Positions 1-64,000 of a DNA stretch of 64,000 nt are shown piece by piece. This stretch comes from Octopus vulgaris (taxonomy: Eukaryota), in the NCBI GenBank assembly GCA_951406725.2, contig OX597814.1, positions 132,804,001 through 132,868,000 on the forward strand, written 5' to 3'. Each line of letters opens with the position of its first letter. The first letter of the stretch is position 1. The notes under the pieces are model-generated. The model saw nothing but the letters and a program-made list of their open reading frames with translations. It was not told the origin of the DNA and searched no databases. Both the position numbers and the translations under genes were made by a program.

Positions 1-846
1 GATTTACTAAGTGAGCAGACAAAACTTCTTAAGAGATTTAGGAATATTCAGTATAGTCTTTAATTTAAAATAATATCAATAATTCTATCACTGTATTGGT
101 AAATTATTTTCGATTATGCTTGTAAAAATAATAGAAATATATCTTAGAAGTTTATCAATTCTAAAACTTCTTTGTCTCATATTAGCTTTTAATGTTATAT
201 CCAGTGAACTAGCACTTATGCCACAATGCATTTGCATGTAATAATAATGTCAGTGTGTTTTCTATTTCTTTTTACAGAGAATGTCATCTCTTACCGGTTG
301 CTTGAGCAACAAAAGAAATGTGTTTACTGTTATGATCACCTTGTTTTGTTTACTTGCCATTTAATCAATATTTCTGCAAAGCATTCAGATCCATCACTTT
401 GAATATGCCGGCTCTCTTTCGCTTACGTACTGACGTAAGATCTATCACATCAAAATACTTCTTAATGCATAGATTACTTAGAATAACAATGTAACAAATG
501 AAATCCTCACATTTAAGTACATTTATTTAGAATCCAACGGAGCAGCAGAGCTTCTAATTTGTTCATTTGATTTGCTAGAAATAACAATTGAAACGTTATC
601 TTATTTCACCACCCAAATGGGCGTGTGCGCACTAGATAATTTTGTCTAGATTTATTATATCTTAATGAAATAGCGAACGCTTAGAAATGGTAGCCTTTAG
701 CTCATAAGTCTGCTCTATAATTACTGATTTGTGAGCTCTAAGCAACAAGAACAAGGACTATAAGTACTCTTTAGCTTGCTGAGTTAAAATATTGCTGCTA
801 TAAACATGGTATTATTTTTATTCGTATAACCTAGATTTAGGCATTG

Positions 847-1048
847 GTTTCAAAATTTGGCACCAAGCCAGCAATATAGGAGTGGGTGTCAGTTGATTAC
901 ATCGACTCCAGTGTTCAACTGGTACTTATTTTATCGATCCCGAAAGGATAAAAGGCAAGGTCGACCGCAGCAGAATTTGAAATCATAACGTAAAATCAAA
1001 CGATATGTCGCTAAATATCTCGGCCGGCCTACTAACGATTCTGCCAGC
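847..1048 (-). mobile_element. SINE family A (tRNA-like head, GCCTTTCATCCTTTCGGGGTCGATAAA core), diverged copy
   Basis: Reverse complement of the family seen near-intact at 43466-43699 (CTGGCAGAATCGTTAG head, GTCGAC..GCCTTTTATCCTTTCGGGATCGATAAAATAAGTACCAG core). Confidence 0.85.
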
Positions 1049-1843
1049 ATTTAGATATAAATTTTAGACCAAGTTTTAGATATAAAAGATTAACTAGGCG
1101 AGCACATTCTTGTTAATCAGTTTCGTATTCTTCCTCGCATTGATATACTAAATGCTGCAACTGTATAGGTGTAATGTTTTACAAATATGGCATGCTCCTT
1201 AATCTGAACTCAATGCACTTCTTAGAACTTTTTAGTAAGAGTTTTGACACAAGTGTATCATAATACAAACATTTGTGACTTAATGTCATATAACATAATA
1301 CTATGTATATAACTTTTGACCTTTGACCATGCTGCTAAGCACACTGAATTCCTCACTAATAGTTGGTTGAATATATCCTCTCTGTGATTATGGCTGTGTT
1401 GTCTCCATGTCAAATATACAACCCACTTAAGAATTCTTCTGTTGTATTGCACACTCCACATTCCTTCTTCTCCAAACATTCAGTTATGTTTAAATATTTA
1501 TTAACCTTCACTTGCCCCAAGCTCTGGGTGTGATCCAGTAGGTATTTGTGTCAGACACAAGATGATGATGATGATGATACAGACAAACAGACTGATCAGA
1601 GAGCAGTATCAAAGAACTAAGACAAAAAACATGTCCGTTAATTGATATGATTGTGCCTCCTGACAGAAACATCCTAGGAAAAGAATTTGAAAAACGGTCG
1701 AAGTACTTCATTGGTACTCTGCGTTATCACTCTTCGGAAAGATGAAAGTCAAAGTTGACCTCTGTGGGTTTTGAACTCAAAATGTAAAATGCCGGAACGA
1801 ATGCCGCAACGAAGAAAATGAACAGTAGCAGCCAGCAACAGCG

Positions 1844-1899
1844 GTAGTAGTAGTAGTAGTAGTAAACTACTGCTGCTGCTGCTGCTACTACTACTACTG

Positions 1900-1976
<77 letters not shown>

Positions 1977-1988
1977 GTAGTAGTAGTT
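1844..1988. repeat. Compound trinucleotide microsatellite (GTA)n/(CTG)n/(CTA)n with strand switches
   Basis: Directly visible. Confidence 0.95.
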
Positions 1989-2602
1989 ATAGCAGTCGTG
2001 CCAAAAAATTATGTTGTTCTACTATTTTCGTTGTTACTACTATATATGTGTTACGGAGACATTATAGCAAAATACCAACAGAGGAAACAGTGAGGAAATG
2101 TTGAAAGGTGAAGCAAGTCAGAACTTGGATTGAATCAATATTGTCTTTAATAATATAGGTTGTTGCTTGAAGATTCTAATAATGAAATACCTGAATGTGT
2201 TCTTGGCGAAGACATCTGCAAACAATAGCATTTAAATATCATTATGCTTCTAATACAGGAAATATTCTCTCCACGCCACCAGAATTAGTTTCATCAAAAT
2301 CTTCAGAAAGACAATGGTCTTACTATTGAACGAAAAACTGATTCTTTGACACGTTAACCACGTAAAATACTATTATCACTTTCTGCTAATATCTTGTCGC
2401 ATCAGTATTTCATCTAAATTTGCTCGTATCTATAATGATTTATCTTCATAGGTAAAAAAAAAGAAGTCTGTTGATTCAGCCATGTGTGTGTGTTGTGTTT
2501 CTGTGTGCATGTATGTGTGAGTGTATATGTATATACATGTGTGTTAATGTGTGTGTGTGTGTATGTGTTTGTGCGCGTGTGTAGTTAAGTCTACGTCTGG
2601 TA

Positions 2603-2665
2603 TAGAGTAATCAATGGTTTCGCATCCACAAAAGGCTTAGTCCATGGACGTCTCATCAGACTCTA
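2603..2665 (-). ncRNA. Minimal type-I hammerhead ribozyme-like motif (Penelope pLTR type)
   Basis: Minus strand reads TAGAGT-CTGATGA-GACGTCCAT...GTGGATGC-GAAAC-CATTG-ATT-ACTCTA: 6-bp stem I, CUGAUGA and GAAA core, paired stem II; stem III has one mismatch. Confidence 0.7.
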
Positions 2666-2690
2666 AAGCCGCTGCAACCACAACCGGCTT

Positions 2691-2747
2691 TAGGGTCTGG
2701 CGAGACGTTCATGAGACTTACACTTTGTGGATGTGAAACCATTTGTC

Positions 2748-2752
<5 letters not shown>
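2691..2752 (+). ncRNA. Second, degenerate hammerhead-like motif, inverted relative to 2603-2665
   Basis: TAGGGT-CTGGCGA-GACGTTCAT...GTGGATGT-GAAAC-CATTT-GTC; core A6 is G; followed by (TA)n. Confidence 0.5.
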
Positions 2753-2795
<43 letters not shown>

Positions 2796-2929
2796 GATAG
2801 ATGGATATGGATGGATAGATGGATAGATAGATGGATGGATAGATGGATGGATAGATGGATGGATAGATGGATAGATAGATGGATAGATAGATGGATAGAT
2901 AGATGTATAGATAGATGGATAGATAGATG

Positions 2930-3026
<97 letters not shown>

Positions 3027-3036
3027 AGAGATAGAT
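2750..3036. repeat. (TA)n followed by (GATA)n/(GATG)n microsatellite
   Basis: Directly visible. Confidence 0.97.
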
Positions 3037-3967
3037 CTCATACAACTAATATATCCCAGTAAACTGAAATTGTTATGTTGATAGATGCCCAAATTATTTC
3101 ACTGAATCGTGAGAGGCGTTAGAGTATTTCAATCGATGTGTAGATTGTGGAGGTGAATATTTCCCGCATTTAACCCATTGTTTCAGAATGTGTGTGGTAG
3201 GGTATAAGTATGTACATAAGCGTGCTGTACCTCGCTCGAAGGAAATAAAATTAGCTTGGTTCAAAAGACTTTTACTGCATTCTAATTTGCTTATATATCA
3301 ATAAATATCAAACCAACAATCATAATGACAACTAGGATTGTAGAGGTACATTGATATAATTAATTCCTAATATTTAAAGTACTGTATCTTCATTTACAGT
3401 AAATGTCAGCGAATGAGAGAGAATTTTTTAAACGTCCTTTTCGTAAGATCATCGGTACTCTGTCTCTTCTTATAACTAATTTCTTTAAAATATGACGTGA
3501 TTAACTCTTACTGTAGTTAAAATCAAATATATTGTTTATTTCCTATATTCAGAGAAGGCGACAGCGACAGTACGTCAGTGATAGTTAAATTCAGAATGAT
3601 CAACAGAAATCCCTTTAAATTCAGCAGGAATCAAATTTAAACGTATATAATATATTTATGTTATTTATTACTAACACAAAGCTCCGAAGCTAACTGTGGA
3701 TCAGAACAACTCTAACTAGATTTTTGATCGATTTTTTTCACACAGTGCCTTCTATATGAAATATATTATTGATTTGCTCCGTTCACACAAGATTACAATT
3801 TCATACAGAATGGACATCATGGATTATTGAATTCAATAAGTCGAGAATCAGTGATGCTCAGGGCGAGATTTTAGCAGATGTTTTAGAAACAAATATATAC
3901 CAAGAGTTTTCGTTTGGTGCGTTTCTTTCTTTTCCACTAGATAATAACAATAATGATTCTAAGATAG

Positions 3968-5132
3968 TGAGGGTCGGTTGAAAAACCTATACCCTGGTAT
4001 GTGACTAAATGAGGTTTATTTTTCAACATAAATTCCCTTGCGGTCCAGACACTCCTTCTGTCGCTGTTGCAGTGCTTGGATTTCATTGATGAAAGCTTGC
4101 ATCCAGTTGATAAAAGACGTTATGAACAGCAGAGATGATGCCATTATCACTGCGATACTGGTTTCCAGTCAGGTGCTTTTTCCTGTTGGTGAACAGATAA
4201 TAGTTAAATGGGGACAAATCAGGAAAAAAATAGGGAGGGTGATCAATCAGTTCTAAACCATTGAAACCAAGGACTTGTATGCTGCATCATTGTCCTGATG
4301 AAACAAGTTACCTTTCGTTAGTTTTACTGGCGTTTGGTCTTGATAGCCTCTCGTAACAACTTCAGCAAGTTGGCACAGTACTCTCCATTGAGAGTATAAT
4401 GCGTTTCGTACTTGGACAAACAGGCCATCTGCTTTCTGCAGACGAAACGACCTTGGCGTTCTTTGAAGTAAGTGAGGAACGGTGTTTCCACTGCATGGAT
4501 TGTCTCTTTGTCTCTGGCTCAAAGTGATGAAGCCAATACTCATCCTGATGTGGTGAGACTAGTGCGCTTTTGATCAGGTCTCAGAAGACGTGGCAGAGTA
4601 GAAACCTTTGTCATGCCAAGTATATTGTGCAGAGTATTTTCAACTCTCCAACGGGATATGAAAATAACATTGGTTATTTGATATATAGTCAATCGCCAGT
4701 CATCCATCAACATGTGGTGTACATGATCAATATTTTCCTCGGTGGTGGCAGTTGACGGTTATCCAGACCTTGTCATCTTCAAAACTCTCCTCTCCCTTCC
4801 CCTCCCAAATTCAGCTGCCTGCTTTTGCATTATTGATAAAGCTGAAGCGTCATTCCATAATGTAGCAATCATGTCAGCGTGAACCTTGTTGGGGGCTAAA
4901 ACCACTTTCTCCAGGTACTTGATAACACCACGATGTTAAATTTTGATCCTTTTCAAGAGAAGTCGCTAGTAGTTACTTTCGAAGTCTTGTTTGGATAGTC
5001 AGATGTCAGTTTACCTGGAAAGAAACGATGATGTTATTTATAAGAGGAGTTGAAATGAAAGCATGCAAGATATCACAGCTCTAGAATCATCCTCTAATAG
5101 GCTGCCTATGAATCATTTAGTACACCATCGTA
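3968..5132 (-). mobile_element. Decayed mariner (DD34D-type) DNA transposon with transposase pseudogene at ~4025-4950
   Basis: Minus-strand translation across frameshifts gives HRGVIKYL..HADMIATL, TATTEENIDHVHHMLMDD, WLHHFEPETKRQSMQWKH, FHQDN.AAYKS and HPPY..PDLSP.NYYLF..KKHLTGNQYRSD. Degenerate TIRs GAGGGTCGGTTGAAAA and TTTAGTACACCATCG-TA. Confidence 0.9.
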
Positions 5133-5159
5133 AGCAAGATCCCAGAAGTTTGGTAAGGA

Positions 5160-5325
5160 GACGACTGGTCGATTACATCCATCTCAATGTTTATTGGTAC
5201 TTTATCCTATCGACCACGGAAGTGGGAAATGAAATGTTGACCTCGGTGTGATTTGATCTCACGATATAAAAAGACTAACGAAATATTGCAAAGCATTTTG
5301 TCTGACTCTCTAACGATTCAGCCAG
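5160..5325 (-). mobile_element. SINE family A, diverged
   Basis: GTCGATTACATC..GGTACTTTATCCTATCGACC..TTGACCTCGG..CTAACGATTCAGCCAG matches family A in reverse. Confidence 0.7.
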
Positions 5326-6930
5326 ATCTAAATATTTTTTTGTTGTTATGTCGTAAAATATATAAATTACCTAGAGTTTCTAAAGTTATTCTCTATTAAA
5401 TATTATATTTAGTCATTTGATTTCCTTTTTTGTATTCTCACATTTTTTGTATTTTATTTTCAATATTGAATATGATTATTTGTAATGCAATATCGTATAT
5501 TTCTACGTCGGAAGTAATGGCGGCCAAAATACAAGTGGATCTGATATTCCAGAAACGAATAGCAATTCTTCAATGTACGCGCAGGACGAATTACGTATTG
5601 ATTATTTTCTGTAACAAGTCATATGATTTGCTTCAGAAAACAATCGATGCCATACAGAAGTTTTTGCTGCAACGAATTACATTAACAGGGAGATGAAAAG
5701 TGTGGATGTTCGCAGAGTTTTAGATTTGTTTGATCAGAAATGTATTCATTTCTGCTGATTACTCGATACACCTGAAGCAAGAATAAGAATTGTTCCTACA
5801 AAATTCCAAATTACAGAAACTTGTAGTAACCGTTGACTGTTAGAGTTCATTATTCTTTTCAGTATTGTATATAGCTGAAGCCGAATAGGCGGTCAATGAA
5901 CCTTTCAGCTCAGGTTTGATTGATTATTTTAAGTACTTGAAGTAAGACAACTTCTAATGGTCTCTCTAGAGCAAATTGCTCATGCAAATCATTATCATGA
6001 AACAAACATTATGTCTTTAGTAGACACTGTTACATGAACTCTTAAATTAGTATAACTTAAATTATTAATGCTAAAAGAAATTGATCCTTTATGATATTCG
6101 CAGGACTTTCTAAGATTTAGCGGTATGAAGAAAAGTAATTTTAAATGGTGTTAGGAATTTAATTGCTGAAAACTTTCGTTTCGTTTAGCTTTTCGTCTTA
6201 CATCTTCTTCTCTTCATTTTTATATTCGAATAGAGTACACGCACGAGAAAAATAGTGGGAGGGAAAGAGAGACAGACAGAGAGACAGAGGGGGAGAGAGA
6301 GAGAGATAGAGATTCATGGTACTGTAAACTCATCTTCCGGTCTCTACTGGCAGCTAGTTTATTGCTGCAGTCGACAGTGATGAACTGAAAGTAATTGAGG
6401 ATATATTCATAAATACCCAAGCTCAACAACGTTTTTGCTTTGTTCTGAAATACCCTGTATCCGGTGACCAGTAGCGAGATTCGAAGTTAGAATGCACAGA
6501 TTTGAAAAACAGGACGCATGGTATCTCGTCCAACAATTCTAACAATTCACCTAGACTGATGTAATTTGAAACCAAAGTACTTAGAGCCGGGACGAATATA
6601 GCAAGATATATTAACCAGCGTTAAAAGAACTCTAATTATTTCACTACCTAAGGAATAGGTCAGATATATAATAAACTATACATTTAAAATGAACTTATAC
6701 TGATTTGATACTAATTAATCAAGAAATAAATTGCAGACAGCAGAGAATTGTAGATTTTTCTTTCACCAAGCTATAAAAGATAGAAAAATAGAAAAGCAAG
6801 TAACACACTCACACGTATGTTATATATATTATAAATATATAACACATACAAATAATGTATATATGCATTATGTAAATACATACACACATGTATGTATGTA
6901 TATATGTGTATGTGTGTGTGTACATATGCA

Positions 6931-6972
<42 letters not shown>

Positions 6973-8159
6973 AATATATAACTTAGCTGAGCATATCACT
7001 GCACACAGAGAGTTCAGATTAAGGAGCATGCCCTGCACGGAGAATTCGTTATTCGATGACTATCACAGGTCTTTGATGTTCATAACAAGCCGCTACGATT
7101 GGGCTAAGTACGAAGTAAGAAATTATTCACAAATTATCCATCTTAGATGGAATTTCACAGCATATGATAAGGTTGAAAGATGTTGCCGTTCTAAGAAATG
7201 GTAGCCCTTTGAAATTAAGGAGCAGTTTAGGAGCTTTCAAGGCTGAGTGAAATAATTATTGTGAGTATATGTTGTAGATGGATGGGACCAGCCACACTAA
7301 ATTGCTATAATCATTAAGATAGAAAACATTAATTATATCACAACGATAAATGCATCGAGAAGTAGCTAGTGTCAAAACAATGCGTAATATATGAGTGAAT
7401 ATGTGTGACTCTCTAATGTATATATGCCTCTATGTATTGTGTGTGTGCGTGTATGTGTACGTGTGTTTGTGTGTGCGTGTGCCCTTTTCCCTTTTCCTGC
7501 AATTTAAATTAATGGTCCTATACCAACCGTTACATGTTGATGAAGTACTCCGGAATTTTCAAATAGAAGCGCGAATGACATTCTACATTTGTGAAGCCAT
7601 TAGTATTACATCATTAATTTAAATTCCATAAAAGAATTTATTTTCTATTTTTCCGGTACTGAACAGTCTACTTTCAGTTCATTATTAAAGTATCGTGTAT
7701 GAATGTAAATCTGCGTGCGTATGCACGAGTGTGTATGTGTGCATACATGAATTTATAATTAACTACCATTTAATGCTGCCAGTCAGTTTCCAGTAATCAG
7801 CTGCCAACCAGAGAGTGTGGTGATTTCAGAGAATATTACTATTTTCTGTGAACGTTCTCACTGTGAAGCTTGTTGAAAATCTGCAGAACTTCATAAACCA
7901 TGCCTCATATAATGGATAAATGCACAAACTTCAACCAAACTATTACTAATTTAGGAAGTTGGTAAATGCCTCCATTCTTAACATTCCACGTGAGAGTGGG
8001 AAGTTATATCTCTGACGAAGTAACGAAGCCATGACAACTCACTTCTAAAGAGTTAATTTCTAAGCACCGGATTTACATTTTCATACAAATTTTCAATTTT
8101 AAGCAGCTTACATCATAAGCTTATTAAACACTACTGGAAGAGGAAAATACTCATCATAC

Positions 8160-8560
8160 CAGAAAAAATGAATGCAAAGGTATATATCCCGCAAGCTAGA
8201 AAATACCAATAACATTGACAGGAAAACGACGCCCACCTGATTCTTGATAGCTACTTCCCATGCCTCTTATCTCACATAGAAAGCTATATCTTTGCTCTCC
8301 AGGATAGGGGATAGCTACAGATATCTGAGCAATGATAGAAACAAGGATACCTCTAGGGCTCTACTTTGCGACAGAAAATGTTGATTGTATCACATCAGCA
8401 TGCAAGATATCACCCATACCATCCACAGCATATTGCGGCTGCATATTATGAACCTCTCGTGAAGCATTTTTGCTAGAACAGTCTTCAATACCATACACAG
8501 AAAGTAAGTGCTTGACAGAAATATCAAATAAACATAGGAATCAGAATGCATCTACGCTTT
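8160..8560 (+). mobile_element. Highly decayed R4/Dong-like LINE fragment (region before the zinc knuckle)
   Basis: SHIESYIFALQD..IAT.YL...CDRKC*LYH..QDITH is alignable by eye to the better-preserved 15480-15650 segment (HFEGYAFVFQE..YL..CDNRCRLC..EDINH). Confidence 0.5.
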
Positions 8561-8723
8561 TAAAAATAATGGACACTGCTGTAACATTCCAATTTTAAAA
8601 AATACAGCAATACAGTACATGCACATTATGCCAGATATGTGTGACAAGGTACGAAAGCCATGAACCGATATAGAATCAGCTGCCTACCAAATGTGATTGT
8701 TTTGTCAAATTCAGAGATAGGTA

Positions 8724-9784
8724 CAGTGTGACAAAGGACAAATTCGTGTTTGATAAGTGCCAATACACGAAACTCTCAGCAGTTGATTTACTGTCTAACT
8801 TCTACCGATGATATATATATATATACATATGTATAAAAAATCTCATCATGGTGCAACCAACAACATGGTAAAAATCCCTGCCATTAATTTGGTGTGGATG
8901 GGTAATATCAAATGATTCAATCACAACATATATTTTAATTAAAAATGAAAAAATTGAAATATTACAATTTACATAGAAAAATTGAAGTATTATTTTCCAG
9001 TATGTTATAAGGTAAAATCTTAAATTATTAATTGACATATTATTAATTATCTTATAACAGAATTATGGAGATGTACTTGCATAGCAAGTGATTTGATCTG
9101 AGATCGTGTGCTGAAACGAAAACAATTGCAGTGTGGAAGGTGTTTGTAAGCCATTTAAGAAACGCACAAAAGCCGTTCGATTCACTTCAACATTTAAGTT
9201 TAATTTATCAAAATATTTTCGTCGCTTTAAGACCGCGACCTGTTCACTGACGACAAAAATTCGTGCTGCATTCCTGGAAAAATCATGGATTAGATGCAAA
9301 AGTGCGAGCATAAAAATTAATATTTTTAGGACTATAAACCTGGAAAAGTATAGGACAAGTTATTACACCTAAAAAAGTATAGGACAAACAATTACTTCAA
9401 GTAATCTCAGATCAAATCACTTGCTATGCAAGTACATCTCCGTAATTCTGTTATAAGATAATTAATAATATGTCAATTAATAATTTAAGATTTTACCTTA
9501 TAACATACTGAAAAATAATACTTCAATTTTTCTATGTAAATTGTAATATTTCAATTTTTTCATTTTTAATTAAAATATATGTTGTGATTGAATCATTTGA
9601 TATTACCCATCCACACCAAATTAATGGCAGGGATTTTTACCATGTTGTTGGTTGCACCATGATGAGATTTTTTATACATATGTATATATATATATATCAT
9701 CGGCAGAAGTTAGACAGTAAATCAACTGGTGAGAGTTTCGTGTATTGGCACTTATCAAACACGAATTTGTCCTTTGTCACACAG
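8724..9784. mobile_element. Non-autonomous Tc1/mariner-superfamily element (MITE/foldback) with 381-bp TIRs and TA TSD
   Basis: 8724-9104 is the reverse complement of 9404-9784 with about 5 mismatches seen. Termini CAGTGTGACAAAGG / CCTTTGTCACACAG; TA at 8722-8723 and 9785-9786; 299-bp non-coding core. Confidence 0.95.
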
Positions 9785-9925
9785 TAACTTCCGACGAAAT
9801 AACTTCTAAAGTACAAAATTTTGTCAAAAACGTAAAGAGTAAACCCTATTCTATGTGGCACATTCTACCAGTATCGGAAGTTTGAAAGTGTTTACTTAAA
9901 AAAAATTAATCAAATAATTTATATA

Positions 9926-10032
9926 TCAAAGTCGACCTCGGCGAAATTCGAACTAAAAAAAACGTAACGACTCACGAAATATCGTTAAGCATCTCGGACG
10001 TCGCGCTAACGTTTCGGCCAGCTCACTGCCTT
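9926..10032 (-). mobile_element. SINE family A, 5' half
   Basis: CAAAGTCGACCTCGGCGAAATTCGAAC...GCTAACGTTTCGGCCAGCTCACTGCCTT. Confidence 0.8.
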
Positions 10033-11250
10033 CGAATGAAAGCATTCATTTTAGAAATATATTCTTTATTCTTATTGCCTAAGCGTTACTCCCTTCCTTA
10101 CTTACTGACATGAAATTTTGTAACGTTTTACCTCATAACTTTTTTCTACTAATTTTTGTTCAATGCGACTAGCGATTCTGAATTCCTCATGCATTTTTCT
10201 ATCATTTAAGCCTAAAAAATGTATACTTTTACTTTAAAATTTATATTAATTGAAGATGAATATCTGCTTACTGCCCCTTGATGTCGTAGATATTTTGATG
10301 CGACTTTTTTTTTCTACTGAGCCAAATCTCAAGCTATTTATGCCAATGTGTAGCTGAGGAGGTGTCCTCTTTAAAACTATTAACAAATTTTCAATTTAGT
10401 TGAGAACTGAATTAGTGGTGAAGCTTGGAAGCTGCTGCGATTGACGAAAGAGAGAGAGAGGAATAGAGAGAGTGAGAGTCAAAGTGATGCATCAAAACTA
10501 TGCTGCCACTCATTATAGCAGAGTAGGCTGGAGCAACGTGAAGGAAAGTGTCTTATTCAAAGACAGAAAAACCCAGTCGATTGAGAAATTGAACTCAAGA
10601 TTTTATGACTGTGGACCACTAAGTCCTACATCGTCACAAAACGATATTTTAAATTATCAAAATATGTCTACATGCCTGCTCTGTCTGACGTCCTTGCTGC
10701 TGATTTGTATTATTAATGCAAGACTACAAATTGTAAGGCAGGTACATTATCTCTTTAAGTGATTCCAGTATGTTACCGGTATTATTTAATCAAATTGTAT
10801 AAGTGAAAAGGAAAATTCAGTCTTGATCTTCATATCACTTGTGGTCAAACAATCATTAGATTTAGAATCTTTGAATCATATACGAGCTACAAAAATACCG
10901 TCCTTCATTTGCAAGCTCAGAATAGAAGATTGCATTTGCTCTAGAGCATAAGATCCGTCACTGATATTTCTACAATACCACTGTTAGTGTACACAGAGGA
11001 ATTATTTCACATGTAAGTCATTATTTTTTATCTAATAAACTTGTTTGTATGTAAAAACATAAAAAAGATCTATTCGTGCCTGAAGAGACTGAAATAATAT
11101 CAATGCCTCTTTGAAGTCGTTGCAAATACAATGAATTCATTTTGTGAGATAACTGAAATTTGCAAGAAAGCTGTATCGAATAAAATAATGCGAAAGAATA
11201 GTTTTAAAACTGATAACAGACGTATTGGACTGAATAATCATTATTGTTAT

Positions 11251-11925
11251 CAATGCCTATACACAGCTTCTAACGCGGGAGATGTACTACGGTGTCATCT
11301 GTTTACTACCAGTGAACTAAAGAAACAGTTCATATTTTTCGAGCACCTTCCGGAGTATTCGAGCGGTTCCAAGCAGTGCTGTTTCCTGCAAGTTCTCCAC
11401 ACTTATTGCAGCCCCTATTTGTTCCATGTATTTCACAATTTTATTACTCACAGTTCCCAAGGCTCCGACAATTATTGGTACTACTACCATCTTTTTCATC
11501 GACCACAACTGCTTAAACTCTCAAGATAACTTTTCATATCTATCAACTTTTCTTTCTTCCTTAACGCATACCTTGTTGTCAGCTGGACATGCTATACCTA
11601 TGATCCAGCATAGTTTGCTTTCTTTCTCAATTACGACTATGTCTCTCTTCATATTCTCTATCTCATGGTCGCACTGAGTCATAAAATCCCACAGGATCTT
11701 TGCATTATCATTTTCGATGATGCCTTCGGGTTTGTGGTCGTACCAATTTTTTGGTTTGTCAAGTGCATACTTGTTGCAAAGTGTCCAATGGACAAGCCTT
11801 GCTATATTGTCGTGGCGTCTCTTATATTCCTTCTGGGCTAGTAGCGTACATTGGCTGGTAATACGCCATACGGTTTCACCATTTTGTCCACAGATTCTGC
11901 ACTTATCATGTTCTGATGTCTTGTC

Positions 11926-11926
<1 letters not shown>
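11251..11926 (-). mobile_element. 5'-truncated R4/Dong-like non-LTR retrotransposon: CCHC knuckle, restriction-like endonuclease and 3' UTR
   Basis: CRICGQNGETVWRITSQC..YKRRHD..ILWDF..KRDIV..IACP..EERKVDRY..VPIIVGALG. ORFs 11521-11991 and 11317-11508 share a frame, split by one TGA. The knuckle H and the PD..D motif are mutated. Confidence 0.9.
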
Positions 11927-11988
<62 letters not shown>

Positions 11989-12010
11989 CATGAATATTAT
12001 TATTATTATT
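11927..12010. repeat. (ATT)n/(TAA)n microsatellite at the 5' junction of the R4-like element
   Basis: Directly visible. Confidence 0.95.
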
Positions 12011-12094
12011 TTATATTATTTAATGCTAATTGTACTTATGATATAAAATGCCTGAAAGAAAGAAAGGAACCGGAACTATGATATCGAATCTATA

Positions 12095-12300
12095 TAGTCA
12101 CTCGACGTGCGAGACATCACCAATCTTACCCTACTACCTTAAAAGAATGAAATCATTGATGTATTATCTCTGAATGAAATCATTGACGTATTATCTCTGA
12201 AAATACGTGTATGACGATGGATTAGTCAAAACAAGAATGTCTTTCTTGATAGGTCTGCTTGAATAGGATTGACCTATGGTTAAGCAACAGCAATAGCAAC
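12095..12300 (-). mobile_element. Interspersed repeat family D (unclassified); other copies near 540-760, 19265-19450, 19500-19720, 22905-23110, 28540-28720, 29790-29990 and 41400-41480
   Basis: Shared motifs such as GTGTGATTTGAGGGAGATTT..CTATTTCTAGCA and GACCT..GGTTAAGCAACA recur at these positions in both orientations. Confidence 0.55.
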
Positions 12301-12759
12301 CAACAGGAAAATAAATTTCCCTTAATATACAGCTTGTGTCATGCTTGGAAAAGAACAACCGAAAACATATGTCCACTGCATAGTCTGTCACGTCTCAAAA
12401 AAAAAATGAGAAACAAATAGTGAATATTCATATTTTCTCTTCTTTTCAGAATCATGCGAAAGGCATACATCATACGATCACAATTATGTAAACACAACTA
12501 CTACAGCTTCCATCAGCTGCATTTGACAATCAAGTACTGCTCAACGACTATTATTTATGGCATATGCTTGATTATTTGTCATAGAGATAATACTTAAAGA
12601 GACGGTTATCTGTACAAAAGTATAATGCGCCTAAACAGTTGTGCATTAGTGGAAGTTAAAAATCGATAAGATTCGGGGAAAAAGAATTTCATAATATGCT
12701 TGTGTGTGACTGTATGTGCGTGCGTGTGTATGCATGTGTACACAAGCGCATATATAAGA

Positions 12760-12814
<55 letters not shown>

Positions 12815-12816
12815 TG

Positions 12817-12849
<33 letters not shown>

Positions 12850-12932
12850 CATATATTATAGATACGTGCATGTCCGTATGTATGTATGCATCCATGATAA
12901 GCGCAAGTTTATATCATTTGATCCCGACGTAA

Positions 12933-13235
12933 GTTTCAACATTAAGGCGATTTGCAACATGTTCATTGGATGTACCAAGAGGAAATGCATGCTGGACCAC
13001 AGCAGATGATAAGGGACAGACTTTATTGCATTATGTTGCAGTGATCAAATGTATCGCGTCTATATATATTTGCATTCATATAATCAATATGGATCGTATC
13101 TACTACAGAAAGTAAAATAGTTCTGTTATTTTTGTCAATGATTTTTGTCAATCACAGGTGTATATTTCTACTGGGATAGAATCGCTTCTTGGTGCATTAC
13201 TAAAGGATGATGTCGTCACAGATTTAAAATAAAAG
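12933..13235 (+). pseudogene. Possible decayed exon with an ankyrin-repeat-like motif
   Basis: Frame 12933-13115 contains ADDKGQTLLHYVA (ankyrin consensus D..G.T.LH.AA) between stop codons. A consensus-like donor AAG|GTAAGA is at 13235/13236. Confidence 0.35.
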
Positions 13236-14019
13236 GTAAGAATTTATCAAAAGCTGTGTTGATGAGAATGTGTAAGATTTCTGTTTTATGCTGAAGTGCC
13301 TGTTCAGAACCTTCTTAAAGTGTTCAGCCAATATTTGTATATTGGTTCTTTGTTTGTGATGTTCAAATTTCTACCCAAGTAGGAAAATATTGAAACTCCA
13401 ATGGGAGCTGTGCTATAATTTTCATGAAATATTTTCAAAATATTTTCGTACATTGTTTCTCTTTTATTTAAACAAGTTATTTATCATGGCACTTAGATTT
13501 CTAGCCACTTCTGCATATGAGGTAAACAGTCTCTTTTAAAGTTTTGCACAGTTTCTTTGTAACCGAAATTTGATTCCACTTCAACAAGGCAGAGAAACAC
13601 ACGAAAACTAGAGCCACCTGTCTTGCGGGTGTGCTAAAAGTTCCCAGGTAATGCAAACACACTGTTACCGCACATACCTATTGCTGTAGAAATTTGTCAT
13701 GACTTATGAAAATGGGAAGGAAGAAAAACGTGATGAAAAGCAAGTGTAGACAATGGAAAAATGCAAGACTAGTTCAGAGGTCGTCATACATAAAAAAAAA
13801 CTACCAAAGAACCTTATTCAATCTCTTTTGTTTTCGACAATATGCCAAGTGGTAAGATAAATTGAATGGGTAGAAAATTTTTTCAGGCCTCGCAGAACTT
13901 AGTGCTTGTTCACACCGTAACTCAAACCAAATGATTGCAACAAAGTAAATCCCCCCAAAAGAAATAAAGGTACCACACGGTAATGCTAAGTGAAGTGACA
14001 GAATACATCGACTGCCCAC

Positions 14020-14230
14020 GTAGACTGCGGCGGAATCTGAACTCAGAATCGAAATGTCAGAACAACATCTAAAAGTCATCTGACTGAGGTTCATACAATT
14101 TCGCCGTTCCGCCACGCTGGAGTGATTTTTATTTCATCGATCCTTGAAGGAAAAACAAGAAAAGCTGATATCGGCGGGAATTAAATTGAGTTCATCAAAT
14201 GTCCAAACAAATACCACGAAGCATTCTATC
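14020..14230 (-). mobile_element. Two adjacent SINE family A fragments
   Basis: TAGACTGCGGCGGAATCTGAACTCAGAA and TTTCATCGATCCTTGAAGG..GGCGGGAATT matches. Confidence 0.6.
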
Positions 14231-14656
14231 CATCACTCAAACGAGTCACCAATATTTCTGTTTATATTATACATAATGTGAAAATATTCGAAATTTTCAA
14301 ACTCCAATAACCAAATTAGAACGAGTTTTGGACATAGTTATAGAATGATACCTTGTATGTATAAATTAAATATAAGTTTCGAAGGAAGAAAATTAATTTC
14401 TGATGGCGATCTGGACATTTCACAATAGAAGTTAAAATATTCAGTTGCCTTTCAAAAATATCATTTCATTTTACGAATTTGCAATTCTAAATCTATCTTG
14501 AAAAATGAAATGGAAACTAATAGTAACTAACATGGATCCATAATAATGGTTGGTGAACTTGGACAGAGCAGGAGAGTTTGTGTAAAAAGTGACACAAAGT
14601 AGGTGACCATAATCATACAACACACACATGTGACTTACACATGATTTTAAGCCCGT

Positions 14657-14717
14657 ATACATACATACATACATACATACATACATACATACATACATAC
14701 ATACATACATACATACA
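14657..14717. repeat. (ATAC)n microsatellite at the 5' junction of an R4-like fragment
   Basis: Directly visible. Confidence 0.95.
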
Positions 14718-15690
14718 AGGATGTAGAGTTGAAGATTGGTCAGGATAAATGTTGTTTTATGGTTGTCAAAAGGAGGAAAACTATAAACCAGACTAGCTAT
14801 ATTTCCATCAATGATTTGACTTTTTCCCTATATATAACGAGGAACGTTACAAATGTCTAGGAGTGGTTGAAAACATATCTTACAATGGCACCTGTAACAA
14901 AACACGTGTCACTAAAGAATATTACAGCCGAATAAAGAAAATTTGGATCTCAGAACTCTCTACATTTAATAAAACAGTGGCCCACAATGTGATTGCTGTG
15001 CCAGTACTTATGCCAACATTTGGGCTGCTTGATTGACCACGTGATAAGATCCGAGCCATTGATGTGACAAGCCGGAAGTTACTAACAAGCACACATAATT
15101 TCCACATGAACAATGATGCAGACCACCTCTACCTAAAACGAAAACAAGGTGGCAGAGGCTTAACATCGATTCAAAACACCTTTGAATGTCGTAGCATATC
15201 CTTTCAGCAACATCTTCTAACCACCAAGTGTCGGGGTGCATCCCTTGACCCAGTTTACATACATGAGGCTGATAACATCATAAAACTTGAAAGGCAGCCA
15301 CTTAAGTAACATTCCTTCTCTTATAACCTAGAATACATGTCCAAAGAAGTCGCACGACTCTTCCGCAACGTTTCATCAGATGAAAGGATGAGCCTATATG
15401 AGCAGAAGAAAGCTCCGAGATGATAGTGACTTTGATCATCAAAGCAGTCTATCATTGACGAACAGCCCGGATTGCTACTTCCCACTTTGAAGGATATGCC
15501 TTCGTATTCCAGGAATAATAAATATCAATCAACTACCTGATGCAAAAAAGATATAGAGATCCCGGAAAAGCAGTAACATGTGACAACCGATGCAGACTTT
15601 GTGGAGTTAACACCGAAGATATCAACCACATCATAAGCAGTTGTCCTAAAATGTCATCACGCTATTATCCACCGATGAGACATGACCTTG
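14718..15690 (+). mobile_element. R4/Dong-like LINE fragment (RT C-terminus/thumb to CCHC knuckle), disrupted
   Basis: DVELKIGQDKCCF, YKCLGV.ENISYNG..NK.RV.KEYYSRIKKIW.SELS.FNK, HLYLKRKQGGRGL and CRLCGVNTEDINHIISSC..MRHD, with stops and frameshifts. Confidence 0.9.
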
Positions 15691-15970
15691 ATTTGTAACA
15701 CACTGCCTAAATTCCAATCTTGAGAAATTAGGTTTCTCAAAAGCAGAAAGGAGAAAGCTAATTCGAAGACTATAGATCCGATCCATCACTGGAACTGTGA
15801 AATCTGTAAAATGTTCCAGAAGTTTATCAATAAAATATATATGAGCATGTCTAGGTATGCAACTGTATGCATAAGAATACATACATAATACCAAACATAC
15901 AAATTTGCACATATACATACATACGTTTGTGTGTATGTGTGTGTGTGTTTGCGTGCTTGTCTGTGTGTTC

Positions 15971-16039
<69 letters not shown>

Positions 16040-16789
16040 TGTGTGTGTGTGTGCTACAAGCTTGAGCAAAGATTCTATCAAATTCTTTTTAAAATGCATT
16101 TAACAATTCCATTCTATGTAAACATGCATAGACACACAAATAAATTACATACATAACTCATCTGTAATTTTCTTCGCGTTTGAGAAAACTTTAATTATGC
16201 AAATCAGTTTTGATCAATAAGTCAATGCTTTTGTGCGATTAAAATGAATATTTAATATACAAATTTATATTTAATGAAACAGTCACTGATAGTATATTTT
16301 GCCCTTGTGCCGCCGCACATATCACTCTGCTTGTTTTTAAAGTAACATTTGTTTATGAGTGATGCATGTACTTGTTTATCTACTAGTTTTATAGGCACAT
16401 TAATCATGAGGAATAAAAATTAAACAACGATTCAAATAGAATATCGTAAAATATACGCGAACGTAAAAAGAAGATAAAAATACATGTTGTAAACTATCGA
16501 TAAATATAGACTTCTAAGAGAAACTATGGCCGTGACGTCAATGACAAAATTTTAATGAGAAGAGAGGAGTATAGATGAATATTGTTGACGAGGAGGAGGA
16601 TGATAATGAAGAGGAGGGAGAGAAGAAGATTGAGGAATATCAAATCACGATGAAGATGAGTAAAATTCTAAACTCTAGCGTGACCTAGTTGATTTATTTC
16701 AGTTTTAGTTTTCAAATATTTGTCAACTACTATTAATGAAGGTCATTTATTTTCTCTTTCACTCTCTCCTCCCTACCTCTCTCTCCCTA

Positions 16790-16820
<31 letters not shown>

Positions 16821-16967
16821 ATCTATCTTTCTACCTATCTGTCTGTTTATCTAAATATCTATCTCTGTAATTCGCCCTCCTCTTTCTCTCTCACTCTTTT
16901 GATGCGTTTTTATTTTGTCTCCCACACACGCTTTCAATCTGCATGTACACAAGAGCACATATGCGCA

Positions 16968-17121
<154 letters not shown>

Positions 17122-17303
17122 CATGCATATGCGTGCGCATGTGTGTATACATATAAATACATACATATATATGTATGTGTGTGCATGTATGTCTATATAT
17201 GTATGTATGCTTGTATGGAATTACATATGTATGTATTAAACTTTACAAACAAAAAACAATTTATATAACCTATTTAAAACAAAAGTAGAAAATTATGTAA
17301 AGC

Positions 17304-17347
17304 ACAGTCTGACGAAGGCTAACATGTCGAAACTTCGGAATCCCTGT
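17304..17347 (+). ncRNA. Degenerate minimal hammerhead ribozyme-like motif (PLE-type terminus upstream of (TA)n)
   Basis: ACAGT-CTGACGA-A-GGC-TAACAT-GTC-GAAAC-TTCGGA-ATC-CCTGT: core intact, stem II GGC/GTC, stem I ACAG/CTGT, stem III imperfect. Confidence 0.5.
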
Positions 17348-17509
17348 AAAACCTTTACAACGAAAAGTTAAATATACATTTACCTGATGAAAAATGCATT
17401 GAGTAATCGTTCAGTTTATTATTAAATAGTTTTTTTGTTATAAATTTACATAGAAACAAACATTGATATATGCATACATATATAAAGCTATCAATATACA
17501 TACACATAC

Positions 17510-17563
<54 letters not shown>

Positions 17564-20500
17564 CACACACACAAACACATATCTGTATGTATTATATATG
17601 TATGCATTTATGTATGAATGTGTGTGTATGTATGTATGTCTCAAGCCATCACGGTTATTGTGGTTAGGTTACTTCTCAATAATCGTAGTCACAGATTCTG
17701 TCAGCTCCATATATGTAGGCACGTGTGTATGTCTCTTCCTTTTTTCCTTCCTCTTTTTCTCTCTCCCTTCTCTTTCTCCCTCTTCACTTCCCGTGTCTTA
17801 ACTCTTTCTCCTTTCATTTCATATTTCCACTACTACTCCTTATACAATGTTCTCATATCACTTCGTTTTGTAAATTCTATGTCGCATCTCTACCTCTCCT
17901 TCATATCTCCGCTTTCACTTTCCCTTTTCCAATCTGCATCACTAATTTCTCTTTATTTGTCTCACTTTCTCTCACTTCTCTCTCAATTTCATATTTTCTT
18001 CAACAACAACCAAAATATTAATTTTTTCCTGAATATCTCACTTTTTCACACGCACCTCTCTCTCTTTCTTTCCCCTCTCGCTTTTTCTCTTTCTCTATCT
18101 CTCTTTCTTCCCCCCTCTCTCTCTCTCTCTTACCACTTTCTCTTCCCCATCTATCTTTATCTCTCTGTCTTCCCCCTCTCATTCTTCACCTCTTTCTCTC
18201 TTCCTTTCTCCCTCTCTCTCTGTCTCTCTCTGTTTTCGTCTCAGTTTTATTTTTGTCACTCAAACTATGTTTACTATTTTGCTACCACCCACACTTCACT
18301 CCAGCATTTTCTTTTATTCGTCTGATCGCCTTTTCCGTTATATATTTTCTTGTTTACGACCTTCTCATTTCTCCTTTTCTTCTTCAACCTTCACCGGCAA
18401 CAATCATTTCACCTTCAGTATCTTTTGTTATCTTTCACAAATCATGTGCGTTTTGTACATCTTCCTCTTTCGTTTCATTCTAACATAGTATTCATCTCTA
18501 CTCTGACTCTGTTCTCTATCCCTCCATGACTTCCCACTTCACCCTGTACCACCCTTTTCTCTTTTCCTCCTCGATTTACTTCTCTTTAGAGTGCTAGTCA
18601 GATGACGACAGGCCACATGCATGACCATTTTCGGGGACTTCGTAATTGGTGGGAGAAAGGTTAGGACGTTATACTCAAACTAGGGACCTGTTCCAACGCT
18701 TAAAGCAATGTGGGCTCAGCCAAAGACACCTATGAGCTAGGTGATGATGTTAAGTTGGGCGATCATTTATGTCTACTATACAATGTAATTTCATAAAATC
18801 TGAATTACTAACACTCATTTTCCGTTATCCTCTTCCCTCGCCCTCCCTCGTTATTCAGTTGTATTTCTGTTTTTTCTTTCTTTTTTTTTGTCGTTACACT
18901 GGCTTTTCTCTGTTTTGCCTCTTTCTCTCTCTCTTTTTTCTCTCTCTCCTCCTCTCTCACTCACTCACTCTCTCTCTCTCTCTCTCTTTCTTTCTTCTTT
19001 TCACTGAATCACCTTTTGACCTTCTCACAAACTCTGACTACTATTTTTATCTATCTTTCAATCTCTGTGTCTTGGAAAACCTTTTCCATTTTCAAGCTGC
19101 TTCTTTGCTTTAAGTGAAATAAAACCTGTAGAAATAGAAGTAAAACAATATACTCAAAGACACTGGCATTTTTGTTTCTGCATGTGATGATCCCACCTTT
19201 CAGATATGCATCTGTGAAGGAAATCAATTCTATTATTATTCTGAACACCAATGTTGATGGTGCTTGTTTAGTTCCAGCTCGACCTTATAATTACTGATGA
19301 TTTAACTGTGGATACTCTTCCTCTCTGCATATCAAGTACTACATCATTCACTGGATCTTTCATTATCTAAGGCTGAGTTGCATGAGATGCGAGGCACTAG
19401 GTTGCTATTTGAAGTAGGTCGAGCGACTGCGCCGAGACTCCTATGTTGTTTTGTGTCTTATACTTAACAAGAAAGCAGCCAACTTATACTTCCATATATC
19501 CTTCGAGTCGATGAGGTAATTAGTCTCTAGGTGGTCGCTTACGCCCTCAAAGCAGTCAATATCCTTTCAATAACAATCTACCGTCATTGCAATAAAGGAG
19601 GAACATGAATTTGATCATGTTGAAATACATACTCTCAAATACATGGTATGTCCGCAACTGGAATACTTTTCATCATAGCTCTGCACAAACCCAGGCGACG
19701 CGGGGCTAAACAGCAACTGTAGTGGTTTTTTTCATATACTGTAAACTTATATATCACCTCTTTTAACATTCACTGAAACCTTACCTTATTTTTGGAACTA
19801 AAACACCTGGTGTCGGTCTTTGTTAACTATGGATTTGATGTTATTTTCTTTCATGCCTTTCAACATAATAATAGCACACTGTCGATCCAGAAAGGTAGTA
19901 TCCAGATGGGCACTTCATTTACAAAAGATAGAACCAAAACCTTCTTCAAATTAGAACCTATAGGTTAAAAAGAGTGATGTCAAACTCAATATTGAAGACC
20001 TTCATATACAAAACGATATGATAGTCAACACATGAAAATTGGTATTTCTCCCTTCACGCCAGTTCTACTCGATACGAACCTCATAGAGTCAAAGATAAGT
20101 GTTCCGTAGACAGAATCTGGAAACGCAAACACCATCTTCGATCGTATTTATTGCATTCTTTTAAAATGTAATTATTTACTACGAATCTCTTTATGTGCAG
20201 CGTGCTCCCTATGACTCAGTGTCTCCTGTTCACCTCATTTATAATAATAATAAAATGTTAACGACGTTTTGAACTTGTTTTTGACAAGTATATATTTTCT
20301 ATTTCTATAAATATATATATTTTTGATTTTGTCATTTACACTAGTCGTTTAGTGGTTGTTATTGTTAACAACTTCTAAACAATCCAGAGATGAACCAGTT
20401 GTAATTATCCTGTCATATTTTCGTACTTCTCCAAAATTGCCCTATCCGATATTTCCTCATGTTGAGGTTTGCTATGAGAGCAAGAAAGGCTGGGAGAGAG

Positions 20501-20598
20501 AGAATAAACTGCTATTTCTATCAGGTCGAAATAGAAATGTCTTTATTGCGTAGTAATACCTAACATTTGCATGGAATTTCTAATACTTTTCCTGTGAA

Positions 20599-21000
20599 GG
20601 GCGGCAAGCTGGCAGAATCGTTAACAACCCGGGCAAATTGCTTAGCGGTATTTCGTCTCTCGTTACGTTCTGAGTTTAAACTCCGCCGAAGTCGACTTTA
20701 CCTTTCATCCTTTCGGGGTCGATAAATTAAATACCAGTTACGCACTGGGGTCGATATAACCGACTTAATCCGTCTGTCTGTCTTTGTTTGTCTCCTCTGT
20801 ATTTAGCCCCATGTAGGTAGTAAAGAAATAGGTATTTCGTCTCCCGTTACGTTCTGAGTTCAAACTCCGCCGAAGTCGACTTTGCTTTTCATCCTTTCGG
20901 TGTCGATTAAATAAGTACCAGTTACGCACTGGGATCAATCTAATCGACTTAAACCCTTTGTCTGTCCTTGTTCAGCCCCCTGTGGGCAATAAAGAAATAA
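20599..21000 (+). mobile_element. SINE family A dimer: full copy 20599-20836 plus a second body restarting at GGTATTTCG (20831-21000)
   Basis: 20647 onward is repeated from 20831. Imperfect flanking direct repeat ATACTTTTCCTGTGAA / ATATTTTTCCTGTCAA. Confidence 0.9.
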
Positions 21001-22051
21001 ATATTTTTCCTGTCAATGTTTCCTACTCCATCAGTAATATATTAAAGATGATTGAATCGACTATCCATATTTTCTGCAAAATATGCACTTCATATGATAT
21101 CATTTTGTTTTTTATCATATACACCTTCCATTCCTTGTCAAATAAAAATCATTCCACTGACACAACCAATAATTCTCCCGCCACCATCACCACTACCATC
21201 ATCGACATAAATAAAAAAAAAACAACAATCTTGTCACTTATCAACATTGCCAGAAAGTAATCAATATTTCGTCACCATAGCTTCAATTCCTGGTAAAAAT
21301 CCTTTCATCTACATTTATGCCACTACTAAAATCCTTTTATATTTCACACTTTTCTATTACCTCTTTTCACACACACGCACACACACACACGCACACACAC
21401 ACGCACACACACAATACGCGCACACACACTCACTAATTTACTAATTATCTAGCAAAGAAGGATTTGCAATACTTTATTAAACGCAAGAGCTTCATTAAAT
21501 CAGTAGAGAGGATTATTTCTCTCTTGCCCTTGTTGTCATAGAAATATCAGCCATAGAAAAAGGCACAATCAAGTGAACCAACCCTGCAGCATAACGCTTA
21601 AGCGTTCTGATCAATCTCAAAACAATTCCGAAAGCAGACACATAAATAAATACTATAAAGTATTTTGACATTTACTATGTCAATACTTTAGTTCAACTCT
21701 TGGTTCTGCTTTCCGACCGCTTTCAACAATATCCATAATTATAGTAAGGATATCTGATATTCGCGCAAAGACTCACGATTTGGGAGTAGGCTGCGTCAGA
21801 TTTAATCGTCTCCAGTACGTGGCTTATACTTTTTTTCTATTAGCACATAAAGATGAAAGGCTTTGATCAAGATTTCAATTCAAACCGTACATTGACAACC
21901 AATGACAAAAAACTGGGAAAATACTAGAAATTGCAAATCAGACAAAGAGTTACGGTGCCATAACAACTTCTCAATTTCTAGTCTAATTATGTCATTAATT
22001 TTCTTTTTGTATGTTTAATGTATAACAATAAAGACTTTTCTTTTTTATTAA

Positions 22052-22262
22052 GCGGCGAGCTCGCCGAATCGACATCTCACCGTGCAAAATGCTTCGCGAC
22101 ATTTCGTCTGCCTTTACGTTCTGAGTTCAAACTTCGTTAATGTCGGCTTTGGCTTACATCCCTTCCCGAGCTGAAAAAATAAGCACCAGTTGAGTACCGG
22201 GGTGGTTATAATCGACTATCCCCTCTCAATAACATTTCAGGCCTTGTTCCTGTAGTAGAAAT
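22052..22262 (+). mobile_element. SINE family A, diverged
   Basis: GCGGCGAGCTCGCCGAATCG..TTTCGTCTGCCTTTACGTTCTGAGTTCAAA..AAATAAGCACCAGTTGAG. Confidence 0.8.
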
Positions 22263-23289
22263 AATTATTAAGCTATCCATTGTGAAGTTACTATCAATGA
22301 ACATTTGCTTTTTATATATTACAACTACATATGCGTATAATTATGTCTCATAACTAACTTCGTTAAAGAGTTTTAGCAGCCACTTTAGCAATAAGTCGAC
22401 TTAACATGCTCAAACAATTATAAATTAACATGTCTTAGGCGCAAGGCAAATTTTTACGACGCCCTTACGACTCTGCCGACACAGCGGTTTATAATGAAAT
22501 AATGGTAATGATAACGACAATAATATTATGTTGCCGCTTGAATTGTGTCGGAAATGCAATGTTGATACAAGAGCGACTTCAAACTAGGAAGTGAGAGCAT
22601 AAGGTAGCGAAAGACTTTGGCGTGTTTAATCAAGGATTCTACACTTTGAACTCCCGCCCCCTCTCGCAACCGCTTCAATGTTATTCTTATTTTGATGTTA
22701 ATAGCTTCGTTGACATCTATCAGTGATAAGTGTAATTTTTACGTCATTTCTTATTCTTTCATTCTGGAATCAAAGAAAATTTCGTATACTTATTTCTTCA
22801 CCATTGTCTTTGTGTGAATTACATCATTAAAATAACGCGTTTTATGTCTGCAAGGTTTTGTAATCGTTTTGGCAGGTGTGACTGATTGAAATTAAGGGTA
22901 TAGTGTTTGTTTTTAAGTCAATGCCAGACTTAATTGAACAGTTTTATGAAAACAGTCGATACGGCTATGACTATCGCAGCTTTTTTTTTCAGTTGTTACG
23001 CAAACGGAACTACTTAAAGCAACGAACTCTTTCTCTCTTCTTTTCGAAGCAGGGTGTGATTTCAGTGAGATTCTGTTACAGCCGAGCAAACAAGGAAACC
23101 TCTAGTGACCACAGCACAATATCGCTGAAGTGACTAACGAGAATCTTTTATAAATAACAAAAGAAAACGAAAAAGATGACAAAGTAATCTAGTCAGTGTA
23201 CACAAAATGAGACAGGATTGTTACAGATGGAATGCCTTTAATAAAATATCTGTCCATCTCGCACACATACACTTACATTCATCCATTCA

Positions 23290-23493
23290 TAGACAGACAG
23301 ACAGATAGACAGACAGACATGTAGATAGACAGATAGATAGATAGATAGATACATACATACATACATACATACATACATACATACATGGATAGATAGATAG
23401 ATGGATAGATAGATAGATGGATAGACAGACAGACAAACAGATAGATAGATACGTAGGTAGGTAGATAGATAGATAGGTGCGTAGGTAGGTAGG

Positions 23494-23552
<59 letters not shown>

Positions 23553-23574
23553 ATAGATATATATATATATATAT

Positions 23575-23651
<77 letters not shown>
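23290..23651. repeat. Compound (GACA)/(GATA)/(ATAC)/(GGTA)/(TA) microsatellite
   Basis: Directly visible. Confidence 0.95.
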
Positions 23652-24058
23652 CACACTCATACAGTGACAGAGATGGTGGGAGAAATGGGAAGTGTACTAA
23701 ATGAGAATATATTTATTTGTTCAAATATTTGAAAATTGCATAATTTCCTGTTAAGAAATTAGCATCGTTATATATTTTATTGTTCCTTAATTTTCTTTCT
23801 TTGTGTGTATGCGTTTGGCTATGCTTTGAGTGTATGCGTTTGTATACGTCTCTCCCACGCCAATCGCTCCAACCATTACTATCCTCCACCTAGTTTTCGT
23901 TTTCCTGTATATGTCTCGATGTCTGCCAATAATTCTTTAAATTTTTTGCTTGTATTCAACTAATATGTCTCCTGTCTCTCTACAAGATTACCAGCCTATT
24001 ATGTCAAGATCAATTCTTTAAAATATTCTTTGAAAAAATATACGAATCTTCAGATTTG

Positions 24059-24089
24059 TATTATTATTATTATTATTATATTATTATTA

Positions 24090-24153
<64 letters not shown>

Positions 24154-24341
24154 GTTATTATTATCATTATTATTATTATTATTATCATTATTATTATTTG
24201 GTGTTGCTGTTTCTTTTAATTCTACGTTGCAATGATTTTAACTATTTGCTATTGCTATTTAGCTTTGAATGTCGCTGTGGTATGTATGTGTACACGTATG
24301 GATACAGTAGTTGAAGGAGGGCAAGACAACATATGATGATG

Positions 24342-24400
<59 letters not shown>

Positions 24401-24452
24401 AAGAAGAAGAAGAAGAAGAAGAAGAAGAAGAAGAAGAAGAAGAAGAAGAAGA
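24059..24452. repeat. (ATT)n tract, then opposite-strand (AAT)n and (GAA)n tracts
   Basis: Directly visible. Confidence 0.95.
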
Positions 24453-25109
24453 AATCCATACTTGGTCAATATTCCCTAAGAAGGGAAAATATTGCCCCTC
24501 ACTCTCTCTCTCTCTTCTTCTTCTTCTTCTCCTCCTTCTTCTTCACCTCCTCCTCCTCCTCTTCCTCTCTGTCTCTAACTTCTATGTCTCTCTTTAAATT
24601 TTTTTCTCTGTCGAACCATTCATTTCGTTCTCCCTCCCGCTCTCACTCTCTCCCGCTTTCCCCCTATCTCTCGCCCTCGTCCCTCTTTCTCACTATCTCT
24701 CTCCCTCCTCCCTCTTTCTCACTATCTCTCTCTTCCATTCTGCAACTCACTCTTCACTAGCATCCACCGCGTTGCTCTGTATACATAACCCTGTTTAAGC
24801 ACAAAAAGTTATTTGATTTCATATATCCACTATATCTAAACACGTGTGGGTGCTCATTTTTGTATGCGCATGCTCCAATCATATTGTAGGTGGCATGCAT
24901 ACATAGAGTTTATACTAGTATTACGCACAAATACTAATCTAGGCATTCTTGAAGATGTATTTGGACTATATCCACAAACCCCGATGCGCATGCATATGCA
25001 AGATTTTCATTCTCTTTTATTCTCTCTGCATTACACACACATTCAATCACACATACACGCACACACACATATGTGCATATCTATATGCTTATATATATAT
25101 ATGTATGTA

Positions 25110-25183
<74 letters not shown>

Positions 25184-25237
25184 GATAAATGCATACATAC
25201 ATGTATACATACACATGTACACACACATATATGTACA

Positions 25238-25660
25238 GGCACAGATGTGACTGTGTGGTAAGAAACCTATTTCCCAACGACATGGTTGCGGATTCAGTCC
25301 CACTGAATGGCACCTTGAACAAGTGTCTTCTACTATAGCCTCGGTCCAACCAAGATTTTTGAATGGATTTGGTAGAGGGAAACTGAAAGAAGCCCTTCGT
25401 ATATATTTGCGTGTGTTTGTGTGTGTGCATGTGTGTGTTGTGTGTGTATGTGTGTGTGTGTGTGTGTCTTTGTATCTGCTAGACAACAAGTGTTGGCGTG
25501 CTTACATCCCTATAACTTAGCAGTTTGGCAAATAAATCGATAAAATAAATACCAAGCTTTAAAAAATGAGTAGTTTGGTAGATTCATTCTACTAGAAATC
25601 GTCTAAGACGATGCCTCGGCATGGCAGTAGTCTAATGATTGAAACAAATAAAAGAAAAAG
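25238..25660 (+). mobile_element. SINE family B (tRNA-like head, GGCACCTTGGGCAAG core, internal (TG)n)
   Basis: Colinear with the well-preserved copy at 63203-63608. Confidence 0.85.
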
Positions 25661-25682
25661 GATATCTATATATATATATATA

Positions 25683-25958
25683 TCCACGCAAACTGAGGTC
25701 TGCCACTGGGTCTGCTTCCTACCACTTGTGCCTTCATCACCTTCCTTATCATCCGCTCTTCATCCATCCTCTCCAGGTGGCCAAATCACCTAAACATTCG
25801 TCTTTCCATTTTGGTTGTTAGATTTTCTCTCATTCCTACTCGCCTTCGCACATCCTCATTCCTCCTCTTGGCCATCCGTGTCACACCAACCATAGCCCTC
25901 AAACATCTCATCACAAACACATCTAGTCGCCTCCTTTCCAATTCTCGCAGACTTCACG
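25683..25958 (-). mobile_element. RTE-clade LINE RT C-terminal segment, inverted part of a twin-primed insertion
   Basis: Minus strand: RRLDVFVMRCLRAMVGVTRMAKRRNEDVRRRVG..FR*FGHLERMDEERMIRKVM..GSRPSGRPQFAW, typical RTE C-terminal motifs. Confidence 0.85.
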
Positions 25959-26251
25959 TAATGGAGGTGTTGGCGTGAAAGAAGCAAGAAAGTTTATTAA
26001 TGATCGGAAAGTTTGGAGAGTGTTTGCTCACAGATAAGTGAATTAATGTTGTTCGAAGAGGTACCAGCCTGATGCGGCAGGGTAAACCGGCATATTCTTT
26101 AGGGCCTCGCTGCACATATCGAGGGTTGCGTTATATACCTTGACCCAAGCATAGGACGGGGCTCGCCTCTTTGAAGTGGGAAGTAAATGGGATGCCTGCT
26201 TTGTGTTTTGTTGTGGCTACCCGCTCCCAAAAATGGGGAATAGGCCTGGGT

Positions 26252-26319
<68 letters not shown>

Positions 26320-26320
26320 A
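25959..26320 (+). mobile_element. RTE-clade LINE 3' end (last codons, 3' UTR, (CA)n tail)
   Basis: GGVGVKEARKFINDRKVWRVFAHR* (DR..WR motif; TAA at 26035-26037), then UTR and (CA)n from 26254. Confidence 0.75.
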
Positions 26321-26689
26321 CACTCATACACTCAAATGTATGTGCGTAAATTTGAAAGCAGGGTGGCAATACGGCGGTATATACACTTGACAACAAAAGC
26401 AAACAAGTGCAATAATATAAAATAAAATCTTCATTCGCTACTTAACGCCTCTGGTTTCAGTTGACCATATAATGTGTGTATGCATACACACATAAAATGT
26501 TTACTGTTAAACTGTACTCTATTGACCTTATCGTCTAATAACAGTATCATGTAAGGATCAAAAAATTCTGTCGTTTGTCACGAATCATGTAAGTTTAGAA
26601 TACATAATTCTCTCCACGGGTTACTCTTCTGCATACATTTATTTCGTAATAGATAACCGTGTTAATCATTTCTACTAGACCCGAAACTG

Positions 26690-26850
26690 CAGATTACAGC
26701 CATCCTAGAGTTCAACTGATATTTATTTTTATCGATCTCGAAAGGATAAAAGGCGAAGTCAAAACGTAATACCAGGAACGTCAAACCGGAAGAAAAACCG
26801 CTAAGCTCTCCTTCCGGCGCGGCAGTGATTCTGCCAACTCGCCGCCTTAG
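26690..26850 (-). mobile_element. SINE family A
   Basis: TTTATCGATCTCGAAAGGATAAAAGGCGAAGTC...GATTCTGCCAACTCGCCGCCTTA. Confidence 0.8.
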
Positions 26851-27335
26851 ATATTAGAGTTAATGTGATATATGTGTGTGTGTTAGATATTAGTTTAATA
26901 AGATGTGTGTGTTCGTGTGCATGTGTGTGTTAATGTGCGTGCATGTGTGAGTGCCTGCATGTGTGTGTGTGCGTGTTTAACTACCTCATTTAAAGCATAT
27001 TTATATAAAAGCAGATTGGGCGAATTTCTCAGGCTTATGGCAATCTGATATTTGCAAAAGTTATTTTAGTTTATCTTTAATTTTTAAAAAATAAATGTTC
27101 TGACACTATTATATGTACATATATGCATGTTTCTGTATGTGTGTGTGTGTGTGTGTGAGTGTACTTTTTTACAGTTCTCGTCTTCCAAACTACATTCATA
27201 AGGCCGTAGTCTTATGAAGACTAAAGTTACGTATTTTACTAAGACTAAAAGTTTACTCAAGATGCCATAGCGTGGGACTAAACACAAAGCTCAAGTTTGT
27301 GAAACTAGCTTCTTAACTAGACATGCTTGCACGCA

Positions 27336-27376
<41 letters not shown>

Positions 27377-27477
27377 GCACGCACACACATACACACGCGC
27401 GCACTCATATGTATGAGTGTATATGTGTGTATATACATGAATATATATACACAGGGCCTATATCAAGTATCTGGAGT

Positions 27478-27862
27478 AAGAGAACCCAGTCGTGGCTGTC
27501 AGACAATTTTCGCGACCACACCTAACCCCTAACATCTAGCCACCTAACTCCCCAGACTGCAACCCCTTGATTATTATGTGTGGGGCGCAACTGAGCGAGA
27601 GACCTACAAAACTCCTTGTAACACCAAAGATTAACTGAAGGCAAGGATTATGGCAGTATTCACCAACTTAAACAAGGAGACCGTCTAGAAGAGTTGTCTC
27701 GAGGCCGTGGTTGAAGGCAATGGCGATTTTATTGAATAAATTTGCTCTTTAGTATTCCAAGATATTTTTATATAATTTTGGTAAATATGTCTGTTAAAAT
27801 GAGATGTCAGTGATATATTCATATTTGCGTAATTTAGACGACAATATATTCAACGCACCCTG
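27478..27862 (+). mobile_element. 3' fragment of an IS630-Tc1-mariner (maT/DD37D-like) transposon with right end
   Basis: RTQSWLSDNF..PNI*PPNSPDCNPLDYYVWGA.ERET.KTPCNTKD*LKARIMA.F..LEAVVEGNGDFIE* (stop 27737-27739). Ends CACCCTG followed by TA. Confidence 0.85.
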
Positions 27863-28044
27863 TATATACATGTATGTAGTACATACCTACATATACATGC
27901 ATATATGTGGTCTCTCTTTCACTTCCTTTCCTCTTTTTCTTTCTTTCTTTTTTCTTCCTTTCTATCTTTCGGTTTTTCCTCTCTCAGTTTGTCTGTGTCT
28001 CTTATATATGTGTGTATATGTGTGTGTACGTGTGCGTGTGTGTG

Positions 28045-28215
28045 CACGCGGGTCCGGGTTCAGTTCCACTGTGTGCCACCTTGCTCAAGTGTCTTCTATT
28101 AATAGCCTCGAGCCTACTAAAGCTTTGTGAGTTCGTTTGGTAGATGGAAACTGAAAGAAGCCCAACATATATATATATATGTATATATATATGCATACAT
28201 ATATATATACATACA

Positions 28216-28246
<31 letters not shown>

Positions 28247-28423
28247 GTGTCCGTATGTGTATGTTTGTATGCATGTATGTATGTATGTTTGTATCTATGT
28301 GTGTCTGCCTTTTCCAAATAAGTCCTCGGGTCGATTTATTCGATTAAATCCCTTCAAGCGGTGCTCCAGCATATCCGCAGTCAAATGACTGAAACAAGTG
28401 AAATAATAAAAGAATAAAAGAAT
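28045..28423 (+). mobile_element. SINE family B, internally deleted
   Basis: GGTCCGGGTTCAGTTCCACTG..TGGTAGATGGAAACTGAAAGAAGCCC..GCGGTGCTCCAGCAT..GACTGAAACAAG. Confidence 0.85.
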
Positions 28424-29346
28424 ATGACAATGTGTATCAATGGTTCCCGATATTTTTCGGTCAGTTAACCTTTACACATGCTCCTTAGAAGAGCCAAACG
28501 AGACGTTTGTGCATAATCACGCCCACATCCAAAGCGACCAACAGCGAAAGTGACTAAATCCCTCTCAAACCATGCCCTATGCTTTTTAACAGTAACTTAT
28601 TGCTTAACGTGGCCTCGTATTCATTGCACATTAACAGACTAGGTGTTTATGTCTAGCATTATTTTAATCAGACGCCTACTCGATCAAAGTTAACATGAGG
28701 TTAAGCAATAATAACAACACCACCAGCCTATAAAGCCTATATTATTACCAGAAAGTCTTTTATTCTTATATTCTCCTTTGAAATTGCTTTCAGTGATATC
28801 GGACCCTTAATCAATATCAATATCTCTAAGTGTCATTTAGAGGTCATTTAAGGAACGAATAACGATACGTAATGAATGTTTAAAGTTTGTATGTCTGTAT
28901 ACCACTATATTTGTATGGAAATGATTATGCGATAAATATGCATATCATCTTTTATTACAAAAAGATAAGCCGATATGATAATAAGGGGCAAATATATATT
29001 ATGTAATAGAGTAAGCGGTATAGTAAAAAGGGAAATTGCGTTGCTTGCTGCTTGAAACCCTTATAAATAACCGAAGTTTCTAATGTATTTAGTAATGTAA
29101 TAAACGTTGCAACATTTGTCCTTGGCTGCATTTCGGAAATGACATGCGTTGTGATTATTTAATTATCAACATCCGTAACAATCGTTCTTGTGGAGTGGGT
29201 GGCCCTACATAGCACTCAGGAGATTTTTCGTTTTTAGATTATGCCTATAGGATTGACTATTCTTTCTTAGACTACTATAACACAAGGGCTTCTCAAACCC
29301 TACTCACAGAGTAACGTAAATGGGAGTAAAACTGAAATAGAGTGGG

Positions 29347-29349
<3 letters not shown>

Positions 29350-29379
<30 letters not shown>

Positions 29380-29451
29380 AAGAAGAAGAAGAAGAAGAAG
29401 AAGAAGAAGAAGAAGAAGAAGAAGAAGAAGAAGAAGAAGAAGAAGAAGAAG

Positions 29452-29481
<30 letters not shown>
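29350..29481. repeat. Pure (GAA)n tract of about 43 units
   Basis: Directly visible. Confidence 0.98.
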
Positions 29482-29483
<2 letters not shown>

Positions 29484-31107
29484 TTTCGCTGGTACTCTAT
29501 TTCTCATCTACAGAAGCATGAAAAGCAAATTTGACAATGATGGGTTTTGATTTCAAAGAACAGAAAGCCAGAACAAGTATCACAAGCCATTCGATCCGAT
29601 GTTGTAATGTCTTACATCTTGCTGCCTTCTGTATTTAATAAGTTATGGTAAGCGTATCTGCAGATGGTTTGTGTATAGCAAAATTTGTAGAGCATTCGTA
29701 CAAAATATATTTGGCTACGTCGCTTTACGACAAGAGTTCAAACACATCCCAGGTATTCTTTAATTTTCGGCCTCCTCAGATTGTTTGTATTGTCATTTAG
29801 TTAATCCGATGTCAGCCTTGATCTAAAAGATTATAACCAAGTATATCCTAGCTGTAACCTCTACGCCGTCTTCTTCAGAGTCATGTGTCTAAGACTATAT
29901 AATCCAATATTTCTTTTGTTTTAGGACTATAGTGTGATCTGAGGGAGATTTTATCTATTTCTTAAAAGGGTAGAGCTTCCATCACTGGTTCCTCAATTTG
30001 TGATTGATAAAAATATATTCAGTTGCACTTGCTAAAATAATAACTGGAGCTTTGCTATTGACTATGCTATGGAAAGCAGTACTCCATTAGAGCCGTACTC
30101 TGACAAGTAAAACAACTAAAAGAATAAAAGTGAGAAAAATGGTATTATTTCAAAACAAAATCGCAATAAGTGAACTTCATCAGTCGTCGGAATAAAGTGA
30201 TTAATTACTAAACAGAAAATAAATAACTTGAGACAAACTAAGTCCCTGTTGAGTAAAGTCAAATGGAATGATATTGTCACACATTTGAAGTGTTCCTGTC
30301 TTTGATAACATTCACACGAAGGAATAACAAGATTGATGTTATTAAAATGTTTAATGTGATACAAAGTCACGTTTATTCATGCTGATTGCACAAATTGATT
30401 GAGGACTTGATATCTAGATAAATAGATAGTGACCGAGTGATAACTTGACAGGTATATAGTTAAATGGGTAACCAAACAGATAGAAAAGTGGATCGATAGA
30501 CCACTAGATACATAGAGACATTGACAGATAGATATGTAAATGGATCGATACACAACTAAAATGATAGGTAGACAAATAGATACATAGATTCATGTATATA
30601 TACATTGATACTTATATACACAAATAAGATTTATTTTATTCTCTCTTTAGAACCATAAAGTTCTGGCGAAAACAAAAAGTATTTTGTGTTGTTTTCACCA
30701 TTTTTTTTTAAAGGATACAGTTGCCTAAAACTACAAAATAAAAAAAAGTTGAAGCTCGAGTGTTTACAGTTTAAACAAAACGAAAAGAAACAAAAACAAC
30801 ATGTAGGTATCACATTATACTCATGAAAAATAAGTAGAACAAATGAAAAAAAATAATAAATTCAGAAATCGGGAAAATGGGCTAAAGAAGGGGACGGATA
30901 TGAAAAGGAAAAGGAAGAACGGTAGACAGAAAGCGAAAAAGAGAAATTTACAGGGAAAATATCGACACACGCAAGTGCATGTGTGTATGTGTATGTATGT
31001 ATGTATGTATGTATGCATGTATGTATGTATGTATGTATGTATGTATGTATGTATGTATGCATGTATGTATGAATGTATATATATGTGTGTGTGTATCCCT
31101 CTCCCTT

Positions 31108-31143
<36 letters not shown>

Positions 31144-31960
31144 GCACCAAAAGCGTATATATATGTGCGTGTATATGCGCTTGCACGTACATAGATACGT
31201 ACATATATGTTTATATACACTTAGAGAACCGGGGAGAGGGTGACCGGGTCACAAGCGGGTAGAGAGAGAGAGGGGGGAGGGCGAGGGAGAGAGAGAGAGA
31301 CTACAAAGATGTGCACAAACACATATATAGGTATGCACGTATATATTTAGAGAGAAAGGGAAAGACAGACGGAGAGACAAATAGACAGACAGAAACAGAG
31401 AGAGAGACAGAGAGAGACAGAGAGAGAACATGTAAGAGTGAAGTGTAATTACACAGAAGCGCTCCCACGAGAGATTCAAAAATAGCCTTTAAAACAATTA
31501 GGAGAAAAAGAAAATTCACAAAAGGAACTTCATTCTTTTCAATAGAAACGGACGTTTCAAGGGGTTTGAGATAAAATGTCACCTAAAATAAGGAAATTAT
31601 TAGAATACTATGAGTCTGTTCAGCAGGTGAAACTGGGAAGGGTGACTGGTGTGAGATGGATTATTGTGAAGTAATATCAGACGGGATGGATACTATGAAG
31701 GACAGGGAGTAGTATTGTACGATGTTTTGGCATAAAGATCATGTGATTTCTTTCTTTTACTCTCTTTCTCGCCCTCTTTCTCTCTCTCTCTCGGCCTCTC
31801 TCTTTCTCACTCACTCATTGTGTGTGTGTGTGTGTGTGTATGTATACGCACACAAACATGCATATATATGTGTATGTCTATAAGTATATATATATAGAGA
31901 GAGAGGCAGAGACAGAGAGACAGACAGAAAGACAGGCAGATAGATATGTATATGTATGTG

Positions 31961-31994
<34 letters not shown>

Positions 31995-32118
31995 CATGTG
32001 CATGTGTATGTATATATATATATGCTTATATATATGTGTGTGTGTATATATACATTTATGTATATATGTATATGTGTGTTTGTATGGATATATATATTTG
32101 CATATATGTGTGTGTCTG

Positions 32119-32166
<48 letters not shown>

Positions 32167-32193
32167 TAAACACATACTTAGATAGATAGATAA

Positions 32194-32267
<74 letters not shown>

Positions 32268-32401
32268 GGATAGATACAGATATAGAAATATAGTGGATGT
32301 ATTTATATTTATATTGGATGTGTGTATGGATAAAAATGATAGAATATTACTCGGTAGAGTACGTGAAATGGAGTGAATAGTAATAAGAAGAATAATAATT
32401 A

Positions 32402-32450
<49 letters not shown>

Positions 32451-34413
32451 TATTATTATTGTTGTTGTTGTTGCTCTTGTTATTATTGTTGTTGTTTTTA
32501 TTATTATTCCATTTATTGGATAATAATAGTTATTATTATTACTATTAATATTATTTCATTTATAAGATGATGATGATGATGATTATAATAATGATAATAA
32601 TAATAATAATAACAACAACAACAACGAGCACAACGACAACAAAAGCAACAACAACAACAACAACAACAACAGTAATAACAACAACAACAACAATAAAAAT
32701 AATTAAAACTGGAATTTTTACAAACGTTCTTATTCTGAGGTTACTGATCCTGTTGTATGATACAACTAGATATAAAATATATAAGGGGTGATGATGCAAA
32801 TTCAAACCAAGATTTCACTTTATAATTTGATTCAGATTTTCGCGTATTTTTATGGGTGAAGAAAAAATATAATATACTATTAGATTGAAAATAGCGATAA
32901 ACACGAAACATTTTGTCTGGAGAAAATATATTTAACTAGAACAACATAATTTGACGCGAAATGCATATTAAAAAAGTAGGTAGAGTGTGAGCGTAAAATG
33001 GGTGGGTGTATATAAAGTCACAAGAAAAATCAAAGAAAGTTACCTTTTTCTATCTTCCACTCTGGAATAATCCGTCCTTATTATCCGAATATATGTAAGA
33101 AATTGCTATGAAATGACTGATGAGATTTAATATATAAGAGTATCTTTGTATGATCAGGAGAAAAAGAAGTGCACGAGGTCGGTTAGTGAAGAAGAACATG
33201 AGCTGAAGGTCTTTTTACGACGCCCACGTACTTTCTGACACGTGCAAATACTTAGTAAATGAAACAGGAAGCTTTGTCTGTCCCACTCTTTTACTTTCAC
33301 TTTCCTTTTCACATTGACTGTAATAATCTTAGTTGCTCTCTCTCCCTCTCTCTCTCTCTCTCTTTCTGTCTCTCTCACTCTCTCAAACACACTCTGTCTC
33401 TTTCTCTCTCTTTCACTACCTCTCACTCATTCACCCACTCTTTCCCTCTTACTCTTCTCTTCCTCTTTCTCCTCTCTCTCTCTCTCTCTCTCTCTTTGTC
33501 TACCTATCTATATCTATCTATCTAGCTATATATATATATATACACGCGCGCGCAGTGATAAATAGATAGATACATACATATATACATTCAACTTTCCTTT
33601 CTCATTTTCTTTCGAGAAAAATCTTCATTTTTTTTTTCTTTCACATCAATTTTTTATCTTTCTTACTCATTCCGCTCCCGTCAATAAATAAAGCTTTCTC
33701 TTTCACAATTATTCTTAATATTTTCCTTCCTTGTTTCTATCAACTTTACCTTCACTCATATTTACGGAGTAAGTTCTCATCTAAACTTCATCGCCAAAAA
33801 ATGTACCCGTCTCAGTTCTTAAACCTTAACACAGGGCATTCACTCAAATTCTCTTTACTTACAATTTCGCTTTTTCTCATTAATGTTATCGGTTTTATTC
33901 GTGCCTTCTTTCTTTCACATTTACCTATAGTTTCTAAATATTTCCATCTCATTTACATTTTAGCTTGTTAAATCACTTTTATTTTTCTCGCGTCGATTTA
34001 TATTCTTACGCAGCTTTCTATGAATACCGTTTTTATTTATCTCTCCTCCTGAATACCTACGTATTCTAGAGACACTAACAGACAAAGACAGAGGACGACA
34101 AAGAAAGAGAGATGGAGTAAATGGAGGGAAGTCTGGCACAAAGTATATATGTATATATATATACTTACAAACATATATGTATGTATGTATCTAAGCCAAG
34201 ACAATACAAATGTGTGCAAGGAAGTGATTTGCTGGCAAAAGTTTCGATTGGGGAGAGTTTTACTGCCACAGTCACATAACATATGATTATTTATAATCAT
34301 CATTATCATTTCGAATAATAATCAATATTCAGGTCTACATCGAACAATTACTATTCTTGTCCCACATCCCCCACACAAACTATTATATACATGTGTGTGT
34401 ACGCATTTATGCG

Positions 34414-34485
<72 letters not shown>

Positions 34486-34819
34486 TGTATGTATGTATGT
34501 ATATATGTATGTATATATATATGGTTATCTGTTCATTTTGCTATTTATTGATACGACATAGACACAATGCCCCCACGCCCACACAGACAAAATATGCAAA
34601 CACATAGGAACATTAATATTGATTTGTGAACGTAATACAAACAGGTTAATATGTTCATATGTAGTGTATGTTTACATATACGTGTGTTCATGGTGTGAGC
34701 GTATAGATATAAATACATACATATAATATATATATATATAATACATATTGAGAGAGAGAGATACAATTTATATAACTTATACATGTATAGTTATACAATA
34801 CACACGCACACACACATAC

Positions 34820-34878
<59 letters not shown>

Positions 34879-35496
34879 TGTATATATATATATGTTTATA
34901 TATATGTATGTATGTGTGTATGTATATGTATATATTTATTTATTTTTGTAAATGGTGACCTTAACTGTCGCGGCTAACTTTGCCTTGACTAATGATATTA
35001 GTAGACCAGTTATATAATTCAATCAGATTGGCAGCTGACCTTCCCAGAGAAAAGACACTGCTACCTTAACAGTTACGACTCTAAACAGACTCCACGTAGG
35101 AACACACATAGATACATGTGTGTGTGTGTGTATGTGTGTGTGTTTGTGTGTGTGTGTGTGCGTTCGTAGGCGTGTGTGCTTATGTGTTTGTGTGTGCATA
35201 TCAATATATATATATATATATATATGTGTTTATAGAGAGATACACAGATATTCAAAGAAGCAGAAAGACAGATAGACAGACTGACAGAGAGAGAGAGAGA
35301 GAGAGAGTGGGGAAGAGGCATATACATCAATATAAATACATTCAAACATATCCAAAGATGGCACTTTGAGCCATGTGCCATTGTATGAAGAAGTTTGCGG
35401 CTGTTTTTCCTCTATTTTGGGGTGTAGTCATGTGAAAGGCACATAGGAGTGGATGCAAACTTTTCAACAAAGATACACACATACACAGACACACTC

Positions 35497-35527
<31 letters not shown>

Positions 35528-36339
35528 CACACATACACACACACACACACACAGACAAGGGCACGCATGCGTTTACAAAAGTAAAAATTATATAGATTTC
35601 TAAATATTAACGTTGGGAATATTCAGGATTAATACAATCATGCAATACTTTTACCTGTCTGTATATATATATATATATTGCAGATATATACATAAAAGTA
35701 GTAATATTACAGCCATAGGCACTAATGACTGAATACATGTGTTATTTATACAAAGGTACGTTTGTCTGTATGAGTGGGATAGGTGTTTGTGTTTATATTT
35801 GTAAATGGATGTATATTTCTCTAAACCCTTACATGTACTCATATACCAAATAAACCCAGGGAATTTGCTGCATGCCTATATTCTTTAAACTAAATGCGTG
35901 CGCAATCACACGTAAATATATGTATATGGACAAAAACATGCAGAAATATATATATATATATATATGTGTGCATGTATATACGCACAATCACACACATATG
36001 TATATATGCATATATACACACATATATATAGATGACCATCACATGTATATAATACAAGTATGTATGTATGTATATTTTAGGGTATGCATATATATTTATG
36101 TGGAAGAATAGTGTTCAAGAGTGGAAAATTTTACAAAAACAGTGTTCTTCCAGAATTCTCTCTGCAATATCCTCTGTAATTAAAACATTATTATAAAGAT
36201 AAAAAACAAATCAGGCAATGAAGGGAAGCTTTACTATTCCACGTACATATCAATTTTCTTTGTATATCTATCTATGAATTTCTATCTCAATCTCTCTCGC
36301 TCTCTACCCCTCTCTCTCTCTCTCTTTCTCTGTATATGC

Positions 36340-36371
<32 letters not shown>

Positions 36372-36383
36372 GTGTATATGTAC

Positions 36384-36423
<40 letters not shown>

Positions 36424-36426
<3 letters not shown>

Positions 36427-36482
36427 GTGGTGCTCCAGCATGGCCACAGTCAAATGACTGAAGCAAGTAAAAGAATAAAAGG
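36424..36482 (+). mobile_element. SINE family B 3' tail fragment
   Basis: GGTGGTGCTCCAGCATGGCCACAGTCAAATGACTGAAGCAAGTAAAAGAATAAAA. Confidence 0.75.
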
Positions 36483-36627
36483 ATAGGAGAGTTTTTTTTG
36501 AGGTTTGAAATAGCACCTGAATTTGAAAAACGTGTGTATATGTGTGTGTGTGTGTGTATGTATATATATATATATATATATATGTGTGTATATATACACA
36601 CACATACATAAATACACACCACATAGA

Positions 36628-36680
<53 letters not shown>

Positions 36681-36792
36681 AGTAAGACCGCAGGTAAATG
36701 TGACTATATGAAAAGCAAATAAATTGAGTGATGAATTACAAAACTCACCTCTTGCACTTTGTTGTAACGTAAATTGTGTGTGTGTATGTGTG

Positions 36793-36877
<85 letters not shown>

Positions 36878-37042
36878 CCTTAATTTATGAAATAAGCAAT
36901 GGAAGCCGAAAATATCTATAGGAATTAGGTGTGTCGAATTAATTGTAATGTCTTGAGTAAACCTGTTGTTATAAGTGTCGTAACTTTTACTGTTTTTGCT
37001 CTGTAATAGCCTTTTCTATCTATTTATTATTATCATCATCAC

Positions 37043-37085
<43 letters not shown>

Positions 37086-37506
37086 GGTGTTTTCTTTTTA
37101 TTTATGTGTTGCGTGTTGTTTTTGTTTTTTACTGTTATTCAATGACGTTCTGGGTGGATCATTTCGACTTGCTGTTTTTGAGAAAGTAAATTTTCATTGA
37201 TAACTATACTTTTTTTTGTCGATTGTAGCTTTTGTTGTAATATTTCATTCTTCTCTTGGTGGGGAGGAAGATTTTGTTGTTCTTTTAATTGTTATATGAT
37301 TATTATTTATTTTATCCTTTTTTTTTCGTTTCTTTTCTTCTTTCTTATTGGTTTCTTAGAGTTGCTGCAATTATGCTAATTGTTTTTGCTGCTGATCTCG
37401 ATGTGTAGTTTACTAAAAATTTACACAGAAGCACACATCACACTACAGACTATACACATATACGTACAAACATACATACATACACACATACATAAATATA
37501 TACATA

Positions 37507-37730
37507 CAGTAATCTCTCGCCGTATCGCGCTTCAGCTATCGCGGTTTATTAATTTAAGCTTACGTCGATTCCTCCGTGGTGTTGTTTTGCATTTATAATT
37601 AAATAAATATATACAAATAATAAAAATAATTAAAAAATATATACAGTACAGGACTGTTTCTACTTCGACGATTTTCACCCACCGCGGAGGGCTTGGGAAC
37701 GTTACACCTGCGATAGCCGAGGGGTTACTA
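37507..37730. mobile_element. Pogo/Tigger-like MITE (~224 bp)
   Basis: TA-CAGTAATCTCTCGCCGTATCGCG at the left end and GCGATAGCCGAGGGGTTACTA at the right form imperfect ~23-bp TIRs with a CAGT terminus. Confidence 0.7.
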
Positions 37731-37894
37731 TGTATGTATATACATATATAAGAGAGAGAATTGTAACATTTATTTAAAAAATACTTTACGTAGGTCAAAC
37801 AAGTTGTAAGCTGTCAACTTTTATATCATATCAACACACACACAGTCACACACATATCTGTATAACGTGTGTGCGTCGTGTGTGTGTGACTATG

Positions 37895-37958
<64 letters not shown>

Positions 37959-37987
37959 CATCTATCTGTCTATCTATCTACCTCTGC

Positions 37988-38029
<42 letters not shown>

Positions 38030-38219
38030 TATTTTCTCTCCACTTTACTATTGAATTTAGTGTTTGACTGCAATTGTCACTACTGTAATTATAATTCTGG
38101 AAATTACATTAAATATAGTTATCACGGGTGTCGATTACGTTGATTAGATTTCATTATTCTTAGTGTTTTTATTATTAGTAGTACTTTTTGTTATCAGTAG
38201 TTTATTGTTGTTTTAATAA

Positions 38220-38745
38220 GTTCTTTGTGGTCGCGGCTATTATTACTAGACGGTGGCGGTGGAAGGAGTAGTTTTATTGAAGGTGTCTGTTCTTGAGTTT
38301 GGATAGGCGGTGATATAGTGTGGTGGTGGTGGTGGTGTTGGTAGAGGAAATATTCATGATGGTAGCAGTTGTGGTTGCAGTTGAATTGTGAGGGGACTTC
38401 GAAAGTGGCGGGTTTTTATAATAGGTTTTTATAATATGATGCAGACTACTTTTGTAGCCATAGTATGTGTTTTTGACGGCGGCGGTGGTGGTGGTGGTGG
38501 TGGTGGTGGTGGTGGTGATGGTGGCGGGGGTGGTGGTGCTCTTGATTGCGGTAGTGATGGTTGTAGTGGTGGAGGTGGTTGTGATGGTTGTAGAAGTCGT
38601 GGTAGTGGTGGTGGTGGTGGTGTGCTGCTGCTGCTGCTGCTGTTGTTGCAACCGTTGCTGTTGGTTGTAACTGTTGTGGTGATCACAGCGGCTGTAGGTT
38701 GCGGAGAGACATCATGACGACGACGACGATGATGATGACGACGAC

Positions 38746-38780
<35 letters not shown>

Positions 38781-38795
38781 CGACGACGACGATGA

Positions 38796-38829
<34 letters not shown>

Positions 38830-39098
38830 GGTGGTTCAATTTGCCGCAGTAGTAGCAGCGATAGCGTCGGTGAATTAGCGGGATTGCGATGGTGGTCGTG
38901 TTTGCGATAGTGATGGGCGGGATGTGAAGCGGAGACCGAAGCAGTAGAAGCCGTAGAAGCAGCGACAGTTGTGTAGAGTGAACAGGTAGTTGCGGTGGTG
39001 GATGTGCTGCCTGTTGCGATGTGAGTAGGTAAAAGTGTATGAAAGGAAGGGGGGTATTACTGGGAGAGAGAGAGAGACAGAGACAGAGACAGACAGAC

Positions 39099-39135
<37 letters not shown>

Positions 39136-40040
39136 GAGAGAGAGAGAGAGGAAGTCACGAGTAAGGAACGGGAAGGATGTATTGCATGCAAACAGTAGTA
39201 GCGGCTGAAGTAGTAACCGCAGCAACAGCAACAACATTAGAAGCAACAACTCTCCTACTACTGCTTATACTACTACCGCTACTGCAGCTACTACTGCCAC
39301 CGCCACCACGGTAGCGGTCATGGTAGCAGGCGCGCTTCAGACGGCAGTGGTAGCGGTAACAGTTGCAGCAGCGTTCAGTAATGAAAGTAGCGGGATAAGT
39401 GGCGGAACTAGTTTTACCGTCAGTAGCAGACCCGGTGGCAGCAGTAGCAGCATCAGCATCAGCAGCAGTAGCAGCAACAGCAGGAGGTAGTAGTAGTAGT
39501 AGTAGTAGTAGTAACAACGGAGTCTCGAAGTGGCGGTCGTAATGGTTATGCTGGAGACAATCCTGTGTAGCTTATACCACTGCAGGGTACGTGGTGATGA
39601 AGAGATACAAGATGTGGATTCAATACAGATGGTAGGAGGAGGAGGAGGAGGAGGAGGAGGAGAAGGAGTAAAAGGCGGAGAGAGAGAGAGAGAGGAAAAG
39701 GAGAGGAAGAGAGGAAAAAAGGAGGAGTAGGAGATGGAGTGGAGGTTTGGGGAGCAAAATTAGAATGAGGGTGGATAACGGTAAAAGTGGAAAAATCTGT
39801 CTCTAGTGAGCGGTGGACATCAATGATGCAAGCGACTACGACGACGTCGATAGCGATAGTGTCGGCGGTGGCCGTGTTACTACTACTGGTACTAGTGTTA
39901 ATGATAGAGGTACAGGTGGTGTCGATGGTTTTTTGTAATGGTGATGATGATGATGATGGAGTTGATGCAGATGATAGAGGTGGTAGTGTGGCTGTTGCTA
40001 CGCCGGCAGTAGTAGTGGCGGTTGCCTGTTTTGAGTAGGC
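38220..40040. other. GC/CpG-enriched low-complexity trinucleotide island (GGT, GAT, GAC, CTG, GTA, GCA, GGA runs)
   Basis: Sharp compositional contrast with the AT-rich flanks, many retained CpGs, no recognisable TE. Confidence 0.7.
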
Positions 40041-40432
40041 TTATGGTATCGTAATAGTTTATGTTAATGGATTTGTCATTCAAATATCTGATGCTACGTC
40101 TTTAGTAAAGAAGCGAGAGCGAAAGTGAAAGTAGAGGAAAGATACGAAGAGTGCACATAATGTGCAAAGGGAGCAACAATGAGTGTTATATCATAACCTT
40201 TGCTCTTTTTTTTTTTTGGTTTGTTTATTTTTCTTTTTTAATTAACACTTCTATTACACAAAAGGCAGGTAGCTCTAATTTAATAAACTCTAAAAAGCCA
40301 ACAACCTTCAATCTCAACCCAGAATCTGATTTTTTTCTTATCCCCTCTCATTCTACATTCATTCCATCAAGCATCATTCATTCAGTTATCCATTCTCTTC
40401 TTCTTCTTCATCTTCTTCTTATTATTATTATT

Positions 40433-40485
<53 letters not shown>

Positions 40486-43465
40486 TATCATTACCCTTAT
40501 TGTTGTTGCTGATGTTATCCTTTTCGTTTTATATTATTAATTATTTAATTAATTCCATTTCCTCTTCTTTTTTTCCTTTTCTTTTACATCACTATTACTA
40601 TTTTCTTTATTCATCTTCTTTCATTCTACCTCTTCTATTTTCAGCCACTTTCAATTTCTTTTTTACTTTCCTACAGTATTCCTCAAATTCTCTTTTAGGA
40701 ACATAATCATCATTATCATGATCATAATAACCCTCGCCCAAATCATCATCATCATCATCGTCGTCGTCGTCGTCGTCGTTGTCATCGCTGTCATCAGCTA
40801 CGCGATCTTTTTCGTTTTTATTTCCTATATTCTATTTCCTTAACAACTAATAATTGTTAAAAAAAAATTGTTAAAGTTCACATTTATAATGTAAGAGCAT
40901 AATCGATTTCATTGATTTGAGTAACATGATTGATATTTGTTCTATCGATCACCAAGGCTTGAAAGCAACGTTGTCTCAGTTAGGTTTTAAACGAAATTCT
41001 GAGGTTTTCTGTTTTTTTTGTATTTTAATTCAATTAAACATATACGTGTGCGCATGTGTGCTGTCACGTGTGTGTGTCTGTGTGTCTGTGTGTGTGTCTG
41101 TGTGTGTGTCTGTGTGTGTGTCTGTGTGTGTGTCTGTGTGTGTGTTGTGATTAGCACCGAGATAACCCTGATCAAGCAGAATATATATATGAAGAAATTC
41201 CTAGGAGGGTTTCTAGGAATACATCTTTATTTCGTGACGCTATCAAATGTTTTCCCCTTCTTCTACTTGAGTTTATGTATTCTCCCGTGTCATTCATACA
41301 AAGGAAAAACAATATTTTGTGAGCAAGTTTATAAGGAAGAGAAACTTCTCTTGTCATGACAAAGCAGCAGAGGATTTCAAACGATGTCCCATTTCAGGTT
41401 GTCCATCATGCTAAGATTGTAGTATTATTTGAGGAAGATTTGACTGGTATTTCTAGCACCTTGATCAGCCACATAAAGATTCTTTTTTGTAGTAATATGT
41501 CTATAATTTAATTATGGGACTATAAGTGATAATTTAGAAAGGTATTATAGTGACAGCAATGGGAACCCTTTGGATCAACTATGTGGCAATTCGTGTAAAG
41601 CCGTGGCTTATCACTTCATTACTAAAAACCAGGGGAGATAAAAATAGAACCATTTCAACAAATAATCGATAACGATTGTATTCAACATATTACTTATTAA
41701 AGGTTTACGGAACATGATGGTTGAAGAAGGAAGAGAGCCAAAATGTTTCAAACGCATGATATTTGTAGTCTCTAGCGTGTCTGTCTGCGTAAAACAGCAG
41801 CGACAAATAGAAACAACCCTGGTATCAACAGGAATAATAACTAATAGCAACAACAGCAAAACAAATATCATGAAAGACGGTTTGTTGAAGATTTGAATGC
41901 TACCCTAGACCCATGCAGGGTTCTGTGAAGAAAAAGTGCTCGGTCTAAAAACCGTTCAGAATCACTCACACTTTTCTCGCTATACGACTGGTATTGAATG
42001 TGTTTCCTGAATTGACGAACTGCAATGTGTTATCCAGATCGGATTTACATACAGAACCCATTAGATTAACTAGTTGAAGACATTGTACGATATCCATAAG
42101 TGAAGGTGCTTGCGTACTGTGACCAAAATATGAAATCTGTGCAGTCACGCTAGATAAGTTATTTGAATAGTAACTTTGGTTAACATTTGACAGCCAAAGA
42201 CAATGTACTTGTTTCTTTCTATTCTCCGCATCTTTTGAGGTTCTCAATAAAGCGCTGACATCTGGAACAGTGTTTTGAAAACAAATCATTACAAGTCACA
42301 TCCAAAGAAATTCTACCAAGTGATTGGTATGAAATCGTTAAACAATCACCGACGTGCAGACCACAGACATTTAGTCTCTTCTCTCTGACTTCCCCACCAC
42401 TATTAGGGTGTCTAAGAGTGCCTGAGAAATGCCTTGTTGACACACCCATTTTCTCAAGACAAATTCAACGAAGTATAAAAAAAAAATACTTCATAATATG
42501 TTCCTAAGTCTTTTCTGGACTGAAAACCATAACACTGTACCGCAGTAACAAACCCTTTTAATTCTTGTTTCTTGGCCATTGCATTTTGTTTTCATTTTCA
42601 GGAATAGTTTTGTAGAGGATTTTCTTGGCATCGTTTTAAACCTATATTTCACTTATCTTTTAAACATGTCTCTATTAGTGGAGTTTCCAAGCGTCCTCTC
42701 ATTTTAGACTAATACGAAAGTTTTACATCTTGGCACCACATTTAAAGGCAGGAAACTAAGGCGCAACTTTGTCGTGAATGGACAAAGCATGGGAAATCAA
42801 GGAGCTAGGCGTCATGAGCTCATATTCTCCAATAAAGTTACAATATTTAAACAATTCTAACGACTGGTTTGATGGTTCGACCTGAACATATAATTATTTG
42901 CTGTCAAATGAAAATATGTAGTCATAATTATTTTAACTCTAGAAAGTACCATGTTTATGATATATTAGTAAACACTTTAATATATTTTTAAAACGTTTAC
43001 GAAACAAAAACAAAACATTAATTATAGAATATATTTTATATAATATACATGAAACCTAAAAATCACAACTTCAAATCAGTAGAATGCAAACAGTCAATAT
43101 TTAAAGAAGACTAAGATTAAATGTATTAAATAATTTCATAAATCGTGAAATTAATTTTAAAATTAATATTAATGGTACAAATTTACGTCAGATGAGGCAC
43201 ATGTAGAAACATGTAGGTATTAGTTTCGCATTTTTAAAGTTTTAAATGAACATGCCTTTGTTTAAGATTGAAGATATCCTTTGTACAGGGTAGCGTAGTC
43301 TAAACTGGAAATAATTCCTAACCTTTATCAATCTATCTTTGGTTGCAAGGATCTTACATAATCAGTATCGTTTCATTAGCTTTAACCAAAATGCTTGACT
43401 AACAGACGCTCCTCTTGAATAGCAGATGAGGTCTAAGGCATCATTCGTTGACGGTATTCACTCCT

Positions 43466-43699
43466 GGCGAGCTGGCAGAAACGTTAGCACGCCGGGCGAA
43501 ATTCTTAGCGGTATTTCGTCTGCTGCTACGTTCTGAGTTCAAATTCCGCCGAGGTCGAATTTGCCTTTCATCCTTTCGGGGTCGATAAATTAAGTACCAG
43601 TTACGCACTGGGGTCGATATAATTGACTTAATCCGTTTGTCTGTCCTTGTTTGTCCTCTCTGTGTTTAGCCCCTTGTGCGTAGTAAAGAAATAGGTATT
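43466..43699 (+). mobile_element. Young SINE family A copy with 15-bp target-site duplication
   Basis: GGTATTCACTCCTGG at 43453-43467 and 43694-43708 flanks a full copy with a B-box-like GAGTTCAAATTCC. Confidence 0.95.
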
Positions 43700-44640
43700 C
43701 ACTCCTGGTACCTGTCTTGTGATAGATTACTTTCGTCTTCAGATCAACATTAGCGTTAATAATATGAAACTCAATGAATTGAATCTACATCACGACCTCT
43801 TTTGTATGGGTTTTTAAGTGAAATAGGTTTGCAGGGGCAGCTGTAATTTCTTCGATATAGTGTAGAGCTTCTATATTCACCTTGAAACTGTATCACTTCC
43901 TCTTAATTATACAAGCTCAGGTGTTGTCTGAGGAAACATAATCACAGCCATTGTTTTGCATTTTACCATTTCTAAGCTTGTGTATTCGATTTCCAGTTTA
44001 GCATGACATCCAGAAACCTGCATCTGTGGTTCAGTGTTTCTGTGTTTCTGTGTACTACACACTTTGTGTCTCCGTTTTACAGTTTCAAAGAAACTAATAT
44101 TTGCGGCAGGAAAGCCTACACGCGTATAAGTATCCGCCTCCTCATTATTGCCTTGTACCCGCGGAGGGTCATTTCCAGAGTTGACTCGACTACTCCCTTC
44201 AAACCAGTCAAACAAGTGATACTTAACTCAAAATAGAGAATTCCGAACATTACTCAATAACCCATCCTCCTAAATAACGCTCAGTCTATTCACTGGGATC
44301 AAGTGCGGTCTATAGATCATCTTCCCTCAATGCTTAGCAGGCCCTTTCACTTGAACCATCCTTTCCACTCTAATCTACCTTTCGACAAATTTTCTGGAAA
44401 AGAGTACTTCACTCTTCTACCCTTTCTTTCTTTTATAAACGAGTCCTCAAATACTTGATGGCTTGCCGAAAAAAAAGGTATCTGTTTTCAGCCCTTTCAA
44501 TTTGGTCCACCACACAAGCTCTTTCACTGATGTCACTAGACAGATAAAGATATTTTGTCCTTCCCGATCAAAGAAAGGACTCAAGCGATAGCCAGATCCG
44601 TCATACATGAAACATCAATGTTCGACATAACTCCACAACT

Positions 44641-45055
44641 CAGGAGTGGCTGTGTGGTAAGTAGCTTGCTTACCAACCACATGGTCCTGGATTCAGTCCC
44701 ACTGCGTGGCACTTTGGGCAAGTATCTTCTACTATAATCTCGAGCTGACCAAAGCTTTGTGAGTGGATTTGGTAGACAGAAACTGGAAGAAGCCCGTCTT
44801 ATATGTATATATATGCGTGTGTGTGTGTGTGTGTGTCTGTCTGTCTGTGTGTCTGTGTTTGTTCTCCTAACATCGCTTGACAACCGACACTGGTGTGTTT
44901 ACATTCCCGTAATTTAGAGGTTCGGCTAAAGAGACCGATAGAATAATTACTAGGCTTACTAAGAATAAGCTTTGGAGTCGATTTGCTCGACCAAAGGCGG
45001 TGCTCCAGCATGGCAGCAGTCAAAATGACAGATACAAGTAAAAAATAAAAGAATA
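44641..45055 (+). mobile_element. SINE family B, full length
   Basis: CAGGAGTGGCTGTGTGGTAAGTAGC..GATTCAGTCCC (A/B-box-like)..GGCGGTGCTCCAGCATGGC. Confidence 0.92.
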
Positions 45056-45059
45056 ATAG

Positions 45060-46300
45060 AAAAACTCAGAAACGCTCTGGTAATGGACAAATGTATGGGG
45101 AAAAGTTTCGTCGCTCAGCGTGCATCTCAGGCAGGCCCATCTGGCGACAATTCTAAGCTTTTAGATCTTATATCGAACCGGCAATATCTCTCAATAGCAC
45201 TGGGTCAAGTAATGAGGTCATACGATAATATATGATGGGGGGTGTATAAGTGTGCACTACCTCGGCTTCATCTATTAGAAAGGGCTCTATCTTGGTCTGT
45301 TTCCGAAAGAGATTGATTGCCCTACTAGTCACCTCGTCTCAGTACTTGTTCTTTTGGAGGTTTGCACCTAAAGAATTTAATTGGTCGGTTCATCCAGCGC
45401 CCCACAGTATTGTCGAACGGTATGAATCCGCAAAAATGTATCGCTGTATATTGCGGCGGCCCAGCTCTGGAACACGGGACCAAAACATTCCTCCGCGTGA
45501 ACAGCTGTCAGATATTAGTGGCGTGGCCGAACCTTTCGCAAGCTATTTATCGATTTAAGTTGGTTACCGTCCCATGATGTATCGCATAGTGAATATATCT
45601 CCATGTTTGTGCATCACCAATTAGAGCATCGACGACATGCGCCAATGTCTTTGCCAAATGTTAAAAATTTTGAAATCTGCACTTAGAATTATGAAACGAA
45701 AAATTACTAATGTGGTCACTTTTATTTGGGTCCTTTCTCAGCAGCGTTGCCGTTTTTCAATTCACAGAACTTGGAATTCTCCCGTTATATAGCCAGTTGC
45801 ATTATGTAGCGAGTTGCCCAAAGGTCTCCGAACAAGTCTAATATTTACAAATTAACCTTGTAGATTTTATACCGAACCGCTACTGCCACCAACCCAGAAG
45901 TACCGCCAGGGTAGAGATTTCTGGAAATTTTCCATAGATCTCTGCGCGAATGTCTTCCGAGAAAGACTAACCAGTTGATTTACTCTGAACATCAGTGTCT
46001 CCCCTAGGCTGCCGTCACTCTCACCCAACACTGTAATGGAACATACACCAACAGCACTGCCCGATTATCTTTTTATATTTCATCGGCTGGTATCAGTCTT
46101 TCGCAGCAACTTGCACCTTCTGCTGAGAGACACAGCAACTCGTCGAAGGAGGTGATAGAATAAACCCTAATGCGAAAGACAACTGATAAGTGGCACAAAT
46201 CTTCTCCTCTCAACCCGTCAAAACCGAATTCTCGGTTTGTTTCCAACTTAACCCTCTTCTGCCAGAACTTATTGAAGGAATTCCACACATTCATGTCTTA
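45060..46300 (-). mobile_element. Old, decayed Tx1/L1-clade reverse transcriptase fragment
   Basis: Minus strand: DLFGDL..CNWLYNGRIPS..TLLRKDPNKSDHISNF/R.I..ADFKI..LAKTLAHVVDALIGDAQT..YLTAV....FGPVFQSWAAAIYS (RT domains 1-3 of L1/Tx1), with many stops and frameshifts. Boundaries are approximate. Confidence 0.8.
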
Positions 46301-47753
46301 AAGCATGTGACCTATCTCTGACAAAGCGGCAACTTTTGTGTTTCACCTTTAATACCAACGTCTTAATGCCATTTTTTTTTTTTTTTTTTAGTTTGATATA
46401 ATGTGTTCATTTTAATTTCACTAGCAACCTATAATTTGAATGGTATTTACATTCTGACCTTAGTCGTTATTGGGTCGTCTTAACTCGAGAGACCACCACG
46501 TCGGATGCGAAATTTTCTGTATTAACTGTTTGCTTTATTTTCGAAGTACGGTAAAGCTTATTACATCTGTATTCTCTGCATTCTATTCGTTAATTTCTTG
46601 AGGAGGAATTTCATTGTACTTTAGAAAAAACTATCCCCATTTCCTTGTTTTCTTTGTTAGAGATAAAGTCACCAAATTTGTTGTTTGTTTGTCTTTATTA
46701 TTTTTTTTTATGTATATGCGCAACAAATACATCTTATACACACGGAAATGCACACGGGATTACACACGGTAAAATATGTGAAAACGCCTTCAGTCATTTC
46801 AAGTCAATAAGATTCATTCCAGACAATGCTCTATCTTTTGATGCACCTGAAGCTTTGGTTATGATACCCACACACCTGTTCTAGTCAGCGATGACTTGCT
46901 TCTAAACCTTACGACAATTCTCCTTAATATAATAAACATTCGCCGCATTTACACAATGTTTAGACTTGAATTTCGTGCATGAGCAGAGATGGACATATTT
47001 TAACGGCACAAAACCACTGTTACTGAAATAATTTTGCACCAAAACTTTACTTTTTACAACCAAATACCTACAAATGCCATGTTATAACATTTCCTATATA
47101 ATATCAGTTAGAATTTACAGATCATCGACAAACTTGCGATGGTCTTTTTTTTTCTTTCTAAAAAGCCAGCAAATTATCAAGCCCAGACAATTTACTGATA
47201 ATTTACTGTTCATTGCAGAAACTAATGTAAGACACACATTCGTTATTGCTCATAATTATAGTGCTGCTACAAAAACAGTTATGTAGACGCCTGGCGTACA
47301 CCGAAGCAAACACATTAAGCTGATTGATATAATTTCACAAATAGACCGAAAAATATAGGCAGACAGACGCTCTGTTTCTAATAACTACTTTTGCTACTTA
47401 ATGTATTAATTACTATAACGAAGTCATCTGTTTCATTTCACCAGAGATTTCCATTACTTCTCTACACTGACTCGCCAAAATATTTTGCGTTTGGCAAACG
47501 AATTCAAAATTTCTGCTTATAATTTTCTTGTTTTAGAAATACATTCATAATTTTAATTTTTGTAATACATATTCTAACGCACAACCATTTTCTCCACCTT
47601 CACTTCTACCCCCTTTTTCTCCTCTTGTTCTTTCTTTCGTTCTCTCGTTCCCTCATTTCTCCTCCTCCTAATTTTCATTCTCATTCTCATGTTTCTTATT
47701 CTTCTATTTCTTTTCGTCATCATCTGTATTGTCGAATGATAAAACAGTTAGAA

Positions 47754-48142
47754 CACCTTACCTAATATCTGATTTCAAATTTTGGCACAAAGCCAGCACT
47801 TTTGAGATAGAAGTTATGTGCTCAACTGGTACTTAATCAGTCTACTCTGAAAGGGATGAGAGGCAAATTCGACCTCGGTGGAATTTGAACCTGGTAAGCT
47901 GAAGGCGGCGTGCCAACTCACCGCCTTCACCTTACCTAATATTTGTTTACAATTTCGGTACCAAGCCAGCAATTTCGGAGGAGAGACTAAGTCGATTACA
48001 TCGACACTAGTGCTCAGCTGAGACTTAATTTATCGACCTTGAAAGGGTTGAAAAGCAAAATCCATTTCGAAAATTTGAACTCAGAATGTAAGGACAGACG
48101 AAATGCCACGAAGCATTTTGCCTGATTTGTCACCTTACCTAA
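47754..48142 (-). mobile_element. Two tandem SINE family A copies delimited by three CACCTTACCTAA repeats
   Basis: Repeats at 47754, 47928 and 48131, with SINE bodies between them. Confidence 0.8.
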
Positions 48143-49274
48143 GTACACTGTGCTCAAATCTCACCGAATATCTTTTCAGCTTTTCTGAGTTTTATCGAGA
48201 ACCAGCTGAGTGCTGCTGTCTATTTAATCGATTTCATCCATGTAATAAATCGTTAGCATCATGTTTATTATTGAATTTCAGTTATTATAATATTTGTTTT
48301 CTCTAGCGTAAATGTGTTTATTCTGATGTTGCATAATCAAGATGGTTTAGATTTCTTTCCTCACCCCCACTTTGCAGCAGAAATAGATTTGAAATATGTC
48401 TTCTTTCTCCCTTTATAAGCGCAGAAAAGAAATACAAATTTCTTGTGTATTGGGAATAATTCCTAAATAGAAATATTAACTGCAACACTTGCGACAACGT
48501 TAGCGAATGCTAAAATGAAAAACTGTTATTTAAATGATTCGGACATACATCAACAAGGAGCAAGGAAAACACCAACTTGAGTAGTTGTACTATAGAATAT
48601 ACATTTACGCTCATCCAGACCTTCACTTTTACGGAAAACCAAGGTAAAGATAAGGGGTGCGCCAGTAAAAAGACAGTGAAAACATTATTCTAACAAGATA
48701 TGAATCAAGATAGCCCCATTCCCACTCCTACAAACTAAAATAAAAATGAGTGACATTCAGGACTCTGTCACATGCCATTAAAAACGACTCTTCTTTGTAT
48801 ATTTGGTCAATGAATAAGCGATCAGTAAGACACTAGATTCCTGTTCAGTAGCAATTTTGTTCCCACTTTTTCTTACCTGTAGTCATATCTTAAAGAGATG
48901 TTTATTTTTTTAACTTTTAGACGGAGAGATGCATGTGAAAATATGTAATATGATAGCCAAAGAGCATAAATTTTGTTTGAAGACAAATTTTTTCTTCTTC
49001 GAAAGGATGTGGCGGGAAAGTAAGCAGGATATGCAGGTCTTCTGTAAATTTTATGAAAGGTAGGTCATGAAGCAACATGATGCTTAAAGTGCCCAGGCAT
49101 TAATTATCTTTCTACAGAAATATTTCGTAAGAAAAAATCGTGTTTAGAAATCCTTAAAATTTTGTGTTTAAATGCCAATTATATTGACTTAACCTTTTGT
49201 AATTCTGTAGTAGGTTAAATGAATGCGAGCAATATTTATGAATCAGTACATCAATCGATCTATTGATCGATCGT

Positions 49275-49337
<63 letters not shown>

Positions 49338-49400
49338 GTAGATCGATAGACAGGTAGATAGATAGATAGATAAATAGGTAGGTAGGTAGGTAGGTAGGTT

Positions 49401-49433
<33 letters not shown>

Positions 49434-49506
49434 GTAGGTAGGTAGGTAGGTAGGTAGGTAGGTAGGTAGGTAGGTAGCTAGCTACCTACCTACCTACCTA
49501 CCTAGC

Positions 49507-49574
<68 letters not shown>
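49275..49574. repeat. (GATA)n/(GGTA)n microsatellite containing a 50-bp perfect palindrome (49455-49504)
   Basis: Directly visible. Confidence 0.95.
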
Positions 49575-50474
49575 CAAGTTTCTTTATTGGCCACACAGGG
49601 CTGCACACAGATGGGACAAGTTACAAGGTACAGCTTTTCTTTTGGGGGATGAAAAAAAGGTGGCGTAGGTTTTCGATCAAAAGGGATCGTAAAAGGGGGA
49701 AAAAAAGGAAACGAAAAAAAGAAAAAGGGAAAAGGAACAAAAGAAAAGAAAAATGAAAAAAGAAGAAAAAAGAGGAAAAAAGGGAAGAGGAAAAAAAACG
49801 ATCAATAGGGATCGTGTATCACAGTGCCATGATGTATGGTGTAAAGGGGAAAGCAAGTAAGGTTTATCCGTGGGAAGAAAAGCCTACGAAAAAGACCACG
49901 GTAACCTTGGTCAATATTGTTATATGTTACCACATTTGTTTGCAAGTGGGTAACCCTCTGTTTTCAATTTCTGGGTTCATAGGATCATGCTCAAGGTGGC
50001 TTCGTCATTCATACGTGCCATCCTTGCTACATTCACCCATCTTTTTTTAAAACGTTCGCTAGACAAAACGTGCCTCTCTACTCTCACTTTCCTTTTCAAG
50101 TGGTACTTGAAGAAGTTGATGAGAGGTTGATCAGAGAGGAAAGTGTTTGTCTCCAATCCTTTCAGACTCGTCCACCAGATACATTCTTTCGCCATACACA
50201 CAAGGATGATGAAAATAGCTCTTCCTTCCCGTTTGAAGGAAGGAGGCGTGACAATATTGACGATAGACTCAGCTGATAAACCGACTCGTCCCACACGTGA
50301 CAGCAGTTGTTCGACATAAGCCCACAGGTCGGAAATTGTTGGACACTGCACGAATGCGTGCAGAACGGTTTCGTCGCTCTGACCGCATCTCGGGCAGGTC
50401 GGCCCCGTGTTTCTCGAGCCGTGTCTGTAGAGCTTATCCCGAACGGGTAGCGCTTCTCGGTAGCACTGCCAGAG
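49575..50474 (-). mobile_element. Young 5'-truncated Tx1/L1-clade LINE (ORF2 C-terminal CCHC/zf-RVT region + 3' UTR) inside a (GATA)n array
   Basis: Open frame 50471-49977: WQCYREALPVRDKLYRHG..TCPRCGQSDETVLHAFVQCP..LW..MAKECIWW..F..RW. The 3' end is AATAAAGAAACTTG followed by (TCTA)n, and (TCTA)n also lies at the 5' junction. Confidence 0.92.
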
Positions 50475-50552
<78 letters not shown>

Positions 50553-50567
50553 GTAGGTAGGTAGGTA

Positions 50568-50615
<48 letters not shown>

Positions 50616-50619
50616 TATA

Positions 50620-50860
50620 CTTTATTTTAAGCAGCAGAAAATTCAACAAAATCTGTTACTCTGATGTTGAGATTAGCGAATTTGTTGTCTCGGATGTGTT
50701 CAGGGAATTGGTCGGCTAAGCAGTGTCTCGTTTGGCCAGTGTACAGAGTAACAGATTTTGTTGAATTTTCTGCTGCTTAAAATAAAGCATATTACTCTAC
50801 CACTGGTATTTGAGTACTCTTTTTTCCACCTTGTTTCACATTTATATGTTTACTCCGGTA
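50620..50860. mobile_element. PLE-type terminal fragment with a 44-bp inverted copy enclosing an 80-bp duplicated segment
   Basis: 50620-50663 is the exact reverse complement of 50744-50787. The loop 50664-50743 matches 50977-51056 with 1 mismatch. The right part ends in (TA)n. PLE identity is inferred. Confidence 0.7.
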
Positions 50861-50869
50861 TATATAGAT

Positions 50870-51160
<291 letters not shown>

Positions 51161-52383
51161 TAACCCTACTTTTCATCCGTTATCACTTTGTCCAATGTCA
51201 TCGCGTCCACGTATTTGGTCCGACGTCTTTTTGTCCGATAATTTTTTGTCCAACGACTTTTTGTCTAATTTTAAATAAACTCTTTAGAAAACTCATTGAG
51301 AGATTTATTGATAGGATTCAAGTAAAATACTTGAAGAAGAGTAGAGGTGTCGGGTTGAGGATCCAGGGAAAATCGAAAATGTGCTTCAGCGCAAGAAGAC
51401 CTTGGTTGTGCGTGATTACAGTGTATAATGATCGACTGTTCTCCAACAAATTTCTAATCTTATACATATGTAAGAAATTACTGAGGGTGGGAGATTTGTT
51501 AGATCGTCGGACAAAATACGATGAGATGTTTTATACCACTTTTCACTTTCTGAGCTCAAATCCCTTCGACGTCAACTTTTCTTTCGTACATTTCGGCCAA
51601 TAAATCAGAGTACCGCTAGCCTTGTGCATCGTTATACTATTGAAGATGGTTAATAGGAAGAATGTTACAACGTCGGGTAATATGCGTTGCATCAATGAGT
51701 TAGTATATTTTATATTCTGAATTCAAAACCTGTCCTTCTTCCTTCGGGGTCGATAAAAAGTGGCCGTCAATAGACGATTTATTTTAATGAATAATTCCTT
51801 CTTCAGTTAAACTAGTATTTCATGTATGTTAGGAAATATTTCTGGACTAAATCCTTGGTCTGTGACAATCGCATATTTTGTATACTACCTATATTTCTGT
51901 CTCATCCCTCTTCTCTCATTTTATTCCCCTTATCGTCTTCTGTACATTCACACACAAATTATCAACTGTCGTTTTAATGTACTCAATAGAACAAAAAAAT
52001 CATTGGCATTTAGTTATATCTTCAGACATCCTGAATTCAAATACCGCCTATGTTGAATTTACATTTCGTCAATCTGCGTTCGATCAATCTAATCATATTT
52101 GATATTCTACAAACAATTTATTTACTTGTTACCGAAACAAAAGCCATCAATCTTTTTAGATTCCAGACATTATAATTTTCTACTCGGATCAATTCAACCA
52201 AACTGTATAGCCTCAATTGAAGATTGTGGATTTGAGCCAAACTTGGTAATCATTATGAGTATCTTCTTACTTTATTTGAGATAACATTGTCAATATTTTC
52301 GGATACTTATTTCCATGTCTTAACATTTCTATATGTATATGGCGTATGTGTGATTCTACATATATATATATATATATATTAAA

Positions 52384-52588
52384 AATGTGGCCGCGTGTGT
52401 ACCGTTGGCGATTTTTTTTCCTCTGTCTTCCCTTCTCTGGATGTTTCCTTCTCCTATATTTCCAACGAAGAGCTCCGCTCGAAACGTTACACCCTCCTTC
52501 TTTCCTTCTTTCCTGAGCGTTCAATAATACTATATTTGTTCCACGTCCTCGCGTTGTTGTGTTTTTTTGTGCTTTCTTGTTTGGATTA

Positions 52589-52592
<4 letters not shown>
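52384..52592 (+). mobile_element. PLE-type terminal repeat (pLTR) between (TA)n tracts; inverted homolog at 54149-54355
   Basis: Sequence homology to the reverse complement of 54149-54355. Contains a mutated hammerhead core (CCAACGA-A-GAGCTCCGCTC-GAAACGTT). Confidence 0.75.
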
Positions 52593-52642
<50 letters not shown>

Positions 52643-52659
52643 TATATACACATATATAT

Positions 52660-52740
<81 letters not shown>

Positions 52741-52744
52741 ATAT

Positions 52745-53140
52745 ATTCTTTCATTCTTCTTTTATTGGTTTCAGTCATATGACTGCGGCCATGCTGGAGC
52801 ACCGCCCTTAGTCAAACGAATCAACCCCAGGACTTATTCTTCGTAAGCTTAATACTTATTTTATCGGTTGCTTTTGCCGAAACGCCAGGTGACGTGTACG
52901 TAAACACACCAGCATTGGTTGTCAAGCGATGCTGGTGAGATAAACACAGACACACACACACATATATATATCTATATATGACGGGCTTCTTTCAGTTTCC
53001 GTCTACTAAATCCAATCACAAGGCTTTGGTCGACCCGAGGCTGTAGTAGAAGACATTTGCCCAAGGTGCCACGCAGTGGGACTGAACCTGAAACTATGTG
53101 GTTGGTAAGCAATCTACTTACCACACATCGACTCCTGTGC
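52745..53140 (-). mobile_element. SINE family B, full length
   Basis: Reverse complement of the 63203-63608 type. Confidence 0.92.
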
Positions 53141-53153
53141 AATTATATATATT

Positions 53154-53200
<47 letters not shown>

Positions 53201-53287
53201 TATCATATCATATCATATAAACAATATATATATGTATATTTACACACATGTGTGTACATACCTGCATATATATATATTATATAAATA

Positions 53288-53978
53288 TGTATATACACAT
53301 GTATATACGGGTACAGGACGTCAAAAAAACGTGAACAACATGAAAAACGAGAATATGAAAAAACTAAAACATGGAAAACGAACTTTTTTTTCGAACAACG
53401 AAAGAAACAAATAGGGAGACGAGACAATCAAATTAAAGAACAGCCCCTTCATCAGTTGTCTTCTGTCTTATCAACTCCGCGTTTCGAACGTTTGAGACAA
53501 GACGCGTTTTCGTTAAAACAGTTGTACTTGCAAAGCAAATTAAATAAAATTTTGGATTTGCAGAGGATTAAAGTGGTAACAAAAACAAGACAGTAAGAAC
53601 AGAACAGTAAAAACAAACGGTAAGAGCGGTTAGTCCATAATGAGATGAAGTGGTGAACGCTGTAGAAACAAGCTTTGACAGGAGACAGGCAAAAATGTGT
53701 ATTGTCTCTTGTAGCGCAAGGTGAAGAAAGAAAGATAGCCGCTGGTCACGTGTGACCAACGAGAGAGTCAAGGAGGAAGGTTGAGGGAGAGAGAATGAGA
53801 GAGAGGGAGAGATAGAAAACGGTAAAGGGGAGGAGAAAAATTAAAGAAAGAGTGGCAGAGAAAAACAGAAAGAAGAGGAGAGAGAGAATAGAGATAGTGA
53901 TACGAAAGTGTTAGAAGTGTTGCATCAGAATTATTAAGATAAAACATAATTGGAAATGGATGCGTGGCGTTCGATCAT
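53288..53978 (-). mobile_element. Probable PLE-type 3' region between (TA)n tracts
   Basis: T-rich tail on the minus strand ending at TA-rich repeats, with CTGATGA and CGAAAC motifs. No coding evidence. Confidence 0.4.
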
Positions 53979-53984
53979 ATAATA

Positions 53985-55190
<1,206 letters not shown>

Positions 55191-55383
55191 GGTGTGGGTG
55201 TATGTGAATCCACAGGCACACACACACACACTGACGCACGCCTGCAATACAGCCAACCCTATATGCATGCATGTATGTATGTATGTATGTATGTATGTAT
55301 GTATGTATGTGCGTGTGTGTGCATGTATGTATGTATGTGAGTGTGTATGTATGTATGTGTGAGTGTGTATGTGTGTATGTATG

Positions 55384-55466
<83 letters not shown>

Positions 55467-55807
55467 CTTTTTAAAGTTATCACTACAGGTCTTGTATAGA
55501 AATTAGAGCCAGCACTAAAAGTTACGACGTTTCATATTCGAATACGTCTATGTAAACCATGCTATCGGAAATAGAAAATAAGTACTGGGTATATGAATAT
55601 TTCAGTTCTTACTCCTTTTTCAGCATCACCCACCCATTAATCATCCACGAGCACAATGCTTCGATAGCCGCTAACTTTAGCGATACAACACAATTTGATA
55701 TACCAGATTCAACTATTAAACAGATTCCTAGTAAGCAGTAATTACATATTAATTTCTTCTAGGGACACCTTATTTAGGGCCACCTTATTTTTGCAACCAT
55801 AATATAT

Positions 55808-56002
55808 GGGTTTCAAATTTTGGCACACGACCACCAATTTTTGATTACCACGACCCTAGCGCTCAACTGGTACTTATTTTATCGTGCCGAAAGGATAAAA
55901 TGCGAAATGGAACTGGTCGGAATTTGAACTCAAAACCTAAAAACGGACGAAATGTCGCTAAGTATTTTGTTATGCGTGCTATTAATTCTGCTAGTTCACC
56001 TC
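55808..56002 (-). mobile_element. SINE family A
   Basis: GGTTTCAAATTTTGGCAC..CTCAACTGGTACTTATTTTATCG..GGAATTTGAACTC..AATTCTGCTAGTTCACC. Confidence 0.8.
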
Positions 56003-56879
56003 TTTTAAAGGCTTACACGTGTATACGGTGTCCTTCCAGGAGTGACTTATACGCCTTTAATATACCATGTAGTATATTATGGTTGCATAAGCAAACATTG
56101 TGTTCCAGCCAGCAATTAATGTGTGTGTTTCTGCGTGTGTGTGTTTGTGTGTGTGTGTGTGTGTGCATGTGTCTGTATGTGTGTGTGTGTGCGTGTGTGT
56201 GTGTATGTGTATGTGTGTACGTGTGTGTATGCCGATTTCGAAATTATATCTTAACTCTCACTGTACATTTTCCTTTTTCTCATTCCTTTTCACTCTCATT
56301 TATCGACTTTCTCTCTCACTTCTCTCTCTCTCTCTCTCTCTTACCTCTGTCCCGCACCCTCACTTCTCTCTCTCCCTATTTCTCTCCCTCTTTCTCTCCC
56401 CCTTTCTCCCCCTCTCACACTCTTTGTCAGACTCTCTCTCTCTATTTATTGCTTTATTATTATTATCATTTACAAAATACTAGAACATAGATGCACCTCA
56501 CGAATTTCATGTGATAAATTTATCCCACTATGCGTTACATGACCTTTGTATAACGATGTTTAGGACAAAGTCACCAGCAAAAAGCCGGTATGAAAAAATA
56601 ACATAATTAGTGAAACGAATGAATTCATGGAAGCTCAACAAGTGGTGCGAGAAGAGAGAAGAAAACAGCTTCATTAAGCACTTAAATTGGATTTTCTCAG
56701 CTTTATTAAGTGAGTGAGGTTGAGCTTTTAAAGCATGGACTGGTTTTGACTAAAGCTAGTCGTATATTGCACGTTTGAAATCTATCGAATACTTTAATTA
56801 CATCTACTCATCGCTCACACCAATACATACACACACACACACCACACATCAACTCTCCACAATTTTGCTTCTTTTCTTA

Positions 56880-57270
56880 TCTTCTCTCCCTCTCTCTCTC
56901 TCTCCATCTCTCTCTCCCTCTCCATCTCTCTCTCCTTCTCCATCTCTCTCTCCCTCTCCATCTCTCTCTCCCTCTCCATCTCTCTCTCCTTCTTCCTCTC
57001 CCTCTCTCTCTCTCCCTCTCCATCTCTCTCCCCTCTCCCTCCCCATCTCTCTCTCCCTCTCCATCTCTCTCTCCCTCTCCATCTCTCTCTCCCTCTCCCT
57101 CCCTCTCTCTCTCTCCCTCTCCCTCTCTCTCCCTCTCCCTCTCCCTCTCCCTCTCCAATTCTTCCTCTCCCTCTCCATCTCTCTCTCCCTCTCCCTCTCT
57201 ATCCCCATCTCCCCCTCCCCCTCCCCATATCCCTCTCTCCCTCCCCATCTCCCCCCCTCTTTCTCTCTTG
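56880..57270. repeat. Polypyrimidine tract with ~18-bp (CTCTCTCTCCCTCTCCAT) minisatellite units
   Basis: Directly visible. Confidence 0.9.
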
Positions 57271-57715
57271 AATGTCTCTGATTTATTTTGTTTTCAATCT
57301 GTATCTGAATCTGTTTTCATACTTTCTCATTCACATACTTCTCTCAGCTTTTCTTTCGCTCCATTCAAAAAACATACTACACATGCAAACTCGTTATCCT
57401 TGTTTCATTTTCTCTTTCTCTTCTCTTCTCTTCTATTCTCCATTTCTCTCTTACGTTCTCTTCCTTACACACCTTCTTACTCACACGATCTATCAATGAT
57501 GTTTTATTCCGGTTTTTACTTTACCATAGCAGTTTTATTTCCCCCTTCCCCCTCTTTCTCACTCCCTCTCATACTATCTCATTCACACATCTATGTTCAA
57601 CCCTTTCTTTTCAGTGTCTAGTTTTAAGTTTCTTTATTCTCTTTCAAATTGTCTCACATACACACAGACACACACATAAGCACACATACCTACAGATACA
57701 CACACACACACACAG

Positions 57716-57761
<46 letters not shown>

Positions 57762-58443
57762 GCGCACACACATGTACCCACACATTCACGCTCACGTTCG
57801 TTCGTTTGTTTCAAATCATTCTTTTCTGCTGGTATGGTTCATTCTTTGGCTAGGAATAAAGAAGCGTAGTAAGATGAAAACAAGCGATAGAGGACAAGTT
57901 TCAACAGATGCAGTCGTAAAAGAATGTATAGTAAAATGTACAGATAAAAAAAAGCATACAAAAGCAAAAAAATATCCTAGAATATTCCTTTGCATATGTT
58001 CTTGTTTGCAAACGTCGAAGTAAATGTAAATTGTAAAGACTAAAGACCTGAAACCATAATATTTTTAAGTTAGCAGAAGTGGAATGAGACTGGACACACA
58101 CGCAACTTGCTTACGACAGGAGATGAGAGTGACAGATATAAACAATCTTTGATATAAACAAGCTATTGGACATATTTAAAAGGTGTTTAAAACGTCACAA
58201 CATATTTTTCCAAAATCACAAGTTTATCCACTCACACAAGCAATCAGACATAAAATTGCATGCAAACTCTGATAATTCATTAACCCACAGTCTTACATAC
58301 AGATATTCACATTCTAAGGGGCTGTTTTAGCCTAAACACAACGTGTGGAAAGTTACCCATATACTTGAAGGCGATAAAAGTGTAAACATATAAAACTAAG
58401 TAAAAATATTGCAAAATTTCGATATATTTTGGATACCCCATCG

Positions 58444-58475
<32 letters not shown>

Positions 58476-58555
58476 AACAATACACGCACACATGTCTATA
58501 TATTATACACCATATAGGGTATAGTGAATAATCTAAAATTAACGTAGGTATTTTT

Positions 58556-58925
58556 TCTTTTCTTGTTTTATTTGTTTCAGTCTTCTGAATGCGGCCATGT
58601 TGGAATACCGCCTTGAAGGGTTTTGGTCGAACTAATCGAGCTCAGGAATTTTTTTTAAGTAGAGTACTTATTCTACCGTTTTTTTGTCGAACCGCTATGT
58701 TACAGGGACGTAAACACACCAACACCGGTTTTCAAGCAGTGATGGGGACAAATATTAACAAACATATACGATGGGCTTTTTTCAGTTTCATCAACTAAAT
58801 CCACTCACAAGGCTTTGGTCGGCCCGAGGCTATAGCAGAAGACACTTGCCCAAGGTGCCGCACAGTGGGACTGAACTCGAAACCATCTAGTTGGGAAGCA
58901 AGCTTCTTATTACATAGCCATGCCT
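58556..58925 (-). mobile_element. SINE family B
   Basis: CCACTCACAAGGCTTTGGTCGGCCCGAGGCTATAGCAGAAGACACTTGCCCAAGGTGCC..GGGACTGAAC. Confidence 0.9.
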
Positions 58926-59321
58926 AGAATTTTAAAATATAAGCCCTGCAGAGATATAAACGCGTTTGCATTTGTTTACATTTTCCAGCGAGATTTATTA
59001 ATAAAAATTGTAAATATGCGTATATTTAATTGCATAAATCATAAAATAGAAAAAAATAGCATCCCTGTGCAATGATTGCACAGTTATGTAACTGTTTTAT
59101 AGAAATGCTATCAAACTTTCATTGGCATAAAATGAGAATATTTGTAGTCTGATGAGTGAACAAATAGAAATGAAACAAACCGGAACAATCCCAATATTTC
59201 CTTTCCCTCTGTAAAATATAAGCCTGAATTTACATTAGATTACACTTAGCAATAAAACTGTAGGCAAACCTATATGAAATATTAGATCGCATATATGTGG
59301 ATATATAATTTTTGTAAAGTG

Positions 59322-59580
59322 TTTCAGTTTCAAACCTTGCGGTCATGCTGGGGGCACCAACGTTGACCGTGTTACACTATTATTTGAAACCTCCTCTGAT
59401 AGGTGGCATTTGGTCAATGAGGGAGTTTGATGCCGCTGCCCTCATCCTGCCGTGATGTTGGCTCGTCTGGAACCTTTGACCGGAAGAGATCCAGTTTTGT
59501 TTTAAAGATACTTATATCCACACACACATACACACACAGACGCACGCACACACACACAAACACACACACAAACACACACA

Positions 59581-59640
<60 letters not shown>

Positions 59641-59780
59641 CGACGGGCCTCTTTCCTTTTCTGTCAATCAAATCCACTCACAAGGCTTTGATCAGCCTGA
59701 GTTTAAGAAGACACTTCTTCAAGGTACAGTGCAATGGGTTGAGAAGCAAACAAATTTCTTATCACACACCAACGCCTTCA
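59322..59780 (-). mobile_element. SINE family B, diverged
   Basis: GTTTCAG..GCGGTCATGCTGGGGGCACC and ACGACGGGCCTCTTTC..AAATCCACTCACAAGGCTTTG matches. Confidence 0.7.
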
Positions 59781-59791
59781 CCTCTTTGTGC

Positions 59792-59825
<34 letters not shown>

Positions 59826-60120
59826 TTTGTGTGTGTGTGTGTGTGTACGTATGTATGTATATACATATATATGTATGTATATATGTATATATAATCAAAA
59901 TAAGTAGTAATGCAGTACGACCCTTTCAAGCGACTCCACTTAATTGAAGAATGCAATCATTACATCAATTTAAATGTAGTGCTATCTTCAGCTGCACAAA
60001 TATGGCTTTTTAACAGACAAGATATATGAATATAATTTTGCTTAAATACTTTAATAGAGTAAGAGGAGGGAAGAATTTCATGTTGTCAACTGATTCTTAA
60101 TTACTTCTTATAAATATAAT

Positions 60121-61320
60121 GTGGATTGGCAGATCGTGTCCGCCCTCCCTTGTCGGTTTCGTGATGCTGTGGACAAGAATTTTCCAGGGAGTATCAGGTG
60201 CCGTTCCGTTATCAATTCACACCGAGTTGGGATAGGTTTTTCAAACACCAGGGGCCTTTTGCAGGTCATCTCTTCGCATGGCAGTGGGTTGTTGAGTGCA
60301 GGTTCACTTCATGAGAATAATAACAGTGATGTTGTTAGCGCTGATCATTCTTTGGGCAATAGTAGCAGCAGTATTGATGTTTTTGATATGGGTTCGGGTC
60401 GTGTTCGTTTCCTTAGCGGTGGTTCTGGGCCTGGAGTCTCTGTTTATCAATGTAAAATTGCTTCCGGTTCTGACGTCTTTTTTGTGTTGGTAGCTCATCG
60501 TCTCGGTTTTCGAGGGGAGTATCTGGCCATTGCTCTACGTTTGGAGGTGTCAATGAGCGCAGCAGAGCTGGGCTTGGTGAATTGGTTTGGTCTCTAGGGT
60601 GGAATGGTGGACAATTCAATTTGAAGTAGGGGTTTCTATCTGGATCCTTCCCATGACAGAGGTGGTCTTTTTTTCTGCTCTGTAACGAAGAACAATTTCT
60701 CATACTTTTCTCAGTGAATTATCTTCTAAACACGTTTAATGAACGCCTTCCTCGTTGTAAACATTGGCCAATATATACCTTTAATACCTATAGGTAATTT
60801 CTACCAATCTACAAAATACAACCTTTAACTGTCTTCTTACATTTCATTTCCACTTCATATATCTATTTCTACGCTTTTAAACTTTATTTCCATTCATCTA
60901 TCATACTGTATTTTTTCACTCTTAATTTTCTGTAATTTTTTTTTCTTTCTCTTCCTTCTCTTTCTCGTTGAATCTCTTAACGCGATTTAAAAAATAATAA
61001 CATGCTAGCGTTCCCTTTCATCATATACGCGGTAATCATATTCGGTTAAAATGGCTTATTGATGCGTTTTGCTTCTCTGTTTCCCCTGACGAGATGACTG
61101 TATTGTTTTACATCAGTTTTATTCTCTCCGGAATAATCTCAATGTTTTCTTCGAAACATATGTTGGAAGTATAAATGATTTGAATAACGCCTGTGTTTGA
61201 CTCCATATCTTAATTTATCCATTTATACAAAGATATTTCACTTAACCCTGGACTTTCTGCCTTTATAAGTAGGCTGTAATATCCTTGGCACTTATGTAAA
61301 TTTTTGCTACCCTGGAAACT
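60121..61320 (+). mobile_element. 5'-truncated Penelope-like element: RT linker + GIY-YIG endonuclease pseudogene (60121-60797) and 3' pLTR; apparently A-to-G hypermutated
   Basis: DKNFP..RSVINSHRV.IGFSNT..LLQVISSH..LL, VYQCKI..[frameshift]CVG...RF....H.STF.......GL..LVWSL and LCNEE..LI......LLN..NE....CKH match the Penelope C-terminal motif order. TA-rich repeats follow. Confidence 0.85.
61080..61168 (+). ncRNA. Hammerhead ribozyme-like motif in the PLE 3' region (long stem II, degenerate)
   Basis: TTTCCC-CTGACGA-GATGA...TCTTC-GAAAC-ATAT-GTT-GGAA: intact core, palindromic ACATATGT stem III, stem I TTCC/GGAA. Confidence 0.55.
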
Positions 61321-61404
61321 ATTTATTTATTTTTTCGTACTATCTGTACGCATTGAAAAATTACGCATACATTTATATATATACGCACATATATATACAA
61401 ATGT

Positions 61405-61458
<54 letters not shown>

Positions 61459-61521
61459 GTATATATTACTATATACGTGTATTTATACGTAGTGTACATA
61501 TGAATATGTATGTATGTATAC

Positions 61522-61892
<371 letters not shown>

Positions 61893-61903
61893 TATATATA
61901 TAC

Positions 61904-61966
<63 letters not shown>

Positions 61967-62011
61967 AAAGATATATGTACACACATGCACACATATACAT
62001 ACATACATACA

Positions 62012-62050
<39 letters not shown>

Positions 62051-62613
62051 ATATTGACTTTATCTTCCTCCTTTTACACGTTTTTTTCTCTTATCTAATT
62101 TTCTAAGTCACACATCTATTTCTCCCACTGACATCAAAGAAAAAATTTACACCTTGTTTTCGTCTTCCACGACGTTGATTTCGATCATATGCGTTTCTTT
62201 CTCTGTGTGTGTGTGTGTGTGTGTCTGTTGTGTGCTTATGTGTGTGTTTATTTCTGTGTGTATGTGTGAGTGTTTGCGAGTGCGTGTGTGTGAGGGTTTT
62301 TGTGTGTGTGTGTGTGTGATGTCTACATATTTACTGATTTATGACTATTCGCTTTCAATTTCTTTCCTGTTTGGTTTATTGCTCATCTATAGCTCTATAT
62401 AATCTCTCACTACTCTCTTTTCAAGCTGACTTAGCACGTTTTGTCAAGCCTTCCTCTATTATTTATTTCTTTTCACAGTTCTTCTTCCTCTTCCCTTTCC
62501 TCTTCCTCTCTCTCTCACTCTCTCTTCCTCTCTCTCTCCCTCTCTCTCTCCCTGTCTCCCTGTCTCTCTCCCTCTCTCTCTCCCTGTCTCCCTCTCTCTC
62601 TCACTCTCTCTAA

Positions 62614-62644
<31 letters not shown>

Positions 62645-63202
62645 GTTCTCCCTTTCTGTCTTGTCTTTCTCACAACAGTGTGTCTCTTCCTTTGGTAACA
62701 TTATCCTTGGAAAAAGTTTGAGAGAATTTTACCTGGATTTCCTCCTTTAGTTTTATGCTTATATTTTTGCTCATCCATATGCCAACAATCCCTTGTCTGT
62801 GGTTTTAAAAAGAAGGCAAAAGAAAATTCAAAATCAAAATGAGAAAGGAAACAATTTCACAAATCAAAAAAAGATACTAATATAAATACTAGTTGTGGGA
62901 AAAAACGTATCTCATTTTCGAAATCCGCCGTCTTCTTGCCGTAAATATAAGAAACTAGCAACTAAGTATGGCCCTGATATAATCAACTAAACACTTCTTC
63001 ACAAAATATATGGCTTCCTCTATATGATAAATCAATACAGAATAAGATTAAGGGACATTTCTCCAAATTAACCTTAAAAGACCGAAACAAGATTTTCTCG
63101 GTTACCTACAAAGGATCCACACGTATGTTTAACAAAAGTAATTTATAAACAAATATATTCAACTCTTTTCCACACTACTAAGAAATTTCATGAAAAATGA
63201 AG

Positions 63203-63364
63203 CAGGCTGTGTGGTAAATAGATTGATAACCAATCACATGGTTCCGGGTTCAGTCCCACTGCGTGGCACCTTGGGCAAGTGTCTTCTGCTATAGCAACGG
63301 GCCGACCAATGCCTTGTGAGTGGATTTGGTAGACGGAAACTGAAAGAAGCCTGTCGTATATATG

Positions 63365-63395
<31 letters not shown>

Positions 63396-63608
63396 TTGTG
63401 TGTCTGTGTTTGTCCCCCTAGCATTGCTTGACAACCGATGCTGGTGTGTTTACGTCCCCGTCACTTAGCGGTTCGGCAAAAGAGACCGATAGAATAAGTA
63501 CTGGGCTTGCAAAGAATAAGTCCCGGGGTCGATTTGCTCGACTAAAGGCGGTGCTCCAGCATAGCCGCAGTCAAAGTATTTGAAACAAGTAAAAGAGTAA
63601 AAGAGTAA
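63203..63608 (+). mobile_element. SINE family B, well-preserved full-length copy
   Basis: GGCTGTGTGGTAA (A-box-like), GGTTCAGTCCC (B-box-like), GGCACCTTGGGCAAG core, internal microsatellite and (AAAGAGT) tail. Confidence 0.95.
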
Positions 63609-64000
63609 ACAGAATGTAAAATTCAGTGCATTTCTGAAACAAAGCAGACTTCTCTAGAAAGCGAAATTTTGTGTATGAAAATTTTAACCGCATTTCCTAA
63701 ACTATGGTTGTGACACTATAAATTTCACCAGAAATATAATATTAATCCTCAGAAATCAGATTACTCTTTTTATAAAATATAAATATTTAAGATAAATTAT
63801 ATAGACGTTCGGGATTAGTTTTTATCATTTGGGTAGTCGGTTTGAGTGCGGTGGGCGCACGAAGAAGATGCCGCTAATTTTTCTTGTTCATTTACTGTGT
63901 CGACCGATGCATATGGATCCAGAACAGGACAATAATCAAGATATTGTTTAAAACATCTTATTAAGAGCTAATTCCCTGAATACTGATATCAATGGGAACC

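Follow-up and report, generated by a model that had tools for sequence, protein, structure and literature searches.

How could one strand of a single transposable element copy come to carry G in place of A along more than 500 bases? The question is raised by positions 60121 to 60670 of the 64,000-nucleotide stretch of Octopus vulgaris DNA analyzed here (the window), for which a sequence-only reading had proposed a Penelope-like element (PLE) whose RNA was hyperedited by ADAR, retrotransposed, and inactivated on arrival. We compared this copy with its relatives in the same genome, with contigs from other samples, and with copies of an abundant SINE. The features under discussion are listed in Table 1. 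Papers cited by PMC number were available in part, and statements drawn from them hold for those parts.

Table 1. Positions of the PLE copy, its subdivisions, and neighboring repeats in the window
Feature	Position	Strand	Basis
5′-truncated Hydra-like PLE copy, consisting of RT-EN linker sequence, a remnant of the GIY-YIG endonuclease, and the 3′ UTR, with RT absent	60124..61397	+	blastn against 29 copies; ORFs of copies; alignment to P0001
A>G hypermutated tract, starting at the insertion's 5′ end and stopping sharply on the 3′ side	60128..60665	+	A>G 99/198 vs T>C 3/172; profile; contigs of four runs
3′ remainder of this copy, unedited; same subfamily	60666..61397	+	A>G 8/196; marker rho 0.68
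Hammerhead-like cores (CUGAnGA ... GAAA) in the 3′ UTR, untouched by A>G	61086..61157	+	both cores kept in about 42-44 copies
Piece of a different, unnamed repeat adjoining the 5′ end	59902..60089		one A>G among differences from 11 copies
(TA)n microsatellite at the 3′ junction	61398..61455		sequence; usual target of Hydra-clade PLEs (PMC8557442, available part)
Abundant tRNA-like SINE copy that supplied only the coordinates for the genome-wide probe; outside the edited locus	63200..63580	+	genome matches

The PLE identity proposed for the copy was borne out by its family, whose members carry a reverse transcriptase (RT) with a GIY-YIG endonuclease (EN) C-terminal to it and align across both domains to the outgroup protein P0001, an intact relative (best E = 7e-37). 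Pfam matches on family copies stayed below the cut-off (GIY-YIG, E = 0.013; RVT_1, E = 0.022), the ORF in the window had no Pfam match, and an Atlas search returned unnamed clusters and, in addition, one with a GIY-YIG share of 11%. On the element, Rfam reported only microsatellite noise, with no hammerhead match despite the cores at 61086 and 61153. Because the ORFs of natural copies read on the + strand, + is the sense strand of the PLE. With the Hydra clade of PLEs, as described in the available part of PMC8557442, the family shares the order of RT and C-terminal GIY-YIG, a DKT motif (here in L015), CxxC and CxH near the C-terminus (L014/L024), the (TA)n junction, and inverted partial copies. 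Inverted or tandem 5′-truncated partial copies are frequent in the family (L002, L011, L018, L030, L049, L073, and others). In contrast, the CxCX5C linker, present in P0001, is replaced in the family by an Asn-rich (AAC/AAT) stretch (60310-60410 in the window); given the missing linker, we call the family Hydra-like and assign no clade membership.

Other repeats were seen in and around these loci. The repeat that adjoins the 5′ end of the copy (L032-L042) is short and present in high copy number, bears a hammerhead-like first core on the − strand, occurs in tandem or inverted arrangements in L037 and L040, and is possibly a non-autonomous PLE-type element. Further GIY-YIG-like PLE fragments lie near family copies at L006:462-1073 (−) and L010:3022-3759 (+; weak Pfam match, E = 0.0012). 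By eye, ORF fragments in the window at 49980-50621 (−), 15037-15306 (+), and 4256-4558 (−) resemble LINE or transposase remnants, and no host exon was recognized in the window.

A search of the 2.8-Gb genome (227 contigs) with 60100-60900 as query, in which the best 40 of 995 candidates were scored, yielded 43 matches, and among these scored matches the closest other copy had 76% identity across most of the query sequence. With further loci added and 16 removed as duplicates or as the window itself, the set comprised 63 distinct loci, of which 52 covered at least 200 tract columns, and the majority base of each column across the other genomic copies was taken as the family state. Within the tract, 99 of 198 family A's are G in the window, compared with 3 of 172 T's changed to C, the corresponding change of the counter-strand (p = 1e-29); the family columns thus read A, the spectrum is asymmetric, and the A>G excess lies on the sense strand alone, as had been predicted. 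The remaining changes were few (A>T, 6/198; A>C, 3/198; G>A, 3/59; C>T, 6/96). The A>T and A>C counts are at background level, being 4 and 4 in the 3′ part, and the G>A and C>T counts leave no APOBEC-type signature in the tract.

The clustering expected for 60121-60670 was also found. In a per-40-base profile, the outermost changed A's lay at 60128 and 60665, and the rate held near 50% throughout, apart from a single dip at 60440-60479 (1/9), before stopping abruptly at 60665; in the 3′ part only 8 of 196 A's were changed (tract vs 3′ part, Fisher p = 3e-27). On its 5′ side the tract begins where the insertion does, and no A>G excess is seen in the flanking repeat. Over the same tract columns, A>G in other PLE copies had a median of 2.6% and a maximum of 14/144, and in long pairwise alignments with 29 other copies, differences with A in the copy and G in the window numbered about 90-125, versus about 7-21 in the reverse direction. 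Divergence other than A>G was similar in the tract (28/525) and the 3′ part (44/689), with a median of 5.7% in other copies, which points to one burst of change on an old copy. The possibility that the template had switched from one subfamily to another at 60665 found no support; the subfamily markers of the tract and the 3′ part correlate across the boundary (rho = 0.68, 44 copies).

Of the first 110 codons, 46 were hit by A>G; 42 of these changed the residue, none became a stop, and the YIG motif of the window copy reads CVG. The ancestral residues had been predicted from family motifs, and those residues are present in natural copies (IISSHNNK, FFYIG, SNHYSTFR, and TGLSKLIWSLK). A by-eye reading of P0001 agreed with the A-state at most of the changed motif residues, which fixes the direction of change as A to G. 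The composition cited in the sequence-only reading was exact (24 G and 10 A in 60541-60600; 7 G and 18 A in 60721-60780). The single ORF assumed across the stretch was not: the reading frame changes near 60484, and at 60627 a stop arises from a G>A change.

The same reading had noted that 7 of the 10 A's surviving in 60541-60600 follow G or C. The count is right, but it does not serve as a context test, since some of those flanking G's are themselves former A's, and we therefore recomputed neighbor effects on family columns. In the PLE tract, A was changed in 49/74 cases after A, 33/51 after T, 10/36 after C, and 5/22 after G (pooled A/T, 82/125, vs C/G, 15/58; odds ratio 5.5, p = 6e-7), which is the ADAR-type 5′ bias that had been anticipated. 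Ordinary A>G changes in other PLE copies were nearly flat by 5′ neighbor (A/T/C/G, 3.3/3.0/2.0/2.4%), and a G on the 3′ side had no significant effect in the tract (14/21 changed, p = 0.25). Later CpG decay could contribute in part to the low number of G's after C. An excess of 5′ A/U and a depletion of 5′ G are described for ADAR in the available parts of PMC8586724 and PMC2873906, and squid editing is described as clustered, with neighbor preferences, in that of PMC4384741.

To place the changes in DNA, we compared the locus with 4 of 24 listed runs (X2, X4, X7, and X9), omitting X1, which may be the source of the assembly. All four are contigs of guessed or unknown kind and of genome size (1.5-2.6 billion letters), and they represent four studies and four organism labels. 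Contig depth was flat over most of the tract, and by hand comparison the tract G's were retained at 99/99 positions in X2, 97/99 in X4, 97/99 in X7, and 72/75 covered in X9, which differs from the window at 17 of 584 bases. The 5′ junction was bridged by contigs of X2, X4, and X7, and the 3′ boundary of the tract by those of all four runs; at 60373, where the window keeps the family A, all four have G. No RNA run was listed for the locus. The G's are thus real in DNA, as proposed, being found in DNA-scale contigs of other samples. Their presence under four organism labels indicates that the change is genomic and old, in line with the heritable record that had been suggested.

We assign a close to negligible probability to an artifact or to ordinary evolution, under which the G's would reflect an error of assembly or polishing, a subfamily rich in G, gene conversion biased toward GC, or TpA hypermutation of both strands. 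Ordinary A/G variation does occur, as at SINE columns 63288 and 63503, which are real subfamily variants and were dropped from the counts below. Against such origins, however, the G's recur in contigs from four studies, T>C is not raised, A after A was changed as often as A after T, and at one probed site only 1 of 54 PLE copies has the G's.

Heavily edited copies are indeed rare in the PLE family. That 1 among 54 all-purine probe matches is the window itself, a second site toward the 3′ end had no edited copy among the 100 listed of 104 all-purine probe matches, and searches with parts of the tract or with a two-G probe found no further heavily edited PLE copy. In another PLE subfamily, L068:1496-1599 (−) shows 10/38 sense A>G changes in about 100 bases, mostly after A or T (14/144 overall); this weak candidate was not counted, because it sits in the Asn-rich linker and was retrieved with the edited query. 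Two-G probes for the upstream repeat gave 2 and 1 matches on the two strands, with no additional G and no denominator. Neither an A>G nor a T>C tract emerged when 44 ten-kb stretches (40 arbitrary and 4 neighboring; 59,785 testable columns) were scanned without bias, and A>G matches in A/T-only microsatellite columns were discarded as alignment noise. Small clusters of other changes (G>A, 9/33 at L022:1601-1760; C>T, 7/13 at L126:4828-4898) are probably due to CpG decay or chance.

A search for other A>G-hypermutated copies, which the sequence-only reading had recommended, was productive in the SINE, which we take to be tRNA-derived and whose sense orientation we take from its A/B-box features. 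A 23-base probe with three A's forced to G had 35 matches, with the 152,890 matches of its all-purine form as denominator; 2-3 would be expected under independence, calculated from a 2.35% rate or from pooled site rates of 8/181, 3/180, and 5/179 (partly by eye). The forced T>C control probe had 2 matches, its denominator being equal (33 vs 32 in 729 kb). In the 30 fetched of the 35 matches, the free probe sites had extra G's at 55 of 210 positions; the corresponding count in the first 100 unselected matches was 8/700 (by eye). Outside the probe, and with six variable columns removed before counting, A>G stood at 106/1370 in the matches vs 129/5480 in 141 unselected alignments (p = 9e-19), T>C in the matches at 30/1526, and A>T and A>C at 1.5% and 1.0% vs 2.3% and 1.3% unselected. 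Seven of the 30 were individually significant (L099, 19/52; L102, 14/53; L093, 7/21; L108; L117; L112; L116), and the other 23 had only short clusters and did not reach significance on their own outside the 23-base probe. The sets of G's were distinct in 28 of 30 matches and rare changes were shared by only 2 pairs, which again speaks against a subfamily or other ordinary origin. If the three given sites were hit together in 10-30% of edited copies, the 35 matches would imply roughly 100-300 edited copies among the SINE matches in the genome.

The clearest second example is L099:1290-1660 (C6 near 107,344,400, − strand), a full-length SINE with about its first 300 bases heavily A>G changed. 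Its inner microsatellite is nearly all TG, and its 3′ end and outer (TA)n flanks are unaltered; a general shift from (TA)n to (TG)n in the SINE inner repeat was not seen (p = 0.47). Sense A>G clusters of varying extent also occur in SINE copies near base 1500 of L102, L093, L108, L117, L100, and L098.

Along the SINE matches, A>G fell from 60/506 in the 5′ part and 33/275 in the middle to 13/545, the background level, in the last 90 bases. Clean 3′ ends in both elements (the last 90 bases of the SINE and the last 730 of the PLE) fit a need for an intact priming end, although the probe lies mid-element and a decay with distance is possible. They would also fit a misreading of template A's in bursts by the RT itself, or under a skewed dNTP pool, in the manner of a diversity-generating retroelement (DGR) RT and with no inosine: the 3′ part is the first to be copied, and it is clean in the PLE copy, with a rate close to background in the SINE matches, and this mechanism likewise predicts changes on the sense strand and confined to the element. 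DGR-type mutagenesis, however, turns A into any base, and A>T and A>C remained at background in both the tract and the SINE. The 5′ A/U bias fits ADAR, and the pattern occurs in both a PLE and a SINE, probably copied by different RTs. We consider misreading by the RT very unlikely.

The changes could instead have been made in place after an unedited insertion, either through deamination of the DNA strand of an R-loop or through gene conversion templated by cDNA of the locus's own edited transcript. ADARs can act on DNA:RNA hybrids in vitro, and the sharp internal boundary could be that of a conversion tract. Several observations nevertheless run counter to this scenario. The PLE tract coincides with the 5′ end of the insertion and spares the adjoining repeat, the strand of the changes tracks element orientation (35 vs 2 probe matches), and L099 combines a TG-rich inner repeat with outer (TA)n flanks whose A's are intact. 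A search for a duplex partner of the tract turned up none in the window, in the next 40 kb, or within one close natural copy. Inverted SINE neighbors were not enriched among the matches (7/30 vs 12/38 random) and were themselves unedited (A>G, 4/403). These findings favor editing before insertion, and we regard a change in place as highly improbable.

Which activity acted before insertion bears on the missing duplex. An adenosine deaminase other than ADAR1/2 (ADAD- or ADAT-like), or deamination of single-stranded A-rich loops, would accord with the lack of a detected duplex, with two heavily changed SINE sites that fall in predicted loops (at a hand-chosen probe position), and with the SINE context. 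In the SINE, the 5′ preference is for A over T: with the forced TA site excluded, changes numbered 87/521 after A, 19/268 after T, 26/362 after C, and 25/374 after G, so that 5′ T is not above C or G, unlike in the PLE tract. At free probe sites, G was found in 41/90 cases after A and 14/120 after G, in the direction of the ADAR-type bias. The SINE RNA's own fold is unremarkable (z = −0.36). A 540-base tract at 50% density, on the other hand, is typical of ADAR on long dsRNA, and we know of no other animal enzyme that makes such dense tracts. The chance that a different deaminase or a single-stranded substrate accounts for the data appears to us very small.

Taken together, these results make ADAR-type editing of the element's RNA before retrotransposition very likely; ADAR as the enzyme, and a duplex as its substrate, we infer. 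The source transcript would have formed a fold-back duplex with an inverted partial copy, of the kind common in this PLE family, and ADAR would have hyperedited the duplex stretch. The unedited 3′ end could then have been primed and copied by the PLE RT, with inosines read as G and synthesis stopping at 60124, and the resulting germline copy would have been fixed before the sampled lineages split. No source locus for an edited transcript was identified in our searches. The available part of PMC11167929 supports target-primed copying by a PLE protein, and that of PMC13445718 argues that editing depends on intramolecular duplexes.

Two consequences drawn in the sequence-only reading fared less well. 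The copy cannot be said to have been inactivated on arrival by editing, because it is 5′ truncated at 60124, inside the RT-endonuclease linker, and without an RT was non-autonomous in any case. ADAR-based restriction is unsupported as well: the copy inserted although edited, and such copies form a small minority (1/54 and 0 of 100 listed at the two PLE sites). Edited copies are most likely a by-product of editing rather than proof of defense, and surviving copies cannot reveal how many RNAs were destroyed. We raise as a tentative conjecture, rather doubtful on present evidence, that germline ADAR hyperedits retrotransposition-competent PLE and SINE RNAs and that only molecules with an unedited 3′ RT-binding end insert. 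If that were true, hundreds of scarred copies would have escaped a restriction that depends on editing and would form a fossil record, open to dating, of how active ADAR is in the germline and which sites it prefers, overlooked because genome screens sought G>A. Restriction of LINE-1 by ADAR1 (PMC5224506) likewise involves ADAR acting on a non-LTR retrotransposon; as reported in the available part of that paper, however, it is editing independent, with no editing in more than 2.5 kb of L1 RNA, whereas editing-type changes are found here in the genome.

The closest precedents in print are ADAR-hypermutated retroviral proviruses. ADAR-type A-to-G hypermutation was reported in RAV-1 and avian leukosis virus (Felder 1994; Hajjar and Linial 1995; both as cited in PMC8586724), and the BLV 3′ LTR has A>G clusters with at least 7 changes in about 70 bp (PMC8025556). 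According to the available parts of these two PMC papers, such cases share with ours rare, clustered A>G changes ascribed to ADAR on RNA and fixed by RT, but they concern infectious LTR viruses in culture or somatic cells, whereas a non-LTR PLE and a SINE are affected here, fixed in the germline of an invertebrate, with 99 changes in 540 bp common to four organism labels. APOBEC "DNA editing" of genomic LTR elements (PMC4866542) is likewise a strand-biased hypermutation found by comparing copies; its footprints, in contrast to the A>G seen here (G>A, 3/59), are sense G>A, made on cDNA, and, in the available part of that paper, limited to vertebrates, with G>A selected, C>T as control, and none in 19 invertebrates. 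Transcriptome hyperediting of repeat dsRNA, including that of coleoids, shares A>G clusters and 5′ G depletion (PMC2873906, PMC4384741, available parts), but it consists of differences between RNA and genome that are not inherited, whereas here the G's are in DNA. In a literature search that lay mostly outside subscription papers, we came across no account of A>G-hyperedited PLE or SINE copies fixed in the germline, or of other germline-fixed non-LTR copies of this kind; the supplement of PMC4866542 on other mismatches may bear on this point.

A-to-I editing is held to be non-heritable, and these copies show editing-type changes in germline DNA that have been kept across lineages. The catalytic action of ADAR on germline retrotransposons thereby becomes testable from assemblies alone, and the footprints give ancient editing preferences in a lineage of extreme editing. 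Such copies are also a source of false subfamilies and of A>G strand asymmetry in repeat evolution. If the ADAR reading is true, the genome would be an inherited record of past RNA editing.
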